Source of the DNA: Burkholderiales bacterium
Lineage (GTDB): Bacteria > Patescibacteriota > Minisyncoccia > Phycocordibacterales > UBA9973
Assembly (NCBI GenBank): GCA_023701005.1
Contig: JAMPXW010000001.1
Coordinates: forward strand, 35,769-99,768
Direction of reading: 5' to 3'
DNA: 64,000 nucleotides
A program made the translations under genes and the position numbers. Positions within the stretch are counted from its first letter, which is position 1; each line of letters begins with the position of its first letter. Of the stretch, positions 1 to 64,000 are shown one piece after another. The notes beneath the pieces are model-generated. The model had not been told where the DNA came from and did not search any database. It was given only the letters and a program-made list of their open reading frames with translations.

Positions 1-408
1 AAAACTTCCTCTGTCGTTCAAATTCATAGAATCAACTTCTTCCCATTCTCCTTTTTCTATTTTAACGAATACACCTTGGCCTAATCTTTCTCCTTTTTCT
101 ACTTTTACTTCTTCATCTTTAATATTATACACTTGTAAAAGAATTTCGTCAGAATCTCCACAAAAATCATTATCAATATACCCTGTACTTACTAAAAGAC
201 CCTTCCTTTTCAAAGTACTAGAACGATCTTTTATTTCCAACATATATCCTTCAGGGATTTTTATAATTACATTAGTAGGTAAACGTTCTATAGACTTAGA
301 AGGAATAACAATATCTACCCTAGAATACAAATCAAAAGCTACTGCACCTTTTGTGTGATATCCTGGTAACGGCAATGTTTTATCTATTCTTTTAATTTTG
401 ATTTTCAT
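1..408 (-). CDS. dut: dUTP diphosphatase, C-terminus truncated by window edge
   Basis: Not in the ORF track because it runs off the edge. Hand translation of the minus strand from ATG at ~406-408 gives MKIKIKRIDKTLPLPGYHTKGAVAFDLYSR...RSSTLKRKGLLVSTGYIDNDFCG, which carries dUTPase motifs. Confidence 0.75.
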   Translation of the reverse strand, partial: MKIKIKRIDKTLPLPGYHTKGAVAFDLYSRVDIVIPSKSIERLPTNVIIKIPEGYMLEIKDRSSTLKRKGLLVSTGYIDNDFCGDSDEILLQVYNIKDEEVKVEKGERLGQGVFVKIEKGEWEEVDSMNLNDRGSF

Positions 409-431
409 TTTATTTGATTTAGCAAAATCAT

Positions 432-1124
432 CTATTTGGTTATAATCATTTTAACTTTTTCATAAACTTCTTCATGAATATCTTCCCTCGTGCGTAATAT
501 ATTTTTATTTGCACATTCTATTTGTATAAATTCTTTTTGTGTCTTTGCTAGCCAAACTGCACTTTTCTGGGAATTTGTTAAATATTCAATATCCCCTTCT
601 ACAATATCTTTCTTCTTGCCTACATATGAACGATTCCCATTTTTATTTCTTTCTTTTATGAGACTCAATATTAGTGGAATGGAAAGATTCAAATAAATTA
701 CAACAGCTGGTCTCGAAATTTTAAAAACTTTATATTCCATTTCATCCAACCATTTGATAAAAGCTTGTCTCTTTCTTATATTAGCTATCTTGCCTCCTTG
801 GTGAATCTGATTGGCAGAGACATATCTATTTGCTATTACAATGTAGCCTTTTTTAAGCCAACTTTCTGTCTTTTCTTTTGACTCAAATCTGTCTGCTGCA
901 TATAACACAGAAGCTATTTTAGGATGAACCTTAACAAAGTTATAATATTGCTCTGTTAAGCAATGTCCAATAAATTTACCAAAAAAATTAGAATAATAAT
1001 CTGGAAAATCAATAATTTTAACTGTCCTACCTTCTTTCTTCAATCTCTTAGACAAGAGCTCAACTTGTGTTGCTTTTCCACTACCATCTGTTCCATCTAT
1101 AACTATGAGTTTCCCCTTTTTCAT
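432..1124 (-). CDS. tmk: thymidylate kinase
   Basis: The N-terminal P-loop IVIDGTDGSGKAT is typical of dTMP kinase. Confidence 0.85.
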   Translation of the reverse strand: MKKGKLIVIDGTDGSGKATQVELLSKRLKKEGRTVKIIDFPDYYSNFFGKFIGHCLTEQYYNFVKVHPKIASVLYAADRFESKEKTESWLKKGYIVIANRYVSANQIHQGGKIANIRKRQAFIKWLDEMEYKVFKISRPAVVIYLNLSIPLILSLIKERNKNGNRSYVGKKKDIVEGDIEYLTNSQKSAVWLAKTQKEFIQIECANKNILRTREDIHEEVYEKVKMIITK

Positions 1125-1164
1125 ATTGTTTTACTATATCAAAAAAGGTCTTAAATTGAAAACT

Positions 1165-1497
1165 CTAAAAATCTAAGATTTTTAATCCTCTTTTGATGAC
1201 AATAAAACCATAACCCCAAAGAAACGGGAGCCAAAGTGGCATTAAACCAAATAAAGTATTTCTCACAAAAGTTTCTACTCCAGTACTAATGAAAACCATC
1301 TCAGACAATATCATTGCGCAAAATCCAAAAAGAAATATAAAAGTATCTCCTTTCTCTTTTTTAATAAAGAAAGAAATTAAAATGATTCCCAAATACACCA
1401 CTGTCAAAATATAATCGTTTTGAATAATTGGTATTAACCAAATCATTACAAGAATTGGAATAATATTTAAAATTATATTTATTATTTTATTTTTCAT
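1165..1497 (-). CDS. small hydrophobic membrane protein, function unknown
   Basis: 110-aa ORF with several predicted TM helices. It sits inside the minus-strand operon between the NUDIX gene and tmk. Confidence 0.45.
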   Translation of the reverse strand: MKNKIINIILNIIPILVMIWLIPIIQNDYILTVVYLGIILISFFIKKEKGDTFIFLFGFCAMILSEMVFISTGVETFVRNTLFGLMPLWLPFLWGYGFIVIKRGLKILDF

Positions 1498-1500
1498 ATT

Positions 1501-1977
1501 TTATTTTTCTCCTAGCTCTTTTAATGCTTCTTCTGCATAAAATCGTACGTTCCGGGGTAAATTTATTTTTCTAAGTTCAAGTAAGTCTAACCATTTAGTT
1601 TCTGAACGTTCGTGTTCCATTACAGAATTTAATAATATATCATTTTTTGCCTTTGCAAAATAAACAAAAACTATGTGTTTATGTGATGAAGTAGCAGGAT
1701 GCATTCCAAGATATTTAGGAGGAATTAAATCAATATACCCACAATTTTCTTCATCACCATTCCCTATTCCCTTTTCTCCTCCTATTATCTCTACATCTAA
1801 CCCAACCTCTTCTTTTACTTCACGCATCGCAGCTTCTATTGGGTCTTCATCTAGTTCAATATGCCCTCCTACTGAAAGCCAAACTTTATGTTTATCATGC
1901 ATGCGAAGAAGTACTTTGTTTTTGTAAACAATAAATACTTCTACTGTAAAATCAACTTTTTCATGAATGTGTGGCAT
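1501..1977 (-). CDS. NUDIX hydrolase
   Basis: Nudix box GGHIELDEDPIEAAMREVKEEVGL (GX5EX7REUXEEXGU). Confidence 0.8.
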   Translation of the reverse strand: MPHIHEKVDFTVEVFIVYKNKVLLRMHDKHKVWLSVGGHIELDEDPIEAAMREVKEEVGLDVEIIGGEKGIGNGDEENCGYIDLIPPKYLGMHPATSSHKHIVFVYFAKAKNDILLNSVMEHERSETKWLDLLELRKINLPRNVRFYAEEALKELGEK

Positions 1978-1978
1978 A

Positions 1979-2710
1979 TTATTTAATCTTTATTTCATTA
2001 TTTAAGTCTTTTTTTATTTCTTTGTTTTCTTTTCTTCTCAAATATATCTCTTCATATAATTTCGGATTAAATCTTCGTAAATACTCCCAACCTTTTGGAA
2101 TTATTTTAGTTTCTGTGTCAAAATCATACTTCTTTGCGAATTCTTTTATATTGTCTTTCATTTGTTTTATTTGATTTTCATCTTCAACCATAACTTCAAT
2201 TTCACATAGATCATATCCAAAACTTAATTTATCGACATCAATCTTGAATCCCTCTTTTATATATTCTTTCCTCTCAGTCTTAAAATCGATATATGAAACA
2301 AGCTTCTTGTCTTTCATTAATTCTTCAATGCTTTTCCCTGTATTAAAATAATTCTTTATATCATCTGAAACATCGCTTAAATAATCCTTTATCTCATTCT
2401 TATCATTTATTTCAATATCCGCTTTCGAATCAATTTTAATTTTTAATTCCAAAACTCCAGTAGCTTCATATCCTTCTTTTTTTGAAAGTCGATAACGCAA
2501 ACGTACTTCATCTTTTAACAATCTAAAATCATCAAAATCATAATAAATATCTCTGATATTTACATTTGAAACCACTTCTAAACCCTCAATCATCTTATTT
2601 AATTGTTCTTCAGTTGGCTGAAATTTTAATTCCACTTCAATATCTCTTTTCTTCTCTTTTTTTGCGTCATCTTTTTCATCCATAGAATTATTTGTTCTAT
2701 CTTTAAACAA
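1979..2710 (-). CDS. CYTH-domain (triphosphate tunnel metalloenzyme) protein
   Basis: An EXEXK-type motif IEVELKF near the N-terminus and an acidic/Lys-rich beta-barrel-like composition. Confidence 0.6.
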   Translation of the reverse strand: MFKDRTNNSMDEKDDAKKEKKRDIEVELKFQPTEEQLNKMIEGLEVVSNVNIRDIYYDFDDFRLLKDEVRLRYRLSKKEGYEATGVLELKIKIDSKADIEINDKNEIKDYLSDVSDDIKNYFNTGKSIEELMKDKKLVSYIDFKTERKEYIKEGFKIDVDKLSFGYDLCEIEVMVEDENQIKQMKDNIKEFAKKYDFDTETKIIPKGWEYLRRFNPKLYEEIYLRRKENKEIKKDLNNEIKIK

Positions 2711-3947
2711 ACTTTTTTGGTATTGGAAACTTTTTAGCGAGTTTTTTAATTTCTTTATGAATGACCTCTTTCACTTTTTTATCATCTTTATTTTTAAGCG
2801 TCTTTATTATGAGTTCAGCCACATAAGCACATTCCTTTTCTTTAAAACCACGTGTGGTTATGGCTGGCGTACCAAACCTTATACCAGAAGGGTCTAATGG
2901 CTTCCTCGTATCTCCAGCAATGGCATTCATATTTAAAGTAATACCTACTTCATCGAGTACTGTCTGCGCCTCTTTGCCTGTCACACCCAACGAACCAAAA
3001 ACATCCGCCAAAATAAGATGATTGTCTGTGCCTCCACCTATCATGCGAATCTTATTTTTGAGAAAAACTTTTTCCATAGCCTTAGCATTTTTTAAAATTT
3101 GTTTTGCATACTTTTTGTATTTTGGTGTCATTGCTTCACCGAAAGCCACAGCCTTTGCAGCGATAATATGCATATGTGGACCACCTTGTATCCCTGGGAA
3201 AATAGCTTTGTCTATCTTTTTTGCTATTTCTTCATTGTCTTTAGTCAAAATTATTCCACCTCGAGGGCCTCTCAATGTTTTATGCGTAGTCGAAGTGATA
3301 ATATCAAAACCATCATCAAAAGGATTACGAAGAACTCCTCCTGCTATGAGCCCTGCGATGTGTGCCATATCAGCCATAGTGACAGCACCTACTTCGCGAG
3401 CTATCTCTACAAATTTTTTGTAATCGAGATTGCGTGAATATGCAGAAAAACCAGCAAGAATAATTTTGGGTTTGTATTGTAGAGCTTGCTTTCTTAAATC
3501 TTCATAATCAATTTCACCCGTATCGGGATCTTTCATTTTGTAAGTGATAAACTTATAAATCTTTGCAGGCAAAGTCATCGGATGTCCATGCGTCAAATGT
3601 CCTCCGTGAGATAAGTCCATTCCTAAAACAACATCTCCAGGATTCAAAAGCGCAGAATAAACAGCCAGATTTGCTGGAGCACCAGAATGTGGTTGAACAT
3701 TGGCAAATTTACATTTAAATAATTTACATACTCTTTCTATTGCAAGACGTTCAACAGCATCAGTAAAATCTTGACCACCATAATATCTACGTCCTGGGTA
3801 TCCTTCAGAATATTTATTAGTAAAAATAGAACCGTTGGCTTTCAACACATCTTCTGAAACATAATTTTCAGACGGTATGAGTTCCAAGCCTTCTTTTTGT
3901 CTTTTTTCTTCAGCTTTTATTAGCTTTTCTATTAGTTTATCTCGCAT
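2703..3947 (-). CDS. glyA: serine hydroxymethyltransferase
   Basis: SEGYPGRRYYGG, HLTHGHP and PLP-lysine region TTHKTLRGPRGG. Confidence 0.95.
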   Translation of the reverse strand: MRDKLIEKLIKAEEKRQKEGLELIPSENYVSEDVLKANGSIFTNKYSEGYPGRRYYGGQDFTDAVERLAIERVCKLFKCKFANVQPHSGAPANLAVYSALLNPGDVVLGMDLSHGGHLTHGHPMTLPAKIYKFITYKMKDPDTGEIDYEDLRKQALQYKPKIILAGFSAYSRNLDYKKFVEIAREVGAVTMADMAHIAGLIAGGVLRNPFDDGFDIITSTTHKTLRGPRGGIILTKDNEEIAKKIDKAIFPGIQGGPHMHIIAAKAVAFGEAMTPKYKKYAKQILKNAKAMEKVFLKNKIRMIGGGTDNHLILADVFGSLGVTGKEAQTVLDEVGITLNMNAIAGDTRKPLDPSGIRFGTPAITTRGFKEKECAYVAELIIKTLKNKDDKKVKEVIHKEIKKLAKKFPIPKKFV

Positions 3948-4795
3948 TCATTTATTTTAGCACATTTAATAAATATTGTTCCTAGGAGGTCTGTTCTGAG
4001 TATTTTGGAGTTAAATAACGACAAAGTGTCTAATGTATTCTGATGTGGGTGTCCATATTTGTTGTCTTTGCCATCCGAAATTAAAGAATACAAAGGAGAA
4101 ATAGCTTTAACAAAATCTTCTGATGAAGAAGTTCTAGAGCCATGATGCCCTACCTTCAAAACAGTACTTTTTAATTTTGAAATTGAATTATTTTCAAGAA
4201 TTATTTTCTCTGTTTTTATAGTAGAATCACCTGTGAGCATGATAGAAAAATTCCTATAAGAAAGTCTGGCCACGAGAGAACCATCGTTGGTGGCAAAAGC
4301 TGAAACATCTCTATCTGGAAACAAAACTTCAATCAAAACTCCACCACCCAAATCGAGCTTCATACCTTTTTTCGCCAAAATACTTGGTATATTTTTTTCT
4401 TTTAATTCATTTTTTAAATTCTGATAAACTTTTGAATCTGTTAAAGTGCCCGGTTCAAATACCTCTTTTACTTCATATGTTTTCAAAACATCTAAAAATC
4501 CTCCAATATGATCTTGGTCTGGATTAGAAATAATAAAAGCATCTATCTGCCTATCAAAAGGAGACATAACTTTAGAAAGTTCTGTCAAAATCTTTCTTGG
4601 AGGTCCTCCATCAATCAAAACTTGATTGCCCGTGGGAGATTCTATAAACAAAGCATCCCCTTGTCCAACGTCCAACATAACAAATTTGAAACTATTATTA
4701 GAACTTTGCAAATCAAGATATATAAGCAAAAAATTTACTAGGACAAGCAGAAAGATGAAGGATATTAACCAGTACTTTTTGCTTTTTTCAAACAT
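3932..4795 (-). CDS. ComEC-like metallo-beta-lactamase-fold domain protein with N-terminal TM anchor (C-terminal module of a split ComEC)
   Basis: VMLDVGQGDALFIESPTGNQVLIDGG and KVGHHGSRTSSS are MBL-fold motifs typical of the ComEC C-terminal domain. Confidence 0.7.
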   Translation of the reverse strand: MFEKSKKYWLISFIFLLVLVNFLLIYLDLQSSNNSFKFVMLDVGQGDALFIESPTGNQVLIDGGPPRKILTELSKVMSPFDRQIDAFIISNPDQDHIGGFLDVLKTYEVKEVFEPGTLTDSKVYQNLKNELKEKNIPSILAKKGMKLDLGGGVLIEVLFPDRDVSAFATNDGSLVARLSYRNFSIMLTGDSTIKTEKIILENNSISKLKSTVLKVGHHGSRTSSSEDFVKAISPLYSLISDGKDNKYGHPHQNTLDTLSLFNSKILRTDLLGTIFIKCAKINECEIN

Positions 4796-4851
4796 GCTAT
4801 AATCATAACACGAACAAATCTCCTTATATTATTAATTAACTACAAAAAATT

Positions 4852-5433
4852 ATGAAAAAAATAGAAGAAAAAAAGTTTAACTTATCTGAATTAAAGGGCA
4901 TTTCAGTTAAAACAATAGAAGAACATTTGAAACTTTACGCAGGATATGTAAAACATGCCAATATTATTCTAGAAAAAATTGAAGAATATAGCCTAGATTA
5001 CGACAAAAACTCTTATACCATAGGAGAATTACAAAGACGTTTTGGTTTTGAATATAATGGGGTCAAAAATCATGAAATATATTTCGAATCACTTTCAAAA
5101 GACCCAAAAGACTTACCCTCGGATTCAAAACTAAAAGAAGCAATATCTACAGAGTTTGGGTCTTTCGAAAAGTGGCTAGAATCATTCAAGAAAATGGCTT
5201 TAACTAGAGGCATCGGTTGGGCAATGCTTTGTTATGACAAAAAAGAAAATAGATTGTTGAATGCATGGATAGATGAACAACATTTAGGATTATTGCAAAA
5301 TTGTAACACAATCCTCGCACTAGATATGTGGGAACATTCTTATTATTTAGATTACACACCAGCAGAAAAGAAAAAATACGTTGAAGCTTTTTTTGAAAAC
5401 CTAAATTGGAAAGAAATTGAAAAAAACTTTTAA
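4852..5433 (+). CDS. sod: Fe/Mn superoxide dismutase
   Basis: C-terminal metal-ligand motif DMWEHSYYLDY and SOD-like length and fold signature. Confidence 0.85.
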   Translation: MKKIEEKKFNLSELKGISVKTIEEHLKLYAGYVKHANIILEKIEEYSLDYDKNSYTIGELQRRFGFEYNGVKNHEIYFESLSKDPKDLPSDSKLKEAISTEFGSFEKWLESFKKMALTRGIGWAMLCYDKKENRLLNAWIDEQHLGLLQNCNTILALDMWEHSYYLDYTPAEKKKYVEAFFENLNWKEIEKNF

Positions 5434-5505
5434 GTTTTTAATAAAAATATTAAATATTAAGTTTTTAAGTTTTTATAAAGAATCAATTTCTATAAAGCAA
5501 TCTAT

Positions 5506-5523
5506 CTGGCGAAGCTTCGCCAG
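5506..5523. terminator. 18-bp perfect GC-rich palindrome CTGGCGAAGCTTCGCCAG between convergent sod and comEC
   Basis: Seen directly in the sequence. There is no clean U-tract on either side, so it may be a factor-dependent terminator or an RNA-stabilising hairpin. Confidence 0.4.
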
Positions 5524-5596
5524 CGAACTGCTCGTCACTCAAGAAAATAATAAATAGAATACTATTTTTATTTTCTAAGCTCCTACGCAAGGCTTT

Positions 5597-7063
5597 CTAT
5601 AAATTATTCTTAAAAAAACTTTGCAGTGTGATTCTCCAAAAAAGTAGATAGACAAAATAAATATAGATAACCAAAACAAAAACTAAAGGAAAATTGGGAA
5701 TAGAAATAGCGGCAAAAGGGAGATTAGAAAAGAAACTTATTATGGACAATTCATAATGCAATAAAAGTTGAGAAACAAAACCAAAAGGAACAGAAAAAGC
5801 ATATGAAACAAACCCCGAGAGTCCCGTCAAAAACCCTAAAAGCATTGTGGGTGGGATAAAAGGCAAAATTAATATATTAGCTGGGAGAGCAACTAATGAA
5901 AGATTGCCCATTTTGTAAAGGATAAAAGGTAAAACAAACACATAACAAGCAACTGTCACAGACACAATATCTCTCAATTTAAAACGAGGAGTAACCCATA
6001 AAAAATATTTCTCTATTTTAGGAGTATAGAAAATGACAGCCACTGTGGCTATAAAAGAAAGTTGAAAAGAAACATCAAATACTAAAATAAATGGATTGAC
6101 CAAAACCATAATAACTCCAGCCAATATTAATGCTCGAGAAACATCATAATTTCTACCTATCAATCTGGCAAAAAGAGCTAAGCCTGCCATTATACCCGCT
6201 CTTACAGCAGTAGATGAACCTCCTGTCATCAAAACAAAAAGTAGAATAGAGAAAATGCCGGCCCCTAGTCCGATGTTCTTTGGAAAAGAGGCAAGCATTT
6301 TCATTATCCATTCAGCCACGATCGTCACATTATATCCAGACAAAGCGACGATGTGTATCGTTCCTGTGTTTACAAAACTCTGCCTCAGAGATTCGTCAAA
6401 AGCAGATTTTTCTCCTAAAATAAGCCCACCCATCAATAATGATTCTGGTTCCCTAATAGACAAATTCATTTTATCTAAAAATTTATCTTTAACGGAAAAC
6501 AATATACTCTTTATAAAATTGCCATTATTATGTGAATCTATCTCAACCTCTGGGTATTTAACAATATAAAAAATTCCATCTTTTCTTAAATAATTGACAT
6601 AATCAAATTCTTTTCCTTGATCTGTCATGAAATTTTCTGGTTTTTCTAATTTCCCTTTTATACTTAAACCATCACCATATTTGAAATCTAAATCTAAATT
6701 TGTAATTACTAAAATTTTAGTTTTTATTTTGTTTATAAATATTTCTACTACTAATTTTTGATTATTTTCTGTAATAGTCGGATCATCTATGACATTACCC
6801 ACAAAAGAACTTTCAACGTATTTTACATCTGGCATAGAGATATCTGCCATACCAAATCTAAAAATTCCAAAAGAAAAAGTAAGCATGAATATTCCCCAAA
6901 ATATAATAAAACTATTTTTTGAAATAAAATAATAAAACAAAATAATTCCAAAAGATATTATTCCAAATAAGATAACTAGATTTAAATTTACAAAAATAAA
7001 AGAGCGCAAAAGCACTCCTAAAATAAAACCAATGGAAGATAAATAAAATATTCTATCTTGCAT
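5597..7063 (-). CDS. comEC: ComEC/Rec2 membrane channel module (OB-fold/DUF4131-like N-terminus plus competence domain), separate from the MBL module
   Basis: Polytopic membrane protein whose C-terminal half resembles the ComEC competence domain (GSSTAVRAGIMAGLALFARLIG..LSFIATVAVI). Confidence 0.65.
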   Translation of the reverse strand: MQDRIFYLSSIGFILGVLLRSFIFVNLNLVILFGIISFGIILFYYFISKNSFIIFWGIFMLTFSFGIFRFGMADISMPDVKYVESSFVGNVIDDPTITENNQKLVVEIFINKIKTKILVITNLDLDFKYGDGLSIKGKLEKPENFMTDQGKEFDYVNYLRKDGIFYIVKYPEVEIDSHNNGNFIKSILFSVKDKFLDKMNLSIREPESLLMGGLILGEKSAFDESLRQSFVNTGTIHIVALSGYNVTIVAEWIMKMLASFPKNIGLGAGIFSILLFVLMTGGSSTAVRAGIMAGLALFARLIGRNYDVSRALILAGVIMVLVNPFILVFDVSFQLSFIATVAVIFYTPKIEKYFLWVTPRFKLRDIVSVTVACYVFVLPFILYKMGNLSLVALPANILILPFIPPTMLLGFLTGLSGFVSYAFSVPFGFVSQLLLHYELSIISFFSNLPFAAISIPNFPLVFVLVIYIYFVYLLFWRITLQSFFKNNL

Positions 7064-7085
7064 TTAAGTAATTAAACTTAAAATT

Positions 7086-7580
7086 TTAAATTTCATTTTT
7101 TAATTCTATTTCATTATTATCTGCGAAGTTTGTCGCTATCTCATCTGCTCTGTCGTTCCATTTGTCTCCACTATGCCCTTCTACATACTGCCATTTAATC
7201 TGAAAATTCTTAGTAAGTTCATAAAGTTCTACCCATAATTCTTTATTTAAAACTGGTTTTTTGGCAGCATTTCTCCAATTATTTTTTTGCCAATTAAAAA
7301 TCCATTCAGTGATACCATGTATAACATATTTAGAATCAGCAAATATTTCTATCTCCTTTTCCGCTAGGTCTTGCCTAGCGGAGATATATTTTAACGCTTC
7401 TATCGGAGCCATGAGCTCCATTTGATTGTTTGTGGCATGAGCTGAAAATCCTCCCAATTCTTTTATTTTATTATCAAACATAATAATAGTTGCCCAACCA
7501 GCTTTACCTGGATTCCCTCTAGCAGCACCATCTGTATAAATAATAATTTTATTCTTTCCCATATTTCTATAGTATATCAA
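7086..7580 (-). CDS. rnhA: ribonuclease HI
   Basis: YTDGAARGNPG, TNNQMEL and a C-terminal HSGDKWNDRADEIA motif. Confidence 0.85.
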   Translation of the reverse strand: MIYYRNMGKNKIIIYTDGAARGNPGKAGWATIIMFDNKIKELGGFSAHATNNQMELMAPIEALKYISARQDLAEKEIEIFADSKYVIHGITEWIFNWQKNNWRNAAKKPVLNKELWVELYELTKNFQIKWQYVEGHSGDKWNDRADEIATNFADNNEIELKNEI

Positions 7581-9261
7581 TAATTCTAAGTCTTAGCTCT
7601 TCTTTGCCTTTGAATCTAGACATATCAAAATTGGCAAGGAGACTTACCTTTTTACCTTCTTCTAATTTTGTTTTAAAAGAATCTTGATTTGAAAAGAAAG
7701 ACACTCCTTTTATTTTATTTTTTACATCTTCAGTACTTTTATCAGAAAAAGTTATTTCCAAATGTTCTCCAGAACCATTTTTGCCAAACTTTTTTATATT
7801 ATCTATCTTTACACTCTCAAACAAAAACACGGGCTTAGGATTAGCAAGACCAAAAGGAGAAAGTTTTTCTAATTCAGACCAATTTTTCTTATTTACTTCA
7901 TTTAAAGTAGAACGAACGTCATAAGAAATTTCTTCCCCTTTCATTTCTCTTTTTACTTTATGAAAAGAAGTAGCGAGCGCATCTTCTAAAAAATGAATTT
8001 TCTCTCCATCAACAGAAAAACCTCCTGCTCCCTCATGCCCTCCAAAATCCAAAAAAGAATCAATGCTTTCAGACATCAATTCTACTAAAGACACAGATCC
8101 ATCACTTCTACATGAACCTTTGATAACATCATTCTCATCTTTACCCCAAACAAATACGGGCCTTTTGTAGGCTTCCACGATCTTACTAGCCACTATTCCC
8201 AATACGCCGACTCGCCATTCTCCATTGCCTATGACTATCACTTCTTTCAATTCTCTTTTTTCTAATTTTTTATTTACTTCACGCATTATACTGATAACCA
8301 TCGTCTTCCTATCATCATTTATCTTCGTCAAATGATCAGCCAATATCCCTGCCTCTACTTCATCTGTCGTAGCCAGAAGTTCATAAGCTTTGAAGGGATC
8401 ATCCATTCTAGAAGCAGCATTCAACCTGGGTGTAATCATAAAACCGATATCATCTTCATTTAAATACTTTTGTTTTATATTTAATTTACTTAAAAGTTTT
8501 TGCAATCCTCTGCGTGGAGATTTTTGTAAAACTTTCATACCAAAATACGCCATAGCTCTATTTTCTCCCAAAAGAGGAACAAGATCAGAAAGAGTAGCTA
8601 GCCCTGCCATATCTAACAACCATTTCTCCCAACCTTCTTTTATTTTAAAATATTCTCCATATTTTTTTATAAAACCTTGAACAAATTTAAATACCACACC
8701 CGCACCACACAACATCTTTTCAGGATAATCATCTACTTTAGGATTTAAAATAGCAAAAGCTTTTGGCAATACAAAGGAGGCAGACCCGCCTTGACTTGCG
8801 TCAACGCGAGGCAGGTGATGATCTGTAATGATGACATCAATACCGCCCACTTCTGCTTTTGCAACTTCAGAGATTGCAGCGATGCCTAAATCTACCGTTA
8901 TTAAAAGTTTTACTTTATTTTTTATAAATTCATCTATGGCTTTTTCATTCAAACCATAACCTTCAGTATTTCTTCCAGGAATATAAACTTCATAATTTGA
9001 ATAATTTATTTTTTTAAACAAATCTTGAAAAATGACAGCTCCAGGTATTCCATCACAATCATAATCTGCATAGATAACAGTTTTTTCTTTATTTTCTATG
9101 ACTTCAAAAAGCTTCACGCAGGCTTTATCCATATCTCTCATTAAAAAAGGATCGTGAAAATCTCTTTCGTAATCTGGATTTAAAAAAACTTCAGCATCTT
9201 CTATGTTTTTTATTCCTCTCTTTTCTAAAATATTCCGAAGTAATTCATGGTACCTTTGCAT
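7567..9261 (-). CDS. recJ: single-stranded-DNA-specific exonuclease RecJ
   Basis: DHH family motifs DYDCDG and ITDHH, plus the DHHA1 motif GGHEGAGG. Confidence 0.85.
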   Translation of the reverse strand: MQRYHELLRNILEKRGIKNIEDAEVFLNPDYERDFHDPFLMRDMDKACVKLFEVIENKEKTVIYADYDCDGIPGAVIFQDLFKKINYSNYEVYIPGRNTEGYGLNEKAIDEFIKNKVKLLITVDLGIAAISEVAKAEVGGIDVIITDHHLPRVDASQGGSASFVLPKAFAILNPKVDDYPEKMLCGAGVVFKFVQGFIKKYGEYFKIKEGWEKWLLDMAGLATLSDLVPLLGENRAMAYFGMKVLQKSPRRGLQKLLSKLNIKQKYLNEDDIGFMITPRLNAASRMDDPFKAYELLATTDEVEAGILADHLTKINDDRKTMVISIMREVNKKLEKRELKEVIVIGNGEWRVGVLGIVASKIVEAYKRPVFVWGKDENDVIKGSCRSDGSVSLVELMSESIDSFLDFGGHEGAGGFSVDGEKIHFLEDALATSFHKVKREMKGEEISYDVRSTLNEVNKKNWSELEKLSPFGLANPKPVFLFESVKIDNIKKFGKNGSGEHLEITFSDKSTEDVKNKIKGVSFFSNQDSFKTKLEEGKKVSLLANFDMSRFKGKEELRLRIIDIL

Positions 9262-9297
9262 AAATGCAATTTTAACATAATTTGATACAATATCCTT

Positions 9298-9696
9298 ATG
9301 GAAAATTGTATATTTTGTAAAATCGTTAAAAAAGAAATACCTTCTAAAAACATATATGAAAATGAAAAATTCTTATCATTTCTAGATATCTACCCTGTGT
9401 CCCATGGGCATATACTTATAATACCCAAAAAACATATAATATGGATGCAAGATTCAGACGATGAAACAATATCCGAGATTTTTAAAATAACTAAAAAACT
9501 AATGCTCGCTATTAAAAAAGGCTTAGGTTGTGATTATGTACAAATAGCTGTAAGTGGAAATGATATCCCCCATTTTCATATTCATCTGATACCTAGATAC
9601 AAAAATGACGGTCTCTCCGAATGGCCGACAAAAGAATATAATAGTGAAGAAGACAAAATAGAAATAGTAAAAAAAATTACTGATTCGATTATTTAA
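9298..9696 (+). CDS. HIT-family (histidine triad) hydrolase
   Basis: HFHIHLIP histidine triad. Confidence 0.85.
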   Translation: MENCIFCKIVKKEIPSKNIYENEKFLSFLDIYPVSHGHILIIPKKHIIWMQDSDDETISEIFKITKKLMLAIKKGLGCDYVQIAVSGNDIPHFHIHLIPRYKNDGLSEWPTKEYNSEEDKIEIVKKITDSII

Positions 9697-10777
9697 GAGC
9701 TTTTATCCCGGGCAGATTTCCTTTAGCTAGAAAATCTAAAGTGGCCCCTCCACCAGTAGAAACAAAAGTAAACTTTTTTTCTAATTTAAGTAAAGAAATC
9801 AAAGAGACGATGTCTCCTCCTCCGATAATACTTTCTGTTTTAGTTTTTGAGATAACTTTCAATATTTTCTTTGTGGCTTCACCACCATCTTTTTCATATT
9901 GACCCAATGGACCATTCCAAAGAATTAATTTTGATTTTTGAACCAAATTTGATAACTCTTTCGTAGTATTTTCTCCAATATCTATAATATTGTCATGCTT
10001 CTCTATTTCTTCTATCTTCTTAAAAATCAATTTATTATTTGAACTCACTAAAACATCTTTGGGCAAAATCAATTTTTTATTTTTTAAAATTCCATCAAAA
10101 TTATGATCTTCTAAATCAATCAAAGAATTCCCAACTTCATTTCCTTTCTTTTTTAAAATAGTATTTGCTAAAGCTCCACCAACGAAAACAAAGTCTGCTA
10201 ATTTAAGATATCTTTTTATTAAAGGTAATTTTGTCGAAAATTTAGCCCCACCAGTTATGTAAAGAAAGGGGTGCTTTTTATTTTTTGTCACTTTAGATAA
10301 ATTCCTTACTTCTTCTTCTAGCTGGAATCCAGCGTAACTTGGCAAATATTTTGGCAAAGAAACGATAGAAGCATGATTCCTATGAGAAACAGAAAAAGCA
10401 TCATTCACATAAATATCCCCTAATTTTGAAAGCTCCTTTGCAAAATCTTTATCATTTTTCATCTCTCCTTCAAATTTTCTTATATTCTCAAAAAAAGAAA
10501 CTTTGTCTTTAGAAATTTTTGATAACTTAAAAAAATGTTTTATAATTGATTCCAAGCTTTCATTACCATCTTTACCTAAATGAGTAATTAATAAAACATG
10601 AGCACCCTTATCTACTAAAAATTTGATAGTTGGTAATGATTTTTTAATTCTAAAATCATCCAAAATGATGCCATCTCTTATGGGAACATTGAAATCTACA
10701 CGAACTAATACTTTTTTATTTTTTAAACCCGTCTTGCCTAGTCGAGGCAGATTTTTTATTTGTTTAATGTTTCGCAT
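9689..10777 (-). CDS. pgk: phosphoglycerate kinase
   Basis: N-terminal KKVLVRVDFNVP and overall PGK architecture. Confidence 0.85.
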   Translation of the reverse strand: MRNIKQIKNLPRLGKTGLKNKKVLVRVDFNVPIRDGIILDDFRIKKSLPTIKFLVDKGAHVLLITHLGKDGNESLESIIKHFFKLSKISKDKVSFFENIRKFEGEMKNDKDFAKELSKLGDIYVNDAFSVSHRNHASIVSLPKYLPSYAGFQLEEEVRNLSKVTKNKKHPFLYITGGAKFSTKLPLIKRYLKLADFVFVGGALANTILKKKGNEVGNSLIDLEDHNFDGILKNKKLILPKDVLVSSNNKLIFKKIEEIEKHDNIIDIGENTTKELSNLVQKSKLILWNGPLGQYEKDGGEATKKILKVISKTKTESIIGGGDIVSLISLLKLEKKFTFVSTGGGATLDFLAKGNLPGIKALK

Positions 10778-11535
10778 ATTTCTATAATCTTAGAAAACTT
10801 TTTAGGATCAAGGCTTGCTTTGCCTGGGAGTAAGCCATTTATTCCACCATCTTTCAAAAATAATTCCGCATCTTTATCATTTACAGAGCCTCCATAAATG
10901 ATTTTTACCCGGGAAGACTCACTACCAAATTTATCAGAAAGAATTTTGCGAATAAAAATAGTCATCTCTTTACAATCTTCTGGCTTAGCATCTTTTCTGT
11001 CTTTCGTGCTAGAAATAGCCCAGATGGGTTCATAAGCAATGATAACTTTAGAAATTGAATTTTTTGAAATACCATTTAAGCATTCTAATAATTGCGTCTT
11101 AACAAAATTAAAATAATTATGCTCTAAATCACGTTCACTTTCTCCTACGCACAATATAGGGATGAGGCCGGAAGCTAAAGCTCCTTTTATTTTTTTATTT
11201 ATAAAATTGTTGTTCTCCCCCATTTGACGTCTCTCTGAATGTCCTAAAATAACATATTTAATGCCTGTATTATAAAGCATCTCACTAGAAACTTCACCAG
11301 TATAAGCCCCTCCGTTTTCCCAAAATGAATCTTGGGCACCTAATTGTATTTTTCGTGATAATTTTTTTAATTTTTCTATATATAAAAATGGAGGGCAGAC
11401 AATAATATCAGTCTTTTTAATATGAGAAATCAATTTTGTAATTTCAATAAATAACTTTTCTGCTTCTTTAAAAGAAGATGGGTTCATCTTCCAATTGCCA
11501 ACAATTAATCTTTTTGTTGTTTTTTCACTCATATT
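10756..11535 (-). CDS. tpiA: triosephosphate isomerase; likely start is the internal Met (MSEKTTKRLIVGNWKMN)
   Basis: VGNWKMN, AYEPIWAI and YGGSV motifs. Upstream of Met23 the ORF overlaps the preceding gene. Confidence 0.85.
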   Translation of the reverse strand, partial: NMSEKTTKRLIVGNWKMNPSSFKEAEKLFIEITKLISHIKKTDIIVCPPFLYIEKLKKLSRKIQLGAQDSFWENGGAYTGEVSSEMLYNTGIKYVILGHSERRQMGENNNFINKKIKGALASGLIPILCVGESERDLEHNYFNFVKTQLLECLNGISKNSISKVIIAYEPIWAISSTKDRKDAKPEDCKEMTIFIRKILSDKFGSESSRVKIIYGGSVNDKDAELFLKDGGINGLLPGKASLDPKKFSKIIEICETLNK

Positions 11536-11554
11536 TAGATTATAACATACCTTT

Positions 11555-13312
11555 TTATTTCTCTCCCCAACTCTCAACAGCAAAAGAACCAGATGGCCCA
11601 CTAGAAAAATTATTATTAGTTAGGCCAGATTCATAAGTGATGCTAGAACCTCCGGAAACAATTATTTTATAACCAGTAGCTTCTTTAAGAGAAGCTCCTC
11701 CTGAAATTGTGATGGTTCCCGAGGGTGCATATACTATGACAGCACCTGCACCTCCAGAAACAGACATTGCACTAGTACTAGAACTCGTAGAAAGCATCAT
11801 CAAATAACTACCAGCTGTCCCAGAGCCAGTAGCATGCCCTCCTCCTGAAATAACAACAGTTCCATCATTAATGATAACTCCATCATTTGTTCCATAACTC
11901 GAAGCAAGTTTGATCTCTGCTCCACCATTAAGAACAATATTACCCGTCACCCACAATGTACCTGTAATAGTTAAAATTCCACCCCCTGAAACTGTCAAAT
12001 TACCTACTATCTTTCTAGGACCCAAGGTAGCACCAGCCCAACCAACAGAATAATCACCATTATAAACACCGCCCGCTTCTGCCTCAGATTTCCATTCAGT
12101 CATATTTGCGTCCGATACGGGAAATGCTACATAAACCGGATCATCCTGATAAGTACAAGATTTATTGTTCCCCGTTCCACTCTGACAATAAATATTACCC
12201 GTGGCATTGGTATAATTTACAGTATGAGCTTGAGCTGAACCAGAAATTGTACCAACGTGAAGTTGATTCCATTGACTAAGAGAGTTCCCTTGAATTAAAC
12301 CAGTAAAACCTCCCAAATAAATAGAAAAATAATAATCCAAACCAGAAGGAGTAGTATTGTTCCAAGTGCTACCTACTTGACCTATCTTGCCTAATCCATC
12401 TGCATAAGTATTACTCAATGCTCCTATCGTATAATATTTTGTACTTGATGTACCAGCATCAACAACTAGCCAATATGTCACACCTGTGTCTAGCAATGGG
12501 TTAGAATTAAAAGTGACATCTACCCACCCATAAGAAGTCGTCACCAAAGAAGCAGTGAGAGTACCCGTAGCTAAAATCGTCGTTCCTGGATTACCAGCGT
12601 TATCATTTACTATTTTCACTGTCGCATTACTTGGAGTGCCAGTCTTTTTTATATAAAGTTGAATTTTATTTAATGGACTCTCTACTGAAACCTGAAAACT
12701 CTGAGCTATATCTTGAGTAGCACTCGCATTACCAAATGCTACATTGTAAGTAGGGACACCAGAGCCATTTGTCTCTTCTGCTGCGAGAGCAGGGCTATTT
12801 GCTGAAATAGCCGTACCTGTGATAATAGCAGAGCTATCTCCTGTGATTGGTCCATTTGCATATACATTTCCATTTACAGTACCACTGCCCGTAAGATTAA
12901 TTCCTCCCTGTCCTACTTGAACACCATAATTAAAAGAAACTCCTGTGCTCGTAGAGAGAGTGATGCTGGTTTGTCTTTCATAATTTGAAACATCTCCTAA
13001 AGAAGTTATCTGTGTTGTGTCTCCACCTAAAGAAGTGATAGAAGTAGTGGCTGTGTTTGAATCTAAGGTAATCGTCTCTGTCGTTCCTATTGGTTTATTT
13101 TTGATCAATCTATAAAAAGCATCTTCACTACCTGACTCAGATAAGAAAAAAGATTTCTTAGAATTTAAACTAACATTCGCATTTTTAAATTCTCTCACGG
13201 ATGGCGAAACGAGCCCTGATGTTATCGCCAAAGAGATAAAAAGAAAAAACACAATCGATATCAACATCGCTGCACCTTTTTGTTTATTTATTTTTTTAAA
13301 ATCTTTTAACAT
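11555..13312 (-). CDS. 585-aa Gly/Thr/Ser-rich pilus-associated protein with pilin-like N-terminal TM segment (possible tip adhesin or minor pilin)
   Basis: N-terminus KQKGAAMLISIVFFLF resembles a prepilin leader plus TM but lacks Glu5. It is the last gene of the pilB-pilC-pilin block. GN/GG repeat segments suggest a beta-helix. Confidence 0.45.
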   Translation of the reverse strand: MLKDFKKINKQKGAAMLISIVFFLFISLAITSGLVSPSVREFKNANVSLNSKKSFFLSESGSEDAFYRLIKNKPIGTTETITLDSNTATTSITSLGGDTTQITSLGDVSNYERQTSITLSTSTGVSFNYGVQVGQGGINLTGSGTVNGNVYANGPITGDSSAIITGTAISANSPALAAEETNGSGVPTYNVAFGNASATQDIAQSFQVSVESPLNKIQLYIKKTGTPSNATVKIVNDNAGNPGTTILATGTLTASLVTTSYGWVDVTFNSNPLLDTGVTYWLVVDAGTSSTKYYTIGALSNTYADGLGKIGQVGSTWNNTTPSGLDYYFSIYLGGFTGLIQGNSLSQWNQLHVGTISGSAQAHTVNYTNATGNIYCQSGTGNNKSCTYQDDPVYVAFPVSDANMTEWKSEAEAGGVYNGDYSVGWAGATLGPRKIVGNLTVSGGGILTITGTLWVTGNIVLNGGAEIKLASSYGTNDGVIINDGTVVISGGGHATGSGTAGSYLMMLSTSSSTSAMSVSGGAGAVIVYAPSGTITISGGASLKEATGYKIIVSGGSSITYESGLTNNNFSSGPSGSFAVESWGEK

Positions 13313-13316
13313 AATT

Positions 13317-13847
13317 TTAATAATCTCCTCTAAGCACTACTGTATTATAAAAATCTTGCACTCTATTTAAAGCGTCATGATTTGATCTAAGAGATAAAAG
13401 TATTTTTATTGCTGACCCTTTCGTCGTGTTTATCTGAGTAAACGATAAATTTGTGACAGATATATTGGCAGTATTTAAATTGCCTACAAAAGAATCATTT
13501 TCTAAAAGTCTTATATCAGAACCAGACAAAGTAAATGTGACAGTTTTACTTACTCCATCAGCATCTTTAGTATTAAGTTTTAAACTAGTAGAAGTTATAG
13601 AATTTATTCCATAAGCATTTCTTATATCTCTAGACATTCTTTCCATCACATCTCCTCCTTGCATGAGTTCTCCATACATGGCTGTCTCTTTAAAAGACTG
13701 GGTCATCGTAATGAGAGCATTGATGACAGCGATAGAAAGGATAGCAAAAAGAACAATATAAAAAATTGTTTCTAACACTGCATAACCCCCGCTTCGCTGA
13801 AGCTTCGCAGAGCAGGCTTTATTTGTTTTTTTTGTATTATTCTTCAT
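13317..13847 (-). CDS. type IV pilin-like / pseudopilin
   Basis: Prepilin-like leader ending in G followed by YAVLE (Glu at +5) and a hydrophobic helix. Confidence 0.6.
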   Translation of the reverse strand: MKNNTKKTNKACSAKLQRSGGYAVLETIFYIVLFAILSIAVINALITMTQSFKETAMYGELMQGGDVMERMSRDIRNAYGINSITSTSLKLNTKDADGVSKTVTFTLSGSDIRLLENDSFVGNLNTANISVTNLSFTQINTTKGSAIKILLSLRSNHDALNRVQDFYNTVVLRGDY

Positions 13848-13852
13848 AATTT

Positions 13853-14389
13853 TTATGATGAAAAAATATCCATTATATAAAAAGATAATGATTTATTTAA
13901 AGTCACCCCTCCTTCGAGCCAAGAAACATTCACTGTTATCAATTTTGTACCTGTATCATCAACTCCACCAGATGAAACGATGTCTCCTGTGGTAGCATCA
14001 CGACTCACATTAGCTATAGTGACAGTGCGAGTGAAAGACCCAATATCAGAAGATGTTGTAGACAGAGACCAAGAAGAAGAATAAGTAGGATAATAATTAG
14101 TCCCAACAGCCAAAGAAGAAATATTGGTCCAATTACTATCTCTCAAAATGCGTACGATTTCTGCTCCTTCTTCAAGCAAGAATGAAGCTTGAGATGTATG
14201 CAATGCTTGCCTGGAAACATAAACTGATTTTTGTGTCACAGACATAGCAGCCAAAACAGAAACTATTATAATGGCCGTCGCCACTACGACCTCTACCAGC
14301 ATAAACCCCCGCTTGCTTTGCGAGCTCACACCTTTTTGAATAAAAGGTATGGGGGTAAAATCTTTATTTTTTTTAAAAAAATTATTCAT
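13853..14389 (-). CDS. type IV pilin-like / pseudopilin
   Basis: Leader ...KRG followed by FMLVEVVVATAIII (Glu+5). Confidence 0.6.
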   Translation of the reverse strand: MNNFFKKNKDFTPIPFIQKGVSSQSKRGFMLVEVVVATAIIIVSVLAAMSVTQKSVYVSRQALHTSQASFLLEEGAEIVRILRDSNWTNISSLAVGTNYYPTYSSSWSLSTTSSDIGSFTRTVTIANVSRDATTGDIVSSGGVDDTGTKLITVNVSWLEGGVTLNKSLSFYIMDIFSS

Positions 14390-14390
14390 T

Positions 14391-14858
14391 TTAATTTAAA
14401 CTGAATGAACCTGTGCTAGATATAGTGATAATTTTAGAAAGTGATGGTGTAGATATGGTTATGGTTCCAACCTTGCTTGGAACTCCAGACAATCTTTCAA
14501 AATACAAATCCCCTTCTGTAGAACTCACCCCAGCCAAAGTGACATTAGAAATATTAGCTGGAGAAATTATATTTACTGTCTTATTCTCTGCTGAATTCAC
14601 ATCATAAATTTTGCCCTTAAAAATTATAATTCTATCAGACTGAAAACGTACTCCATATTCACTGGAATCAACAGAAGCCAGGCTTTGAGCTTGTGCGTTG
14701 TTCATCGAAGAAGTGATATCTCCAACAGCATTTTTTAAAACCTGATTTTCTCTCATCTCAGAAAATTGTGGGATCGTAATCAAAAATATAATAGCCAAAA
14801 TAGCTATCGTTATTAATATTTCCACAACACTCATTCCTTTTTTATAAAAATTTTGCAT
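14391..14858 (-). CDS. type IV pilin (probable major pilin)
   Basis: Short leader MQNFYKKG followed by MSVVEILITIAILAII (G|MxxxE class III signal). Confidence 0.7.
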   Translation of the reverse strand: MQNFYKKGMSVVEILITIAILAIIFLITIPQFSEMRENQVLKNAVGDITSSMNNAQAQSLASVDSSEYGVRFQSDRIIIFKGKIYDVNSAENKTVNIISPANISNVTLAGVSSTEGDLYFERLSGVPSKVGTITISTPSLSKIITISSTGSFSLN

Positions 14859-14860
14859 AT

Positions 14861-16078
14861 TTACTTAATATTATCCATTATAGAATACAAAGGTGAAATC
14901 ATCGAGATAGCAAAGAAGCCTACAGCTCCTCCGATGAACAGCATCAAAACTGGCTCAATAACAATAGAAAGATTTTTTGTTTTATTTTCTATCTCTCCTT
15001 CATAAAAAGCAGCTACTTGAAATAACATGTCGGAAAGTTTACCCGTCTCTTCTCCGACTTCTATCATCTCCGTCATCATCACAGGATAAAGTTCTGGATG
15101 TTCTTCAAAAGCTTTCGAAAAAGGAGATCCTTTTTCTATTTGTATTTTAGCTTCATCTAAAACTTTTTTATAATACATATTTTGAACGACGTCCTGTGTA
15201 ATCTCAATCGCACGAATAATAGAAACTCCCGACAAAAGCAAAGAAGACATAGTGCGTGTAGTACGAGCTGTGTTTAACTCTTTTGATAATTTACCAACTA
15301 TCGGAAGTCTTATTATCGCATAATCGACATACTTAGTCATAAAAGGAGCTCGCAAGAAAGAAAAAATACCAAAAGCTGAACCAAAAATCAAGACCAAAGA
15401 CAATATCAAATATTCAGAAAAGAAATTACCAAGAGCGATTATCAATTTTGTAGAAGCTGGCAAATCTACTCCGAGTTCTTTGAAAGTATTAGCAAGAGTA
15501 GGTACGACAAAAGCAAACATCAATACTCCTATCAGAACCATGGCAGACAAAATGACTCCTGGATAAATTAAAGCTCCTTTTATTTTTTTAGTTAGAGAAT
15601 GAGCCTTTTCTAAGTTTGAACCAACTTCAGACAAAGCTCCTGCCAAATCTCCCGATTCTTCCCCAGCACGAGACATAGATACAAAAAGTTTTGAGAAAAC
15701 ATCAGGAAACTTTGCCAAGCCTGTCGATAAAGTTCCTCCCGCATTTATTTCATCGCTCAAAGAAGCCAAAATCTTATCTAATTTTGGATTCTTGGTTTGT
15801 TTTCTCAAAACCGATAATGCTCTAAACAAAGAAAGTCCTGCCCTCAACATCCCACTCAGATTTTTAGTAAGAAGTATTTGCTCTTCTATTTTTACTTTTG
15901 AAAAAAATTTTCCAAATAAAGAATTTATGTCAAAAGATTTTTCACTTTTTTCTATTATAGAAATAGGTGTATTGCCTTTAGACTTCAATTCGCGAGAAAG
16001 AGAAAACCGATCAGCGGCTTCCATTGTCCCTTCTAATATCTCACCATTTTTTAATTTTGCTTTGTATGTAAATAACAT
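14861..16078 (-). CDS. pilC: type IV pilus assembly platform protein PilC (GspF family)
   Basis: Two GspF-type repeats and three TM segments, located immediately downstream of pilB. Confidence 0.85.
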   Translation of the reverse strand: MLFTYKAKLKNGEILEGTMEAADRFSLSRELKSKGNTPISIIEKSEKSFDINSLFGKFFSKVKIEEQILLTKNLSGMLRAGLSLFRALSVLRKQTKNPKLDKILASLSDEINAGGTLSTGLAKFPDVFSKLFVSMSRAGEESGDLAGALSEVGSNLEKAHSLTKKIKGALIYPGVILSAMVLIGVLMFAFVVPTLANTFKELGVDLPASTKLIIALGNFFSEYLILSLVLIFGSAFGIFSFLRAPFMTKYVDYAIIRLPIVGKLSKELNTARTTRTMSSLLLSGVSIIRAIEITQDVVQNMYYKKVLDEAKIQIEKGSPFSKAFEEHPELYPVMMTEMIEVGEETGKLSDMLFQVAAFYEGEIENKTKNLSIVIEPVLMLFIGGAVGFFAISMISPLYSIMDNIK

Positions 16079-16083
16079 GATTA

Positions 16084-17835
16084 CTATTCAGAGACAACTC
16101 TAAATACTTCTTCCAAACTCGTCATACCCAAAACAGCTTGAAAAACTCCATCCTCTAATATTGTCATCATTCCCTCTCTCTTAGCTTGTTCTTCTATTTC
16201 ATCTTGAGAACTCCCACGAATGATCAATTCTTTTATTGATGTAGTCACTTTCAAAACTTCATGTATACCAATACGATTTGAATATCCATCAGAAGATTCA
16301 GCACTCTTTACTGGTTTATAAAAAGGAACTTGTTCCCAAGTGTCGTCTGGGCCTATCAATTTTTCATCTTTCAACATTTTTAACATTCTATCTAGGTCCA
16401 CCAATTTAGCTAAATTTTTTATCTCGTCTTTTGACAAAAAATACTTTTCTTTATTTGCGGTAAGTTTTCTAACTAACCTTTGAGCAATAATCGTTTTAAC
16501 TGTAGAAATAATAAGAAACGGCAACACTCCCATATCTATCATTCTAGGAATAGCGCCAGCAGCCGAGTTGGTGTGTATGGTAGACAAAACCAAGTGCCCC
16601 GTGAGTGCAGCATTAATGGCAAGACTTGCTGTCTCTCCATCACGGATCTCTCCTACCATCATTATGTCTGGGTCTTGACGCAAGAGTGATCGCAAACCAT
16701 TTGCGAAAGTTAAACCTATTTCTGGTTTTACTTGTGTTTGATTGACTCTAGGCATTTGATATTCTATCGGATCTTCAACTGTCGAAATATTTACTTCAGG
16801 TCTATTCAAAATATCCAACATTGTGTAAAGTGTCGTCGTCTTACCAGAACCAGTAGGTCCCGTCGCGAGCACCATTCCTATTCTTTGTTTTAAAGATTCA
16901 TGAATTCTCTCCAACCCCTCCCCATGAAAACCAAGAGAATCAAGAGAAAATCCATGAGAACTTTCTTTCAATATTCTTATAACAGTTTTCTCTCCATAAA
17001 AGGTAGGCAAGGTAGAAACACGAAAAGAAATTTTTTCTCCATTTTGTTCTATCTTAAATCTCCCATCTTGAGGTAGCCTTTTTTCATCCAATTTTAAATT
17101 TGCTAAAACTTTTATACGTGTAGTTATGCCCGGACCGGTATTTTTATCTAAAATCATAGCATCGTGTAATATGCCATCTATCCTATATCTAACGATAAGC
17201 TCTTTCTCTCCTGGTTCGATGTGTATATCTGAAGTATTTTGCAAAATAGCATGGAAGATTAGAGAATCAACAATTTTTATCACCGGCAAATCTTCCGCGA
17301 GTGCTTTCAACTCAGCTTCTGTTTTCTCTCCTTCTTTTTTATTTACATCAGTATTTAAAGATAGTGTTTCTTTTTGAATAATATTATCAAAATCTGCCTG
17401 TAAACTTTTTCTGTATTGGACCAAAGCAGCTTTTATGGAAGCACTGTCTGTAATTCTAGGAAGAATCCTTTCTCCTGAACGTTTCTTTATAAAATCTATC
17501 ATTGGTAAATCATCAACATCAAGCATCGCTACCTCTAAACCTACATCACTTTTTTCATATGCAATAATATTATGATTCCTAGCAATAGGTTCAGGAATTA
17601 GAGAAAGAATAGAAAAATCAATTTTTTTCTTTAATAAAGAAACAAATGGTATTTCCAAAACATAAGCTTCCATTCTTTTCAAATCCGTTTCTGAAATTTT
17701 GCCATCTGAAAGTAAAACATCACTTAATTTTTGTTTAGATTCTTCTGCTTTTTTTACCATTTCATCCAAAACAGAACGTGTGACAATTCCAGAATCTAAA
17801 ACAACTTTTTTAAATTGCTCTTCATTAATTTGCAT
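16084..17835 (-). CDS. pilB: type IV pilus assembly ATPase PilB (GspE family)
   Basis: Walker A GPTGSGKTTTLYTML and GspE-type N-terminal domain. Confidence 0.9.
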   Translation of the reverse strand: MQINEEQFKKVVLDSGIVTRSVLDEMVKKAEESKQKLSDVLLSDGKISETDLKRMEAYVLEIPFVSLLKKKIDFSILSLIPEPIARNHNIIAYEKSDVGLEVAMLDVDDLPMIDFIKKRSGERILPRITDSASIKAALVQYRKSLQADFDNIIQKETLSLNTDVNKKEGEKTEAELKALAEDLPVIKIVDSLIFHAILQNTSDIHIEPGEKELIVRYRIDGILHDAMILDKNTGPGITTRIKVLANLKLDEKRLPQDGRFKIEQNGEKISFRVSTLPTFYGEKTVIRILKESSHGFSLDSLGFHGEGLERIHESLKQRIGMVLATGPTGSGKTTTLYTMLDILNRPEVNISTVEDPIEYQMPRVNQTQVKPEIGLTFANGLRSLLRQDPDIMMVGEIRDGETASLAINAALTGHLVLSTIHTNSAAGAIPRMIDMGVLPFLIISTVKTIIAQRLVRKLTANKEKYFLSKDEIKNLAKLVDLDRMLKMLKDEKLIGPDDTWEQVPFYKPVKSAESSDGYSNRIGIHEVLKVTTSIKELIIRGSSQDEIEEQAKREGMMTILEDGVFQAVLGMTSLEEVFRVVSE

Positions 17836-17849
17836 AAATATATTATAAC

Positions 17850-17882
17850 AAAAAATCCTCCGAAAAGGAGGATTTTTTGTTA
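17850..17882 (-). terminator. rho-independent terminator hairpin AATCCTCC-GAAAA-GGAGGATT with T-tracts on both sides
   Basis: Seen directly. It lies between the giant surface-protein gene and pilB. Confidence 0.6.
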
Positions 17883-17900
17883 ATTAATATTTTAATAAAA

Positions 17901-20900
17901 TTAATTTTCTTTGTAACCAGGTTTTTTCTCTCCTACTGTCACTGTGACTGTCGAATCAGCTGTTATAAAAGAAGTAGTATTCTCACAACTAATTCTGTAA
18001 GTAGTAGTTTGTGTCGGACTAACTATCACCCCAACACTATTACTAACAGCACCTCCTGTATTAAAACCTGCGGTCAAACTTGTACACGTGTCAGCATGCA
18101 TAGTAGACCATTTAATTGTTGAAGATTCACCCTTGACTATAGTTATGGGATCAGCTGTAAATGAAATTATAGTAGGTGCTGGAGGTGGAAATGTTGTACA
18201 AGTTGGAGGATTAGTAGCACTATTTATACATAACCCAGAACTATTTACAGTACAAGCTGAATAATTCACTGCTCCGTTACTACAAGTAGGAGTGTCACTT
18301 ACTATCACTGTAAATGCACTTGTATCTGTTTCTCCAGTTGAATCTTTTAAAGCTTGTATAGAATATCCATATGTATTAGCAATATCTGGAGCTGCTATCA
18401 GCATACTTCCCCTACATGGTGAATATGAATTAAGAGGTGTGCCAACATTGTCTAACAATCTACAACTAGCAGGACCATCTGTTACGGTATAGGTTGCAGA
18501 AATTGTCCTGTCTGGCAATGTTACTGAATATGTTGTTGGATTTACAGAAATATCAAAAGTAGGAATAGGTGCATCATTTACCGTCACCGTAAACATATCA
18601 CTTGTACTTGTTTCTCCCGTCGAAGCTTTAGTTGCTCTCATATAGTATCCATAAACTCCAGCTGCCGCCGGTGTATCATAAGTTATTGGACTAGTACAAG
18701 AAATATCTGTTTTAAGAGTAGCTTGATTATTATCAAGCAAGTAACAATCAGTATTAGTTCCCGTACCATTAGTCAAAGTATACGAAGCACTAAATGCTGT
18801 CGTTGGAAGTGTAATAGTAGAATTTGCTGGAGTCGAAATACTTAAAGGATTTGTAAATACATCACATGTTGGATAATTTGTAGCTCCGTTTGCACAAGTG
18901 TTGGCACTGAATGTCGCTGTCACTGTACAATTTGCAGTGATAGCTCCTGTAGTATAAGTATTTCCACTAAGTGTTCCGCTACAACCAGAAACTGTGTTTA
19001 TAGAATAATCAGTATTTGGAGTGACGGTAAATGTAGTGGTTAATCCATAAGCAACAGTTCTTGAAGCTGGAGTAATAGCTCCGCCCGTTCCCGCTGTTCC
19101 CGTGACTGTATAAGATTTACATGCTCCCGCAGTTGGATTCCACGCAGTGCCCGAAGCACAAGCAGCGACGGTAGCAGCTGCTCCAGAAGCAGAAGCCAAC
19201 AATTGTCCATTATTATAAAGATAAAAATCTCTTGAAGGATAGGGAATAGTTACTGAGCCACTTCCTGAATTCCCTGTATAAACTGTAGTATTAGCACTAG
19301 GATATGAAGAAGTCACAGCAGATGTTCCTTGAGGATTTGTAGTACTCCAAACAGCAGTCGAAGTACAAGACGAAGCATTGGCAAGAATTGTACAATCTGG
19401 AACAGAAAGAGTTCCTGACATTGTTTTGACTTCAGTACAACTTGCATTAGCTCCTCCATTTAAACCACTACAAATCCATCCGTAATTTGTATTTAAATTA
19501 CTGTAACTTACTGTATTGGTGCCTCCCGTACTTGTTCCCGCAAGATTTGTTCCTGCTGTACAACCATAATGGGCTACTGCACACACACCATTTACTGGCG
19601 CAGAACCTACAGTAACTGTTACAGAACGAGTTACACTTCCTCCCAGCCCAGTACATTCAAGAGTATAAGTTTTTGATGATGTTAAAGCTCCTGTAGAAAC
19701 ATTAGTCCCTGAAGTAGCTTTCGTTCCTGTCCATGCATCACTAGCAGTACATGTTGTAGCATCTGTTGTAGACCAAGTTAAATAAGACGTCCCATTGTAT
19801 ACAATAGAAGGTGGGTTTGCTGAGAAATTAAGAGTCGGAGCTGGTGACAAAGTTGTAAAATATCCTTCTGTTGAATATCCATATCCTGTAGTATTTCTGG
19901 CATATCCTTTAAATCTGTAGTCAGTACCTGAGCTCAAACCAGTGACATTGACAAAAAATGCTCCTGTCGAAGTACCTCCTTCGACTGCACAATTTCCAGC
20001 AGTATAGACACCGCTACTCAATCTCCAACATATTCCACGTTCTGAAATAGAAGCAGGAACACCCAAAGATGAAACATTTGCTCCTAAAGTTACAGAAGAT
20101 AAACCAACGGAAGAATCAGTGGGATAAATAACTGTAGGCACAGCATTAGTAGTACATGCGCTTCCCGTCCATGTCGTTCCTGTAGCACAAACAGCGGATA
20201 TAGTTAAAGGACCACTCAACAAAACAGCATTATTGTAGAGATAAAAACTTCTAGATGGATAATGAATAGTAGCTATCACATCTCCAGAATTTCCAGAGCC
20301 AACCAAAGTACTGACCGTGGTGCCTGAATTATTGGTAGGACTATAAACTGCAGAAGTGGCTTGAGGATTGACTGTATTCCACATAATTGAATTTAAACTA
20401 CAAGTACTATTACCAGCAGAAATAGTACAAGAGGTGCTTCCATCTTCTGACCACAAAGTTCCACTCATTGGAGGTGTCGTAACAGTGACTGTCGTAAAAT
20501 CTCCACAGTTATTATTTTCATTTGATTCAGTAATAGATCCAACAAATGATGCATTATTATCAGCACAAGCTCTTATATAATAAGTCCCAGAACTCGAAAA
20601 AGTGAACGATGCGCCTACTGTCTTACTTTCATTCACAGCAAAAGCTGTAGAAGTCGTAGCGACTTTACCTGTCCCATTTACAAGTTGAAAATAATGATTG
20701 ATAGATGTAGCACTAGTAGCACTAGTTCCTATATTGCTTATGTCTGCAGAAAATGTCGTCGCTACATTCGTACTAGCTGATGAAGGAGTCACACTTCCGG
20801 CTGTCAGATCTGGAAAAGTAGGAGCTGCTTCTACAATAACATTAACTGTATCTTCTGCAGTAATCGAAGAATTGTCTGCTTTCTTGCCAACAGCTGTAAC

Positions 20901-28977: not shown

Positions 28978-29168
28978 AAATTATAAAAATTAAACTAATA
29001 ATGAATAATAAAAAGAATTATAGACTTTTCGATTTCCTATAATCCACCCATTGAATATACCAGTTTTAAATTAAAAAGCAAATATGCAAAGTTGGCAATA
29101 CTCTTTGTTTTATTGATTAATTTGATGTTTTTTCTATCTGGTTTAATTGCCATATTTCTGATATACTT

Positions 29169-29885
29169 ATGGTAGGTCAATTTATCAGATTTAACAAAAA
29201 AATTATGAAAAAATATTTAAACTTATTTATTATAACTACCTTAGTAATGTCATCTTTTGGAATCATTTCTACTGCAAAAGCAGAGGAAGCAAAGAAGGGC
29301 TACCCTATCTTTGGAGAAGAAGTAAAAGATTTGAGAGAAGAAATTAATGAACAGAAAGATGAAATAAAAAATGAAGTCAGAGAAAGGTTAGAAAATGGAG
29401 AGAGTGAAACGGGAGAAAAAGTTAGAACAAGAGAAGAAGAAAGAGAAATGTTAAGAGAAGAAGCAAAAGCAAAATTTGAGGCCCTCAAAGAAGCTATTAA
29501 AAAAGAAAAAAATAAAGTAAAAGCAAAAATTGCAGAAATGCGAATAGAAAGTAGAGAAAAAGCATTAGAAAATATGGACAAAACGATAGAAAAAGTCTCA
29601 GAGCTTAAAGATAGAGTAAATTCTCAAATGATGAAACTGGAAGAAAAGAAAGTAGATGTCGCTGGAGCAAAGACTTTTATAGTTACAGCTGAAAGTAAAT
29701 TAAATGAAGCAAAGTTAAAAATAGCAGAAATTAATTCACTTTTTGGAGATTCAATCAACCAGCTCTCTCTAGAACAAAAAGATAAATTAAAGACATTGAC
29801 AGAAGAAACACAAAATCTAATAAAAGAAACACGCCAAAGCCTCAATGATGCGGTCAAATCATTAAAAAGTGCCATTACAAATTAA
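29169..29885 (+). CDS. secreted/anchored Lys-Glu-rich coiled-coil protein (alternative start at Met13 MKKYLNLF)
   Basis: N-terminal hydrophobic segment followed by heptad-rich KE sequence. Confidence 0.45.
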   Translation: MVGQFIRFNKKIMKKYLNLFIITTLVMSSFGIISTAKAEEAKKGYPIFGEEVKDLREEINEQKDEIKNEVRERLENGESETGEKVRTREEEREMLREEAKAKFEALKEAIKKEKNKVKAKIAEMRIESREKALENMDKTIEKVSELKDRVNSQMMKLEEKKVDVAGAKTFIVTAESKLNEAKLKIAEINSLFGDSINQLSLEQKDKLKTLTEETQNLIKETRQSLNDAVKSLKSAITN

Positions 29886-29899
29886 TTTAAAATAAAATT

Positions 29900-30133
29900 A
29901 TGGAACCAAATAAAAAATCAAACGGGGCATTAATTGGATCAATAATTATAATACTCATACTCGTAATTGGCGGTATATATATTTGGCAATCTAAAACAGC
30001 GAAGGAAGCCGAGATGAAAAAAATTCAAGAAGAAAATCTAATGCAATTGGAAGCAAATGAATTAAAAGCTTTAGAGCAATATCTAAACGAGACAGATACT
30101 GAAATAAATATTGATCTAAATAACATAAATTAA
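29900..30133 (+). CDS. small single-pass membrane protein
   Basis: 77-aa ORF with a TM helix LIGSIIIILILVIGGIYIW. Confidence 0.4.
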   Translation: MEPNKKSNGALIGSIIIILILVIGGIYIWQSKTAKEAEMKKIQEENLMQLEANELKALEQYLNETDTEINIDLNNIN

Positions 30134-30137
30134 AAAT

Positions 30138-30410
30138 ATGAGAGATTATTTTGACAGAGCGCCAGGAATAAATAAGGCAAGAGAGATAGAACAACAATTA
30201 GAACTTTTCAAAAAAGACCCGGAAGAATTTTTTGAAAAATTAAAAAGACACTCTCCTAATGAATTTACTGTTAAAAGTGAAATAAGCAAATTACTAACTG
30301 AAATAAATTTTCCCCTCACAGACAAATCACCTGAGGGGAAAATATATTCTAGCTATGATTCTGAATATTTAAAAAATATATTAAAAAATGAGCTAAAAAA
30401 AGCTGCATAA
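30138..30410 (+). CDS. hypothetical 90-aa protein
   Basis: ORF in an operon-like arrangement after the two preceding small genes. Confidence 0.35.
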   Translation: MRDYFDRAPGINKAREIEQQLELFKKDPEEFFEKLKRHSPNEFTVKSEISKLLTEINFPLTDKSPEGKIYSSYDSEYLKNILKNELKKAA

Positions 30411-30421
30411 AAAAATTAGGA

Positions 30422-30492
30422 AATTCTTTTTTTGGCATACGCAATATTAATCTCGTGAGCCATATTCAAGTTCGAGTGCGAGCCATGAAAAA
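30422..30492. repeat. ~70-bp repeat, copy 1 (intergenic, upstream of tig); about 88% identical to 50499..50570 inside murI
   Basis: Hand alignment of ...GGCATACGCAATATTAATCTCGTGAGCCATATTCAAGTTCGAGTGCGAGCCATGAAAAAG against the murI segment. Confidence 0.5.
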
Positions 30493-30553
30493 GGATTACC
30501 TAATTTTTTTGTACAAATTTGAAAAAAAGCATCTTTTAGTATAAAGTAAAGAA

Positions 30554-31675
30554 ATGCAAATAAAAATAAACAAATTACCAAAAAGTGAGGTTGAAATCGA
30601 AGGAGAATTAAGTGCCGATGTGTTTGAAACGTATTTCAATAAAGCTTTAAAAGCTATAGGTGAGCATGTAGAGATAGACGGTTTTCGTAAAGGCAAAATA
30701 CCTGAAAATGTCTTACTCTCAAAGGTTCCAGAAGCTCAAATACTAGGAGAAATGGCAGAAATGGCTTTGAGTGAACACTATCCAAAAATATTAGAAGATG
30801 AAAAAATAGACGCTATATCACGTCCAGAAATTTCTATTACCAAACTTGCTCGCAACAATCCATTAGAATTCAAAATTAAGACTGCAGTTATGCCAGAAAT
30901 GACTCTCCCAAATTACAAAGATATAGCAAAGAAAGTCCTTTCAGATATAAAAGAAGAAGACAAAAAAGTAGAACCAACAGAAAAAGAAGTTGAAGACACG
31001 ATAATGGATATCAGAAAATCCCGTGCTCCAAAAATCCACATGGCGGCCGCGTCCTCCGAAGCTTTAGCGAAGGAGGAAAAAACTTCCCATGAACATAAAG
31101 AAGGAGAAGCTTGCGATCATGAAGACCATAAAGAAAAAGAAATAAAAGAAGAAGAACTCCCTCCTTTCAATGATGAATTCGTGCAGGCTCTCGGACCCTT
31201 CAAAGATATAACTGATTTTAAAGATAAATTAAAAGAAAATATAAAATTAGAAAAAGAAAATCAATTAAAAGAAAAAGCTAGATTAAAAATCGTTGAAAAA
31301 ATAATTGATGATACGAAAGTTGAACTTCCAGATATCTTAGTAGAAGTAGAATTGGATAAAATTTTATATAGAATGGAATCAGACATAACTCAAATGGGAT
31401 TAAAATTTGAAGATTATCTAAAACATTTGAATAAAACAGTAGAAGAAATAAGGAAAGAATTTAGAAATGATGCAGAAAAGAAAGCTAAGCTCGCTCTTGT
31501 TTTAAACAAGATAGCTGTAAATGAAAAAATAGAAGCTGATAAAGAACAAGTGGCCAAAGAAGTAGCGATGATCTTAGAACATTACAAAGATGCAGATCCT
31601 GAAAGAGCTCAAATGCATGCAGAAAATGTTTTAGTCAACGAAAAAGTTTTCCAATTCTTAGAAGAACAAAAATAA
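30554..31675 (+). CDS. tig: trigger factor, short form apparently lacking the PPIase domain
   Basis: N-terminal ribosome-binding domain (GFRKGKIP) and C-terminal arm with LPPFNDEFVQALGPF. An acidic/His-rich ~60-aa segment replaces the PPIase domain. Confidence 0.8.
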   Translation: MQIKINKLPKSEVEIEGELSADVFETYFNKALKAIGEHVEIDGFRKGKIPENVLLSKVPEAQILGEMAEMALSEHYPKILEDEKIDAISRPEISITKLARNNPLEFKIKTAVMPEMTLPNYKDIAKKVLSDIKEEDKKVEPTEKEVEDTIMDIRKSRAPKIHMAAASSEALAKEEKTSHEHKEGEACDHEDHKEKEIKEEELPPFNDEFVQALGPFKDITDFKDKLKENIKLEKENQLKEKARLKIVEKIIDDTKVELPDILVEVELDKILYRMESDITQMGLKFEDYLKHLNKTVEEIRKEFRNDAEKKAKLALVLNKIAVNEKIEADKEQVAKEVAMILEHYKDADPERAQMHAENVLVNEKVFQFLEEQK

Positions 31676-31685
31676 ATACACAATC

Positions 31686-31720
31686 AAAAACCTCCCGAGG
31701 ATAACCCTCGGGAGGTTTTT
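31686..31720. terminator. hairpin AACCTCCCGAGG-ATAAC-CCTCGGGAGGTT flanked by A5/T5; serves as tig terminator and as left REP-like hairpin of the transposase
   Basis: Seen directly. The same CCCGAGGATAACCCTCGGG palindrome recurs at 32379..32399. Confidence 0.6.
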
Positions 31721-32402
31721 ATGTTATGATTACTACATGGAACGAAAAACAAAACTCGAGGTAGAGGAATTCTATCATATATATAATCGTGGTGTAGAAA
31801 AACGAAAAATATTTCAAGTTTATTCTGATTACAAAAGATTCCTGGCTTTACTTTATATCGCAAACAATGACCAACCATTACACATAAAAGATTTCGGTTA
31901 TATGTCCCTCGAAGAAATCTTTAAACAAGATCGTGGGGAACAATTAGTAGCAATAGGAGCATATTGCCTAATGCCGAATCATTTTCATTTATTACTTACT
32001 CCCCTTGTAGATGGAGGGATATCAAAATTTATGTTAAAACTTCAAACCGGGTATTCTATGTATTTTAATAAAAAAAATGATAGAGTTGGTCCATTATTTC
32101 AAGGAACTTTCAAATCAAAACACGCAACCGATGATTTATATTTAAAATATATTTATGCATATATTCACCTCAATCCAGCAAAACTAAAAAATCCAAATTG
32201 GAAAACTCAGTCAAGAAGTTTTTTAACTGAACTTGAAAAATTTGTTGCTGAATATCCATATTCAAGTTTACAAGAATACATTTCTTTAAATTATAAGATA
32301 ATAAATCCAGCACCATTCCCCGTTGAAGGGAAAGACATAATAGATTACGACACTATAATAAACGATTTTTCTGAATTTCCCGAGGATAACCCTCGGGAGA
32401 TT
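31686..32402 (+). mobile_element. REP-associated tyrosine transposase (IS200/IS605-like Y1 HuH) unit flanked by identical palindromic hairpins
   Basis: A TnpA-like CDS lies between two copies of CCCGAGGATAACCCTCGGG. Confidence 0.5.
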
Positions 32403-32405
32403 TAA
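31737..32405 (+). CDS. IS200-like/RAYT Y1 transposase
   Basis: HuH motif MPNHFHLL, GPLFQGTF, catalytic Tyr region YIYAYIHLNPAK and RAYT-like YPYSSLQEY. The C-terminal codons overlap the right hairpin. Confidence 0.65.
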   Translation: MERKTKLEVEEFYHIYNRGVEKRKIFQVYSDYKRFLALLYIANNDQPLHIKDFGYMSLEEIFKQDRGEQLVAIGAYCLMPNHFHLLLTPLVDGGISKFMLKLQTGYSMYFNKKNDRVGPLFQGTFKSKHATDDLYLKYIYAYIHLNPAKLKNPNWKTQSRSFLTELEKFVAEYPYSSLQEYISLNYKIINPAPFPVEGKDIIDYDTIINDFSEFPEDNPREI

Positions 32406-32410
32406 GTCAT

Positions 32411-32791
32411 TTAAAACAAAGGTAAAATAAAATGATAATAGATCAAGGAAATCAAGAACCAATACAAAGAAAATCGTAAACAAATTAAACCCATGAAATT
32501 AAATTTTTCATGAGAATAATCCCACAGCCTAACTTTTTTTATCTTTAAATCTAGATAACCGGTCAAAAATTCAACCAATGTTGGAACTATAAAAATCAAA
32601 ATTAATCTATAAATTAATGCTATCTCTAAAAAACTAATAATAGCCAAGAATGTTCCTATTAAGGCATACATCTGAGCATCAATTAATTTAGGTTTTATTA
32701 ATTTTTTATGTTCGATAGATCTATAAACAAACTCCAAAATAAAACCGACAAATAAACCAATAAAAAAATTCAAAACAATTTGTAAAAACAT
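32411..32791 (-). CDS. hypothetical membrane protein
   Basis: 126-aa ORF with three or four TM helices. Confidence 0.4.
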   Translation of the reverse strand: MFLQIVLNFFIGLFVGFILEFVYRSIEHKKLIKPKLIDAQMYALIGTFLAIISFLEIALIYRLILIFIVPTLVEFLTGYLDLKIKKVRLWDYSHEKFNFMGLICLRFSLYWFLISLIYYHFILPLF

Positions 32792-32793
32792 AT

Positions 32794-33018
32794 TTATATA
32801 TCTTTAATTAATTTATCTATTTTTAATGATCTAAATATTTTTTTGTTTAAAGCCATCCTCAAAAAAGACAATGTTTTTTCTTTTCCTACTAGCCAAACAA
32901 AACCCAAAGCTACCAATAAAGTACTCCCCGGAATTGGGAAAATATAAGAAATTAATCCTAATATTATTAAAAATATTCCTATCAATTTGTGAAAAATTTC
33001 TAATTCTAATTTTTTCAT
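32794..33018 (-). CDS. small membrane protein
   Basis: 74-aa ORF with two TM helices. Confidence 0.4.
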   Translation of the reverse strand: MKKLELEIFHKLIGIFLIILGLISYIFPIPGSTLLVALGFVWLVGKEKTLSFLRMALNKKIFRSLKIDKLIKDI

Positions 33019-33096
33019 AAGAACTTAATTTTATTATAAACTAAATATAAAAAAATAAACACTTGAAAATTAAGTCTAAAAGAATATAATAACCTT

Positions 33097-33693
33097 ATGT
33101 TAATACCAACAGTTATTGAAAAATCACAATTTGGCGAAAGAGCTTATGATATTTATTCACGTCTTTTGAGAGAAAGAATAGTATTTTTAGCTGGGCCGAT
33201 AGACGATAATGTAGCAAATATTGTCATTGCTCAACTTTTATTCCTTGAATCCGAAGATTCTAAAAAAGATATTTCACTTTATGTAAATTCCCCTGGAGGT
33301 TCTGTCACTTCCACTCTAGCCATAGTAGACACGATGAATCATGTCCGTCCTGATATTTCTACTTTTTGTGTAGGAATGGCAGCTTCTGGTGCAGCTATCA
33401 TTTTGTCAGCTGGTAAAAAAGGCAAAAGATTTATATTACCAAATGCAGAAGTCATGATACATCAACCATTGGGAGGAGTAGAAGGACAAGCGACAGACAT
33501 AGCCATCACTGCAAAGCATATATTGAAGACTAGAGATAATTTAAATAAAATTTTAGCTAAAAATACAGGCAAGCCACTAACTCAGATAGAAAAAGATGTA
33601 GAAAGAGATTTCTTTATGGATGCAGATGAAGCTAAAAAATATGGAATTATAGACGAGATAGTCACTAAATCCAAAACTCCTGCTATAAAATAA
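33097..33693 (+). CDS. clpP: ATP-dependent Clp protease proteolytic subunit
   Basis: Catalytic Ser in GMAASGAA and His in MIHQPLGG, with the ClpP fold length. Confidence 0.9.
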
Positions 33694-33781
33694 TTAACCT
33701 AAAATAAAAAATAAATACCTACCAATCATAAAGACTGGCAGGTATTGGTCACCAATGTATGGGGAGGATACATTGGCAAAA

Positions 33782-33976
33782 TTATGTATGCCCGTTACCA
33801 TAACGAGCTCGTGTTCCTGATTTTCCACCAGGACTAGGAAAATGTCCCATTTTAAAACTTTTAGTAGTGGGAGCAGACAAAAGATCTTCCCTCGGATCAA
33901 AAAAATTTGATCCATATCTTTTTTTTAAATTAGTAACTTTTTTCTTCTTGGTTACTTCAACTTTTTTCTCCGCCAT
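33782..33976 (-). CDS. small basic protein MAEKKVEVTKKKKVTNLKKRYGSN... (hypothetical)
   Basis: Hand-read start with an AAGGGG RBS. Preferred over the overlapping hydrophobic ORF 33694..33915. Confidence 0.25.
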   Translation of the reverse strand: MAEKKVEVTKKKKVTNLKKRYGSNFFDPREDLLSAPTTKSFKMGHFPSPGGKSGTRARYGNGHT

Positions 33977-34279
33977 TTGAAACCCCTTCAATAAATGGAT
34001 AAAATATTTTAGTTCTATAAAAGAACTGACCTGTTTGTATTATCGCACAAATTTAAAAAAAATGCAAATCATGGACAATGTGGTCTTTATTTGTTATATT
34101 AAATATGTTGAATTTTAAAAATTTATTTCACTTGGTTTATAAGAATATTCCATATATGTTGTTGCAAGATAAAACTTTAAAGACGAAATTTACAAAATTA
34201 AGCGAACAAATTCGTATTTTTTGTGTAGAAGCGAAACTACAAATATAGTGGCTTGTTTTTATAAGTCAAAACAAGACTT

Positions 34280-35809
34280 ATGAGCACATTAATAATAATT
34301 CTGATAGGAGTAGGCGTACTCCTTTTGGGAGTTGGAATCGGATACTATCTCCGAGTTATCGTCGCATTAGGAAAGAGGAAATCTATAGAAATAGATATCA
34401 AACAAATGTTGGTCGGTGCTAAAGAAGAAGCACAAAAGATCACAGATGAAGCTAAAAACAAAGTCGAAAAGAGATTAGCTGAATTAAAAGAAGAAGAAAA
34501 AAGACACGAAATAGAATTTAAAGAAACAGAAAAAAGACTTATCAAAAAAGATGAGTTTTTAGATGCAAGACAAGTAGAGATAAACAAAGAAGCTGAAAAC
34601 ATCAAAGTAAAAGTAGAAGAAGTCAAAAAAGTACAAGAAAGGGTCTTGGGGCTAGAAGCAGAAAAAAGAACTGAATTAGAAAGAGTTTCTAAATTAACCA
34701 TAGAAGAAGCAAAAGAAGAGTTGATGAGAGAAATTGAAAAGAAATATGAAGAAGACATATTAATCAGAATCCAAAAACTAGAAAATAACAACGAAGAAAA
34801 ATTAGACAAGAGGGCAAAAGAAATTTTGGCTACTTCTATTCAACGTTTAGCTTCAAGTACTGCTTCTGAACTCATGACGACGACGGTCAGCATCCCAAAT
34901 AATGAGATAAAAGGTAAAGTTATCGGTAAAGAAGGCCGAAATATAAGGGCTTTTGAAAGAGCAGCTGGTGTAGAGCTCATAGTCGATGACACACCTGGTT
35001 CTATAATAATATCTTCATTCGACCCTATCAGAAGACAAGTTGCTCGCCTAGCATTAGAGAATCTAATATTAGATGGCCGTATTCAACCAGCAAAGATAGA
35101 AGAATTAGTAGAAAAGGCTAAAGAAGAAATAAACAAAATAATTAAAGAAAAAGGAGAACAAGCTGTCTATGAATGTGGTATCTTCAATTTTGATCCACGA
35201 ATAGTAGCTATCATCGGAAGATTATATTTCCGTACAAGTTATGGACAAAATGTTCTTCAACATTCCATAGAGATGGCTCATATAGCAGGAATGATCGCTG
35301 AGGAATTAGGAGCAGATGTCGCAATAGCAAAAGCTGGAGCACTCGTACATGACATAGGTAAGGCACTCGATCATGAAGTACAAGGCACACACATAGAAAT
35401 AGGTATGAGAATATTGCAGAAATTTGGAGCAGACGAACGCATAATTACTGCAATGAAATCCCACCACGAAGATCATCCTTATGAAACGATAGAAGCTGTG
35501 ATAGTTCAGACAGCCGATGCTATCTCAGGAGGCAGACCAGGAGCTAGACGAGATTCTGTAGAAAATTATCTAAAGAGATTACAAGAGCTCGAAGCACTCG
35601 TAAATGCTTTCCCCGGCATAGAAAAATCCTATGCATTACAAGCAGGACGTGAAATACGCATATTTGTCACACCAGATAAAGTTTCTGATGCTGAAGCTAA
35701 GTTAATGGCGCATGATATAGCTGTAAAAATAGAACAAGAATTAAAATACCCTGGAGAAATCAAGGTTACGATGATCAGAGAGACAAGAATCATCGAATAT
35801 GCTAGATAA
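34280..35809 (+). CDS. rny: ribonuclease Y
   Basis: N-terminal TM, coiled coil, KH domain (IGKEGRNIRAFERAAG) and HD domain (LVHDIGKA). Confidence 0.9.
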   Translation: MSTLIIILIGVGVLLLGVGIGYYLRVIVALGKRKSIEIDIKQMLVGAKEEAQKITDEAKNKVEKRLAELKEEEKRHEIEFKETEKRLIKKDEFLDARQVEINKEAENIKVKVEEVKKVQERVLGLEAEKRTELERVSKLTIEEAKEELMREIEKKYEEDILIRIQKLENNNEEKLDKRAKEILATSIQRLASSTASELMTTTVSIPNNEIKGKVIGKEGRNIRAFERAAGVELIVDDTPGSIIISSFDPIRRQVARLALENLILDGRIQPAKIEELVEKAKEEINKIIKEKGEQAVYECGIFNFDPRIVAIIGRLYFRTSYGQNVLQHSIEMAHIAGMIAEELGADVAIAKAGALVHDIGKALDHEVQGTHIEIGMRILQKFGADERIITAMKSHHEDHPYETIEAVIVQTADAISGGRPGARRDSVENYLKRLQELEALVNAFPGIEKSYALQAGREIRIFVTPDKVSDAEAKLMAHDIAVKIEQELKYPGEIKVTMIRETRIIEYAR

Positions 35810-35910
35810 ATCTTCTGCTATTGCCTAAAAAAACCCTTGATATATAATGTATAGGTAGTAATTATATAAGTAATTGGTCGAAAGAATTATAAAAATAACC
35901 TTACAAAACT

Positions 35911-36183
35911 ATGAACAAACAAGCATTAGCTGAATTGGTACACGGTAAACTTGGTGGTACAAAAGTACAAGCTGAGGAAATCGTAGATTCATTGTTTGAT
36001 GCTATCGTTGGAACCTTAAAAAAGGGAGGCGAAGTATCAATTGCTGGTTTCGGAATCTTTTCCGTAAAAGGACGTGCTGCAAGAATGGCTCGCAATCCAA
36101 AAACTGGAGAACAAGTCAAAGTTGCTGCAAAGAAAGTTCCAAAATTCAGAGCTGCAAAAGCTTTGAAGGATGCAGTCGAATAA
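35911..36183 (+). CDS. hup: HU-family DNA-binding protein
   Basis: GFGIFSVKGRAARMARNPKTGEQV arm motif. Confidence 0.9.
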   Translation: MNKQALAELVHGKLGGTKVQAEEIVDSLFDAIVGTLKKGGEVSIAGFGIFSVKGRAARMARNPKTGEQVKVAAKKVPKFRAAKALKDAVE

Positions 36184-36250
36184 TTCTTTTCTACTGTAAT
36201 ACGTAGAAAGGTCGCGCGACCTACCTGCCGGTAGGCAGGAAAGAATTAGC

Positions 36251-36285
36251 TCTTTAAAACACCCTCGCAAGAGGGTGTTTTTGTT
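36251..36285 (+). terminator. terminator AACACCCTC-GCAA-GAGGGTGTTTTTGTTTT after hup
   Basis: Seen directly. It is preceded by extra GC-rich palindromes. Confidence 0.55.
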
Positions 36286-36939
36286 TTAGATATTATTTTT
36301 AGGAAAACCTACATAAGCTTTTATATATTTTGTACCATTTATAGTAAGAGCGATAGAACGCATACAACCATCATCAATATCATATTTGGTTTGTTTTTTT
36401 AATCTTTTTCTGCCTCTTGTCCCAGTTCCACCCAAAAACATTATAGGAAACAAATATTTCTCATCTTGTAATTCACTAACATTGGTTTTCAACATATTTA
36501 ATATTGTATACTTTGATCTAACATCACCAAAATCCTTCAAACCATCCATCATTGCCTCTTTAAACTTCTCTGCCGTCTCCAAAAGAGAACCATTTGTCCA
36601 CAATAGTGGTAATTCACCAGCACGTCTCCAAACTCCAACTTCTTTAGGATCTACCTCCATTAAATACCAATCACTATTATCATAAGCAATTAATCTTTTT
36701 TTCCATTCTTTTTTAATTATCTTATCAAGTTCTTTTTCTTGCATGAGAAGAACCTTTCTTTTTATCTCAACTAACTTTTTATGAAAATCTTCCAAAGAAA
36801 TTTGTTTCAAAAAACCTTTTCTAAACAAAAAATTCAAAAAACTAGAAAAAGGTCCATCAATTCTTTGTTTTCTTACTAAATTAGATATAACAAATGTCCT
36901 TTTCACCTCAAGAACATTTATTTCATTCAATGAATCCAT
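36286..36939 (-). CDS. hypothetical 217-aa protein immediately downstream of lexA (candidate SOS-regulon member)
   Basis: ORF with no recognisable motif. It starts 22 nt after the lexA stop on the same strand. Confidence 0.45.
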   Translation of the reverse strand: MDSLNEINVLEVKRTFVISNLVRKQRIDGPFSSFLNFLFRKGFLKQISLEDFHKKLVEIKRKVLLMQEKELDKIIKKEWKKRLIAYDNSDWYLMEVDPKEVGVWRRAGELPLLWTNGSLLETAEKFKEAMMDGLKDFGDVRSKYTILNMLKTNVSELQDEKYLFPIMFLGGTGTRGRKRLKKQTKYDIDDGCMRSIALTINGTKYIKAYVGFPKNNI

Positions 36940-36960
36940 TATAAAATTCTAACATAGATC

Positions 36961-37530
36961 TTAATATTTTCTTATTACTGCCTTTACGACAGCATTAATA
37001 TTCAAAGAATGTTCAGGATAAATATTGTTATATTTTTTATTAGCTGGCTGTAGCCACACCTTATTCCCTTCTTTTCTAAAATACTTCATTGTAAATTCTC
37101 CATCAACTTCTGCTATCACTATCTGCATATCTTTAGCTGTATTCGTTTTTTCCACCAAAACCATATCACCTTTTTCTATGTGTGCATCTATCATAGAGTC
37201 TCCATCAACTTCAAGCATGTAAGTCGATGCTTTATTTTTTACAAGTAAATCGTCTAAGTTTACAGAATCCGCCAACTCTTCTTCGACTGTTGCAGGCAAG
37301 CCTGCAGTCACAAAACCAAGCATCGGAATTTCTCCAAAAGATTGAGAAGGGATTAATCTCCCTAAATGATCTTTAGCTACCAATCCTTCATCGATAAGTT
37401 TGTTAACAATTTTAAAAACTGCATTCTTGGATTTAAAACTAAAAATATCCATCATCTCCCTGTATGTTGGCATTCTTTTGTTTTTGGAATAAAAATCTTC
37501 TATTTTTGTCTGGTAAATATTTTTAGCCAT
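36961..37530 (-). CDS. lexA: LexA repressor
   Basis: N-terminal wHTH and C-terminal S24 peptidase with LGFVTAGLPA (cleavage site), GDSM (Ser) and a Lys dyad region. Confidence 0.85.
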   Translation of the reverse strand: MAKNIYQTKIEDFYSKNKRMPTYREMMDIFSFKSKNAVFKIVNKLIDEGLVAKDHLGRLIPSQSFGEIPMLGFVTAGLPATVEEELADSVNLDDLLVKNKASTYMLEVDGDSMIDAHIEKGDMVLVEKTNTAKDMQIVIAEVDGEFTMKYFRKEGNKVWLQPANKKYNNIYPEHSLNINAVVKAVIRKY

Positions 37531-37533
37531 AAA

Positions 37534-37743
37534 TTAGAAAAAGGAAGCGATTCTAAAACTAGGAGAAGAAAGGAGTCTCTTGAAAAAAGATTGTCTATTG
37601 TAAAAACGGACTTTCTTCAAAAGAAGTTTGTGGTCATGAGCTTCTTTTTTATATTCTTCCCCCCTTAATATCTTGAAATCAATTATTCTATTGATTCTCG
37701 CTATCTCCTTCTCTATTGTTTTTAAATATTGTTTTTGTGACAT
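37534..37743 (-). CDS. small basic ORF upstream of lexA, possibly co-transcribed
   Basis: 69-aa ORF with an AGGGA RBS. It ends 4 nt before the lexA start. Function unknown. Confidence 0.3.
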   Translation of the reverse strand: MSQKQYLKTIEKEIARINRIIDFKILRGEEYKKEAHDHKLLLKKVRFYNRQSFFKRLLSSPSFRIASFF

Positions 37744-37819
37744 ACGCTTATTCCCTGCAAACTTTATGCAAAGCAGGATTTATTAAATTATTACTAAATG
37801 ACCTATGTGTATAGTATAG

Positions 37820-37835
37820 GTGAACGAGCGTTCAC
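37820..37835. promoter_or_regulatory. Cheo-type LexA/SOS box GTGAACGAGCGTTCAC (GAAC-N4-GTTC)
   Basis: Perfect palindrome upstream of the small-ORF-lexA operon. Confidence 0.55.
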
Positions 37836-37848
37836 TGTCAAATACTTC

Positions 37849-37880
37849 CCTGTGGATAACCAGACAAGGGCGGCCCTTTT
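37849..37880. repeat. GC-rich dispersed repeat, copy A: CTGTGGATAACC-AGAC-AAGGGCGGCCCTT (contains perfect DnaA-box TTATCCACA on the minus strand)
   Basis: Seen directly. Related copies lie at 42011 and 62049. Confidence 0.5.
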
Positions 37881-38040
37881 GAAAAGGAACGACCTTTGCT
37901 AAACAAAAACCCTTATAAATTAAAGCTTAAATACTTGACTTTTTAGCTTAACTATGCTATACTTTTATTGTAGTTCTTTATAAAAATTTCACCCTTTTGA
38001 ATGACGCCATAGGCGGATTGAGTCCTAAATATCACAAAAA

Positions 38041-38391
38041 GTGATTAGGAAAAACAAAAATCAGAAGGAGCATGAAATGGAAAACTCTTATTTTAATTTA
38101 GTAATTTTAGTTTTTTTAATTACCGCAAAAATTCTTTTATCATTCCAGGTGATAAAAGAATTGAAATGGTTCGCAAAGATAAATAAAAAAACCCTAAAAA
38201 GATCGCTTGAACTTGTTATTAACAAAGTTCATCCGATATTACTTGCGGTGATGGGGTTAAATTTATCTTATATAATTCCTGGGACAAGATTGATAACTAT
38301 CTTTGTTTTTATGGGTTTATCTATCTTGTTATTTGTCGGAATATTTTTAACGATGTTAGGAGTATTCTACAAATGGATACAAAATAATTAA
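38041..38391 (+). CDS. hypothetical membrane protein
   Basis: 116-aa ORF with three TM helices, followed by terminator GCCACCGGAAG...CTTCCAAGGTGGC plus T-run. Confidence 0.45.
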   Translation: MIRKNKNQKEHEMENSYFNLVILVFLITAKILLSFQVIKELKWFAKINKKTLKRSLELVINKVHPILLAVMGLNLSYIIPGTRLITIFVFMGLSILLFVGIFLTMLGVFYKWIQNN

Positions 38392-38543
38392 GCCACCGGA
38401 AGAGCCATCTTCCAAGGTGGCTTTTTCTTTTTTATTTATTAATTAGAGAGAGCCAATATCTATTTACAAACTTATAAAAAGGTCTAATATCAAAGAGAAG
38501 GCTATTTTGACAAAAATTCATAAACAATCTCATAGGAGAAACT

Positions 38544-38990
38544 ATGAAAAAACAAACTCTCATATTGTTATTTATTTGCCTTACTCTAACTATCAACGCC
38601 CAAATGGTAACTGACCAAAAAGTACCAGTTTTAAAAACCGCTCAAGAAACTTCATCTATAATTAATTCCCTCTTCTCAAATATACAAAAAGAAAAAGGTA
38701 TTAATGTAGACGTAAACAGCAGAATGGTCGGTGATATTTCAGTAGACAATGTAATCCTCGACGGAATAGTAGTAGCGACAATCCTTTCCGATAAAGGATT
38801 AAAAGCAAAAAAAGAATTATCTACATTCTCAGAATTTGTTCAATTGATCAAAGAATTAAAAGAAGTCGGGAATTTCCAATATCCCAAAATCGTAAATATC
38901 TTTGTATTAAAAGACATCAGAGATGACTATGTAATTCTTGCGATTAGGGAAGGCACCGAAATTCCTTCTTTTGTAAGAAAATTATTGTAA
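38544..38990 (+). CDS. secreted hypothetical protein
   Basis: Signal peptide MKKQTLILLFICLTLTINAQ. Confidence 0.5.
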   Translation: MKKQTLILLFICLTLTINAQMVTDQKVPVLKTAQETSSIINSLFSNIQKEKGINVDVNSRMVGDISVDNVILDGIVVATILSDKGLKAKKELSTFSEFVQLIKELKEVGNFQYPKIVNIFVLKDIRDDYVILAIREGTEIPSFVRKLL

Positions 38991-38992
38991 GC

Positions 38993-39040
38993 GCATTTGT
39001 AAAAGCACATTTTACAAATGCGCTTTTACATTTTTATGCA
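38993..39040. terminator. 14-bp-arm perfect inverted repeat GCGCATTTGTAAAA-GCAC-ATTTTACAAATGCGC plus T-run
   Basis: Seen directly between convergent genes. Confidence 0.55.
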
Positions 39041-39077
39041 TTTACCTTCGGCTCTTCAAAATATTCAGAGCCAAAAA

Positions 39078-40649
39078 TTACGAAGTAACTTTTGGCCTGT
39101 ATTGTATCGCTTCGAGAATATGGTTTGAATTTATTTCTAAAGAATTTTCTAAGTCTGCAATAGTGCGGGCTATTTTTATTACTCTATGATACGCACGAGC
39201 AGAAAGTGCGAGGCGTTCAGCGCTATCATCCAAAAGCTGTCTTGTCTTTTCATCTAGCTTCACCATATTTGATAAATCTTTCACATTCATTTCACTGTTC
39301 GTTTTTATATCTCTTTTAAAATTTTCAAATCTTTTTTTCTGAACTTCTCGTGCATTAGTCACTCTATATTTTATCCTATCACTCGTCTCTCCGTTTCCTA
39401 TTTCTCCAAGTTTTTTATAATCTACATTTCCTACAGAAACCCAAAGATCAATACGATCCATAATAGGGCCAGACAATTTTCTTTTATATCTATCCAAATC
39501 CGAAGGTCTACAAATACAAACCCTTTGTTTGCTAGTAGCATTGCCACAAGGACAAGGGTTCATGGCAGCAACCAAAATAAAATTTGATGGGAAAGTGGCT
39601 GTGCCCTTAGCGCGAGAAATAGAAACGATATTATCTTCCAATGGCTGTCGCAAAGATTCGATGACTTTCTTTTCAAACTCTGGAAATTCATCCAAAAAGA
39701 GAACACCCTTGTGTGCCAAGGTCACTTCACCCGGCTTAGGATATGTTCCTCCACCTATAATAGATACATAAGAAGAAGTGTGATGAGGTGATCTAAATGG
39801 AGGAGAAGAAATGAGTTCCCCTCTTGTTGCTCCTGCAACAGAATGTATGCCCGTGATTTCCAAAACTTCATCAAGTTTTAAATCTGGAAGTAGCTGAGAG
39901 AAAGCCCTGGCGAGCATTGTCTTCCCTGTACCTGGTGGTCCATACATTGCGATATTATGTCCACCAGCTGCTGCTATTTCCAATCCTCTCTTTGCTCCCT
40001 CTTGCCCTTTCACATCTGAAAAATCAGAACCTCTACTTTCTTTTTTATAAACAATCTGTGTTTTTGATTGAACTAAAATCAATCCATCACCAAGGGCCGT
40101 CCTTTGGGAACCCTTTAAGGACGGCCCTTTCTTTTCAGAAATATGACCAACAACTTCTTCCAAAGTCTCTGCTCCAAAAATCTTTATACCTTCCACCAAG
40201 GCTGCTTCGACAGCATTTTCTTTGGGCAAATAAACTTCTTCATATCCAGCTTTTTTAGCTTCCATGACCAATGGCAAGGCTCCTCTTATTCTTCTCAATG
40301 TACCATCTAGCCCAAGCTCGCCCAAGAAAATTTTCTTTTCTGAATTAAATTTCAAATCTTCACAAGCCAACATGTATGCGAGGGCAATAGCTAAATCAAA
40401 AAACGGCCCCTCTTTTTTAAGATCAGCCGGTGAAAGCGAAACTATTATTTTTTGATTTTTGGCTTTCGGAGACTTAAAACCAGAATTTTTTATAGCAGAG
40501 CTCACCCTATCTTTAGATTCATCTACAGCTTTATCAGGAAGTCCAACAATGTTAAAAGTATGCAAGCCCTTCGACAAATCTACTTCGATCGTTACGATCT
40601 GACCCGAGAGGAGATTTACTTGTGCCGAATAAACTCGTGCAAAGCTCAT
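39078..40649 (-). CDS. YifB/ComM-family Mg-chelatase-like AAA+ ATPase
   Basis: N-terminal Lon-like domain, Walker A GPPGTGKTMLA and the ChlI-family C-terminus. Confidence 0.85.
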   Translation of the reverse strand: MSFARVYSAQVNLLSGQIVTIEVDLSKGLHTFNIVGLPDKAVDESKDRVSSAIKNSGFKSPKAKNQKIIVSLSPADLKKEGPFFDLAIALAYMLACEDLKFNSEKKIFLGELGLDGTLRRIRGALPLVMEAKKAGYEEVYLPKENAVEAALVEGIKIFGAETLEEVVGHISEKKGPSLKGSQRTALGDGLILVQSKTQIVYKKESRGSDFSDVKGQEGAKRGLEIAAAGGHNIAMYGPPGTGKTMLARAFSQLLPDLKLDEVLEITGIHSVAGATRGELISSPPFRSPHHTSSYVSIIGGGTYPKPGEVTLAHKGVLFLDEFPEFEKKVIESLRQPLEDNIVSISRAKGTATFPSNFILVAAMNPCPCGNATSKQRVCICRPSDLDRYKRKLSGPIMDRIDLWVSVGNVDYKKLGEIGNGETSDRIKYRVTNAREVQKKRFENFKRDIKTNSEMNVKDLSNMVKLDEKTRQLLDDSAERLALSARAYHRVIKIARTIADLENSLEINSNHILEAIQYRPKVTS

Positions 40650-40684
40650 AATATTTAATTATGCCTTCTATTTTTTTATTAATA

Positions 40685-41047
40685 TTAATCGTTAAGGTGT
40701 TTCTTGCAGGTTTTAGCTGCTGGATTCGCAGCCATGCGATCCATCTCTATATCTTTCTTGCAAATTTCACATTTGCCGAAAGAGACTCTATTTATCCCCT
40801 CAAGCGAACTCAAGACATTATTCAATCTTGATTCTAAAGTTTTAACCATAGCACTTCTGGATTCAAAATCCTCAAATCTATCGGCCATATCGTTTTGATC
40901 AGTTTCTCTATATCCCAAATCTTCAGGAGTCGCCTCCCATTCATTTGTCTCAGGATTAAATTTACCAATATCACGAAGTTGTCCAATAAGGACATCTCTT
41001 TCTATTTCTAATTTTTCTTTAATTTTCTTTTTATCTAACATATCCAA
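40685..41047 (-). CDS. DksA/TraR-family C4 zinc-finger regulator
   Basis: C-terminal CEICKKDIEMDRMAANPAAKTC zinc finger and a coiled-coil N-terminus. Confidence 0.7.
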   Translation of the reverse strand: MDMLDKKKIKEKLEIERDVLIGQLRDIGKFNPETNEWEATPEDLGYRETDQNDMADRFEDFESRSAMVKTLESRLNNVLSSLEGINRVSFGKCEICKKDIEMDRMAANPAAKTCKKHLND

Positions 41048-41117
41048 ATACTATCACTTCCTCACAAAAAGGCAACAATAAAAAAGCCCCAATATCCAAA
41101 TATTCATATATCTTATC

Positions 41118-41990
41118 TTATTTCTTAATTTTAGTGGAGAAAAGGCGGAGGATGACTTCACGAACAGCCAAATTTGATTTCGTAATTATTATAGAATCAT
41201 CATTCGCAAAAACATACATCAACACAGTATTCCCTTCATTATCTTTTAAGATTCTGGCATTTTTATTTTCAACTATTCCATCTTCAAAATTCTTGGTAAA
41301 CAAATAATTTGTATCTGGGGAAATCTTTATACCCCAAATAACTCCTAAATCATAAAGCATTTTGTGTTCCCACTCATGCATAGTAGTAAATGCATCAGTA
41401 AAAGAACGAATCTTTATAAGCATAAACAAATCACCAATATTAGGAGAAACGGAACTCACTCCACTTTTAAAAACTCCCAACAAAAAATTATCATCAAAAA
41501 GTTTATTTTCTCCTAAAACTAAATTACTTTTCAAAATATTATTAAATCTTTGGAGACCCACAACCTTTTTATTCTCTGTGAGATATATCCCTTCTATTCC
41601 CCCTATTTTTACTTTAGTATTATTGATCTTTTCAAGAATAATCTCAGCTATTTTATCTTTAGAAAGTTCATCTATCGCTTTAAAATCTGTTTGATCATTA
41701 AAAATTAAAGAAGTAAATTGTGGCGCAACGGTAATAGTATTTATTTCTTCTTTAAGAAAAGTTAAAACAAAAAGCAATGCTAAAGACAAAAATAAAAGAA
41801 GAATACTTATAAGCATAAAAACTTTATTCTTTTTAGATTTTGGAGATAAATTACTTTTTTCATTCTCATGCTGTTCTTCTTCATGAATTATTTTCTTTAT
41901 CATTCCACCCTCCCCACTCTCAATAGCCTTCACCATTTCATCGGTGTAAGTCTTTACATTTTTATTTTTTAATTTATTTTCATTTTCCAT
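41118..41990 (-). CDS. hypothetical membrane-anchored protein
   Basis: 290-aa ORF with one TM (VFMLISILLLFLSLALLFVL). Confidence 0.45.
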   Translation of the reverse strand: MENENKLKNKNVKTYTDEMVKAIESGEGGMIKKIIHEEEQHENEKSNLSPKSKKNKVFMLISILLLFLSLALLFVLTFLKEEINTITVAPQFTSLIFNDQTDFKAIDELSKDKIAEIILEKINNTKVKIGGIEGIYLTENKKVVGLQRFNNILKSNLVLGENKLFDDNFLLGVFKSGVSSVSPNIGDLFMLIKIRSFTDAFTTMHEWEHKMLYDLGVIWGIKISPDTNYLFTKNFEDGIVENKNARILKDNEGNTVLMYVFANDDSIIITKSNLAVREVILRLFSTKIKK

Positions 41991-42010
41991 AAATCTAATT
42001 TAATTAAACT

Positions 42011-42043
42011 CTGTGGATAACCGGGTAAGGGCCGCCCTTCAAC
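42011..42043. repeat. GC-rich dispersed repeat, copy B: CTGTGGATAACCGGGTAAGGGCCGCCCTTCAAC
   Basis: Seen directly in the 56-bp gap between two co-oriented genes. Confidence 0.5.
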
Positions 42044-42046
42044 CAC

Positions 42047-43765
42047 CTAATACACCTCTCCATTATAACATTTCTCACAATACACAATCTCTGGTCGATC
42101 AGGAGAATAAGAAGTTTCAAATTCATTAGTGCAGTTTTCTTTCATGCACTTCCTATGCCAGAGTTTTAAGGGATTTCTTTGTTTAAATCTAGTATAATAT
42201 CTGCAATTAGAACACAACCTAGGTAAAGGAATATCAAATCTCTTATAAAAAGTTAATTCATCTCGAATTATTTTAAATGCTGTAGTACAACGATCTTTAC
42301 ATTCTCCCTTGTGTTCACATCCTATGATTTCGTTTACTATATCATCTGAAACGTCTTTTATGTCATCCGGTATATCTTTTGGTAAAATAGTGGGTTTATA
42401 ATTACGTGTTTCAGAATCTTTCCAAGACAAGCCACTAGCCAAAATCTCTTCTTTTTCTTTTAAAAAATAGTCTTGAGCTATTGTTTCGTTATAACAAAAT
42501 GGAGATAATTCTGTTGGAAAAAATTCTCCATATTTATAAATATTTCCTTTTTTATCAATGTAAGGCATATCATTCATATGTTTTATAATCTTTTCTCTCA
42601 ATACAAAAAAATCTTCTTTTTTGTATTGTTTATTAAAGATACAATAATGTTTATTCCGTAGACCTAAACAAGCGAAAAGATTAGAAGAATTAAAACAATT
42701 AAACGAATATTCTACATTTTCTGTTGTATATACATTACTACAAAATAAACAATTTTTACCACCCACTCCTGTGTCAAAAGACTCATACCCCAACTCGAGC
42801 ATCCCAACAGCTGGACCACAACTAATGCAATCTTTTATTCCTCTCGCGGTCCAAAATACATCCTTTGAGTCCTCCACTCCACCAGTACTATCAAAACAAT
42901 AATGAGCATTCTTACCATTTTCGATATTATTACCAGAAACATTATAGGAATTCAAAATATGAGCAAAGCGATGAATTGATTTTAATTTCATTTCCTCAAA
43001 ATCTTTCTTTTTTTGTTGAATTGAGGAGTAACTACTTAAATTTATTTCTTTCATTCTCTTCTGATATTCTTCTTTGGTTAATTGTCGATTAAAAAAACAA
43101 TAACTTTTACTCCTCATATTTGAGCACATAAAACAATCCGTGCAACCCCTGCAATCATATAAAAAATATGAATTCACACAATTATGAGAATCTTGACTAT
43201 AAAAAAGTTGATATGAATCAGTACAATTTACATCATCGTAAGAAAACTGTGTTCTATGGACAACATACAAGTCCATCGAATCTTTTATATCAGTTATCGA
43301 ATTAGAATAGAAGACCCTCTCGTTTTTCCAGGAAGCAGATATTAAGTAACAATCCTTACTTTCATCTGCAAAATTACAATAATCACTATTTATTCCTTGT
43401 GAATTTGTGAGGCCTTGCAATGGAAATTTATTTCTAAATTCTGCCCATTGTTCAAAGAAAGGCTTGGAAAAATTGTACTCAATACTATAACTAAAAGGAT
43501 CCCAGCTATCTCCCCACCACGTTTTTTGATCTATTACGATTAAATTTTTATCTGAAGAATAACTTGAGATAAAGTCCTTGCCCCAAAAACTATCTTTTCT
43601 TCTATATAAAGCATGCGTATTTCTGTATGCCAAACGTCTTTGTAATCTACATTCTCTGCAGAAAGTAGGTGGAGGGACTTTTATTTTCTCATAAAAATTA
43701 AAATCTTCAGGCTCTATCGTAAAGTCTTTCTTGCAATTCTGACAGGTTTTATTTTGAGCTTCCAT
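42047..43765 (-). CDS. 572-aa Cys-rich protein with zinc-ribbon-like terminal modules; paralog of 52712..54379
   Basis: N-terminal C..C-FYEK-PPP-C.EC-RRLA.RN and C-terminal FYKR-IPLP-C..C-RNP-L..RKCMK-C.NEFET.YSPDR.EIVYCE.CY modules are shared with the other copy. Internal CxxC-rich repeats. Confidence 0.6.
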   Translation of the reverse strand: MEAQNKTCQNCKKDFTIEPEDFNFYEKIKVPPPTFCRECRLQRRLAYRNTHALYRRKDSFWGKDFISSYSSDKNLIVIDQKTWWGDSWDPFSYSIEYNFSKPFFEQWAEFRNKFPLQGLTNSQGINSDYCNFADESKDCYLISASWKNERVFYSNSITDIKDSMDLYVVHRTQFSYDDVNCTDSYQLFYSQDSHNCVNSYFLYDCRGCTDCFMCSNMRSKSYCFFNRQLTKEEYQKRMKEINLSSYSSIQQKKKDFEEMKLKSIHRFAHILNSYNVSGNNIENGKNAHYCFDSTGGVEDSKDVFWTARGIKDCISCGPAVGMLELGYESFDTGVGGKNCLFCSNVYTTENVEYSFNCFNSSNLFACLGLRNKHYCIFNKQYKKEDFFVLREKIIKHMNDMPYIDKKGNIYKYGEFFPTELSPFCYNETIAQDYFLKEKEEILASGLSWKDSETRNYKPTILPKDIPDDIKDVSDDIVNEIIGCEHKGECKDRCTTAFKIIRDELTFYKRFDIPLPRLCSNCRYYTRFKQRNPLKLWHRKCMKENCTNEFETSYSPDRPEIVYCEKCYNGEVY

Positions 43766-43821
43766 AATGGTAAATATTTTAACACTATTAATTATAACAG
43801 ATTTTAATACTTTAAAACAAA

Positions 43822-43858
43822 AGAGCGGTTCTTTTTTAAAGAACCGCTCTTTTTATTA
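43822..43858 (-). terminator. pnp terminator AAAGAGCGGTTCTTT-TTT-AAAGAACCGCTCTTT
   Basis: Seen directly. Confidence 0.55.
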
Positions 43859-43874
43859 TTTATTTTTTCTATCT

Positions 43875-46040
43875 TTATTTCTTTGGAGCAAAGAAATCTT
43901 TATCAGCTTCGCGAATAGACAAACTTATTTTACCTTGTTCTCTATCTACTTTCAAAATCTTCACAGGTACTATCATGCCTTCTTTTACTATGTCGCTAAC
44001 TCTTTCCACACGAAATGGTGCCATTTCAGATATATGAACCATGCCATCTGTAAAAGGATTCAATCTCACAAAAGCTCCGAAATCAGCAATTCTCACAACC
44101 TCACCTTTCAACATTTCACCCACATTAAATTCATGAGTCATTTCTTCGATTATTTTCTTTGCCATTTCAGCTTTATTTTCTTTACCTGTTAGGTATACAG
44201 TACCATCGTCCTCAATGGTTATCTCTGCTCCTGTCCTTTCTTTAATATCTTTAATAGTTTTTCCACCACCACCTATCACCATTCCTATCTGGTCTGGTTT
44301 TATCTTTATAATCAAAATTTTTGGTGCATTTGGAGAAATTTCATTTCTTGATTTTGGAATTTCTTTTTCGATAGCATCGAGAATGGTCAATCTAGCTTTC
44401 TTTGATTGTCTCATGGCTTCACCCAATATCTTTACAGGAACTCCATCCACCTTCACATCGAGCTGAATAGCTGTGACGCCCGTTCTCGAACCAGCAACTT
44501 TGAAATCCATATCTCCATGATGATCTTCTGGTCCTTGAATATCTGTCAAAATTTTATATTTATTATCATTCTCGTACATCAAACCCATAGCGACACCAGC
44601 CACTGGAGCTTTGATGGGTACTCCTCCATCCATAAGAGCCAAAACAGAAGCACAAATAGAAGCCTGTGATGTAGAACCGTTAGAAGCCATTGATTCAGAG
44701 ACTATACGCATGGTGTAAGGAAAATCTGAAACACTAGGCAATATCATAGCCAAAGCCTTTTCTGCTAATGCCCCGTGTCCTACTTCTCTGCGATTTGTAT
44801 TTCCAAAACGTCCGACTTCTCCACTAGAATATGGAGGAAAGTTATAATGATGCATAAATCTTTTTTCTATTTTTGCTTGTATTCCATCTACCAAAAGCTT
44901 TTCTTCTGGTCCACCTAAAGTCAGCACAGAGAGTACGTGAGTTCCTCCACGATAAAATATTCCACTGCCGTGTAATATTGGAGAAAGCCCTCCTGCTTGT
45001 GTATATAGATCACGCAATCCATCCATAGCTCTACCGTCGGCACGTCTATCTTCATTTATTGCTTTTTCATGCAACATATTATTTTCTGTCTCATCAAATA
45101 GATCGTCTTCAGCTGCGAAATCTTTTCTGTCTGGATATTTTTCCTTAACTAATTTATTCCATTCAGTATGCAATTCATCTATTTTCTTTTTTCCCGCCTC
45201 GCCTTGACTGCGAGTCGAGGCTGGGCCAACACCAGCAAAGAGAGCATCCTCCATTTTAGGTAATATTTTCTCATTAAATAATTTTACAGATTCTTCATCT
45301 ATTTTTTCTTTTTCAATAACTCTTTTTTCTATGCCTATTTCTGAAACAATTTTCTTTTGAAAATCTTCCAATTTAATTATCTCTTCACTAGCTCTCTTAA
45401 AGGCAGCCTCCAATTCATCTTCTGTGGTTTCATGAGCAGAAGCTTCTATCATATTTATGTTTCCATCTTTACCACAGATAGTTAAATCATATTTATATTG
45501 AGAATCATCCAGCCTTAAGCTCTGTGCTGGATTTATCTTTAAATTATCATCATCGTATTTACCTATACGTACACATCCTACTGGTCCATTCCAAGGTATA
45601 TTAGATACAGCCAAAGCTAGAGAAGCCGCATTTACTGCGAGAATAGTAGAATCTTCTTCTCCGACAGAGATGACGGTAGTGATGACTTGCACAGCATGAC
45701 GTATTGATTGATCAAATAAAGGACGCAAGGTTCTGTCTATCACACGAGAAGCGAGCACTGCATCTTCTGAGGGCTTTCCTTCCCTATGCATAAACCTGGA
45801 TCCCAATATTTTTCCAGCCGCATAAAATTTTTCTACATAATCTACGGTCAAATTAAAAAACCCTAAACCATCTTGTTTGTCGTGGGACATACAAGCTGTG
45901 GCGATGACTATAGTATCGCCATACTTCAACATCACAGAACCATGTGCTTGTTCTGCTAAATCTGAAAATTGAGCGGTCAAAGTTTTTCCACCAATTTCTA
46001 CTACATACTCTTTTTTATTCATATATTTTTTACCCGCCAA
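43875..46040 (-). CDS. pnp: polyribonucleotide nucleotidyltransferase
   Basis: Two RNase PH domains, then KH and S1 (GEMLKGEVVRIADFGAFVRL). Confidence 0.9.
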   Translation of the reverse strand: MAGKKYMNKKEYVVEIGGKTLTAQFSDLAEQAHGSVMLKYGDTIVIATACMSHDKQDGLGFFNLTVDYVEKFYAAGKILGSRFMHREGKPSEDAVLASRVIDRTLRPLFDQSIRHAVQVITTVISVGEEDSTILAVNAASLALAVSNIPWNGPVGCVRIGKYDDDNLKINPAQSLRLDDSQYKYDLTICGKDGNINMIEASAHETTEDELEAAFKRASEEIIKLEDFQKKIVSEIGIEKRVIEKEKIDEESVKLFNEKILPKMEDALFAGVGPASTRSQGEAGKKKIDELHTEWNKLVKEKYPDRKDFAAEDDLFDETENNMLHEKAINEDRRADGRAMDGLRDLYTQAGGLSPILHGSGIFYRGGTHVLSVLTLGGPEEKLLVDGIQAKIEKRFMHHYNFPPYSSGEVGRFGNTNRREVGHGALAEKALAMILPSVSDFPYTMRIVSESMASNGSTSQASICASVLALMDGGVPIKAPVAGVAMGLMYENDNKYKILTDIQGPEDHHGDMDFKVAGSRTGVTAIQLDVKVDGVPVKILGEAMRQSKKARLTILDAIEKEIPKSRNEISPNAPKILIIKIKPDQIGMVIGGGGKTIKDIKERTGAEITIEDDGTVYLTGKENKAEMAKKIIEEMTHEFNVGEMLKGEVVRIADFGAFVRLNPFTDGMVHISEMAPFRVERVSDIVKEGMIVPVKILKVDREQGKISLSIREADKDFFAPKK

Positions 46041-46143
46041 AGACGGGTGGAGCTCCCCTTCAGAATAAAGTACTGTTTCACTATAAAGTGAGACATTATC
46101 TCTATCTAAAGGCGAACCTGTTAATTAATAATTACTAATAAAT

Positions 46144-46674
46144 TTATTTACCTCCTATCAAATATTTTCTTGGATTGAGAGAAAGGTCTATAAAATCGTC
46201 TGCTGCTTCACGAAGCTTGCTGGAAGTTGATTTGCCGAAAGAAGCTATCTCTATCTGTGTGCCTGTATTATTTTTAACATATTCTACTAAAGGAATGAAG
46301 TCCCCGTCTCCTGAGACGATGATCACAGCATCCAAACGACTAGCCATTCTCATCACATCCACAGTAAGACCGACATCCCAATCTCCCTTTTTGGTGCCCG
46401 TATGAAATATCTGCAAATCTTTAGTCTTAGTCTCGATTCCGAGCTTTGTAAGAGCTTCAAAGAAATTCTTTTCTTCTCCTGATTCAGTGGTGATGACATA
46501 AGCTACAGCTCTGACCAGTCTTCTGCCCGCTACTGCTTCTTTCAAGACTGCACCAAAATTAACTCTGGCTTTATACAAGTTGCGAGCCGAATGATATAAA
46601 TTTTGAGCATCTATGAAAACCCCAACTCTTTGTTCTTTATGTTTTATTACTGTCATATGTTGATTATAACACAA
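46144..46674 (-). CDS. NYN-domain (LabA-like, PIN-related) protein
   Basis: VFIDAQNLY and SGDGDFIPLV motifs. Likely start is Met7. Confidence 0.65.
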   Translation of the reverse strand: MCYNQHMTVIKHKEQRVGVFIDAQNLYHSARNLYKARVNFGAVLKEAVAGRRLVRAVAYVITTESGEEKNFFEALTKLGIETKTKDLQIFHTGTKKGDWDVGLTVDVMRMASRLDAVIIVSGDGDFIPLVEYVKNNTGTQIEIASFGKSTSSKLREAADDFIDLSLNPRKYLIGGK

Positions 46675-46675
46675 A

Positions 46676-46703
46676 AAGAAATCCCCCAGACGGGGGACAT
46701 CTA
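46676..46703 (-). terminator. rpsO terminator CCCCC-AGAC-GGGGG followed by T-rich tract on the minus strand
   Basis: Seen directly. Confidence 0.45.
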
Positions 46704-46967
46704 TTATGCGAGATTCATTTTCTTCATTACTGAATTGTATTGAGTCTTGTCTTTTCTTTCTAAATATTTTAAATGTGTTCGTCTGTCAGCAACCATCTTT
46801 ATGAGTCCACGGCGAGAGTTATTATCTTTCTTATGTTTCTTTAAGTGTTTCGCTAATTCATCTATTTGTGTGGACAAAATAGCAACTTGAACGACAGAAG
46901 ATCCTGTATCTTTCTCATGAACCTGGTTTTTCTTTATAATTGTTTGCTTTTTCTTTGTAGTTAACAT
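46704..46967 (-). CDS. rpsO: 30S ribosomal protein S15
   Basis: HLKKHKKDNNSRRGLIKMVADRRTHLKYL. Confidence 0.9.
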   Translation of the reverse strand: MLTTKKKQTIIKKNQVHEKDTGSSVVQVAILSTQIDELAKHLKKHKKDNNSRRGLIKMVADRRTHLKYLERKDKTQYNSVMKKMNLA

Positions 46968-47074
46968 GAATTTATCTTAGCATAAAGCTGGAGAAAATGC
47001 AAGGTAGTGTTTTAAAATTTTATTTATCAATTTTTAATAATGTCATGTCGCACAATATTTGATATAATAAAATC

Positions 47075-47992
47075 ATGACAGACAATATTCAACAATTAAA
47101 AAGAATATTCTTGGAATATCTAGAAATCGAAAAAGGTTCGAGTCTGAAAACAGTAGAAAATTATGAAAGGTACCTAACTCGCTTTATCAATTTTTCAAAA
47201 GTAGAAAAAGCCAAAGACATCACTGATGACAAAGTGCGCGAATTCAGACTCTTCTTAAATAGACAATCTGGGGTAAAAGTAAAAGGGCAATCTAGCGCAA
47301 CAATGAAGAAAAATACTCAAAATTATTATCTCATTGCTTTGCGTGTGTTTTTAAAATATTTAATCAAACACGAAGTATCGACCCTCTCCCCTGACAGAAT
47401 AGAATTGGCAAAAATAAAAGAAAGAAGTCTGGACCTGATAACCATCGATGAGTTGAATAGATTGCTGAATGGACCAAATGGCTCAGATTTAAAAAACCTC
47501 CGGGATAAAGCAATTCTAGAATTATTTTTTTCTACAGGGCTTCGTGTGTCAGAACTCGCTTCTTTAAATAATGACTTGGATTTATCAAAAGGTGAATTTT
47601 CTATTCGAGGTAAAGGAGAGAAAGTGCGTGTGGTTTTCTTGTCTGACAGTGCAAAGAAAGCTATCAAGGAATATTTACCAAAAAGAAAAGATATGGAAGA
47701 TGCGATGTTTGTGCAAGTATCTACCATAAATAAAAAGAGAGCTTCCAGACTCACTCCAAGATCGATAGAAAGAATAGTAAAACACTATGCCGTAAAAGCG
47801 GGCATATCTAAGAAAGTGACACCTCACATAATACGCCATTCATTCGCCACCGACTTATTACAAAATGGCGCAGACATCAGAAGTGTTCAAATGATGCTCG
47901 GTCATTCAAATATTTCTACAACACAAATCTACACACATATCACAGACAGACAATTATTAGAAGTACATAAAAAATTTCACAGTAGAAAATAA
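47075..47992 (+). CDS. tyrosine site-specific recombinase XerC/XerD family
   Basis: C-terminal HIIRHSFATDLLQNGADIRSVQMMLGHSNISTTQIYTH with the catalytic Tyr. Confidence 0.85.
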   Translation: MTDNIQQLKRIFLEYLEIEKGSSLKTVENYERYLTRFINFSKVEKAKDITDDKVREFRLFLNRQSGVKVKGQSSATMKKNTQNYYLIALRVFLKYLIKHEVSTLSPDRIELAKIKERSLDLITIDELNRLLNGPNGSDLKNLRDKAILELFFSTGLRVSELASLNNDLDLSKGEFSIRGKGEKVRVVFLSDSAKKAIKEYLPKRKDMEDAMFVQVSTINKKRASRLTPRSIERIVKHYAVKAGISKKVTPHIIRHSFATDLLQNGADIRSVQMMLGHSNISTTQIYTHITDRQLLEVHKKFHSRK

Positions 47993-47993
47993 T

Positions 47994-48773
47994 ATGAAAA
48001 TTGTTTCATGGAATACAAACGGTTTGCGTGCAACGGCAAAACAAAATAATTTTTTCCCAATATTTGAGAATGGGAAAGTAGATATTTTATGTTTACAAGA
48101 AACGAAAGTTGAACCCGACCAGCTTCCAGAAAACGTGCGAAACATTCCTAATTATTATTCCTATTTTGCATATTCAAAATTAAGAAAAGGATATAGCGGA
48201 GTCGCAATTTATTCTAAAGAAAAACCAAAAGAAATTTTATACGGAATGGGAATTAAAAAATTTGATGATGAAGGAAGATTATTAATTGCTAAATATAAAA
48301 TAAATAATAAAAAATTAACAATTATTTCTGGATATTTCCCCAATGGAGGACAGGGCCCTCATAGATTAAAATACAAATTAGAGTTTTACGAAACTTTCCT
48401 AAAATTTATTATGAAACTTAGAAAAAATGGTGAAACCGTTATATTTTGCGGTGATATAAACACTGCCCATGAAGCGATAGACCTAGCTCGTCCAAAAGCA
48501 AACGAGGAAAATACTGGCTTCCTTCCCATAGAACGTGCCTGGATTAGTAAGGTAATAAAAAATAATTTTATAGATGTTTTTCGAAAATTTTATCCAGATA
48601 AAATTGGAGCCTACACTTACTGGGATCAAAAGACCAGGGCTCGAGACAGGAACATCGGTTGGCGCTTAGATTATTTTTTCGCAGATTCAAAACTAATATC
48701 ACAAATTAAAAAAACAGGCATGCTCACAGACTACAAAGGTTCAGACCACTGCCCTATTTATATAGAACTATAA
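47994..48773 (+). CDS. xth: exodeoxyribonuclease III (AP endonuclease)
   Basis: ILCLQETK, GDINTAH and C-terminal SDHCPIYIEL. Confidence 0.85.
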   Translation: MKIVSWNTNGLRATAKQNNFFPIFENGKVDILCLQETKVEPDQLPENVRNIPNYYSYFAYSKLRKGYSGVAIYSKEKPKEILYGMGIKKFDDEGRLLIAKYKINNKKLTIISGYFPNGGQGPHRLKYKLEFYETFLKFIMKLRKNGETVIFCGDINTAHEAIDLARPKANEENTGFLPIERAWISKVIKNNFIDVFRKFYPDKIGAYTYWDQKTRARDRNIGWRLDYFFADSKLISQIKKTGMLTDYKGSDHCPIYIEL

Positions 48774-48781
48774 TTTAAAAT

Positions 48782-48822
48782 AAAAATAGCCCGCACTAAC
48801 ATGCGGGCTAAATATTTCACTA
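48782..48822. repeat. 41-bp hairpin repeat, copy 1: AAAAATAGCCCGCACTAACATGCGGGCTAAATATTTCACTA (terminator-like)
   Basis: Near-identical to 49429..49469. Confidence 0.5.
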
Positions 48823-49347
48823 CTTATTGTGTTTCTTTAATAATTCTCCAGCCAATCTTAAATTAATATCATTAATTATCCGATCAAGATATTCCGGCAA
48901 AATAGGAGTTTCGTAATCTGAAGAATTCATGTGAATTCTAAAATTAACTTCAAAATTCCTACACCTTTCAACAAGAGAAATTGGCCCAGCTGAAACAAAA
49001 AGATGCAAAGGTTTTTCTGGGTCCTCTTTATCTTTGTTTTCTAAAGACAAGGTCACACTCTTGCTAGAAATTAATCTTGCATATGGAGTTTTGAGAGTTT
49101 CCTCTGACATATCCATTGTCGATAGAAAATGTTTCTCTCCAAAAGAACCAGACGATCCAAATCCTATTTCTGTCTCCATATTTCCATCTTCGATAGAAAC
49201 ATTCGTGACTTTAAAAAATGGATAATTAGATTCTTTTTTAAGGGAATTAAAAACATCATAAACAGCAAAGAAAAGTTTTTCTCCTAAAATAGAATCCACC
49301 TTCAAAACTGATAAAAATTTATCAGAAAATATGATTCTCATAAACAC
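48820..49347 (-). CDS. hypothetical 175-aa protein bracketed by the two hairpin repeats
   Basis: ORF with no recognisable motif. Confidence 0.4.
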   Translation of the reverse strand: MFMRIIFSDKFLSVLKVDSILGEKLFFAVYDVFNSLKKESNYPFFKVTNVSIEDGNMETEIGFGSSGSFGEKHFLSTMDMSEETLKTPYARLISSKSVTLSLENKDKEDPEKPLHLFVSAGPISLVERCRNFEVNFRIHMNSSDYETPILPEYLDRIINDINLRLAGELLKKHNK

Positions 49348-49428
49348 CTCATTTTATTTTGAAAAGAATTTTTTTATTTCAAATAAACATTACCACCGAT
49401 TTTGGTACCAGTCAATGCAGGTTTTTTA

Positions 49429-49469
49429 TAAAAATAGCCCGCACTAACATGCGGGCTAAATACTTCACT
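49429..49469. repeat. 41-bp hairpin repeat, copy 2 (one mismatch versus copy 1)
   Basis: Seen directly. Confidence 0.5.
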
Positions 49470-49983
49470 AAACATTAAATTTAAAATAAATTGCCACCTT
49501 TTTGGCTTCGGCGGCCAGATCTCCTTTCTGTTGTACAATAAATTTACAAAACCAATCCAAATATTCTAGACTCCTAAAGCCTAACCCCCAATTTACACTC
49601 TCCAACAGAGAAAATTTTTGTTTAGAAATATGATACATCATATCTCTCGTCATTATAACTTTGCCTTCTTCTAGAAGAGAAGAAACAAAATTAGAAAACC
49701 TAGAAAACGATTCTTTATACTCTCCTGCTTTCATTTCCAGAGATCCAATTGTTTTCAACACATGATTTCTCTGTTCTTGAAAAGAAAGAATATCATCATC
49801 TAGAGAGAAACCAAAAATCTCAAAAAAAATTTTCTTTTCTTTCTCTAGTTCTTCTTTTTCTTGTACTTTTTTCTCACTTTCTCTTTTAGCTTTTAATATT
49901 GGATTAATTCTCCAAAAAAAATAAAAAGCAAAAAGTATTATACCGACAGTAACAACAACGGAAATAACATTCGAGAGTTCCAT
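49468..49983 (-). CDS. hypothetical N-terminally anchored protein
   Basis: 171-aa ORF with TM VISVVVTVGIILFAFYFFW. Confidence 0.4.
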   Translation of the reverse strand: MELSNVISVVVTVGIILFAFYFFWRINPILKAKRESEKKVQEKEELEKEKKIFFEIFGFSLDDDILSFQEQRNHVLKTIGSLEMKAGEYKESFSRFSNFVSSLLEEGKVIMTRDMMYHISKQKFSLLESVNWGLGFRSLEYLDWFCKFIVQQKGDLAAEAKKVAIYFKFNV

Positions 49984-50063
49984 AATTTACTCCTTTTGAC
50001 AATGATCAAATTGCTTATTTAAATAAACATTACTACTACTTTACTTGTTCGTCAATACAAGTT

Positions 50064-51026
50064 TTAAAGCTTCACGACTTCTACTTTGGAGTTTTTGCCA
50101 GCCTCGCCTTTAGCAAGTCTAGGCGGGCCAAACCATTTTTGAGATAACTTTTTTATATTGGGAGTGATATCTGTGACGAGGATTCTAGCCTTTTTATTTT
50201 TTGAAAGTCTTTTTTCTAGCTCTTGATGTCGTGATAGATATTCTTTTAATTTTTTAGGAATTATTTCATCTTGAGAAATCACTACAACCTTTTTACCCAA
50301 AATTTTCTTAATCTCATTTTTATAAAAAGGATAATGTGTACAACCGAGGACCAAGGCATCCAATTTTTTATTAAGGAAAGGTTTTAAATATTTTTTTATA
50401 AATTGTATAGCCAAAGCTTTCTCCCCTTCTTCTATGAGTGGCACGAGCATTGGTGCAGAATTTTGAAATACTCGTGTATTTTTAGAAAAAGAATGGTTTG
50501 TTCTTTTTTCGGTATACGCAATATTAGTTTCGTTAACCACATTCAAGTTCGAGTGCGAGCCGTGAAAAAGAACTAAATCATTCTTTTTCTTTTTCAAATT
50601 AACCTTTTTAATCTCATCTGGAAAAGTATTTGAATTTATTGTCCCTGTTGTCCCAAGTATCCCAACCTTTTCATATTTTGCTGCTTCTTCTGCTGCAGGT
50701 ATGAGCACACCTAAAATTTTTCTCTCATGTTCACCCATCAATCTACGAGTATTATTATAATCTACTAAATATTCTTGTTGAATTCTTCTTAATGCTCTTG
50801 CTGAAGATGTATTGCAAGCAATGATAACGAGTGCACAATTTTCCTTCTTAAATAGATAATTCATCGCTTCTTTCGTAAATTCATATACAGCGTCATGAGA
50901 ACGATTGCCGTAAGGCACCCTCTTTGTATCACCTAAATATACATAATCATATTCTGGCATGGCTTTCCGTATAGCTTTCGCAATAATCAATCCACCTAGC
51001 CCCGAATCAAAAATCCCAATTTTCAT
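50064..51026 (-). CDS. murI: glutamate racemase carrying a ~45-aa in-frame insertion
   Basis: IGIFDSGLGGL, ACNTSSA and LGCTHYP motifs. An extra segment KKNDLVLFHGSHSNLNVVNETNIAYTEKRTNHSFSKNTRVFQNSAP sits between conserved blocks. Confidence 0.85.
   Translation of the reverse strand: MKIGIFDSGLGGLIIAKAIRKAMPEYDYVYLGDTKRVPYGNRSHDAVYEFTKEAMNYLFKKENCALVIIACNTSSARALRRIQQEYLVDYNNTRRLMGEHERKILGVLIPAAEEAAKYEKVGILGTTGTINSNTFPDEIKKVNLKKKKNDLVLFHGSHSNLNVVNETNIAYTEKRTNHSFSKNTRVFQNSAPMLVPLIEEGEKALAIQFIKKYLKPFLNKKLDALVLGCTHYPFYKNEIKKILGKKVVVISQDEIIPKKLKEYLSRHQELEKRLSKNKKARILVTDITPNIKKLSQKWFGPPRLAKGEAGKNSKVEVVKL
50499..50570. repeat. ~70-bp repeat, copy 2, inside the murI coding sequence and in frame
   Basis: About 88% identity to 30422..30492. 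Confidence 0.5.
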
Positions 51027-51046
51027 ATATTAGTATCTTAACACAA

Positions 51047-51853
51047 TTATTTTTTAATTTTTATCTCTGAATCTAACCTTTCGGCCTCTTTCCATGCTAA
51101 TTCATAAATTTTTTTCATAGCGTCTGCAATCTCAGCACTCTCTATTATAATTCCCAATTTTTCTCTCCATGATGCAATCATTATTTTATTATTATAAATA
51201 TTTATCTCTGGATGAAACCCAAATTCTTCACTAGGGACCAAAAGAGATTCCCGAATTTCTTCTTTATCCAAATCCGCACGATTTCGAGCTTCTTTTGATT
51301 CCGGGAAAATCGCTCTTATTTTTATACCTTTTCTTGCTCGTCTTTTATAATATTCTGGAAAATAATTAGGCAAAGTTGATTCCACGTCTTCCACACTTGC
51401 ATAAGCAAGAATCTCTTCAGTAGAAGTCAGCGTGTCCTCATAAACTTTTTGAAGTCCTTCTTTCCCCTCGTAAAACAAAACTTTCGGCCTATCTGTCATA
51501 TTATGTATTGATTTTAATTCAGGAATAATTTTTCGAGCTTCGTTAATACAAGATTGGTCATTCTCAATCTTTTTCAAAAGCATTTTTTCTATTTGATCTG
51601 GTGATTCAGCCACATATTCTTGTTTTGGCTCTTTCCCCGAAACTTTTACAAGTTCTTTTGATTCAAGAGAAGATAAAATATGATACCCAGTAGGACGATT
51701 TATACCTGCTTTTTTAGAAATCTGTGTGACAGTTCCTTTTCCTAATTCCAATAGAGCTAAATAGACTAAAACTTCCTTTTCAGAAAAGCCAATATATCCT
51801 AAAGTTTTCTTTAAACTCAAATTCTCATTTTCCATATTGTTATTATATTCCAA
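51047..51853 (-). CDS. TrmB-family transcriptional regulator
   Basis: N-terminal wHTH (LGKGTVTQISKKAGINRPTGYHILSSLESKELV) and a C-terminal TrmB-like domain. Confidence 0.65.
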   Translation of the reverse strand: MEYNNNMENENLSLKKTLGYIGFSEKEVLVYLALLELGKGTVTQISKKAGINRPTGYHILSSLESKELVKVSGKEPKQEYVAESPDQIEKMLLKKIENDQSCINEARKIIPELKSIHNMTDRPKVLFYEGKEGLQKVYEDTLTSTEEILAYASVEDVESTLPNYFPEYYKRRARKGIKIRAIFPESKEARNRADLDKEEIRESLLVPSEEFGFHPEINIYNNKIMIASWREKLGIIIESAEIADAMKKIYELAWKEAERLDSEIKIKK

Positions 51854-52014
51854 GCCCCATATTTTGTCAATCTATGCGAACAAAATTTATAGTATTAATT
51901 TTTATCCTTATAAATAAGCTTATTTATTCACAGATTTTGCTCATACTACTTGACAATTACTTCTAATCTGCTATACTTGTGTTAAATAATGTTATTCACA
52001 AAAAGAGGTTACAA

Positions 52015-52158
52015 TGATAACAATTTCAGAAGAATTATTGTTATTTTTAAAAGTTATTTCTTGGTTTATAATTGCTCCAATTGTTACCCTTATCTGGGTA
52101 GACATAATTACTGGAATAAATTCAAAGAAATACACTTTTAAATTTAAAAAACGATAAG
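52015..52158 (+). CDS. unannotated 47-aa hydrophobic peptide MITISEELLLFLKVISWFIIAPIVTLIWVDIITGINSKKYTFKFKKR
   Basis: Hand-read ORF with an AAGAGG RBS 5 nt upstream. Below the track cutoff. Confidence 0.25.
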
Positions 52159-52190
52159 TTGTGAAAAGTTCTTTAAAAAAGGAGTAAAAA

Positions 52191-52616
52191 ATGGAAGACG
52201 ATGTATACAAAACCGAAAAATTTAGAAGCGAGGCTATTCGTAATTTTTTAAGTTATCAAACAATCAAATATAATTTGACAAACGTAGCAACCTTGCAAAG
52301 AGAATTCTATCCAATAGTTTTTGAAAAAGAAGAATGTTCTATTGGTGAGATACAACTTAAAGACGGTTCTATTTACCTATGTGATGCAATCGTACCAAAC
52401 TCTGAAATTAAAAACGTATTGCTTGAGGTAAAAAGAATAAAAGACGAATGGTTAATCATTATGTCTGTTAATTTTTTTGGTTTAAAACTTTGTGTCCATC
52501 TTACAAAAGAAAAGAACGAATATCCCATTGATGGGCCAATAACGATAAAACCTAGGTTTAAAATAATTTGCAAGGCAGACGATTCATCTCTACATAGAAA
52601 TGACAATATGCCTTAA
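52191..52616 (+). CDS. hypothetical 141-aa protein
   Basis: ORF with an AGGAG RBS. Confidence 0.4.
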   Translation: MEDDVYKTEKFRSEAIRNFLSYQTIKYNLTNVATLQREFYPIVFEKEECSIGEIQLKDGSIYLCDAIVPNSEIKNVLLEVKRIKDEWLIIMSVNFFGLKLCVHLTKEKNEYPIDGPITIKPRFKIICKADDSSLHRNDNMP

Positions 52617-52711
52617 TTTTAGTTAATTTTTAGATTCGAGAAGGAATTACAAAAATTCTTTCTCGACTTTATAAAGTTAATAAAAAGGATTATTATTAAT
52701 ATATAAACAAA

Positions 52712-54379
52712 ATGAATAAAATTTGCAAAACATGCAAGAAAAGATTTGAAATGGATGAGGGAGATCTAAATTTTTATGAAAAAATGAAGTCTCCTCCACC
52801 AAATTATTGTCCAGAATGTCGTGTAGCACGTAGACTCGCTTTTCGTAATGAAAGAACTTTATATAAAAGAACTTGTAGTAAAAGTGGCAAACCAATAATA
52901 TCTATCTATCCTGAAAATACACCCTTCCCCGTTTACGACCAACATTTTTGGTGGGGAGATGATTGGGAAGCACTAGATTATGGGCAAGACTATAATCCAA
53001 ACAAAACTTTTTTCGAACAATTTCTTGAACTTAGAAATAAAATCCCGAGAATATCTTTGTTAAACATCAACGGAGTAAACAGTGATTATGTAAATAATTC
53101 AGAAGACAATAAAAATTGTTACCTTCTGTTTGCGGCACAGAAAAATGAAGATTGTATGTATGGTAGGTTGGTGTATAGAAGTCGTTTCGTTATTGATAGT
53201 GATTTCGTTCAAGATTCAGAGCTCTGTTACGACTGCATAGATTGCAGGAATTGTTATAATTGTTTACTTTGTGACAATTGCGAGACGAGCACTGACTTAG
53301 TCTCTTGTTTTAATTTAAAAGATTGCCAAAACTGCATTTTCTCAACAAATCTAAGACATAAAAATTATCACATTTTTAATAAACCATTTTCAAAAGAGGA
53401 ATTTGAAGAAAAGAAAAAAGAAATTTTATCTTCATATTCTAATTTAGAAAAAGCAAAAGAGGAATTTGAAGAATTTAAAAAGAAAGCCATTGTGAAATAT
53501 TCTTATCAAGTTAAATGCCATAACGCCACTGGTGATTATATGTACAATTGCCATGATGTTAAGCATGGCTTTGATACTGAAAATTCTAAAAACTGTAGAT
53601 ATGTGGCAGACGCAGAAAGTACGATAGATTGTTGGGATATGAATAATACATATTACAAACCAGAGCTCAATCTAGACGTGATGGGAGCACTGCAAACATA
53701 TAATGTTAAACATTCAGTCTATGCGTTAACTTCAAGTAATATTGAATATTGTGACAGTGTGCACAATTGCGAAAGCTGTTTTGGTTGTGTTGGTTTAAAA
53801 AAGAAAAAATATTGTATTTTGAATAAACAATACACAAAAGAAGAATATGAAAAATTAAAAAAAGAAATAGTAGAGAATATGAAAAAAGAAGGGATCTATG
53901 GAGATTTTATTTCCCCAGAATTATCTCCTTTTGGTTATAATGAAACTCTTGCACAAAACTATATGCCTCTAACAAAAGAAATAGCAAAAGAAAGAGGTTT
54001 CAACTGGCAAGAAGAAACTACAGGAACTTATGGCAAAGAAACAATGGCAAAGATACCTGAAACAATAGAAGAAATAACTGAAGACCCGTCTACAGACGAG
54101 GCAAGTATTTTGAAAGAAATTTTAGTATGTGAAGAATGTAAGAAAAATTTTAGAATAACAAAAGCTGAATTAGATTTTTACAAAAGGATGAATATTCCTT
54201 TACCTCATAAAGATTTCGAATGCAGGCACAGAGAAAGAATGTCTAAAAGAAATCCTCGAAAACTCTGGAATAGGAAATGCATGAAAGACGGTTGTCAAAA
54301 TGAATTTGAAACAGCCTATTCCCCAGATAGATCTGAAATAGTATATTGTGAATCTTGTTATCAACAAGAAATTTATTAA
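52712..54379 (+). CDS. 555-aa Cys-rich protein; paralog of 42047..43765
   Basis: Shares the N- and C-terminal zinc-ribbon-like modules and internal CxxC repeats with the other copy. Confidence 0.6.
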   Translation: MNKICKTCKKRFEMDEGDLNFYEKMKSPPPNYCPECRVARRLAFRNERTLYKRTCSKSGKPIISIYPENTPFPVYDQHFWWGDDWEALDYGQDYNPNKTFFEQFLELRNKIPRISLLNINGVNSDYVNNSEDNKNCYLLFAAQKNEDCMYGRLVYRSRFVIDSDFVQDSELCYDCIDCRNCYNCLLCDNCETSTDLVSCFNLKDCQNCIFSTNLRHKNYHIFNKPFSKEEFEEKKKEILSSYSNLEKAKEEFEEFKKKAIVKYSYQVKCHNATGDYMYNCHDVKHGFDTENSKNCRYVADAESTIDCWDMNNTYYKPELNLDVMGALQTYNVKHSVYALTSSNIEYCDSVHNCESCFGCVGLKKKKYCILNKQYTKEEYEKLKKEIVENMKKEGIYGDFISPELSPFGYNETLAQNYMPLTKEIAKERGFNWQEETTGTYGKETMAKIPETIEEITEDPSTDEASILKEILVCEECKKNFRITKAELDFYKRMNIPLPHKDFECRHRERMSKRNPRKLWNRKCMKDGCQNEFETAYSPDRSEIVYCESCYQQEIY

Positions 54380-54389
54380 TCCTCTCCTT

Positions 54390-54445
54390 CCCCGAAGCCC
54401 AGCTTCGGGGAAAATAAAATCCCCCAAATTTTTATTTTTTGGGGG
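54390..54445. terminator. tandem hairpins CCCCGAAGC-CCA-GCTTCGGGG and CCCCCAAA-T-rich-TTTGGGGG
   Basis: Seen directly after the Cys-rich gene. The second hairpin overlaps the stop of the convergent ORF. Confidence 0.55.
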
Positions 54446-54866
54446 TTTGTAATGGATGCTTTTCAATTTCTTTTGAAAGTTTTTCAGAAATAACTTTAAT
54501 GAAATCCCAAACATTATCGCTATGATCAATATAATCGTGACAATCTGTGCCAAAAGAAGCATTAATCTCAAAATAATTAATAAAGTCCACAGGATTTATA
54601 GGACCTACTTTAAGATACATATCACCAGACAATGCTCCTCTGCGGTAGAATTTTAAAAAGAATTTAGTTTCTCCCAGGAAAATAATCTCAGAATTTTCAT
54701 AACTTAAAAAGGTATCGCCTGCCACTATCTCGAGAGAAAGAGGGGTGATACCCGATATAAATTCTTTATCCTTTGTCTCCTCTAAAAATTTTTTTAAGAA
54801 ATTTTTTACACAAAATAATACTTTTTCTCCTTTTAGCTGAGCTCCTTTCAAAAAGAAAACCTTCAT
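54432..54866 (-). CDS. hypothetical 144-aa protein
   Basis: ORF only. Confidence 0.35.
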   Translation of the reverse strand: MKVFFLKGAQLKGEKVLFCVKNFLKKFLEETKDKEFISGITPLSLEIVAGDTFLSYENSEIIFLGETKFFLKFYRRGALSGDMYLKVGPINPVDFINYFEINASFGTDCHDYIDHSDNVWDFIKVISEKLSKEIEKHPLQTPKK

Positions 54867-55016
54867 GACGATCTCCTACGTCTTGTTTTGTTATAGTTGT
54901 TTAAACAGCTTTTTATTCTAAATTTATTCTACTAAATAAATTAAATATGTCAAGATGCTTATAAACACAAACAAAAAGCCCCCGAATCTTTAAAAAGATC
55001 GGGGGCACCGTATTTT

Positions 55017-56117
55017 TTACTTATTTTTGAAAGTAGTCAAAATATCTTTGAACTCTTTCATTTCCATAGAAAATTCACCTTCTACATTTAAGCCTTTTTC
55101 ATAACTTATCTGCAAACGTGTAATTTTCATTACTGACTCCACTTTTGATTCTGAAACAGATTTTTCTTTTGTTTCAACAACCGGTGCTGAAACTCTTTCA
55201 TCTGCCATTTCTTCCAAATTAATCTCTTCTTGTGGCATTGTTATGCCGTGAGAAATTTGTTTGATTTCTTCAGGAGAAATTCTGTCTACATTGATTATGC
55301 TGCCAGTTTCTAATTCTTTTTCATTCTGAATAAGAAATATGCCATCAAATTCAGCATCTACTGCTGTATATAATGGATTAAAACATGCTGCTTGGCAAAC
55401 CATTTGTTTTAACTCTTCTTCTCCTTCAAACAACACATAAGCCAAATATCCTGGTTCATTTTTAAAATTTGAAACAACATTTGAACCATCAGCAAAGAAA
55501 GAAACAAATCTACCAGTAATCCATCCTTTCAAAACTTCTCCAATTATTCGAAACTTTCTATGAAAAGTGCGAGTCGTTACCAACTCTATGTCTTTTCTCA
55601 TTTGTTCTTTGGTGATTGTCTCAAAGGCTGGAGCTTCATCAATCATCGGAGGTCCTGCTTGGACAGATGTTTCTACAACAGCAGCTTCTGCAATTTGTGA
55701 TTGTTTCCTTATTCTCTCTGCTATCAAGGCAATAATAGTAGCACAAAGAAGAATCAACAAAATTAACATAGCTGAGTCATCTTCTTTCTTGTGAGATATC
55801 TTAAAAGTTGGAGAATCTTTGTAATTCCCTGTCTTTTCTCTTAATGCTTTAACAGCTGCAGCCCACTTAGAATTAACTTCAATCGGGTCCGCTATGTAAA
55901 AAGTTTTTTCTCCTCCCAAAGAAACAAAAATCGTATCACCAACATCAAGACTATCGTGGTTTGGTGAAGGATTAATATTTTTTATTTCCAACCATTTTTG
56001 GCCAACATTGAATGCTGGGCCAGTTTCTCCGCCAGGTGCTTTTTGAGCATAGGTAAAAGAAAACGATGCAATTAACAACATTGCAAGAACGAATATTGAT
56101 TTTACAAAGGACTTCAT
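55017..56117 (-). CDS. hypothetical bitopic membrane protein (signal peptide, ~120-aa exodomain, TM, ~230-aa cytoplasmic domain)
   Basis: MKSFVKSIFVLAMLLIASFSFTYAQ and a central TM MLILLILLCATIIALIA. Confidence 0.45.
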   Translation of the reverse strand: MKSFVKSIFVLAMLLIASFSFTYAQKAPGGETGPAFNVGQKWLEIKNINPSPNHDSLDVGDTIFVSLGGEKTFYIADPIEVNSKWAAAVKALREKTGNYKDSPTFKISHKKEDDSAMLILLILLCATIIALIAERIRKQSQIAEAAVVETSVQAGPPMIDEAPAFETITKEQMRKDIELVTTRTFHRKFRIIGEVLKGWITGRFVSFFADGSNVVSNFKNEPGYLAYVLFEGEEELKQMVCQAACFNPLYTAVDAEFDGIFLIQNEKELETGSIINVDRISPEEIKQISHGITMPQEEINLEEMADERVSAPVVETKEKSVSESKVESVMKITRLQISYEKGLNVEGEFSMEMKEFKDILTTFKNK

Positions 56118-56327
56118 AAAACCTCCTTAGGTTTTTATTTTTTGGGTCTTGAAGAAGGTCAGATTGGCTTTATTCCCTTCTATTATTTTCACCCAAATTA
56201 ATTATTTTATACCAATCTAATATATAAAGTATAGCATATTCAGACCCTTTTGTCAAGGGATTGACGGCTCTAAAAAACACGCACATAATATAGATATATT
56301 AATAACTAACAAAATACTAATCAATTT

Positions 56328-56618
56328 ATGATCAGATGTATAGAAAGTACAATGTGGGGCAAAAATTTAAATCATAAATATATTTTATGGATTTATAATC
56401 ATGCAATAGAATTAGGATTAAAAGGAATTGTATTTTTAAAAAATGATGGAAGTATAAAGATAGTAGCTGAAGGAGAAGAAAACAATCTCCTTTTTTTTGT
56501 GAAGAAATTAAAACATGGAAGGTTCTTGATTCCCTTCTTTTCCCCTATTGAAAATTTCTCTGTACTTTGGCATGAGGCCAGAAATGAATTTGAAGATTTC
56601 TCTATCAGCGAAACTTAA
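56328..56618 (+). CDS. acylphosphatase-like domain protein with degenerate N-terminal catalytic motif
   Basis: LGLKGIVFLKNDGSIKIVAEGEENNLLFFVKKLKHG matches the acylphosphatase fold core. The VxGxVQGVxFR motif is absent. Confidence 0.5.
   Translation: MIRCIESTMWGKNLNHKYILWIYNHAIELGLKGIVFLKNDGSIKIVAEGEENNLLFFVKKLKHGRFLIPFFSPIENFSVLWHEARNEFEDFSISET

Positions 56619-64000: not shown

Follow-up and report, generated by a model that had tools for sequence, protein, structure and literature searches.

A RAYT-like Y1 HuH nuclease gene between two copies of a private hairpin at the tig locus of a Patescibacteria genome

The window analyzed here is a 64 kb stretch of AT-rich DNA (33% GC). NCBI labels the source MAG "Burkholderiales bacterium", and the close homologues of the window proteins are all from Patescibacteria/Nomurabacteria. 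As Table 1 shows, a gene encoding a Y1 HuH nuclease follows tig and is bracketed by two hairpins with the same core. The left hairpin starts 11 nt past the tig stop codon, and its end lies 16 nt before the Y1 ATG. Its core, CCCGAGG-ATAAC-CCTCGGG (31694–31712), is lengthened by AAAAACCT and AGGTTTTT into a 15-bp stem. The right hairpin sits in the last 9 codons of the Y1 gene, where it codes for FPEDNPRE. The preliminary description, made from the letters of the window, had recognized the gene by MPNHFHLL, GPLFQGTF, YIYAYIHLNPAK and YPYSSLQEY, and all four are present exactly in the ORF at 31737–32405.

Table 1. Features of the window discussed in the text (window coordinates)
Feature	Position	Strand	Remarks
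RNase HI, family-type hairpin	7360–7382		in frame
tig (trigger factor)	30554–31675		directly upstream neighbor of the left hairpin and the Y1 gene
Left hairpin	31686–31720	.	35-nt perfect palindrome, AAAAACCTCCCGAGG-ATAAC-CCTCGGGAGGTTTTT (15+5+15)
TGTTATGAT	31722–31730	+	extended −10-like box between the left hairpin and the ATG
Y1 HuH CDS	31737–32405	+	222-aa class-2 Y1 HuH nuclease (RAYT-like)
H82/H84	31980–31988		site in the Y1 CDS
Y142	32160–32162		site in the Y1 CDS
N146	32172–32174		site in the Y1 CDS
YPYSS	~32253–32267		site in the Y1 CDS
Right hairpin	32378–32399	.	TCCCGAGG-ATAAC-CCTCGGGA(G), also written TCCCGAGG-ATAAC-CCTCGGGAG
Convergent neighbor gene	32411–32791	−	stop codon 32411–32413, 11 nt from the right hairpin
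Box-plus-hairpin modules	37851–37878, 42012–42039, 62049–62076		
AAGGG hairpin, inverted doublet	40092–40129		
Identical hairpin pair around a non-Y1 gene	48782–48822 and 49430–49470		41-nt terminator module

Identical palindromes had been described on both sides of the gene, at positions 2–3 nt off, and CCCGAGGATAACCCTCGGG is indeed found exactly at 31694–31712 and again at 32379–32397. The loop ATAAC is on the plus strand in both cases, so that the pair forms a direct repeat, and the identity between the left and right copies covers 22 nt (31693–31714 versus 32378–32399). No third copy of the 19-nt core is present in the 64 kb with up to 3 mismatches allowed, and the number expected from 100 shuffles is likewise 0. 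Folded as DNA, the left copy gives −18 kcal/mol (z = −7) and is terminator-like on both strands; the right copy gives −10 kcal/mol (z = −2.6), has no T-run, and is not terminator-like. In Rfam, no family reaches threshold with the terminator-like hairpin, the only matches being of the His_leader type and below threshold. A GT[AG]G foot was not seen at either copy: both strands lack GTAG and GTGG there, the left copy being flanked by AAAAACCT/AGGTTTTT and the right one by TGAATTT/AGATTTA.

The extended stem of the left copy and the tracts beside it had led to the proposal that it doubles as the terminator of tig, and its predicted folding supports a terminator-like structure after tig in the window's lineage. 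In the related genome L092, a separate hairpin follows tig, so that the double use of the Y1 hairpin as a tig terminator appears limited to the window's lineage, perhaps with the inclusion of L090. Insertion of the unit into an older tig terminator, with duplication of the hairpin, was considered and rejected, because the A-tract and the T-tract both border the left copy instead of being divided between the two copies, and because such a hairpin is missing from the empty sites described below. Elsewhere in the window, another identical hairpin pair surrounds a non-Y1 gene (48782–49470), and duplicated terminators thus do occur here by other routes.

Between the end of the TGTTATGAT box and the Y1 ATG there are 6 nt and no Shine-Dalgarno sequence, which is the geometry of a leaderless mRNA, and the gene may be transcribed from this box in that form. 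A TAnnWT box is found at −14 to −10 in 51 of 85 homologues. The clpP genes of L102 and L103 have the same box geometry in front of them, and we therefore rejected the idea that the −10 box at −12 is peculiar to Y1; its position is most probably a genome-wide habit.

The protein matches the Pfam family Y1_Tnp (PF01797) over residues 57–144 with 33.6 bits, above the cutoff of 23, in agreement with its description as a Y1 HuH protein. No Pfam domain besides Y1_Tnp was found, including HTH and DnaA_C. The best NCBIfam match is the RAYT equivalog (REP_Tyr_transpos) at 40.1 bits, which is below its cutoff of 80. None of the residues H82, H84, Y142, H144, and N146 varies among 28 homologues (alignment A1), nor does the YPYSS motif, and H82, H84, Y142, and N146 are conserved to at least 90% in an 85-sequence alignment (A3) in which identity falls to 34%. 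Alignment to RayT with hhalign and hmmsearch equates H82/H84 with H59/H61, the catalytic Tyr candidate Y142 with Y115, and N146 with N119; these four RayT residues constitute its active site (PMC3479197). The Tyr signature is Y---Q in class 1 (IS200-type), Y---NP in class 2 (RAYT-like), and Y----Q in class 3 (Quentin et al. 2018, PMC6006769), and the HuH-Tyr spacing of class 2 is ~58–67 aa (PMC6006769). The window protein, with Y142-I-H-L-N146-P147 and 60 aa from H82 to Y142, fits class 2. The class 1 signature is absent from it, the +4 residue being N146 and not Q.

The structural comparison leads to the same neighborhood. The AlphaFold model built from the diverse alignment A3 has a pLDDT of 92.8 and was used throughout; a model from the shallow alignment A1 (pLDDT 48) was discarded. 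The top PDB match in Foldseek is 4ER8 (E = 1.8e-5, target-normalised TM 0.70), which is E. coli TnpA_REP in complex with a REP hairpin, and next come the IS608, ISDra2, and IS200 TnpA structures with a probability of 1.00. Searches of the PDB by single-sequence phmmer and by the shallow profile A1 gave no Y1 match, and the diverse profile A3 reached 4ER8 and ISDra2, weakly. The last ~12 residues, which form the tail encoded by the hairpin, are unconserved and have low pLDDT, while the rest of the model is confident. A PHROGs search returned nothing, and the single PADLOC match (E = 0.008) was judged to be noise. The protein is apparently an intact HuH/Tyr single-strand DNA nuclease-ligase, nearest to RAYT. 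The preliminary description had called it a RAYT/IS200 TnpA; the Y1 HuH assignment stands, with RAYT as the closest relative, and the IS200 reading is the weaker one, given a Tyr signature of Y---NP rather than Y---Q.

The family to which the protein belongs is large, with >7,900 word-index matches and 888 clusters at 50% identity (E ≤ 1e-30). We fetched ~90 homologous genes with their flanks, removed duplicate loci, which left 75 Y1 genes (Patescibacteria, 41–85% identity), and determined the longest word common to the 120 nt upstream of each gene and its stop-codon region. A common word of at least 12 nt is found for 59 of 75 Y1 genes (79%) and one of at least 15 nt for 50 of the 75, with a median of 20 nt. 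In the case of non-cognate upstream/downstream pairs, the corresponding counts are 90 (1.6%) and 29 of 5,542, with a median of 7 nt, and for ordinary genes of at least 150 aa in the same loci they are 10 (3%) and 2 of 330, with a median of 8 nt. About 20% of the homologues are without matched flanks. Strictly matched hairpin pairs are present at 45 of 79 genes. Their stems are 6–10 bp long, the loop measures 3 nt in 30 cases and 5 nt in 13, and positions −4 to −2 from the loop are A, G, and G in 33, 31, and 41 of the 45 pairs, which defines an AGG/CCT core. From the end of the upstream copy to the ATG, the median distance is 24 nt. In 23 pairs the downstream copy begins within the CDS, and in 22 at or beyond the stop codon; the loops are direct in 22 pairs and inverted in 23.

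Within a pair the stem sequence is equal, and between loci it varies. Where paralogues occur on one contig, each has its own pair (L025, L036, L055, L023, L100, and L101); the paralogues in L100 and L101 are 44–79% identical, and the paralogue P0016 carries the hairpin CAAGGG-gaa-CCCTTG. In L002, which has the same syntenic locus as the window, both copies have changed together, from CCCGAGG-ATAAC to CCCCGAGGG-TTC/GAA. The codon phase of the CCCGAGG core is 1 in the window and in L004, 2 in L002, and 3 in L101. The occurrence of the core in all three frames, or past the stop codon, argues for selection on the nucleic acid rather than on the peptide. These observations support the proposal that the flanking hairpins are a specific partner of the Y1 gene, and would extend it from the window to the whole family. 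The recurrence of the same layout with locus-specific hairpins across the Patescibacteria family further argues for a real low-copy variant rather than a classic genome-wide repeat family.

An exact scan for the 19-mer, with one genome taken for each of 185,579 species, yields 10 stretches. In three Patescibacteria genomes the 19-mer lies beside a Y1 gene; flanking pairs are 684–685 bp apart in two of these, and in the third only the upstream copy is found, the stored locus of that genome ending inside the Y1 gene. A single copy occurs in one Saccharibacteria genome, and five Collinsella/Clostridia stretches have no Y1 gene nearby. A dispersed high-copy population of the flanking hairpin is absent, with 2 copies in the 64-kb window and 3 over the contigs of the near-complete genome nzgw486 (L092). 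In the 20-kb loci, the locus-specific hairpin nearly always has just its two flanking copies, with occasional extras 0.04–3.3 kb from the gene. The hairpin is thus not confined to the window: it is conserved in related genomes, and the third copy in nzgw486 is solitary and on another contig. This copy is in frame in the gene of an RlmI-like SAM methyltransferase; the site is a hypervariable hot spot for insertions, and the DNA there reads ATT TCCCGAGGGTTATCCTCGGGA AGA. The methyltransferase orthologue of L099 has a one-base variant of the hairpin in the same place, and that of L098, which is 88% identical, has unrelated AT-rich codons there and no hairpin. The presence of the in-frame copy together with its absence from L098 indicates that a distant site has received a copy of the cognate hairpin at least once.

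The locus was also compared across relatives. The order NusA-H+-PPase-...-tig-Y1 is kept in four other genomes, for which the identities of Y1 and tig to those of the window are 85% and 82% (L092), 83% and 81% (L089), 82% and 73% (L090), and 70% and 66% (L002). Y1 is no more diverged than tig, and this is the pattern expected of co-inheritance. In three further genomes with the same synteny (L102, L103, and L104; tig identity 73–77%), tig is followed directly by clpP, with no Y1 remnant, hairpin, or box at the tig-clpP junction. In a rough and weak NJ tree of tig, the genomes with and without the Y1 gene are interleaved, and the most distant of them has the gene. We read this pattern as ancestral presence followed by clean losses, with repeated gain also possible. 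More distant homologues are found in many different gene contexts.

The preliminary description had further linked the hairpin to dispersed repeats of the window through the 8-mer GGATAACC, and this link did not hold. The 8-mer occurs 4 times in the window against 1.1 expected, and 3 of 100 shuffles reach 4; on its own this is not significant, and we rejected the link as a coincidence of common letters from different motifs. Read on the other strand, the dispersed CTGTGGATAACC is TTATCCACA, which is the DnaA-box consensus; the window has 4 perfect copies of this box, all on the minus strand. In three of the 4, another hairpin, AAGGG-ccg/cgg-CCCTT, comes 6 nt after the box, and many boxes have no hairpin. 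The flanks of the window Y1 gene have no perfect box. L092 has a module in a position syntenic to that at 37851, with the box conserved and a different hairpin. At other loci, TTATNCACA is ~12-fold enriched within 150 nt of Y1 genes (21 in 27 kb versus 41 in 633 kb); in about ten loci it lies directly against the cognate hairpins. These box-plus-hairpin modules beside Y1 genes elsewhere suggest that the hint of a wider hairpin system was not empty.

Three other explanations of the unit deserve consideration. The unit might be an autonomous IS200-like insertion sequence, in which the hairpin-gene-hairpin stretch of ~715 bp transposes whole through a single-stranded intermediate and the same-strand hairpins are its ends. 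The protein shares the Y1 HuH superfamily with the class 1 TnpA of the IS200/IS605 elements (IS200, IS608, ISDra2), the window hairpins are subterminal and direct, as the ends of these elements are, and a length of ~0.7 kb is near that of IS200, whose left-end hairpin also doubles as a transcription terminator. The tig-clpP site is polymorphic, with the clean empty sites and the interleaving on the tig tree, and the varied contexts of distant homologues would suit a mobile unit too. We nevertheless regard this explanation as unlikely. The Tyr signature is that of class 2, the best structural match is TnpA_REP, and no tnpB is present. The 64-kb window holds no second copy of the Y1 gene, near-identical multiple copies are not seen, and the within-genome paralogues, at 44–79% identity, are not recent copies. 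The divergence of Y1 follows that of tig at the same locus, as in vertical inheritance. Half of the pairs in the family are inverted, which would place the two "ends" on opposite strands. Excision of the IS608 type requires that the ends share a strand, and the equal frequency of direct and inverted pairs therefore speaks against removal of the whole unit in this way as the conserved function.

A slightly less probable explanation is a canonical RAYT with a genome-wide REP/REPIN population, the REPs being the TGTGGATAA-N6-AAGGG-ccg-CCCTT modules (37851, 42012, and 62049, with the doublet at 40092). These repeated modules lie between genes and share one strand, and their hairpin has the same AGG/CCT build; the enrichment of TTATNCACA next to Y1 genes and the AAGGG-like hairpin of P0016 would fit as well. 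However, the module hairpin is unlike the window Y1 flanks, whereas family-wide each gene matches its own flanks, and only 3–4 modules are present in 64 kb. The synteny of the 37851 module with that of L092 speaks for an inherited rather than a freshly inserted element, the perfect box is missing from the window Y1 flanks, and the many boxes without a hairpin may be ordinary DnaA boxes. In the canonical sense, then, the label "REP-associated" was not borne out: unlike RAYT/REP systems, that of the window has no dispersed REPs (2–3 copies per genome where countable), no GT[AG]G foot, and an equivalog score of 40 versus 80. Less probable than either is the explanation that the hairpins are ordinary terminators or RNA 3'-end structures duplicated by chance, with no functional tie to the protein. 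The terminator-like left copy and the duplicated 41-nt terminator module around a non-Y1 gene are in its favor, but it is at odds with matched flanks at 79% of Y1 genes versus 3% of neighboring genes, with a right copy inside the CDS that has no T-run, with an AGG/CCT stem core conserved across the family, with the same hairpin within a methyltransferase ORF of a related genome, and with the failure of any Rfam family to reach threshold.

The explanation we favor, at a probability of about 0.6, is that the unit at 31686–32399 is a sedentary RAYT-like "REPtron", a member of a large Patescibacteria-specific subfamily of class-2 Y1 HuH proteins with a private hairpin pair. The unit combines an intact Y1 HuH site with a co-varying, specific hairpin pair, low copy number, apparent vertical persistence, and rare copying of the hairpin. 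From the comparison of the loci, the Y1 gene appears to be inherited with tig and was lost, or never gained, in some related lineages. By analogy to E. coli TnpA_REP and IS608 TnpA, the enzyme would bind its cognate hairpin as folded single-stranded DNA and would cut and rejoin the DNA adjoining it. This activity, or gene conversion, may keep the two copies identical within a lineage, with the pair and the protein presumably co-diverging between lineages, and the same activity may occasionally seed a copy of the hairpin elsewhere. In the window, the left copy would have been lengthened into the intrinsic terminator of tig and may insulate the promoter-like box of Y1 from tig read-through, and the right copy would form the 3' end of both the CDS and the mRNA. 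Several findings count against parts of this explanation. The mix of 22 direct and 23 inverted pairs is unusual for REPtrons, which are inverted, as it is for IS200/IS605 ends, which are on the same strand; the clean empty tig-clpP sites in three genomes also fit a moving unit; and the roughly 20% of homologues lacking matched flanks, like the second identical hairpin pair of the window around a non-Y1 gene, weigh in the same direction.

Palindromes in frame inside genes are known from the Rickettsia palindromic elements, and the family-type hairpins in conserved genes (the methyltransferase in L095/L099 and RNase HI at 7360–7382) resemble them. Unlike those elements, the hairpins here are far shorter, at ~21–23 nt, and a connection to Y1 is suggested solely by their identity to the Y1-flanking hairpin. 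Among the closest known systems is the E. coli RayT (TnpA_REP)/REPtron. The two proteins have in common the Y1 HuH fold, with 4ER8 as the best PDB match, an identical register of the HuH, the catalytic Tyr, and the Asn (Y---NP), and a C-terminal extension with a W/Y-P-F/Y-S-S/T motif. As in REPtrons, the gene lies between cognate palindromes whose type differs from gene to gene, and inheritance appears mostly vertical, with loss of the gene possible (REPtron concept and class 2 placement: PMC3333891, PMC6006769). The proteins of the window family are longer, at ~220 aa versus 165 for RayT. In contrast to RAYT/REP systems, the stems of the Patescibacteria are perfect, with 6–10 bp, 3- or 5-nt loops, and the AGG/CCT core; their pairs are direct as often as inverted, and the downstream copy often overlaps the end of the CDS.

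Low-copy flanking repeats are known for some RAYT groups (PMC5581495), and De Nocera et al. (2013) described [quoted passage not shown] (PMC3733652). The TIRYT/TIRtrons of that work are likewise RAYT-like genes with private low-copy flanking repeats in genomes without a REP family. Their flanks are terminal inverted repeats, often GGGGWSAS, whereas here each flank is a short palindrome, and the window protein differs from them in having no HTH or DnaA_C domain by Pfam. With respect to the RAYT surveys (Bertels et al. 2017 for the RAYT groups, Quentin et al. 2018 for class 2), the family described here is confined to Patescibacteria and is unsampled in the published complete-genome surveys; PMC6006769 does not mention Patescibacteria. 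In the literature searched, no paper links Patescibacteria to RAYT or Y1 HuH systems.

Widespread as they are, RAYTs are domesticated transposases with an as yet unexplained benefit to their hosts, and most work on them concerns genomes with hundreds of REP copies. The window presents a RAYT-class enzyme that has only a private hairpin pair and that, as the protein identities suggest, diverges no faster than trigger factor. Its family comprises ~900 clusters at 50% identity; these occur in the streamlined genomes of Patescibacteria, which were not sampled in the published surveys. This suggests that the partnership of enzyme and hairpin is maintained without a repeat population, and it offers biochemistry a very small substrate set, namely one 21-nt hairpin. 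Annotators should note that genes called "transposase" in CPR genomes are probably stable residents and that short GC hairpins within CPR proteins may be insertions. More tentatively, and with less confidence than the account of the unit itself, we propose that the Patescibacteria hold a large, previously undescribed subfamily of domesticated Y1 HuH proteins, in which each paralogue keeps a private hairpin pair, the loops flip freely, the pair is sometimes TTATCCACA-tagged, and occasional copies are placed between genes or in frame, as in the methyltransferase and RNase HI; the dispersed modules of the window would accordingly represent a second paralogue's population. If this is true, a system of two to few copies in a genome of ~1 Mb would be the simplest natural setting in which to address the host function of RAYTs.

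The intergenic space of the window carries a dispersed repeat in which a short hairpin is paired with TGTGGATAA, which reads as the DnaA-box consensus TTATCCACA on the opposite strand. All copies share one strand, and one has its loop flipped. In ∼10 related loci the same box adjoins Y1-flanking hairpins, and it shows a ∼12-fold enrichment next to Y1 genes, which encode RAYT-like class-2 HuH nucleases. The module at 37851 is syntenic with L092, the tig-Y1 locus of genome nzgw486, where the box is retained and the hairpin is different.

Features of the window and of related loci
Feature	Position	Strand or setting	Details
Box and hairpin	37851-37878	same strand as other copies	TGTGGATAA, 6 nt, AAGGG-ccg/cgg-CCCTT
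Box and hairpin	42012-42039	same strand as other copies	TGTGGATAA, 6 nt, AAGGG-ccg/cgg-CCCTT
Box and hairpin	62049-62076	same strand as other copies	TGTGGATAA, 6 nt, AAGGG-ccg/cgg-CCCTT
Repeat doublet	40092-40129		AAGGG-ccg/cgg-CCCTT
Lone box	58649-58657		TGTGGATAA
In-gene hairpin	7360-7382	ORF 7086..7580, minus strand	TCCGCTAGG-tcttg-CCTAGCGGA; RNase HI-like gene
RlmI-like SAM methyltransferase	L095 4173-5111; also L098, L099		alignment A2
Y1 paralogues	L100 1747-2415, 10001-10666
Y1 paralogues	L101 4070-4702, 10001-10696
Y1 paralogues	L023, L025, L036, L055, L061
Putative Cheo-type SOS box	37820-37835	upstream of Peptidase_S24 gene	GTGAACGAGCGTTCAC, GAAC-N4-GTTC palindrome
41-nt module	48782-48822, 49430-49470	each 3' of one of two adjacent minus-strand genes	identical copies

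Hairpins of the Y1-family type also occur in frame within conserved genes. The one in the RNase HI-like gene encodes SARQDLAE, a segment that looks like a ∼10-aa insert relative to E. coli RNase HI, and its tcttg/caaga loop recurs in the Y1-flanking hairpins of three other loci (L033, L074, and L086). The RlmI-like methyltransferase of Nomurabacteria-type genomes varies from 291 to 354 aa at 70–80% identity and contains several hypervariable in-frame insertion hot spots, one of which harbors the Y1-cognate hairpin in two genomes. Further inserts (e.g., PWGNSLKGS and SPLEEYP...) may be palindrome-derived too.

Many related genomes encode at least two diverged Y1 paralogues (44–79% identity, 1.5–8 kb apart), each with its own hairpin pair, and the genome of the window may hold more beyond the 64 kb. 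The exact 19-mer CCCGAGGATAACCCTCGGG, the hairpin core, is found once each in four Collinsella genomes (L087, L093, L094, L096), one Clostridia MAG (L091), and one Saccharibacteria MAG (L088), with the Y1 gene absent from the fetched flanks of all these matches. The four Collinsella occurrences are more than chance would suggest.

A TGnTAnnAT box ends ∼6 nt before the ATG of Y1 genes (51/85; window 31722-31739), and at the same distance from the clpP starts of L102 and L103, related genomes in which clpP directly follows tig. Neither setting has a Shine-Dalgarno sequence, and this geometry suggests that leaderless transcripts are widespread in these genomes. The palindrome GTGAACGAGCGTTCAC, upstream of a LexA-like gene (36961..37530, minus strand), is kept in L092. 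The NCBI name of the source MAG, "Burkholderiales bacterium", is probably wrong, because the gene content, the 33% GC of the window, and all close homologues (for proteins P0001 and P0241) point to Patescibacteria/Nomurabacteria.

Finally, a 175-aa non-Y1 ORF is bracketed by the 41-nt module, which comprises a stop codon, the hairpin TAGCCCGCA-ctaaca-TGCGGGCTA, and a T-run on the minus strand. The copies, spaced 648 bp apart, look like a duplicated terminator, and the ORF is bracketed because each of the adjacent genes is followed by one. This pair is a caution against arguments from identical hairpins around a gene.

Follow-up and report, generated by a model that had tools for sequence, protein, structure and literature searches.

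The window analysed here, a single 64-kb stretch of DNA with a GC content of 32%, carries three copies of a compact module in which CTGTGGATAAC and AAGGGCSGCCCTT are separated by five nucleotides (at 37850, 42011 and 62048, all on the plus strand), as well as a fourth occurrence of the first element, hereafter the box, that stands by itself. The gene content of the window and all of its relatives point to the Paceibacteria/Nomurabacteria (CPR), and the NCBI label 'Burkholderiales bacterium' is therefore probably wrong. The four sites are the following:

37850..37878, plus strand: copy A, comprising the box CTGTGGATAAC (37850-37860), a 5-nt spacer and the palindrome AAGGGCGGCCCTT (37866-37878)
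42011..42039, plus strand: copy B, box and AAGGGCCGCCCTT, between the stop codon of a 572-aa ORF (42047) and the ATG of a 290-aa ORF (41990)
62048..62076, plus strand: copy C, box and AAGGGCCGCCCTT, upstream of the LysM-M23 peptidase gene (60818-61948)
58648..58658, plus strand: fourth box, without a hairpin, heading a conserved non-coding block (58644-58688) in the tRNA-Arg/UPF0102 spacer

A preliminary description of this DNA had proposed three copies sharing box and palindrome and a fourth core lacking the hairpin. Both proposals were borne out, as a search with the pattern CTGTGGATAACNNNNNAAGGGCSGCCCTT and up to three mismatches returned no site in the 64-kb window beyond the three modules and none in 100 dinucleotide-preserving shuffles, and the solitary box was found at 58648-58658; the coordinates given earlier were one base off for copies A and C. 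There are four occurrences of the perfect 9-mer TGTGGATAA in the window, every one within CTGTGGATAAC, i.e. with the flanking G present, against a chance expectation of about 0.8 per window from base composition (slightly above the 0.5 estimated previously). All four boxes match the DnaA-box consensus (TTATCCACA / TTWTNCACA), and the TTATCCACA motif is the textbook high-affinity DnaA box. Outside the unit of about 30 nt, alignment revealed no mutual similarity between the copies. The modules had been placed 20-110 bp upstream of minus-strand start codons, in agreement with the distances of ~107 nt (A), 21 nt (B) and 100 nt (C) obtained here, and the spacers that hold copies A and C are divergent, with each copy upstream of the promoters on either side.

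The palindrome of the window modules consists of a 5-bp stem and a 3-nt loop with folding energies of -3.3 to -4.7 kcal/mol as single-stranded DNA, and its stability was not significant (z between -0.7 and +0.35). The hairpin with a 5-bp GC stem that had been described thus retains its stem and triloop and loses any claim to significant stability, and within the window it is better termed a 13-bp palindrome; relatives of the module hairpin in other genomes have stems of 10-21 bp. An intrinsic terminator was considered for the modules and rejected, copies A and B having no terminator-like site and copy C having one on the plus strand only, where no gene ends, with weak 5-bp stems. No dnaA gene was detected in the window by tblastn and no cluster of boxes either, which places no oriC within it. 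The clustering of copies near dnaA/oriC that the preliminary description had suggested checking is accordingly not seen, dnaA and oriC lying outside the window. Rfam at gathering scores over the whole window and ARAGORN identified four tRNAs and nothing else.

Two side observations concern the genes of the window. The 572-aa ORF next to copy B (42047-43765, minus strand) and a 555-aa ORF (52712-54379, plus strand) are inverted paralogues, 70-80% identical at the nucleotide level over several segments and without a Pfam match, and a module follows the 572-aa ORF only. Many genes of the clade seem to have leaderless starts, with a -10 element (often TGnTATAAT), six nucleotides and ATG, and no Shine-Dalgarno sequence; examples are found at 31722-31739 and 62095-62110 of the window and in three other loci (L008, L162 and L165).

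Conservation of the box at promoters

Copy A is situated upstream of an operon that encodes the SOS repressor LexA, the elements of which are as follows:

37813..37841, minus strand: lexA-operon promoter, TTGACA, 17 nt, TATACT (11/12 consensus matches)
37822-37833: LexA box GAACGCTCGTTC, within the spacer of this promoter
36961..37743, minus strand: operon under copy A, comprising a 69-aa ORF (37534-37743) and LexA (36961-37530; Peptidase_S24)

Read on the minus strand, the box of copy A is followed after 9 nt by the lexA -35 element. For comparison, 80 metagenomic loci were fetched whose LexA orthologues share 75-85% identity, and the architecture of the promoter recurs in 75 loci. In 62 of 66 distinct lexA promoters, a set that includes those of the window, the related metagenome-assembled genome SMAG_U3062 and one further genome, a perfect TTATCCACA lies 8-11 nt upstream of the -35 element, the distance being 9 nt in 53; the four exceptions read TTTTCCACA (twice), TTATCAACA and TTATCCACC. 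Information content at lexA amounts to 1.8-2.0 bits in the box columns versus at most 0.4 bits in the 18 columns farther upstream, where the DNA is unrelated among loci and often holds the comM stop codon or an arbitrary hairpin. Most of the 66 promoters have no related hairpin beside the box. Such a hairpin does lie 4-5 nt from the lexA box in three lineages, each time as the variant of that genome, and the pairing may have originated from targeted insertion 3' of GGATAAC or from conversion between copies.

The 69-aa ORF between promoter and lexA is kept in 77 related loci and could be assigned to no family; its product is possibly an SOS-associated small protein. Two plus-strand ORFs of 116 and 148 aa (38041-38990) separate comM from the lexA operon in the window, and in most relatives the end of comM directly abuts the lexA DnaA box.

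At copy C the minus strand reads box, 6 nt and TTGACT (62037-62042), and two other genomes (L149 and L150) keep a box-N5-TTGACT arrangement, without the hairpin, ahead of their M23 orthologue. The fourth box is conserved at the syntenic place in SMAG_U3062, which is 65-75% identical to the window at the nucleotide level and partly syntenic with it. The box belongs there to a conserved block of about 45 nt in the tRNA-Arg/UPF0102 spacer, AAAACTGTGGATAACTnTGnnGGTAATGnnTATAAAGGAC, whose positions 58644-58688 in the window correspond to 6168-6210 of L057. The TGGATA-N17-TATAAA contained in this block could be a promoter with its -35 element inside the DnaA box. Rfam gave no match at E ≤ 1 over 58560-58900, so a small RNA at 58644-58688 is rated as possible. 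The minus strand of copy B reads box, 9 nt and TAAATT-N6-ATG, and the box is absent from three orthologous spacers, which carry other hairpins. Conservation as a promoter site thus applies to copies A and C and the solitary fourth box only, copy B being lineage-specific.

The same motif accompanies the initiator gene of the clade. In the rpmH-dnaA-dnaN loci of four relatives, TTATC[CA]ACAgyTTATCAACA precedes dnaA and TTATCCACTTATC[CA]ACA precedes dnaN, and the deviations from the box that occur at lexA are found at dnaA as well. Upstream of dnaA in SMAG_U3062 are a double-box palindrome and degenerate boxes, and the DnaA protein of this genome retains GGKDHTTVIHS, including the base-contacting KDHTTVIH, by comparison with a B. 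subtilis reference sequence. Given the conservation at promoters, the TTATC(C/A)ACA pairs at the dnaA genes of the clade and the retention of DHTTV, the box is most likely a DnaA operator, and at copy A, copy C and the fourth box it would be an ancestral one that adjoins or overlaps the promoter.

The repeat family in related genomes

The distribution of the module was examined in a collection of 185,579 species, represented by one genome each, with the pattern TGTGGATAAC-N4-6-AAGGG-N3-5-CCCTT. Several copies per genome were found in CPR genomes only, and the approximately ten single matches elsewhere equal the chance prediction. Four copies with shared flanks had been taken earlier as a sign of a real element, and this holds, given the absence of matches in shuffled sequence and the multi-copy occurrence restricted to CPR genomes. 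As the scan required both parts, the invariance of the box and of AAGGG..CCCTT across lineages is partly built in, and the scan is blind to arrangements other than TGTGGATAAC with AAGGG..CCCTT. Other genomes were read as tiles only, with genes called simply as the longest ORFs.

The family is amplified in SMAG_U3062, where the 410 kb fetched contain 173 hairpins AAGGGGWCCCCTT and 142 perfect boxes, compared with about 3-5 boxes expected by chance. A total of 107 of these boxes are arranged as aCC-TGTGGATAAC-ATGY-hairpin, that is, with four nucleotides between box and hairpin, and 87 of the 107 modules are intergenic in DNA of which some 90% is coding. Convergent spacers are occupied most often (37%), followed by co-directional (27%) and divergent ones (15%). 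Single units exist beside tandem arrays with periods of 31-38 bp and perfect 45-nt palindromes that bear a box on both arms (-24.6 kcal/mol). Where a box arm is present it is intact (0-1 mismatch), and 58 of 169 hairpins lack a box altogether. The orientation of modules relative to genes is weak (41 same, 31 opposite), and TGTGGATAAC modestly favours the strand that is G-rich and coding (72:43, Fisher p 0.008). Polarity is reversed in the four window copies, and no strand rule is therefore drawn.

In each of the other genomes, several loci combine the box with a hairpin variant peculiar to that genome (TATCCAAGGGCATCCCTTGGAT, TTTGAAGGGGGACGCCCTTCA and TAGTCCAAGGGTAGCCCTTGGACTA). Between genomes the outer stem shows covariation, with ATGC/GCAT, ATCC/GGAT, AGTCC/GGACT and TGA/TCA pairs, as read directly off the sequences, a MAFFT alignment of the cross-lineage modules (A2) having left the stems out of register.

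A palindrome of the module-hairpin type also occurs without a box in the window:

40092..40129, plus strand: box-less palindrome AAGGGCCGTCCTT-N12-AAGGACGGCCCTT, -15.6 kcal/mol

This palindrome lies in frame within a comM-like gene (39078-40649, minus strand), where its position is exactly that of a 10-aa insertion relative to an orthologue of 86% identity. The box-less state of this insertion and of 58 of the 169 hairpins in SMAG_U3062 indicates that the hairpin moves independently of the box.

A DNA uptake sequence was considered and rejected, as copies are almost exclusively intergenic and number about three per 64 kb in the window versus about one per 4 kb in SMAG_U3062. The literature on the motif, on DnaA boxes in Patescibacteria and on RAYT/REPIN in CPR yielded no prior description. 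As a separate observation, SMAG_U3062 has a second abundant palindrome family, AAGGGTCCACCTTCGCCnnnGGCGAAGGCGGACCCTT, which often adjoins box-plus-hairpin units (L014, L028, L063 and other tiles).

A RAYT-like gene and its flanking hairpins

A candidate enzyme gene for the repeat family is present in the window together with two hairpins:

31737..32405, plus strand: RAYT-like HUH/Y1 transposase gene, 222 aa, with HFH at residues 82-84 and Y142-x3-N146
31691..31715, plus strand: left flanking hairpin CCTCCCGAGG-ATAAC-CCTCGGGAGG, -17.6 kcal/mol, z -8.5
32374..32402, plus strand: right flanking hairpin TCCCGAGG-ATAAC-CCTCGGGA, within the last RAYT codons, -10.2 kcal/mol, z -4.0

The first lead to this gene came from weak tblastn matches (E 0.5-6) with IS200 TnpA and E. 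coli RAYT sequences as queries. The protein matches Pfam Y1_Tnp above the cutoff (E 5e-8), and its sole NCBIfam match is REP_Tyr_transpos at 40 bits, below the 80-bit cutoff. H82-F-H84 and Y142/N146 are invariant in 39 homologous sequences. The best PDB fold match of the AlphaFold model (pLDDT 72) is 4ER8, the E. coli TnpA-REP with a REP hairpin (E 1.6e-5), ahead of the IS608 and ISDra2 transposases. No DnaA_C-like domain was found in the C-terminus at E ≤ 10 in Pfam, and a PDB sequence search returned noise. To our knowledge, no RAYT transposition has ever been demonstrated.

The two flanking hairpins have the same (direct) orientation and both bear GGATAAC at the loop, a heptamer that occurs seven times in the window, all on one strand and six times in these elements. 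Their stems (CCCGAGG-ATAAC-CCTCGGG) differ from that of the three modules and have GGATAAC alone in common with them, so the cognate pairing of RAYT and module in this genome stays putative. The left hairpin is placed between an A run and a T run directly 3' of the tig stop codon, and it probably doubles as the tig terminator. The synteny of tig and RAYT is common to two relatives, and L097 has tig beside clpP without RAYT.

Homologues of the RAYT-like gene lie at most 100 nt from modules in five of the six other module-bearing genomes (SMAG, JAZKJH, JBAYUN, CAYLQJ and JACRNA), on tiles that were fetched via the DNA pattern alone and not via the gene. In three of these five, the genome's own hairpin forms the end of the RAYT ORF, and in two of the three (L026 and L038) the TAG is directly followed by TTATCCACA. 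The RAYT loci fetched via the protein bear hairpins of AAGGG- or GAGGG-type just before a leaderless TATAAT-N6-ATG start. These loci (L162 and L165) have hairpins and no box, which indicates that the box is not an obligatory recognition element of RAYT.

Origin and role of the modules

With somewhat more conviction than doubt, we propose that the modules are REP-like units composed of a DnaA-box head, which is an ancestral operator, and a genome-specific hairpin tied to the RAYT-like transposase, and that their spread makes new boxes. DnaA would most likely bind the box at copies A and C and at the fourth box, coupling the expression of the respective genes to replication status. In some lineages the box became the head of a repeat unit and was therefore multiplied with it. 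The RAYT-like enzyme, or recombination between copies, would most likely spread and homogenise the hairpin, with or without the box, and spread of the unit would create new DnaA boxes, such as copy B at the gene for the 290-aa membrane protein and more than 100 in SMAG_U3062. A more far-reaching version, which is conceivable and to be regarded as tentative, holds that a RAYT-linked REP family in CPR captured or targets the DnaA box, so that a domesticated HUH system spreads DnaA sites and titrates DnaA. The preliminary description had listed DnaA-dependent control sites and a REP/MITE-like family as separate readings; these find support jointly and no longer as alternatives, the former in the box footprinted at fixed promoter positions and matching those at the dnaA loci of the clade, the latter in the REP-like behaviour of the unit and its association with a RAYT-like transposase. 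Taken together, the sequence patterns are best described as a putative REP/RAYT-like repeat family headed by a DnaA box, with DnaA binding and RAYT action as its predicted activities.

If the sites were purely regulatory DnaA sites, the hairpins would be ordinary terminators or insulators that came to lie beside the box through short spacers, and the RAYT-like gene would be uninvolved. Many lexA loci indeed have an unrelated hairpin 0-7 nt upstream of the box, often with a T run, the orthologous spacers of copy B hold other hairpins at the same place, and copy C is terminator-like on the plus strand. This account is nevertheless unlikely in view of the repetition of one 13-mer at a constant 5-nt spacing three times in the window and of a 13-mer of its own in each of the other genomes. 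Moreover, copies A and C in their divergent spacers have nothing to terminate, a terminator score is obtained for copy C alone, on the plus strand (CAACTTTTTT), with none for A and B and weak stems throughout, SMAG_U3062 has tandem arrays of the unit, and units flank RAYT genes in five genomes. The converse account, in which the family is only a selfish or domesticated REP and TGTGGATAAC a linear head read by the RAYT-like enzyme, with no functional meaning in its DnaA-box identity, draws on the position of the box 4-5 nt 5' of the hairpin, where a REP head would be, on the GGATAAC in both RAYT-flanking loops (seven in the window on one strand, six in these elements), and on the 142 boxes in SMAG_U3062, most of which must stem from spread of the unit because about 25 would be expected from the window density. 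It does not readily accommodate a box at fixed distance in 62 of 66 lexA promoters, mostly without a related hairpin, rare variants that are those DnaA boxes tolerate, the same motif in the dnaA promoter and the dnaA-dnaN spacer, or the RAYT loci L162 and L165 with hairpins and no box; a repeat head would also be unlikely to match the whole 9-mer consensus by chance, and we consider this account improbable.

Conservation by itself does not name the binder, and the box might be the operator of another transcription factor, for example the conserved product of the 69-aa ORF upstream of lexA, which is kept in 77 loci and belongs to no assigned family. The box agrees perfectly with the DnaA consensus, however, flanking G included, the motif stands in tandem at dnaA and dnaN, and domain IV of DnaA is canonical, all of which make another factor very unlikely. 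Hardly any credence can be given to an element acting at the RNA level, be it a small RNA, a processing site or a stabilising 3' hairpin. The location of copy B between two co-directional genes would suit it, and E. coli REPs stabilise upstream mRNA, but Rfam gives no match, the orientation relative to genes is inconsistent (41 same and 31 opposite in SMAG_U3062), copies A and C precede the promoters on either side of them, and the window stems are weak.

With the REP/REPIN and RAYT systems of E. coli and Pseudomonas (4ER8), the family shares short GC-rich palindromes with a conserved linear 5' head, intergenic dispersal as singlets, inverted pairs and tandem clusters with a preference for convergent and co-directional spacers, and a single HUH/Y1 gene with Y-x3-N, which the repeats flank in the five genomes named above. 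It differs in that the head is a DnaA box of 10-11 nt rather than the GTAG of E. coli, the host is a CPR bacterium, and the protein is a distant relative of RAYT below the NCBIfam cutoff. In addition, the hairpin forms the last RAYT codons in several CPR genomes, and the two flanking hairpins of the window are direct and not inverted. The BIME and RIP (RIB) elements of E. coli are REP clusters carrying an IHF site, and likewise combine palindromic units with a site for a host DNA-binding protein, scattered over intergenic regions; the partner here would be DnaA instead of IHF, and its site lies 5' of one hairpin and not between two REPs. Known DnaA operators and titration loci (dnaA autoregulation, nrdAB, B. 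subtilis sda/ywlC and datA) have in common with the present sites TTATCCACA at core promoters and many high-affinity boxes outside oriC. The targets here, namely the lexA operon, the LysM-M23 peptidase gene and the tRNA-Arg spacer, are new, and a repeat family multiplies the boxes, in contrast to datA with its one fixed cluster. Rickettsia palindromic elements (RPE) share the in-frame insertion into a coding gene (40092-40129) and have no sequence relation, one such case being seen here.

The sequence pattern of the RAYT-like protein looks like that of Y1 subclass 2.1, for which no REP-like sequences beside the genes were reported (Quentin et al. 2018, PMC6006769). Some members of this subclass possess a C-terminal Bac_DnaA_C-like domain, from which a link to the replication origin or fork has been proposed, and the flanking repeats cited for the subclass are unlike DnaA boxes (PMC6006769). 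By contrast with subclass 2.1/TIRYT, the CPR genes are flanked by REP-like hairpins and DnaA boxes, and their protein has no detectable DnaA_C domain. The present family would supply REP-like partners for a Y1 protein resembling a subclass reported without them (PMC6006769), and, if the proposal is true, DnaA-box REPs would be the missing partner of the DnaA_C-like domains in some subclass 2.1 proteins.

In CPR/Patescibacteria, recognisable regulators are few, and hardly any cis elements have been defined by experiment. The phylogenetically footprinted operator, most likely that of DnaA, before an SOS repressor operon and a cell-wall hydrolase gene suggests that in these tiny CPR genomes DnaA works as a transcription factor through which the control of DNA damage and the separation of cells are linked to replication. 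No REP/RAYT-like system seems to have been described in CPR before this repeat family, which, as it multiplies initiator sites, makes initiator titration and regulatory rewiring testable. If true, RAYT-linked capture of a DnaA box would connect REP/RAYT biology with the control of replication by a direct mechanism, and would entail at least 142 high-affinity DnaA sites in 0.41 Mb of one metagenome-assembled genome as well as new DnaA-controlled promoters, for example at copy B.

A further repeat of the window is a 43-nt direct repeat with 98% identity between its copies (48780-48822 and 49428-49470), which contains the hairpin AGCCCGCA-CTAAC-ATGCGGGCT and is found once 3' of each of two tandem paralogous ORFs of about 175 aa.

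Follow-up and report, generated by a model that had tools for sequence, protein, structure and literature searches.

Copy 1 and its paralog copy 2 are members of a large and uncharacterised family, made up of soluble cytoplasmic proteins (about 65 kDa) in which two homologous, basic and predicted zinc-binding heads bracket two β-helices with a probable Cys/Ser ladder. Treble-clef zinc modules and β-solenoids are each familiar; their combination is without a curated family or a solved relative. We propose, with a probability of roughly 30%, that these proteins serve as zinc-stabilised, two-ended adaptors or clamps that bind nucleic acid or an acidic partner.

Two paralogs of a large patescibacterial family

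The two ORFs lie on opposite strands, 8.9 kb apart, in the window (the whole 64-kb stretch of DNA that was analysed), exactly as the original prediction placed them (Table 1). They align end-to-end with 39% identity (224/577; BLASTP, E = 9e-121), a similarity far beyond chance, and are full-length paralogs, as had been claimed. The N-terminal, C-terminal and K.YCI(F/L)NKQY.KEE(Y/F) motifs quoted as shared are found in both sequences, with the second occurrence of the last motif in copy 1 reading KEDF. No third copy was detected in the window by tblastn, which finds copies 1 and 2 only. Copy 1 is 100% identical to NDI62_00380, annotated as 'hypothetical protein', and its AF2 model has a pLDDT of 82 and a pTM of 0.84. 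It has no hydrophobic segment and no signal peptide, so the protein should be cytoplasmic and disulfide-bonded cysteines are unlikely. Copy 2 has orthologs at 56–89% identity and is a member of a second conserved subfamily.

Table 1. Positions of the two paralogs, the regions of copy 1 and the flanking hairpins.
Feature	Position	Strand	Residues of copy 1	Characteristics
Copy 1	42047..43765	-		complete 572-aa ORF including stop codon; ~68 kDa, pI 6.58, 31 Cys (5.4%)
Copy 2	52712..54379	+		555-aa paralog, architecture as in copy 1; 33 Cys (5.9%)
N-terminal basic treble-clef Zn module (predicted)	43595..43765	-	1-57	ligands C8, C11, C36, C39
Degenerate ribbon-like hairpin and Trp-rich motif	43421..43594	-	58-115	WWGDxWDP...KPFFxQWxELRxKxP; pLDDT 86-95
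β-solenoid half 1 (probable), Cys/Ser ladder	42980..43420	-	116-262	terminates in NMRSKSYCFFNRQLTKEEY plus helices
β-solenoid half 2 (probable)	42569..42979	-	263-399	terminates in GLRNKHYCIFNKQYKKEDF plus helix 383-399; hhalign, DSSP, pLDDT
Conserved acidic core	42326..42568	-	400-480	motif YGEFFPxELSPFxYNETxAQDYF
C-terminal basic treble-clef Zn module (predicted)	42149..42325	-	481-539	ligands C483, C493, C518, C521
C-terminal Cys4 ribbon (predicted)	42050..42148	-	540-572	C540, C545, C563, C566; CxNEFETSYSPDRPEIVYCExCY
Hairpin upstream of copy 1	43819..43853			perfect 16-bp palindromic hairpin between PNPase gene end and copy 1 start; terminator-like scan
Hairpin downstream of YifB	38989..39025			16-bp hairpin just downstream of YifB; terminator-like scan

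Each copy retrieves more than 6,000 matches. The family forms 2,272 clusters (50% identity, E ≤ 1e-30) and is present in at least 584 stretches from GTDB species representatives. Phylogenetic range and copy number were both raised with the original prediction: named matches are nearly all from Patescibacteria (Parcubacteria), all clearly labelled members being Parcubacteria or class Paceibacteria, and some genomes carry at least six anciently diverged copies. Two to five copies occur at 51 of 84 related loci, a set chosen by similarity to copy 1 and not phylogenetically independent, and tandem co-directional paralogs are common. The highest identity between co-located copies is 61% (median 44%), on which ground a recent tandem duplication or diversifying array was rejected. 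Nearly all co-located copies (97.5%) are closer to an ortholog from a different species than to one another. Between species, orthologs share about 60% identity, and recent duplicates are lacking, a pattern indicating anciently diverged, slowly evolving paralogs. A conserved order within the arrays was also considered and dropped, the orthogroup clustering not being clean and the locus set being skewed to copy-1-like genes. Genomes of Parcubacteria/Paceibacteria are small, roughly 0.6–1 Mb, yet some maintain at least six of these anciently diverged 1.7-kb paralogs, and therefore the family must matter to them.

The basic end modules

Three ligands of the N-terminal module (C11, C36 and C39) are invariant, and the fourth, C8, is conserved at 99%. 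DSSP places strands at residues 4–7 and 14–17 and a helix at 37–45 of the AF2 model (pLDDT > 90), and this predicted helix, CRxxRRLxxRN, starts from the second CxxC in treble-clef fashion. The cysteines of the C-terminal module are 96–100% conserved, with C518 confined to the copy-1 subfamily; C483, C493, C521, C540, C545, C563 and C566 are each 96% conserved. Nowhere is the family more conserved than in the Cys4 ribbon, where column entropy is lowest (0.99). The description of the ends as zinc-ribbon-like is supported by these conserved ligands and by the predicted treble-clef topology. Their mutual resemblance, from which a bracketed architecture had been proposed, is borne out by an hhalign probability of 98.8% (E = 9e-17, 51 columns) and by 17/56 identities in an ungapped alignment. 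Each protein would accordingly possess two mutually homologous zinc heads plus an extra C-terminal Cys4 ribbon. Treble-clef modules can mediate protein-protein contacts too.

The mean net charge across the family is +5.0 ± 1.8 for the N-terminal module and +7.8 ± 1.7 for the C-terminal module. Of the seven remaining regions, one, the helix after solenoid 1, is approximately neutral (+1.3) and the other six are acidic (−0.9 to −5.6); the family has a pI of about 6, and hydrophobic segments are absent. In the proposed adaptor or clamp, a rigid, zinc-stabilised acidic body would carry two positively charged recognition heads, and the treble-clef helices, CRxxRRLxxRN and CRHxxRxxKRN, would contact nucleic acid, the alternative being an acidic partner. 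The various paralogs would cooperate as hetero-oligomers or act on separate targets, and in many relatives they would act alongside flanking orphan VirD4/TraD-like ATPases, for example in the handling of DNA or nucleoprotein. No homology linking the family to nucleic-acid binding was found.

The Trp-rich linker and the acidic core

The linker that follows the N-terminal module consists of 20% aromatic residues and has a net charge of −3.6. W88 and Q106 are invariant, and conservation is 90% or higher at W83, W84, D86, Y97 and F103. The acidic core is modelled very confidently by AF2 and strongly conserved, and resembles no known fold. Because conserved residues occur all along the chain without clustering, an enzymatic role of unspecified activity has to be weighed, in which the active site would comprise the conserved Trp-rich segment, the ELSPFxYNET core and the invariant polar residues D21, E149, D165, N378, E427 and E503, while the zinc modules and β-helices would be scaffolding. 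That many polar and aromatic residues away from the zinc sites are invariant agrees with such a role, and so does the quality of the modelled, strongly conserved core. Small genomes also keep several non-redundant paralogs, which fits differing substrates. We nevertheless consider an enzyme rather unlikely, as no similarity to a catalytic family or fold was found, the dispersed residues form no recognisable catalytic motif, and a nucleotide- or cofactor-binding signature is absent.

Solenoid halves and a probable cysteine ladder

The two solenoid halves are homologous (hhalign, 99.5%), and each closes with K-Y-C-I-x-N-K-Q-Y-x-K-E-E-Y plus a helix. The internal C..C/NC..C pairs reported earlier are present, but they are unlikely to be independent zinc knuckles, as 99% of the cysteines fall in one mod-3 register (99.4% for solenoid 1, versus 48% in the null; 12/12 solenoid-1 cysteines in copy 2). 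Register positions are occupied by C (31%), S (24%), L (10%) and V (7%), and the remaining positions by D, Y, N, F and E. The autocorrelation with a period of 3 has its peaks at lags 12, 24 and 27; a coil length of 12 residues is probable, with lag 27 scoring level with lag 12, and like the inward orientation it is deduced from sequence periodicity, the solenoid part of the AF2 model having a pLDDT of only 60–70. The internal cysteines probably form an inward-facing Cys/Ser ladder within two homologous β-solenoid halves rather than zinc knuckles.

A body of this kind could also belong to a structural or cytoskeletal polymer resembling bactofilin, with bodies stacking or joining head-to-tail via the end modules and paralogs co-polymerising. 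The β-solenoid with CsgA as its closest structural match, the homologous end modules as the most conserved parts and the frequency of tandem co-directional paralogs would all suit a filament, and one locus (L003) sits between ftsZ/ftsA and mreB. That cell-division context is seen at this locus only, Pfam shows no match to bactofilin or filament families, and a polymerisation interface would not usually be a basic zinc finger bearing a recognition-type helix, which makes a polymer unlikely in our view.

A metal or redox protein, either for storage or delivery of zinc or iron-sulfur or as an Hsp33-like thiol-switch holdase, is suggested by the cysteine content of 5–6% and by one all-Cys coil in each half (four all-Cys register positions, C205/208/211/214 in copy 1 and C172/175/178/181 in copy 2). 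Such a protein would be co-regulated with the dnaK operon; several genomes have the arrays inserted between dnaK/grpE and dnaJ, sometimes with a CutA-like gene next to them. Occupancy of the internal cysteines differs, however, among subfamilies, and only C208/C211 and C366/C375 are highly conserved (C366 is invariant, C375 84% conserved). Ser, Leu and Val replace Cys freely in register, as expected of packing residues and not of ligands. Ferredoxin-type CxxCxxCxxxCP and DnaJ-type CxxCxGxG motifs are absent from both copies, in which the internal runs are CxxCxxCxxC with no Pro/Gly signature. A metal or redox role is accordingly very doubtful.

Genomic neighbourhood

Copy 1 had been described as part of an apparent operon with genes for a membrane protein, a DksA/TraR zinc-finger regulator and a YifB AAA+ ATPase. 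The identity of the last was confirmed (YifB/ComM-type Mg-chelatase AAA+, E = 5e-89), that of the DksA/TraR zinc finger is marginal (24.3 bits versus a cut-off of 24.9), and the putative membrane protein of 290 aa has no Pfam match. Within the window the operon is plausible, since it is bracketed by two 16-bp hairpins (Table 1): the one preceding copy 1 is a likely terminator that sets the upstream limit of its transcription unit, and the other is the likely downstream limit, in this genome, of the unit comprising copy 1 and the membrane, DksA and YifB genes. The partners themselves are not conserved neighbours. They were rejected as functional partners because the block turns up again in just two close relatives, one of which has it as a contiguous run lacking the family gene; these genes therefore carry little information on function. 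Other neighbours at related loci are unrelated housekeeping genes (PurL/PurQ, RNR, GrpE/DnaJ, UvrC).

A different association is seen in several lineages. A TrwB/VirD4/TraD-like ATPase is encoded within 6 kb at 28 of the 84 loci and directly adjacent 26 times, and ATPase genes often flank the family array on both sides; because these loci are non-independent and were selected by similarity to copy 1, the linkage could be inherited synteny. No VirD4-like ATPase gene was found in the 64-kb window, and it is missing from two thirds of related loci too. Orphan VirD4-like T4CP homologs are common in Patescibacteria, where only 148 of 5,713 homologs lie near virB4 (PMC12102498). It is conceivable, if improbable, that hetero-oligomers of the twin β-helix proteins are the missing partners of these orphan ATPases, operating without a canonical type IV secretion channel; the two basic heads would then grip DNA or nucleoprotein and hand it over to the hexameric ATPase. 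The neighbourhood could also mean that the proteins are themselves substrates or effectors, translocated by the ATPases into the host of the episymbiont with the basic C-terminal module as recruitment signal, and the frequent adjacency, the Arg-rich region near the C-terminus and the expansion of the family, common in effector repertoires, fit this; it is most improbable, given that the paralogs are ancient, slow-evolving and without recent duplicates, unlike diversifying effectors, that secretion requiring unfolding is poorly suited to a tightly folded, multi-zinc protein, that the chain ends in a folded, acidic ribbon instead of a disordered basic tail, and that most T4CP homologs are not near a T4SS.

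The orphan VirD4-like ATPases of Patescibacteria are themselves unexplained, and the family offers a specific and testable starting point for work on them. Being soluble, of about 65 kDa and by prediction zinc-stabilised, it is also tractable for structural genomics. If its members did prove to be the missing partners, they would represent a module for DNA or nucleoprotein trafficking that had not been recognised before and is peculiar to these episymbionts.

Comparison with known families

The original prediction could not place the family, and this has not changed: neither copy reaches threshold for any model in Pfam or NCBIfam, and no solved structure matches. In place of a known family lacking expansion or conservation, we find one with many members that is both conserved and expanded. 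Foldseek found no usable match in the PDB. Sequence searches of the PDB, with the single sequence and with the family profile, gave just an insignificant LIM-like match, in which avian CRP (1ctl) aligns through its second finger with the C-terminal WHRxC...C...YCExCY at E-values of 0.59 to 1.1; the ligand spacing of the family departs from the LIM consensus. A few homologs bear names like 'Caib/baif family protein' or 'YbaR (Trm112 family)', which are unsupported annotation transfers, as weak Trm112p matches occur in just 2 of 73 members. A role in defence, phages or mobile elements was rejected because no link emerged: PADLOC models gave no match, the sole match in PHROGs was weak and of unknown function (E = 8.6e-4), and searches of viral contigs, phage records and plasmid records turned up no relatives. 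Literature searches (PF13451, treble clef, CPR, Minisyncoccus, metaproteomics and VirD4 topics) found no description of the family; a paper on CPR-C4 proved unrelated.

The N-terminal module shares with zf_Tbcl (PF13451, 'probable treble clef domain') two CxxC pairs about 24 residues apart (C8-x2-C11 and C36-x2-C39, 99–100% conserved) and, in the model of copy 1, the predicted treble-clef topology. Likewise, zf_Tbcl_2 (PF23477) has two CxxC pairs about 24 residues apart and a helix from the second pair. The gathering threshold of zf_Tbcl (24 bits) was missed, with no match for copy 1 and 16.1 bits (E = 0.011) for the N-terminus of copy 2; at E ≤ 0.01, 21 of 73 family members match (best 3.7e-6), and some copy 2 orthologs carry a precomputed PF13451 annotation. 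For zf_Tbcl_2 (threshold 27 bits, also missed) the C-terminus of copy 2 scores 14.9 bits, copy 1 has no match, and 4 of 73 relatives match at E ≤ 0.01. These results point to the N-terminal module being a divergent relative of zf_Tbcl rather than a clean member. Both domains are of undefined function and cover about 15% of the protein, the other ~480 residues being without a family.

For the body, CsgA, the curli subunit, is the closest structural match, and generic β-solenoids (ice-binding proteins, left-handed β-helix acyltransferases) were also named; the [LIV]-G-x4 hexapeptide repeats of left-handed β-helices were not detected with the Pfam Hexapep models. Tight cysteine-ladder β-helices are known from the antifreeze proteins of Tenebrio molitor (PDB 1EZG) and spruce budworm (PDB 1M8N), to which there is no sequence homology; the Tenebrio type is built of regular 12-residue coils in which every third residue is an inward Cys, Ser or Ala. 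The Tenebrio-type proteins are secreted and disulfide-bonded, whereas the present family has neither signal peptide nor hydrophobic segment, and their Thr-x-Thr ice-binding face is replaced here by D, Y, N, F and E at the predicted outward positions. Any likeness to the cysteine-ladder antifreeze proteins would be one of structure, reached by convergence, and not one of membership.

Domain organization of the two paralogs

Both cysteine-rich ORFs that had been picked out from the sequence are present on opposite strands of the window (see table), and BLASTP aligned copies 1 and 2 over their full lengths with 39% identity (224/577, E 9e-121), so they are true paralogs, as had been claimed. Both proteins contain the common N-terminal, C-terminal and K-Y-C-I-x-N-K-Q-Y-x-K-E-E-Y motifs, and no third family copy, intact or degenerate, was found by tblastn within the 64-kb window. 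The domain layout is based on a 73-sequence family alignment (A1) that includes both subfamilies, and on an AlphaFold2 model of copy 1 (pLDDT 82, pTM 0.84).

Positions of features in the window (nt) and predicted domain layout of copy 1 (residues)
Feature	Position	Strand	Details
Copy 1	nt 42047-43765	-	ORF, 572 aa, 31 Cys (5.4%)
Copy 2	nt 52712-54379	+	ORF, 555 aa, 33 Cys (5.9%)
Palindromic hairpin	nt 43819-43853		16 bp, perfect, T-rich flanks; short intergenic gap just after PNPase
Palindromic hairpin	nt 38989-39025		16 bp, perfect, T-rich flanks; short intergenic gap, other end of copy 1-YifB unit
ComEC-type competence protein	nt 5597-7063
PilB-type T2SSE ATPase	nt 16084-17835
1,357-aa protein	nt 17901-21974
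Lineage-specific orphan ORFs around copy 2	nt 48820-49347, 49468-49983, 52191-52616, 54432-54866, 55017-56117
Basic zinc module	residues 1-57		C8, C11, C36, C39; Cys 99-100% conserved
Degenerate ribbon-like hairpin and Trp-rich motif	residues 58-115		WWGDxWDP...FFxQW
Beta-solenoid half 1	residues 116-262		model, alignment
Beta-solenoid half 2	residues 263-399		model, alignment
Acidic region, strongly conserved	residues 400-480		YGEFFPxELSPFxYNETxAQDYF; modelled pLDDT >90
Second basic treble-clef module	residues 481-539		C483, C493, C518, C521
Cys4 ribbon	residues 540-572		C540, C545, C563, C566

In the model, strands 4-7 and 14-17 of the N-terminal module form a beta-hairpin, and its helix (37-45), which carries the conserved CRxxRRLxxRN, starts at the second CxxC; this predicted topology is that of a treble clef. 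By profile comparison, the C-terminal treble-clef module is homologous to it (hhalign 98.8%, E 9e-17; 17/56 identities ungapped), so the "bracketed architecture" of related end modules proposed in the original prediction is real. Conservation across the family is highest in the end modules and peaks in the Cys4 ribbon. At the column of C518 (within A1 columns 569-571), 100% of copy-1 subfamily members have Cys and no member of the copy-2 subfamily does; in the latter, a conserved His lies in column 569, two residues upstream of the third-ligand site (columns 569-571 are residues 499-501 of copy 2). This His probably substitutes for the third ligand, so that the C-terminal treble clef would be of the CCCC type in the copy-1 subfamily and of the CCHC type in the copy-2 subfamily. 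About half of the family carries an insertion at A1 columns 595-637, between C540 and C545 of copy 1, with extra Cys and His (consensus CMCxxxxHxHxxxC); it is absent from both window copies and may provide a further site for metal.

Both solenoid halves terminate in ...NLRxKxYxIxNxQxSKEEY and then a helix, and their profile-profile match (hhalign 99.5%, E 1e-22, 118 columns) shows them to be an internal duplication. The internal C..C and NC..C pairs noted earlier do not act like conserved zinc knuckles and probably make up a structural ladder. High conservation is limited to C208/C211 and C366/C375, the other Cys positions being filled in one subfamily and not the other. All cysteines of solenoid 1 fall in a single mod-3 register in copy 1 (9/9) and copy 2 (12/12), with a family mean of 99.4% compared to 48% in shuffles. 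The profile autocorrelation peaks at all multiples of 3, most strongly at lags 12, 24 and 27, and a control region gave no period-3 peaks. Register positions are occupied by Cys (31%), Ser (24%), Leu (10%) and Val (7%), and non-register positions by Asp, Tyr, Asn, Phe and Glu. From this periodicity and composition we infer a tight beta-helix with an inward-facing Cys/Ser ladder and coils of probably 12 residues, in a region where AlphaFold2 confidence is only 60-70. An all-Cys coil of four register positions occurs once per half (C205/208/211/214 in copy 1; C172/175/178/181 in copy 2), and a metal site inside the beta-helix is therefore conceivable.

Family placement

NCBIfam returned no match for either copy, and no Pfam family was matched at or above its own threshold. 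The N-terminus of copy 2 scored 16.1 bits against zf_Tbcl (PF13451, "probable treble clef domain"; threshold 24) and its C-terminus 14.9 bits against zf_Tbcl_2 (PF23477; threshold 27), while copy 1 matched neither. Across the family, 21 of the 73 aligned members match zf_Tbcl at E<=0.01 and a few orthologs have a precomputed PF13451 annotation, which argues that the end modules are divergent relatives of zf_Tbcl, a domain of unknown function. Sequence and profile searches of PDB gave a LIM-like match alone, which was insignificant, and Foldseek found no structural match in PDB. The earlier view that the family could not be placed was thus correct: it is undescribed and has no solved relative, and about 85% of its length lies outside any curated model, although its parts (treble-clef zinc modules, beta-solenoids) are of a known kind. 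Residues 170-369 of copy 2, in the solenoid, weakly match the unknown-function phage family PHROG 15341 (E 8.6e-4); composition or repeats alone may account for the similarity.

Distribution and copy number

Searches of a 90%-clustered database retrieved more than 6,000 proteins per copy at E<=1e-3, and the best 120 matches to each are complete or almost complete in length, nearly all of them lacking a name or called "hypothetical". Among 1.84 billion representatives clustered at 50% identity, a profile search gave 5,098 matches at E<=1e-3, of which 2,272 reached E<=1e-30. GTDB species representatives contain at least 584 coding stretches, and nearly all of the best 80 carry Patescibacteria labels (Nomura-, Staskawicz-, Giovannoni-, Kaiser-, Wolfe- and Jorgensenbacteria, Sungiibacteriota, RAAC4_OD1_1, Paceibacterota/Minisyncoccia). 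Three labels lie outside Patescibacteria: "Gammaproteobacteria" (2-kb contig), "Nanobdellota archaeon" (4-kb contig) and, for the window itself, "Burkholderiales bacterium". Each probably reflects an error of binning or labelling. As these labels are those of the best matches, family members beyond Parcubacteria are conceivable among the more distant ones. The window has a GC content of about 32%, a gene content typical of Patescibacteria (PilB-type ATPase, ComEC, RecJ, H+-PPase), and YifB and PNPase proteins that share 86% and 84% identity with their counterparts in a Paceibacterota MAG (related locus L039), so it likely belongs to a Patescibacteria genome in a mislabelled bin, where copy 1 is recorded as a "hypothetical protein" (P0001, NDI62_00380). 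Genes for DNA uptake, pili and the cell surface that are usual in this group are also present (see table); the 1,357-aa protein adjoins the PilB-type ATPase and has a CARDB domain as its sole Pfam match.

ORF clustering recovered 166 family ORFs from 84 related loci (a few redundant; L numbers). Two to five copies lie within +/-6 kb in 51 of the 84, nearly always on the same strand, and two assemblies among the fetched loci have at least six: JACQGC01 (L045, L059, L069) and CAILLM01 (L035, L057). Co-located copies share a median identity of 44% (maximum 61%) with their closest neighbour, and for 97.5% of copies a more similar sequence (median 60%) is found at a different locus. These comparisons indicate ancient paralogs, distinct and stably retained, and not an array in recent diversification. 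The family is among the more expanded of these minimal genomes.

Gene neighbourhoods

Copy 1 is co-directional with genes for a 290-aa putative membrane protein (no Pfam match), a DksA/TraR zinc-finger protein (a marginal assignment) and YifB/ComM, with gaps of 35-70 nt, and the unit is bracketed by two hairpins that look like bidirectional terminators, so an operon is plausible in the window. Elsewhere, the 290-aa/DksA/YifB block is found in two close relatives only: in L046, PNPase, membrane protein, DksA and YifB genes are contiguous and the family gene lies downstream, and in L039 family genes occupy different positions inside the block. The operon suggested by the original prediction is therefore credible locally, but its partners are not conserved and are not informative on family function. 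The orphan ORFs around copy 2 have no significant Pfam match and no homolog in the 84 loci; one, of 171 aa, has a marginal LapA_dom match (E 0.009).

In other genomes, family genes occur among housekeeping genes, beside those for class II RNR, GrpE, RseP, UvrC, a SpoU methyltransferase and a CutA-like protein (names other than RNR and RseP were read from representative sequences). In L037, L050, L052 and L056, a single family gene lies between genes that, from their sequences, we take to be purL and purQ (FGAM synthase subunits), and so appears inserted into an otherwise conserved operon.

Only one non-housekeeping neighbour recurs, a P-loop ATPase (about 510 aa) with matches far below curated cut-offs to TrwB_AAD_bind, DUF87 and TraG-D_C (Pfam) and to VirD4-like CD1115 (2.8e-14) and TraD (1.4e-13) in NCBIfam. 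It occurs in 28 of the 84 loci, directly adjacent 26 times, in Nomura-, Staskawicz-, Kaiserbacteria and other lineages, typically in the order membrane protein, ATPase, family array, second ATPase paralog, dnaJ. In L006, L023, L029, L034, L035, L040, L042, L045, L065 and others, arrays of 1-5 family genes have a VirD4/TraD/HerA-like ATPase gene on the same strand at one side, or a paralogous pair (42-49% mutual identity). An upstream membrane protein (about 460 aa, no Pfam family) is often present, and dnaK/grpE and dnaJ often lie on either side of the whole unit. Apart from trivial matches, the orthologs closest to copy 1 (L006-L010) lie in such arrays. The window itself has neither a dnaK/dnaJ block nor a VirD4-like ATPase. 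The association may partly stem from inherited synteny. A 2025 study counted 5,713 VirD4-like T4CP homologs in 2,918 Patescibacteria genomes, of which only 148 lie near virB4 (PMC12102498); those without virB4 nearby are orphan coupling-type ATPases.

Possible function and comparison with a known beta-helix

The structural and evolutionary description of the family is held with high confidence, and the observation and cautious interpretation of the original prediction were borne out, with corrections on the internal cysteines and the operon partners. The proteins are soluble (no hydrophobic segment, family pI of about 6). The two treble-clef modules have conserved net charges of +5.0 +/- 1.8 and +7.8 +/- 1.7, and the other seven regions comprise six acidic ones (-0.9 to -5.6) and a nearly neutral helix that follows solenoid 1 (+1.3). 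Tentatively (probability about 0.3), the two beta-helices would form a rigid acidic body with at least three structural zinc ions that presents two basic recognition helices, making the protein a two-ended adaptor or clamp for nucleic acid or an acidic partner. Paralogs might co-assemble or each serve different targets and, in many relatives, would work with the flanking VirD4-like ATPases.

An enzyme of unknown activity is an unlikely alternative to such an adaptor, and a bactofilin-like polymer is less probable again. A metal or redox protein tied to the dnaK operon is doubtful, and a translocated substrate of the coupling ATPases is the least probable. Defence-system, phage and mobile-element readings were rejected.

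The Cys/Ser ladder recalls the Tenebrio antifreeze helix, which is built of TCTxSxxCxxAx repeats. Unlike that protein, the family has no Thr-x-Thr face and no signal peptide or hydrophobic segment, and the two share no sequence homology, so the resemblance is considered convergent.

What the first reader, a model, noticed from the sequence alone, without database searches (positions are those of the whole stretch)
50499..50570. murI carries an in-frame ~45-aa insertion built from a repeat that also occurs intergenically
Glutamate racemase motifs (IGIFDSGLGGL, ACNTSSA, LGCTHYP) are intact, but an extra segment (…KKNDLVLFHGSHSNLNVVNETNIAYTEKRTNHSFSKNT…) interrupts the region after GTTGTINSNTF. 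The DNA encoding LVLFHGSHSNLNVVNETNIAY is about 88% identical over ~70 bp to intergenic sequence at 30422..30492, in the same plus-strand orientation. This is either a repeat or MITE-like element that inserted in-frame into an essential gene, or a fragment of murI duplicated elsewhere.
Basis: seen in the sequence. Interest (0 to 1): 0.5.

Follow-up and report, generated by a model that had tools for sequence, protein, structure and literature searches.

The report
In-frame palindromic repeat inside murI
The essential cell-wall gene murI of this tiny-genome (Nomurabacteria, CPR) bacterium carries an in-frame copy of a roughly 105-base hairpin repeat that also sits in four other housekeeping gene families and just after stop codons in related genomes. 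It resembles the palindromic elements of Rickettsia, which had not, as far as I could find, been described in this group.

Summary
Window 50499-50570 matches 30422-30493 at 62/72 bases, same strand, with a 21-nt exact core never seen in shuffles.

The repeat is larger than reported. It is a ~105-nt hairpin at 50484-50590 in murI and at 30409-30510 between genes.

In murI it is a 38-aa in-frame insert (residues 144-181). The closest orthologs (92% identical, 272 aa) lack it. AlphaFold predicts a disordered loop on an intact glutamate-racemase fold.

Across 86 related sequences I found 95 copies:
- 44 lie inside long ORFs of only five families (MurI, LeuRS, MnmA, Tgt, a SAM methyltransferase). 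43 of these are antisense and read in one frame (LFHGSHSNLNVVNExNIAYAEKS).
- The rest mostly lie 0-25 nt after stop codons.

The 69-nt centre is conserved even at synonymous sites (91-100% versus 49-64% in the rest of murI). The outer stem is locus-specific but stays paired, with strong covariation.

It works like a Rickettsia palindromic element. It does not meet MITE criteria (no conserved termini) or REPIN-RAYT criteria. The mobilising enzyme is unknown. The murI-fragment alternative is refuted.

Verdict: a new member of a known kind, of moderate interest. The conserved centre is not explained.

The parts
50064..51026 (-). Host gene murI (glutamate racemase), 320 aa. The catalytic motifs are intact. 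It is 48 aa longer than the 272-aa orthologs.
   Evidence: ORF list. A 100%-identical database protein carries PF01177, and the close homologs are Nomurabacteria glutamate racemases. The predicted structure matches solved glutamate racemases with target-normalised TM 0.84-0.87.
50484..50597 (-). The 114-nt in-frame insertion relative to empty-site orthologs. It encodes residues 144-181, LKKKKNDLVLFHGSHSNLNVVNETNIAYTEKRTNHSFS. The boundaries are uncertain by a few bases because the flanks are A-runs.
   Evidence: DNA alignment of filled and empty murI sites and the protein alignment. Residues 151-181 have pLDDT below 50.
50484..50590 (+). Hairpin element, copy 1. Its orientation is defined by the strand reading TTTTTTCGG(C/T)ATACGC..GCGAGCCGTGAAAAAG, which is antisense to murI. 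The stem is about 33 bp.
   Evidence: DNA fold -23.2 kcal/mol, z -6.3. Inverted repeat I5. nhmmer hit 50486-50587.
50501..50573 (+). The 73-nt stretch shared with the intergenic copy (63/73 identical). It holds the family's conserved centre: an ~11-bp inner stem and a 45-nt apical region (alignment A8 columns 22-90).
   Evidence: Among murI orthologs found by protein search, third-codon-position identity is 91-100% in the 66-nt (22-codon) centre tested, against 49-64% in the rest of the gene.
30409..30510 (+). Hairpin element, copy 2, intergenic. It begins at the TAA stop (30408-30410) of the 90-aa ORF 30138-30410 and ends 44 nt before tig (30554-31675). It runs A-tract, long stem, T-tract.
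   Evidence: DNA fold z -5.4; I2. The same site holds an ordinary short terminator hairpin in L086 and a diverged copy of the element in L087.

Best explanation
The murI segment is one copy of a dispersed, non-coding, palindromic repeat family of about 105-115 nt. The family is confined, as far as sampled, to a clade of Nomurabacteria (Paceibacterota, CPR). Each copy has a conserved ~69-nt centre, made of an 11-bp inner stem (CTTTTTTCGGC / GCCGTGAAAAAG) closing a 45-nt apical region. Around it is a 15-20-bp outer stem whose sequence is specific to each locus but whose two arms stay complementary. The ends are an A-run and a T-run. Copies survive in two kinds of place where they do little harm: (a) in-frame in permissive surface loops of housekeeping proteins, always giving the peptide LFHGSHSNLNVVNExNIAYAEKS, and (b) directly after stop codons, where terminator hairpins normally sit. 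In murI the element adds a 38-aa disordered loop between helix 134-151 and strand 185-190 and leaves the racemase fold and both catalytic cysteine motifs intact. Shown here: the repeat family, its hairpin with covariation, its in-frame reading in five gene families, presence/absence polymorphism, and the loop prediction. Inferred: that it spread by transposition in trans, that it is translated, and that it is largely neutral or selfish at the murI site. The enzyme that moves it is not identified. Several features suggest a mechanism acting on one DNA strand, such as a Y1/HUH (IS200-type) transposase: scarless empty sites, no visible target duplication, a strand-biased orientation, and a 3:1 excess of G.T over A.C mismatches on one strand. 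This is only a lead (my estimate about 0.2).
For: Repeat and chance. Hairpin: DNA-fold z -5.1 to -6.3 for three copies. On 82 distinct copies, 91.3% of cells pair against 40-55% for slid controls, and 24 of 36 pairs change on both sides (353 such cells against 103+-13 in shuffles, 0/500 shuffles reach the observed value). Family size and context: 95 copies in 86 sequences. 44 lie in ORFs, 43 of them antisense and in one frame. The hosts are MurI, LeuRS (2 sites), MnmA (2 sites), Tgt and a PF10672 methyltransferase. One 598-kb contig carries 8 strict matches. Polymorphism: the empty murI site in the 92%-identical orthologs P0015 and P0017 is the same length as in distant orthologs. Filled, empty, inverted and other-element states are interspersed on the MurI tree. 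The tig-upstream site is filled in the window and in L087 but holds a plain terminator in L086. Tolerance: insert pLDDT is below 50 on a confident MurI fold. Not a protein domain: the exhaustive profile search found 2 tiny ORFs only. Not a known RNA. Intergenic copies: at least 30 of 48 lie within 25 nt of a stop codon. Known analogue: the RPE description in PMC10969869.
Against: No partner transposase, no conserved terminal inverted repeats and no clear target-site duplication were found, so mobility rests on distribution and polymorphism only. The coding copies represent only about 7 independent sites. The centre is far more conserved than synonymous sites of the host gene among orthologous copies. 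Plain selfish decay does not predict this; it hints at selection on the nucleic acid itself. Most copies came from a pattern scan that fixed 23 of the centre's bases, which inflates apparent conservation in alignment A8. The diverged L087 copy shows that more distant members exist. Translation of the insert is inferred from intact ORFs, not observed.
Confidence: 0.8

Rival explanations
1. The element is a functional structured nucleic acid kept by selection at each locus, not mainly a passenger. It could be a long bidirectional terminator or mRNA-end stabiliser, or an RNA or single-stranded-DNA hairpin whose conserved apical region is bound by a protein. It could also be a long-term vertically inherited replicator in the manner of REPINs. 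This overlaps with the best explanation rather than excluding it.
For: Third-codon-position identity in the centre is 91-100%, against 49-64% in the rest of murI and 38-80% in the arms. The stem shows strong covariation around a conserved loop. Intergenic copies sit at gene 3' ends, and one sits exactly where a relative has a terminator. The ends are an A-tract and a T-tract. The plus strand folds better as RNA in 72 of 82 copies, and G.T outnumbers A.C 74 to 25 in the variable stem.
Against: Close relatives lack it at the same sites or carry unrelated hairpins there. L006 keeps only a remnant arm. A terminator inside murI, leuS, mnmA or tgt would be harmful. The simple terminator scan does not call it. 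The wobble counts are not phylogenetically independent.
Confidence: 0.3
2. The element is a REP/REPIN-type sequence mobilised by the IS200-like Y1 (HUH) transposase encoded 1.2 kb from the intergenic copy (window 31737-32405).
For: There is a Y1_Tnp domain at E 4.9e-8. The gene is bracketed by identical hairpins, as RAYT genes are. Homologs occur in 4 other element-bearing loci. Empty sites are scarless, there is no target duplication, and the orientation is strand-biased.
Against: The hairpins flanking this gene and its homologs are short, GC-rich, lineage-specific and unrelated in sequence to the element. The element is never adjacent to the gene. L087 has the element upstream of tig but no Y1 gene downstream of tig. 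Half the copies are intragenic, and the conservation pattern (centre conserved, arms variable) is the reverse of a REPIN.
Confidence: 0.15
3. The conserved peptide LFHGSHSNLNVVNExNIAYAEKS is a functional protein module (a short binding motif) that selection has added to several enzymes.
For: The same frame is used in 43 of 44 coding copies, and the peptide is conserved across five enzyme families.
Against: The same nucleotide sequence is equally conserved in intergenic copies bounded by stop codons. Synonymous positions are conserved too. Only two of the six frames are open in the consensus, so the shared frame is largely forced. The insert is predicted to be disordered. It is absent from the closest orthologs. 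The exhaustive profile search found no other proteins with it.
Confidence: 0.04
4. A piece of murI was duplicated into the intergenic region, or the match is an assembly artefact.
For: None beyond the two-copy match within the window.
Against: The ancestral-length MurI (272 aa) lacks the segment. The segment occurs in unrelated genes and spacers in dozens of independent assemblies.
Confidence: 0.01

Closest known systems
Rickettsia palindromic elements (RPE-1 and related families; Ogata et al. 2000, as summarised in PMC10969869)
   Same: Both are a short palindromic repeat dispersed in a small genome. About half the copies are inserted in-frame into unrelated housekeeping genes, always giving one conserved peptide, at positions compatible with the protein fold. 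The other copies are intergenic. No transposase is encoded.
   Different: The host phylum is unrelated (CPR/Nomurabacteria), and sequence similarity to RPEs was not tested here. The element is shorter (~105 against ~100-150 nt). Its centre is strongly conserved while the outer stem is locus-specific and co-varying. Intergenic copies cluster right after stop codons. The same protein loops are also used by other, unrelated palindromic families.
MITEs, including terminator-like ones such as SPRITE and Correia elements
   Same: It is small, non-autonomous, hairpin-forming and multi-copy. It is found at gene ends, where it can stand in for a terminator.
   Different: MITEs are defined by terminal inverted repeats conserved across copies and by target-site duplications. 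Here the termini differ from locus to locus, and no duplication can be shown in the A-rich flanks.
REP / REPIN-RAYT systems (Bertels and Rainey; PMC3116915, PMC3337134)
   Same: Both form a ~100-nt long hairpin, appear to persist vertically at orthologous loci, and show an orientation bias. A Y1/IS200-like gene with flanking hairpins is present in the same window.
   Different: REPINs are two conserved REP arms around a variable spacer, and they are extragenic. Here the centre is conserved, the arms vary, and half the copies are intragenic. The hairpins flanking the Y1 gene are a different sequence.
ERIC / IRU elements of enterobacteria
   Same: Both are ~100-130-nt imperfect palindromes in transcribed regions. 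From my own recollection (not checked here), orthologous ERIC copies are more conserved than their surroundings.
   Different: ERICs are essentially intergenic and are not read in-frame as part of essential proteins.

Membership tests
RPE-like in-frame palindromic repeats (functional kind) | Palindromic sequence that can form a long hairpin | tested here: met
   DNA-fold z -5.1 to -6.3. 91.3% of cells paired, with 24/36 pairs co-varying.
RPE-like in-frame palindromic repeats (functional kind) | Dispersed copies, many inserted in-frame in unrelated ORFs and giving one conserved peptide | tested here: met
   44 of 95 copies lie in ORFs of five families. 43 are in the same frame and orientation.
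RPE-like in-frame palindromic repeats (functional kind) | Insertion compatible with the host protein fold (surface loop) | tested here: met
   By prediction only. Residues 151-181 have pLDDT below 50 on a MurI fold with TM 0.84-0.87 to solved racemases.
Rickettsia RPE families proper | Rickettsiales host and sequence homology to RPE-1..10 | tested here: not met
   The organism is a Nomurabacteria/Paceibacterota MAG. Sequence comparison with RPE consensus sequences was not run.
MITE | Terminal inverted repeats conserved among copies | tested here: not met
   The outer 15-20 bp of each arm differ from locus to locus. Mean major-allele frequency is 0.62-0.66, against 0.93 in the centre.
MITE | Target-site duplication flanking the element | tested here: inconclusive
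   The filled-against-empty murI alignment shows no clear duplication. The flanks are A-runs, so a 2-5-nt duplication cannot be excluded.
MITE | A related autonomous insertion sequence with the same ends | not tested
   No candidate was seen in about 730 kb of fetched loci. No systematic search was possible.
REPIN-RAYT | Two conserved REP units in inverted orientation around a variable spacer, in an extragenic location | tested here: not met
   The conservation pattern is reversed, and about half of the copies are intragenic.
REPIN-RAYT | A RAYT (Y1 transposase) gene flanked by the family's own REP sequence | tested here: not met
   The Y1_Tnp gene at 31737-32405 is flanked by CCCGAGGATAACCCTCGGGAG, which is unrelated to the element. 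The same holds for four homologs.
Intrinsic (Rho-independent) terminator | Stem-loop followed by a T-run, placed just after a stop codon | tested here: inconclusive
   The position and the A/T-tracts fit. The stem is about 33 bp, AT-rich and has a 45-nt apical region, and the consensus scan finds no terminator.
Rfam RNA families | Score at or above a family's gathering threshold | tested here: not met
   Only tRNAs pass in the window. Both copies give only sub-threshold hairpin (miRNA-precursor) matches.
Glutamate racemase MurI (host gene) | Asp/Glu racemase domain, two catalytic Cys motifs, MurI fold | tested here: met
   PF01177 on the identical database protein. ACNTSSA and GCTHYP are present. 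Foldseek top hits are all glutamate racemases.

The most novel reading that the evidence does not exclude
The conserved 69-nt centre, held in a long stem of free sequence, is a functional single-stranded nucleic-acid module (plus-strand RNA or DNA) under purifying selection at each locus. It could be the recognition hairpin of a so far unidentified protein in a long-lived, vertically inherited replicator-host partnership of the REPIN-RAYT type. Alternatively it could be a new antisense or 3'-end regulatory RNA class of CPR bacteria that can even reside inside essential genes.
Probability: 0.25. Interest if true: 0.7.

Novelty: new member of a known kind. Interest (0 to 1): 0.5.

Why it matters
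CPR bacteria have some of the smallest and most streamlined genomes known, yet here essential genes (murI, leuS, mnmA, tgt) carry translated copies of a hairpin repeat. The same protein loops are repeatedly occupied by several unrelated palindromic families.

Practical consequences:
- It explains part of the odd extra segments and length variation seen in CPR proteins.
- It warns annotators and structure predictors that such segments are repeat-derived.
- It gives a second, independent lineage, after Rickettsia, in which to study how selfish hairpins enter proteins.

The conserved centre with co-varying, locus-specific arms is a concrete and testable hint that the hairpin is recognised as a single strand by some protein.

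Tried and rejected
1. Peptide searches to count host proteins.
- A doubled-peptide profile against the word-indexed database returned only 3 tiny ORFs.
- The exhaustive search of cluster representatives returned 2.
- These results show that the peptide is not a widespread domain, but they could not list hosts. The DNA pattern scan did that instead.

2. The genome-contig scan used the window's 20-mer, which turned out to be a minority variant (most copies have CAGGTT, not CAAGTT). It found only 2 loci and undercounts the range among species representatives.

3. Viral contigs gave no match.

4. Rfam gave nothing, either at gathering thresholds or in permissive mode.

5. The idea that the outer arms are inverted copies of the target flank was rejected. 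Empty murI sites contain neither arm.

6. The idea that only the centre is mobile and lands in the loops of pre-existing terminators was not supported. Empty murI sites lack the arms. Arms of unrelated loci share a residual AAAGCAGTGC-like consensus. The L086 terminator stem is unrelated to the window's arms.

7. A link to the neighbouring Y1 transposase through shared hairpins was not found.

8. Orientation relative to replication rather than transcription could not be separated with loci of about 10 kb.

9. An inner helix at A8 columns 48-51 / 69-72 is not supported. One of its four pairs is unpaired in 47 of 82 copies.

Full report
**1. The observation**

murI lies at window 50064..51026 on the minus strand and encodes 320 aa with the racemase motifs intact. 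Window 50499-50570 and 30422-30493 are 62/72 identical on the same strand. The shared 21-mer ATTCAAGTTCGAGTGCGAGCC occurs exactly twice in the window. It occurs in none of 100 dinucleotide-preserving shuffles, even with three mismatches allowed.

Two corrections apply. First, the unit is not 70 bp. It is a hairpin of about 105 nt, at 50484-50590 and 30409-30510. Its DNA-fold z-scores are -5.1 to -6.3. Second, the insert in MurI is 38 aa (residues 144-181; 114 nt, 50484-50597). The other 10 extra residues (PPRLAKGEAG, residues 302-311) are a separate small insert.

**2. Organism and orthologs**

The MurI protein is identical to one from a 277-kb MAG contig that NCBI labels Burkholderiales. All close homologs are Nomurabacteria/Paceibacterota, that is, CPR.

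I aligned 34 orthologs:
- Many are 272 aa with nothing at this position, including the two closest to the window (P0015 and P0017, 92% identical).
- Many others, down to 68-70% identity, carry the same insert (LxLFHGSHSNLNVVNExNIAYAEKST).
- Still others carry unrelated inserts at the same point.

The DNA alignment of filled and empty sites shows a clean 114-nt gap between EIKK(I/V)N and KNT. On a MurI neighbour-joining tree the filled, empty, inverted and other-element states are interspersed. A single-protein tree is weak evidence. Even so, the site clearly turns over, and all the empty sites in the alignment have the same gapless length.

**3. Effect on the protein**

I ran AlphaFold with the ortholog alignment. 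It gives a confident MurI fold (mean pLDDT 76.7) in which residues 151-181 and 303-311 have pLDDT below 50. Foldseek places the model on solved glutamate racemases of about 265 residues, with target-normalised TM 0.84-0.87. The full fold is therefore present, and both inserts are predicted to be disordered additions. This is a prediction, not a measurement.

**4. The family**

An exact-word scan of species-representative genomes found the element inside leuS of two Patescibacteria. A tolerant pattern, ATACGCAANATTAN{22,26}GAGTGCGAGCC, found 76 metagenomic loci and no viral contig.

nhmmer over all fetched DNA (86 sequences, 727 kb) found 95 copies, 82 of them distinct.

Coding copies:
- 44 copies lie inside long open frames.
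- 43 of the 44 are antisense to the element's defined orientation and are read in one frame as LFHGSHSNLNVVNExNIAYAEKS.
- Their hosts fall into only five families: MurI, LeuRS (two sites), MnmA (two sites, both filled in L038 and L054), Tgt, and a PF10672 SAM methyltransferase.
- The one sense copy (L016 murI, the same state as P0024) has the murI-type arms. It is most simply an in-situ inversion of the centre between the inverted arms.

One 598-kb contig has eight strict matches, four coding and four intergenic.

Non-coding copies:
- They are mostly 0-25 nt after a stop codon.
- 23 lie between co-directional genes in the antisense orientation, 12 between convergent genes, 5 in sense orientation (the window's copy is one of these), and 4 between divergent genes.

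**5. Anatomy and evolution of the element**

I aligned the 82 distinct copies without gaps (A8).
- Columns 22-90 are strongly conserved (mean major-allele frequency 0.93).
- The outer about 20 columns on each side are not conserved (0.62-0.66).
- Within every copy, however, the two outer arms are complementary.

On the hairpin I specified, 91.3% of cells pair, against 40-55% when the partner is slid by 1-3 columns. 24 of 36 pairs change on both sides. There are 353 doubly changed cells, against 103+-13 in shuffles, and 0 of 500 shuffles reach the observed value.

Arms are shared by orthologous loci. All murI copies are variants of A(A/G)AAAAATGATTTG(T)GC. Arms differ between loci within one genome. 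They therefore evolve in place, with compensation.

A small inner helix (columns 48-51 / 69-72) is not supported.

For the four murI orthologs obtained by protein search, which are not biased by the DNA pattern, third-codon-position identity is:
- 91-100% in the centre,
- 38-80% in the arms,
- 49-64% in the rest of murI.

The centre is thus constrained at the nucleotide level, or is kept uniform by some process. The arms drift while staying paired.

The plus strand folds better as RNA in 72 of 82 copies. In the variable stem, G.T mismatches outnumber A.C 74 to 25 on that strand. This suggests that one particular strand is the form that matters. These counts are not phylogenetically independent.

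**6. The intergenic copy**

It starts at the TAA of the 90-aa ORF 30138-30410 and ends 44 nt before tig. In L086 (tig 86% identical) the same spacer holds an ordinary short terminator, AAAAAATCCTCC-TTCGCTC-GGAGGATTTTTT. In L087 (tig 79% identical) it holds a diverged copy of the element, with a small deletion.

The element therefore occupies the terminator's place there, and with its A-tract, stem and T-tract it may act as one. The simple consensus scan does not call it a terminator, because the apical region is 45 nt.

**7. What moves it**

This is not settled. The window encodes an IS200-like Y1 transposase at 31737-32405 (Pfam E 4.9e-8). The gene is bracketed by identical hairpins, CCCGAGGATAACCCTCGGGAG, which is the layout of a RAYT gene. 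Homologs occur in four other loci, and each has its own different short flanking hairpins.

None of these hairpins resembles the element, and the element is never adjacent to these genes. The link is therefore only circumstantial. It rests on scarless empty sites, no visible target duplication, and strand bias.

I rejected two other mechanisms. In one, the arms are copied from the target flank. In the other, only the centre is mobile and lands in the loops of existing terminators. Empty murI sites contain neither arm, and arms of unrelated loci share a residual consensus.

**8. Comparison with known systems**

The element works like the Rickettsia palindromic elements, which are palindromic, dispersed, inserted in-frame into housekeeping genes with one conserved peptide, and compatible with the protein fold (PMC10969869, read). 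It is not a member of those families, because the host is a CPR bacterium. Sequence similarity to RPEs was not tested.
- It fails the MITE criteria: it has no conserved terminal repeats, and a target duplication cannot be shown.
- It fails the REPIN-RAYT criteria: the conservation pattern is reversed, half the copies are intragenic, and the Y1 gene's flanking hairpins are a different sequence.
- It matches no Rfam family.
- The peptide is not a protein domain found elsewhere.

Four full-text searches found no paper describing such elements in CPR/Patescibacteria. That covers only the open-access library searched.

**9. Other element families at the same sites**

The same permissive loops are used by other palindromic families:
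- In L088 murI there is an 87-nt palindrome encoding LLVEEGVGGGDLKKNHFALKGTPPQKGG at the same site, and a second one encoding PVRSRSPQGDRNTRLLTRMASNG elsewhere in the gene.
- An RTPFxFELPEGPxPV...GRAQGRKIGR element occurs at both LeuRS sites in different genomes.
- L006 murI keeps one remnant arm of the element next to an unrelated GC-rich hairpin.

In-frame hairpin insertion therefore looks like a general feature of these genomes.

**10. Verdict**

The element is a new member of a known kind (RPE-like in-frame palindromic repeats) in a phylum where I could not find it described.

The unexplained part is the nucleotide-level conservation of the centre together with free but co-varying arms. 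That part carries the novelty: I give about 0.25 that it is a selected single-stranded recognition module, not a passive passenger. Overall interest is 0.5.

Noticed in passing
window 31737-32405 (+), with hairpins at 31694-31714 and 32379-32399: An IS200-like Y1 (HUH) transposase gene is bracketed by two identical copies of CCCGAGGATAACCCTCGGGAG, the layout of a RAYT with its REP. It is syntenic (downstream of tig) in a relative's contig and absent in another. Homologs in L085, L071, L065 and L014 each have their own different flanking hairpins.
   Followed up: partly
window ~50094-50123 (murI residues 302-311): A second, separate in-frame insert, PPRLAKGEAG, is encoded by a small GC-rich hairpin. 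It is absent from most orthologs and has pLDDT below 50. Similar AKGQTG and PAGEAG inserts occur in P0025 MurI and L072 LeuRS.
   Followed up: partly
L088 3435-3521 and 3647-3719; LeuRS of L011 and L065: Unrelated palindromic elements are inserted in-frame at the same or nearby protein loops in relatives: LLVEEGVGGGDLKKNHFALKGTPPQKGG and PVRSRSPQGDRNTRLLTRMASNG in murI, and RTPFxFELPEGPxPV..GRAQGRKIGR at both LeuRS sites. This suggests several hairpin families share permissive loops.
   Followed up: partly
window 30280-30370: A 39-nt imperfect inverted repeat (74% complementary, centred on CCCCTCA..TGAGGGG) lies inside the 90-aa ORF just upstream of the intergenic element. It may be another small intragenic hairpin.
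   Followed up: no
window 37850-37882, 42011-42043, 62048-62080: There are three copies of a 33-nt GC-rich repeat, CTGTGGATAACCGGGTAAGGGCCGCCCTTCAAC. It contains the reverse complement of a perfect DnaA box (TGTGGATAA) next to a short GC hairpin.
   Followed up: no
window 48780-48822 and 49428-49470: A 43-nt hairpin-containing repeat (ATAAAAATAGCCCGCACTAACATGCGGGCTAAATA..) is present twice at 98% identity, 648 bp apart. The copies follow two different small ORFs downstream of murI.
   Followed up: no
L086 3915-3960 against window 30409-30510: At the orthologous spacer upstream of tig, a close relative has a classic short intrinsic terminator where the window has the 105-nt element.
   Followed up: yes
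L009 10001-10558: In a single-cell genome (GCA_000380845.1) the PF10672 methyltransferase is called as two ORFs (71 aa and 107 aa), split at the element. Four metagenomic orthologs read through it intact. This could be a real disruption or an assembly frameshift.
   Followed up: no
whole window (source record): NCBI names the source MAG 'Burkholderiales bacterium'. All close homologs of MurI and trigger factor are from Nomurabacteria/Paceibacterota, and the window is 30-37% GC. The label looks wrong.
   Followed up: partly
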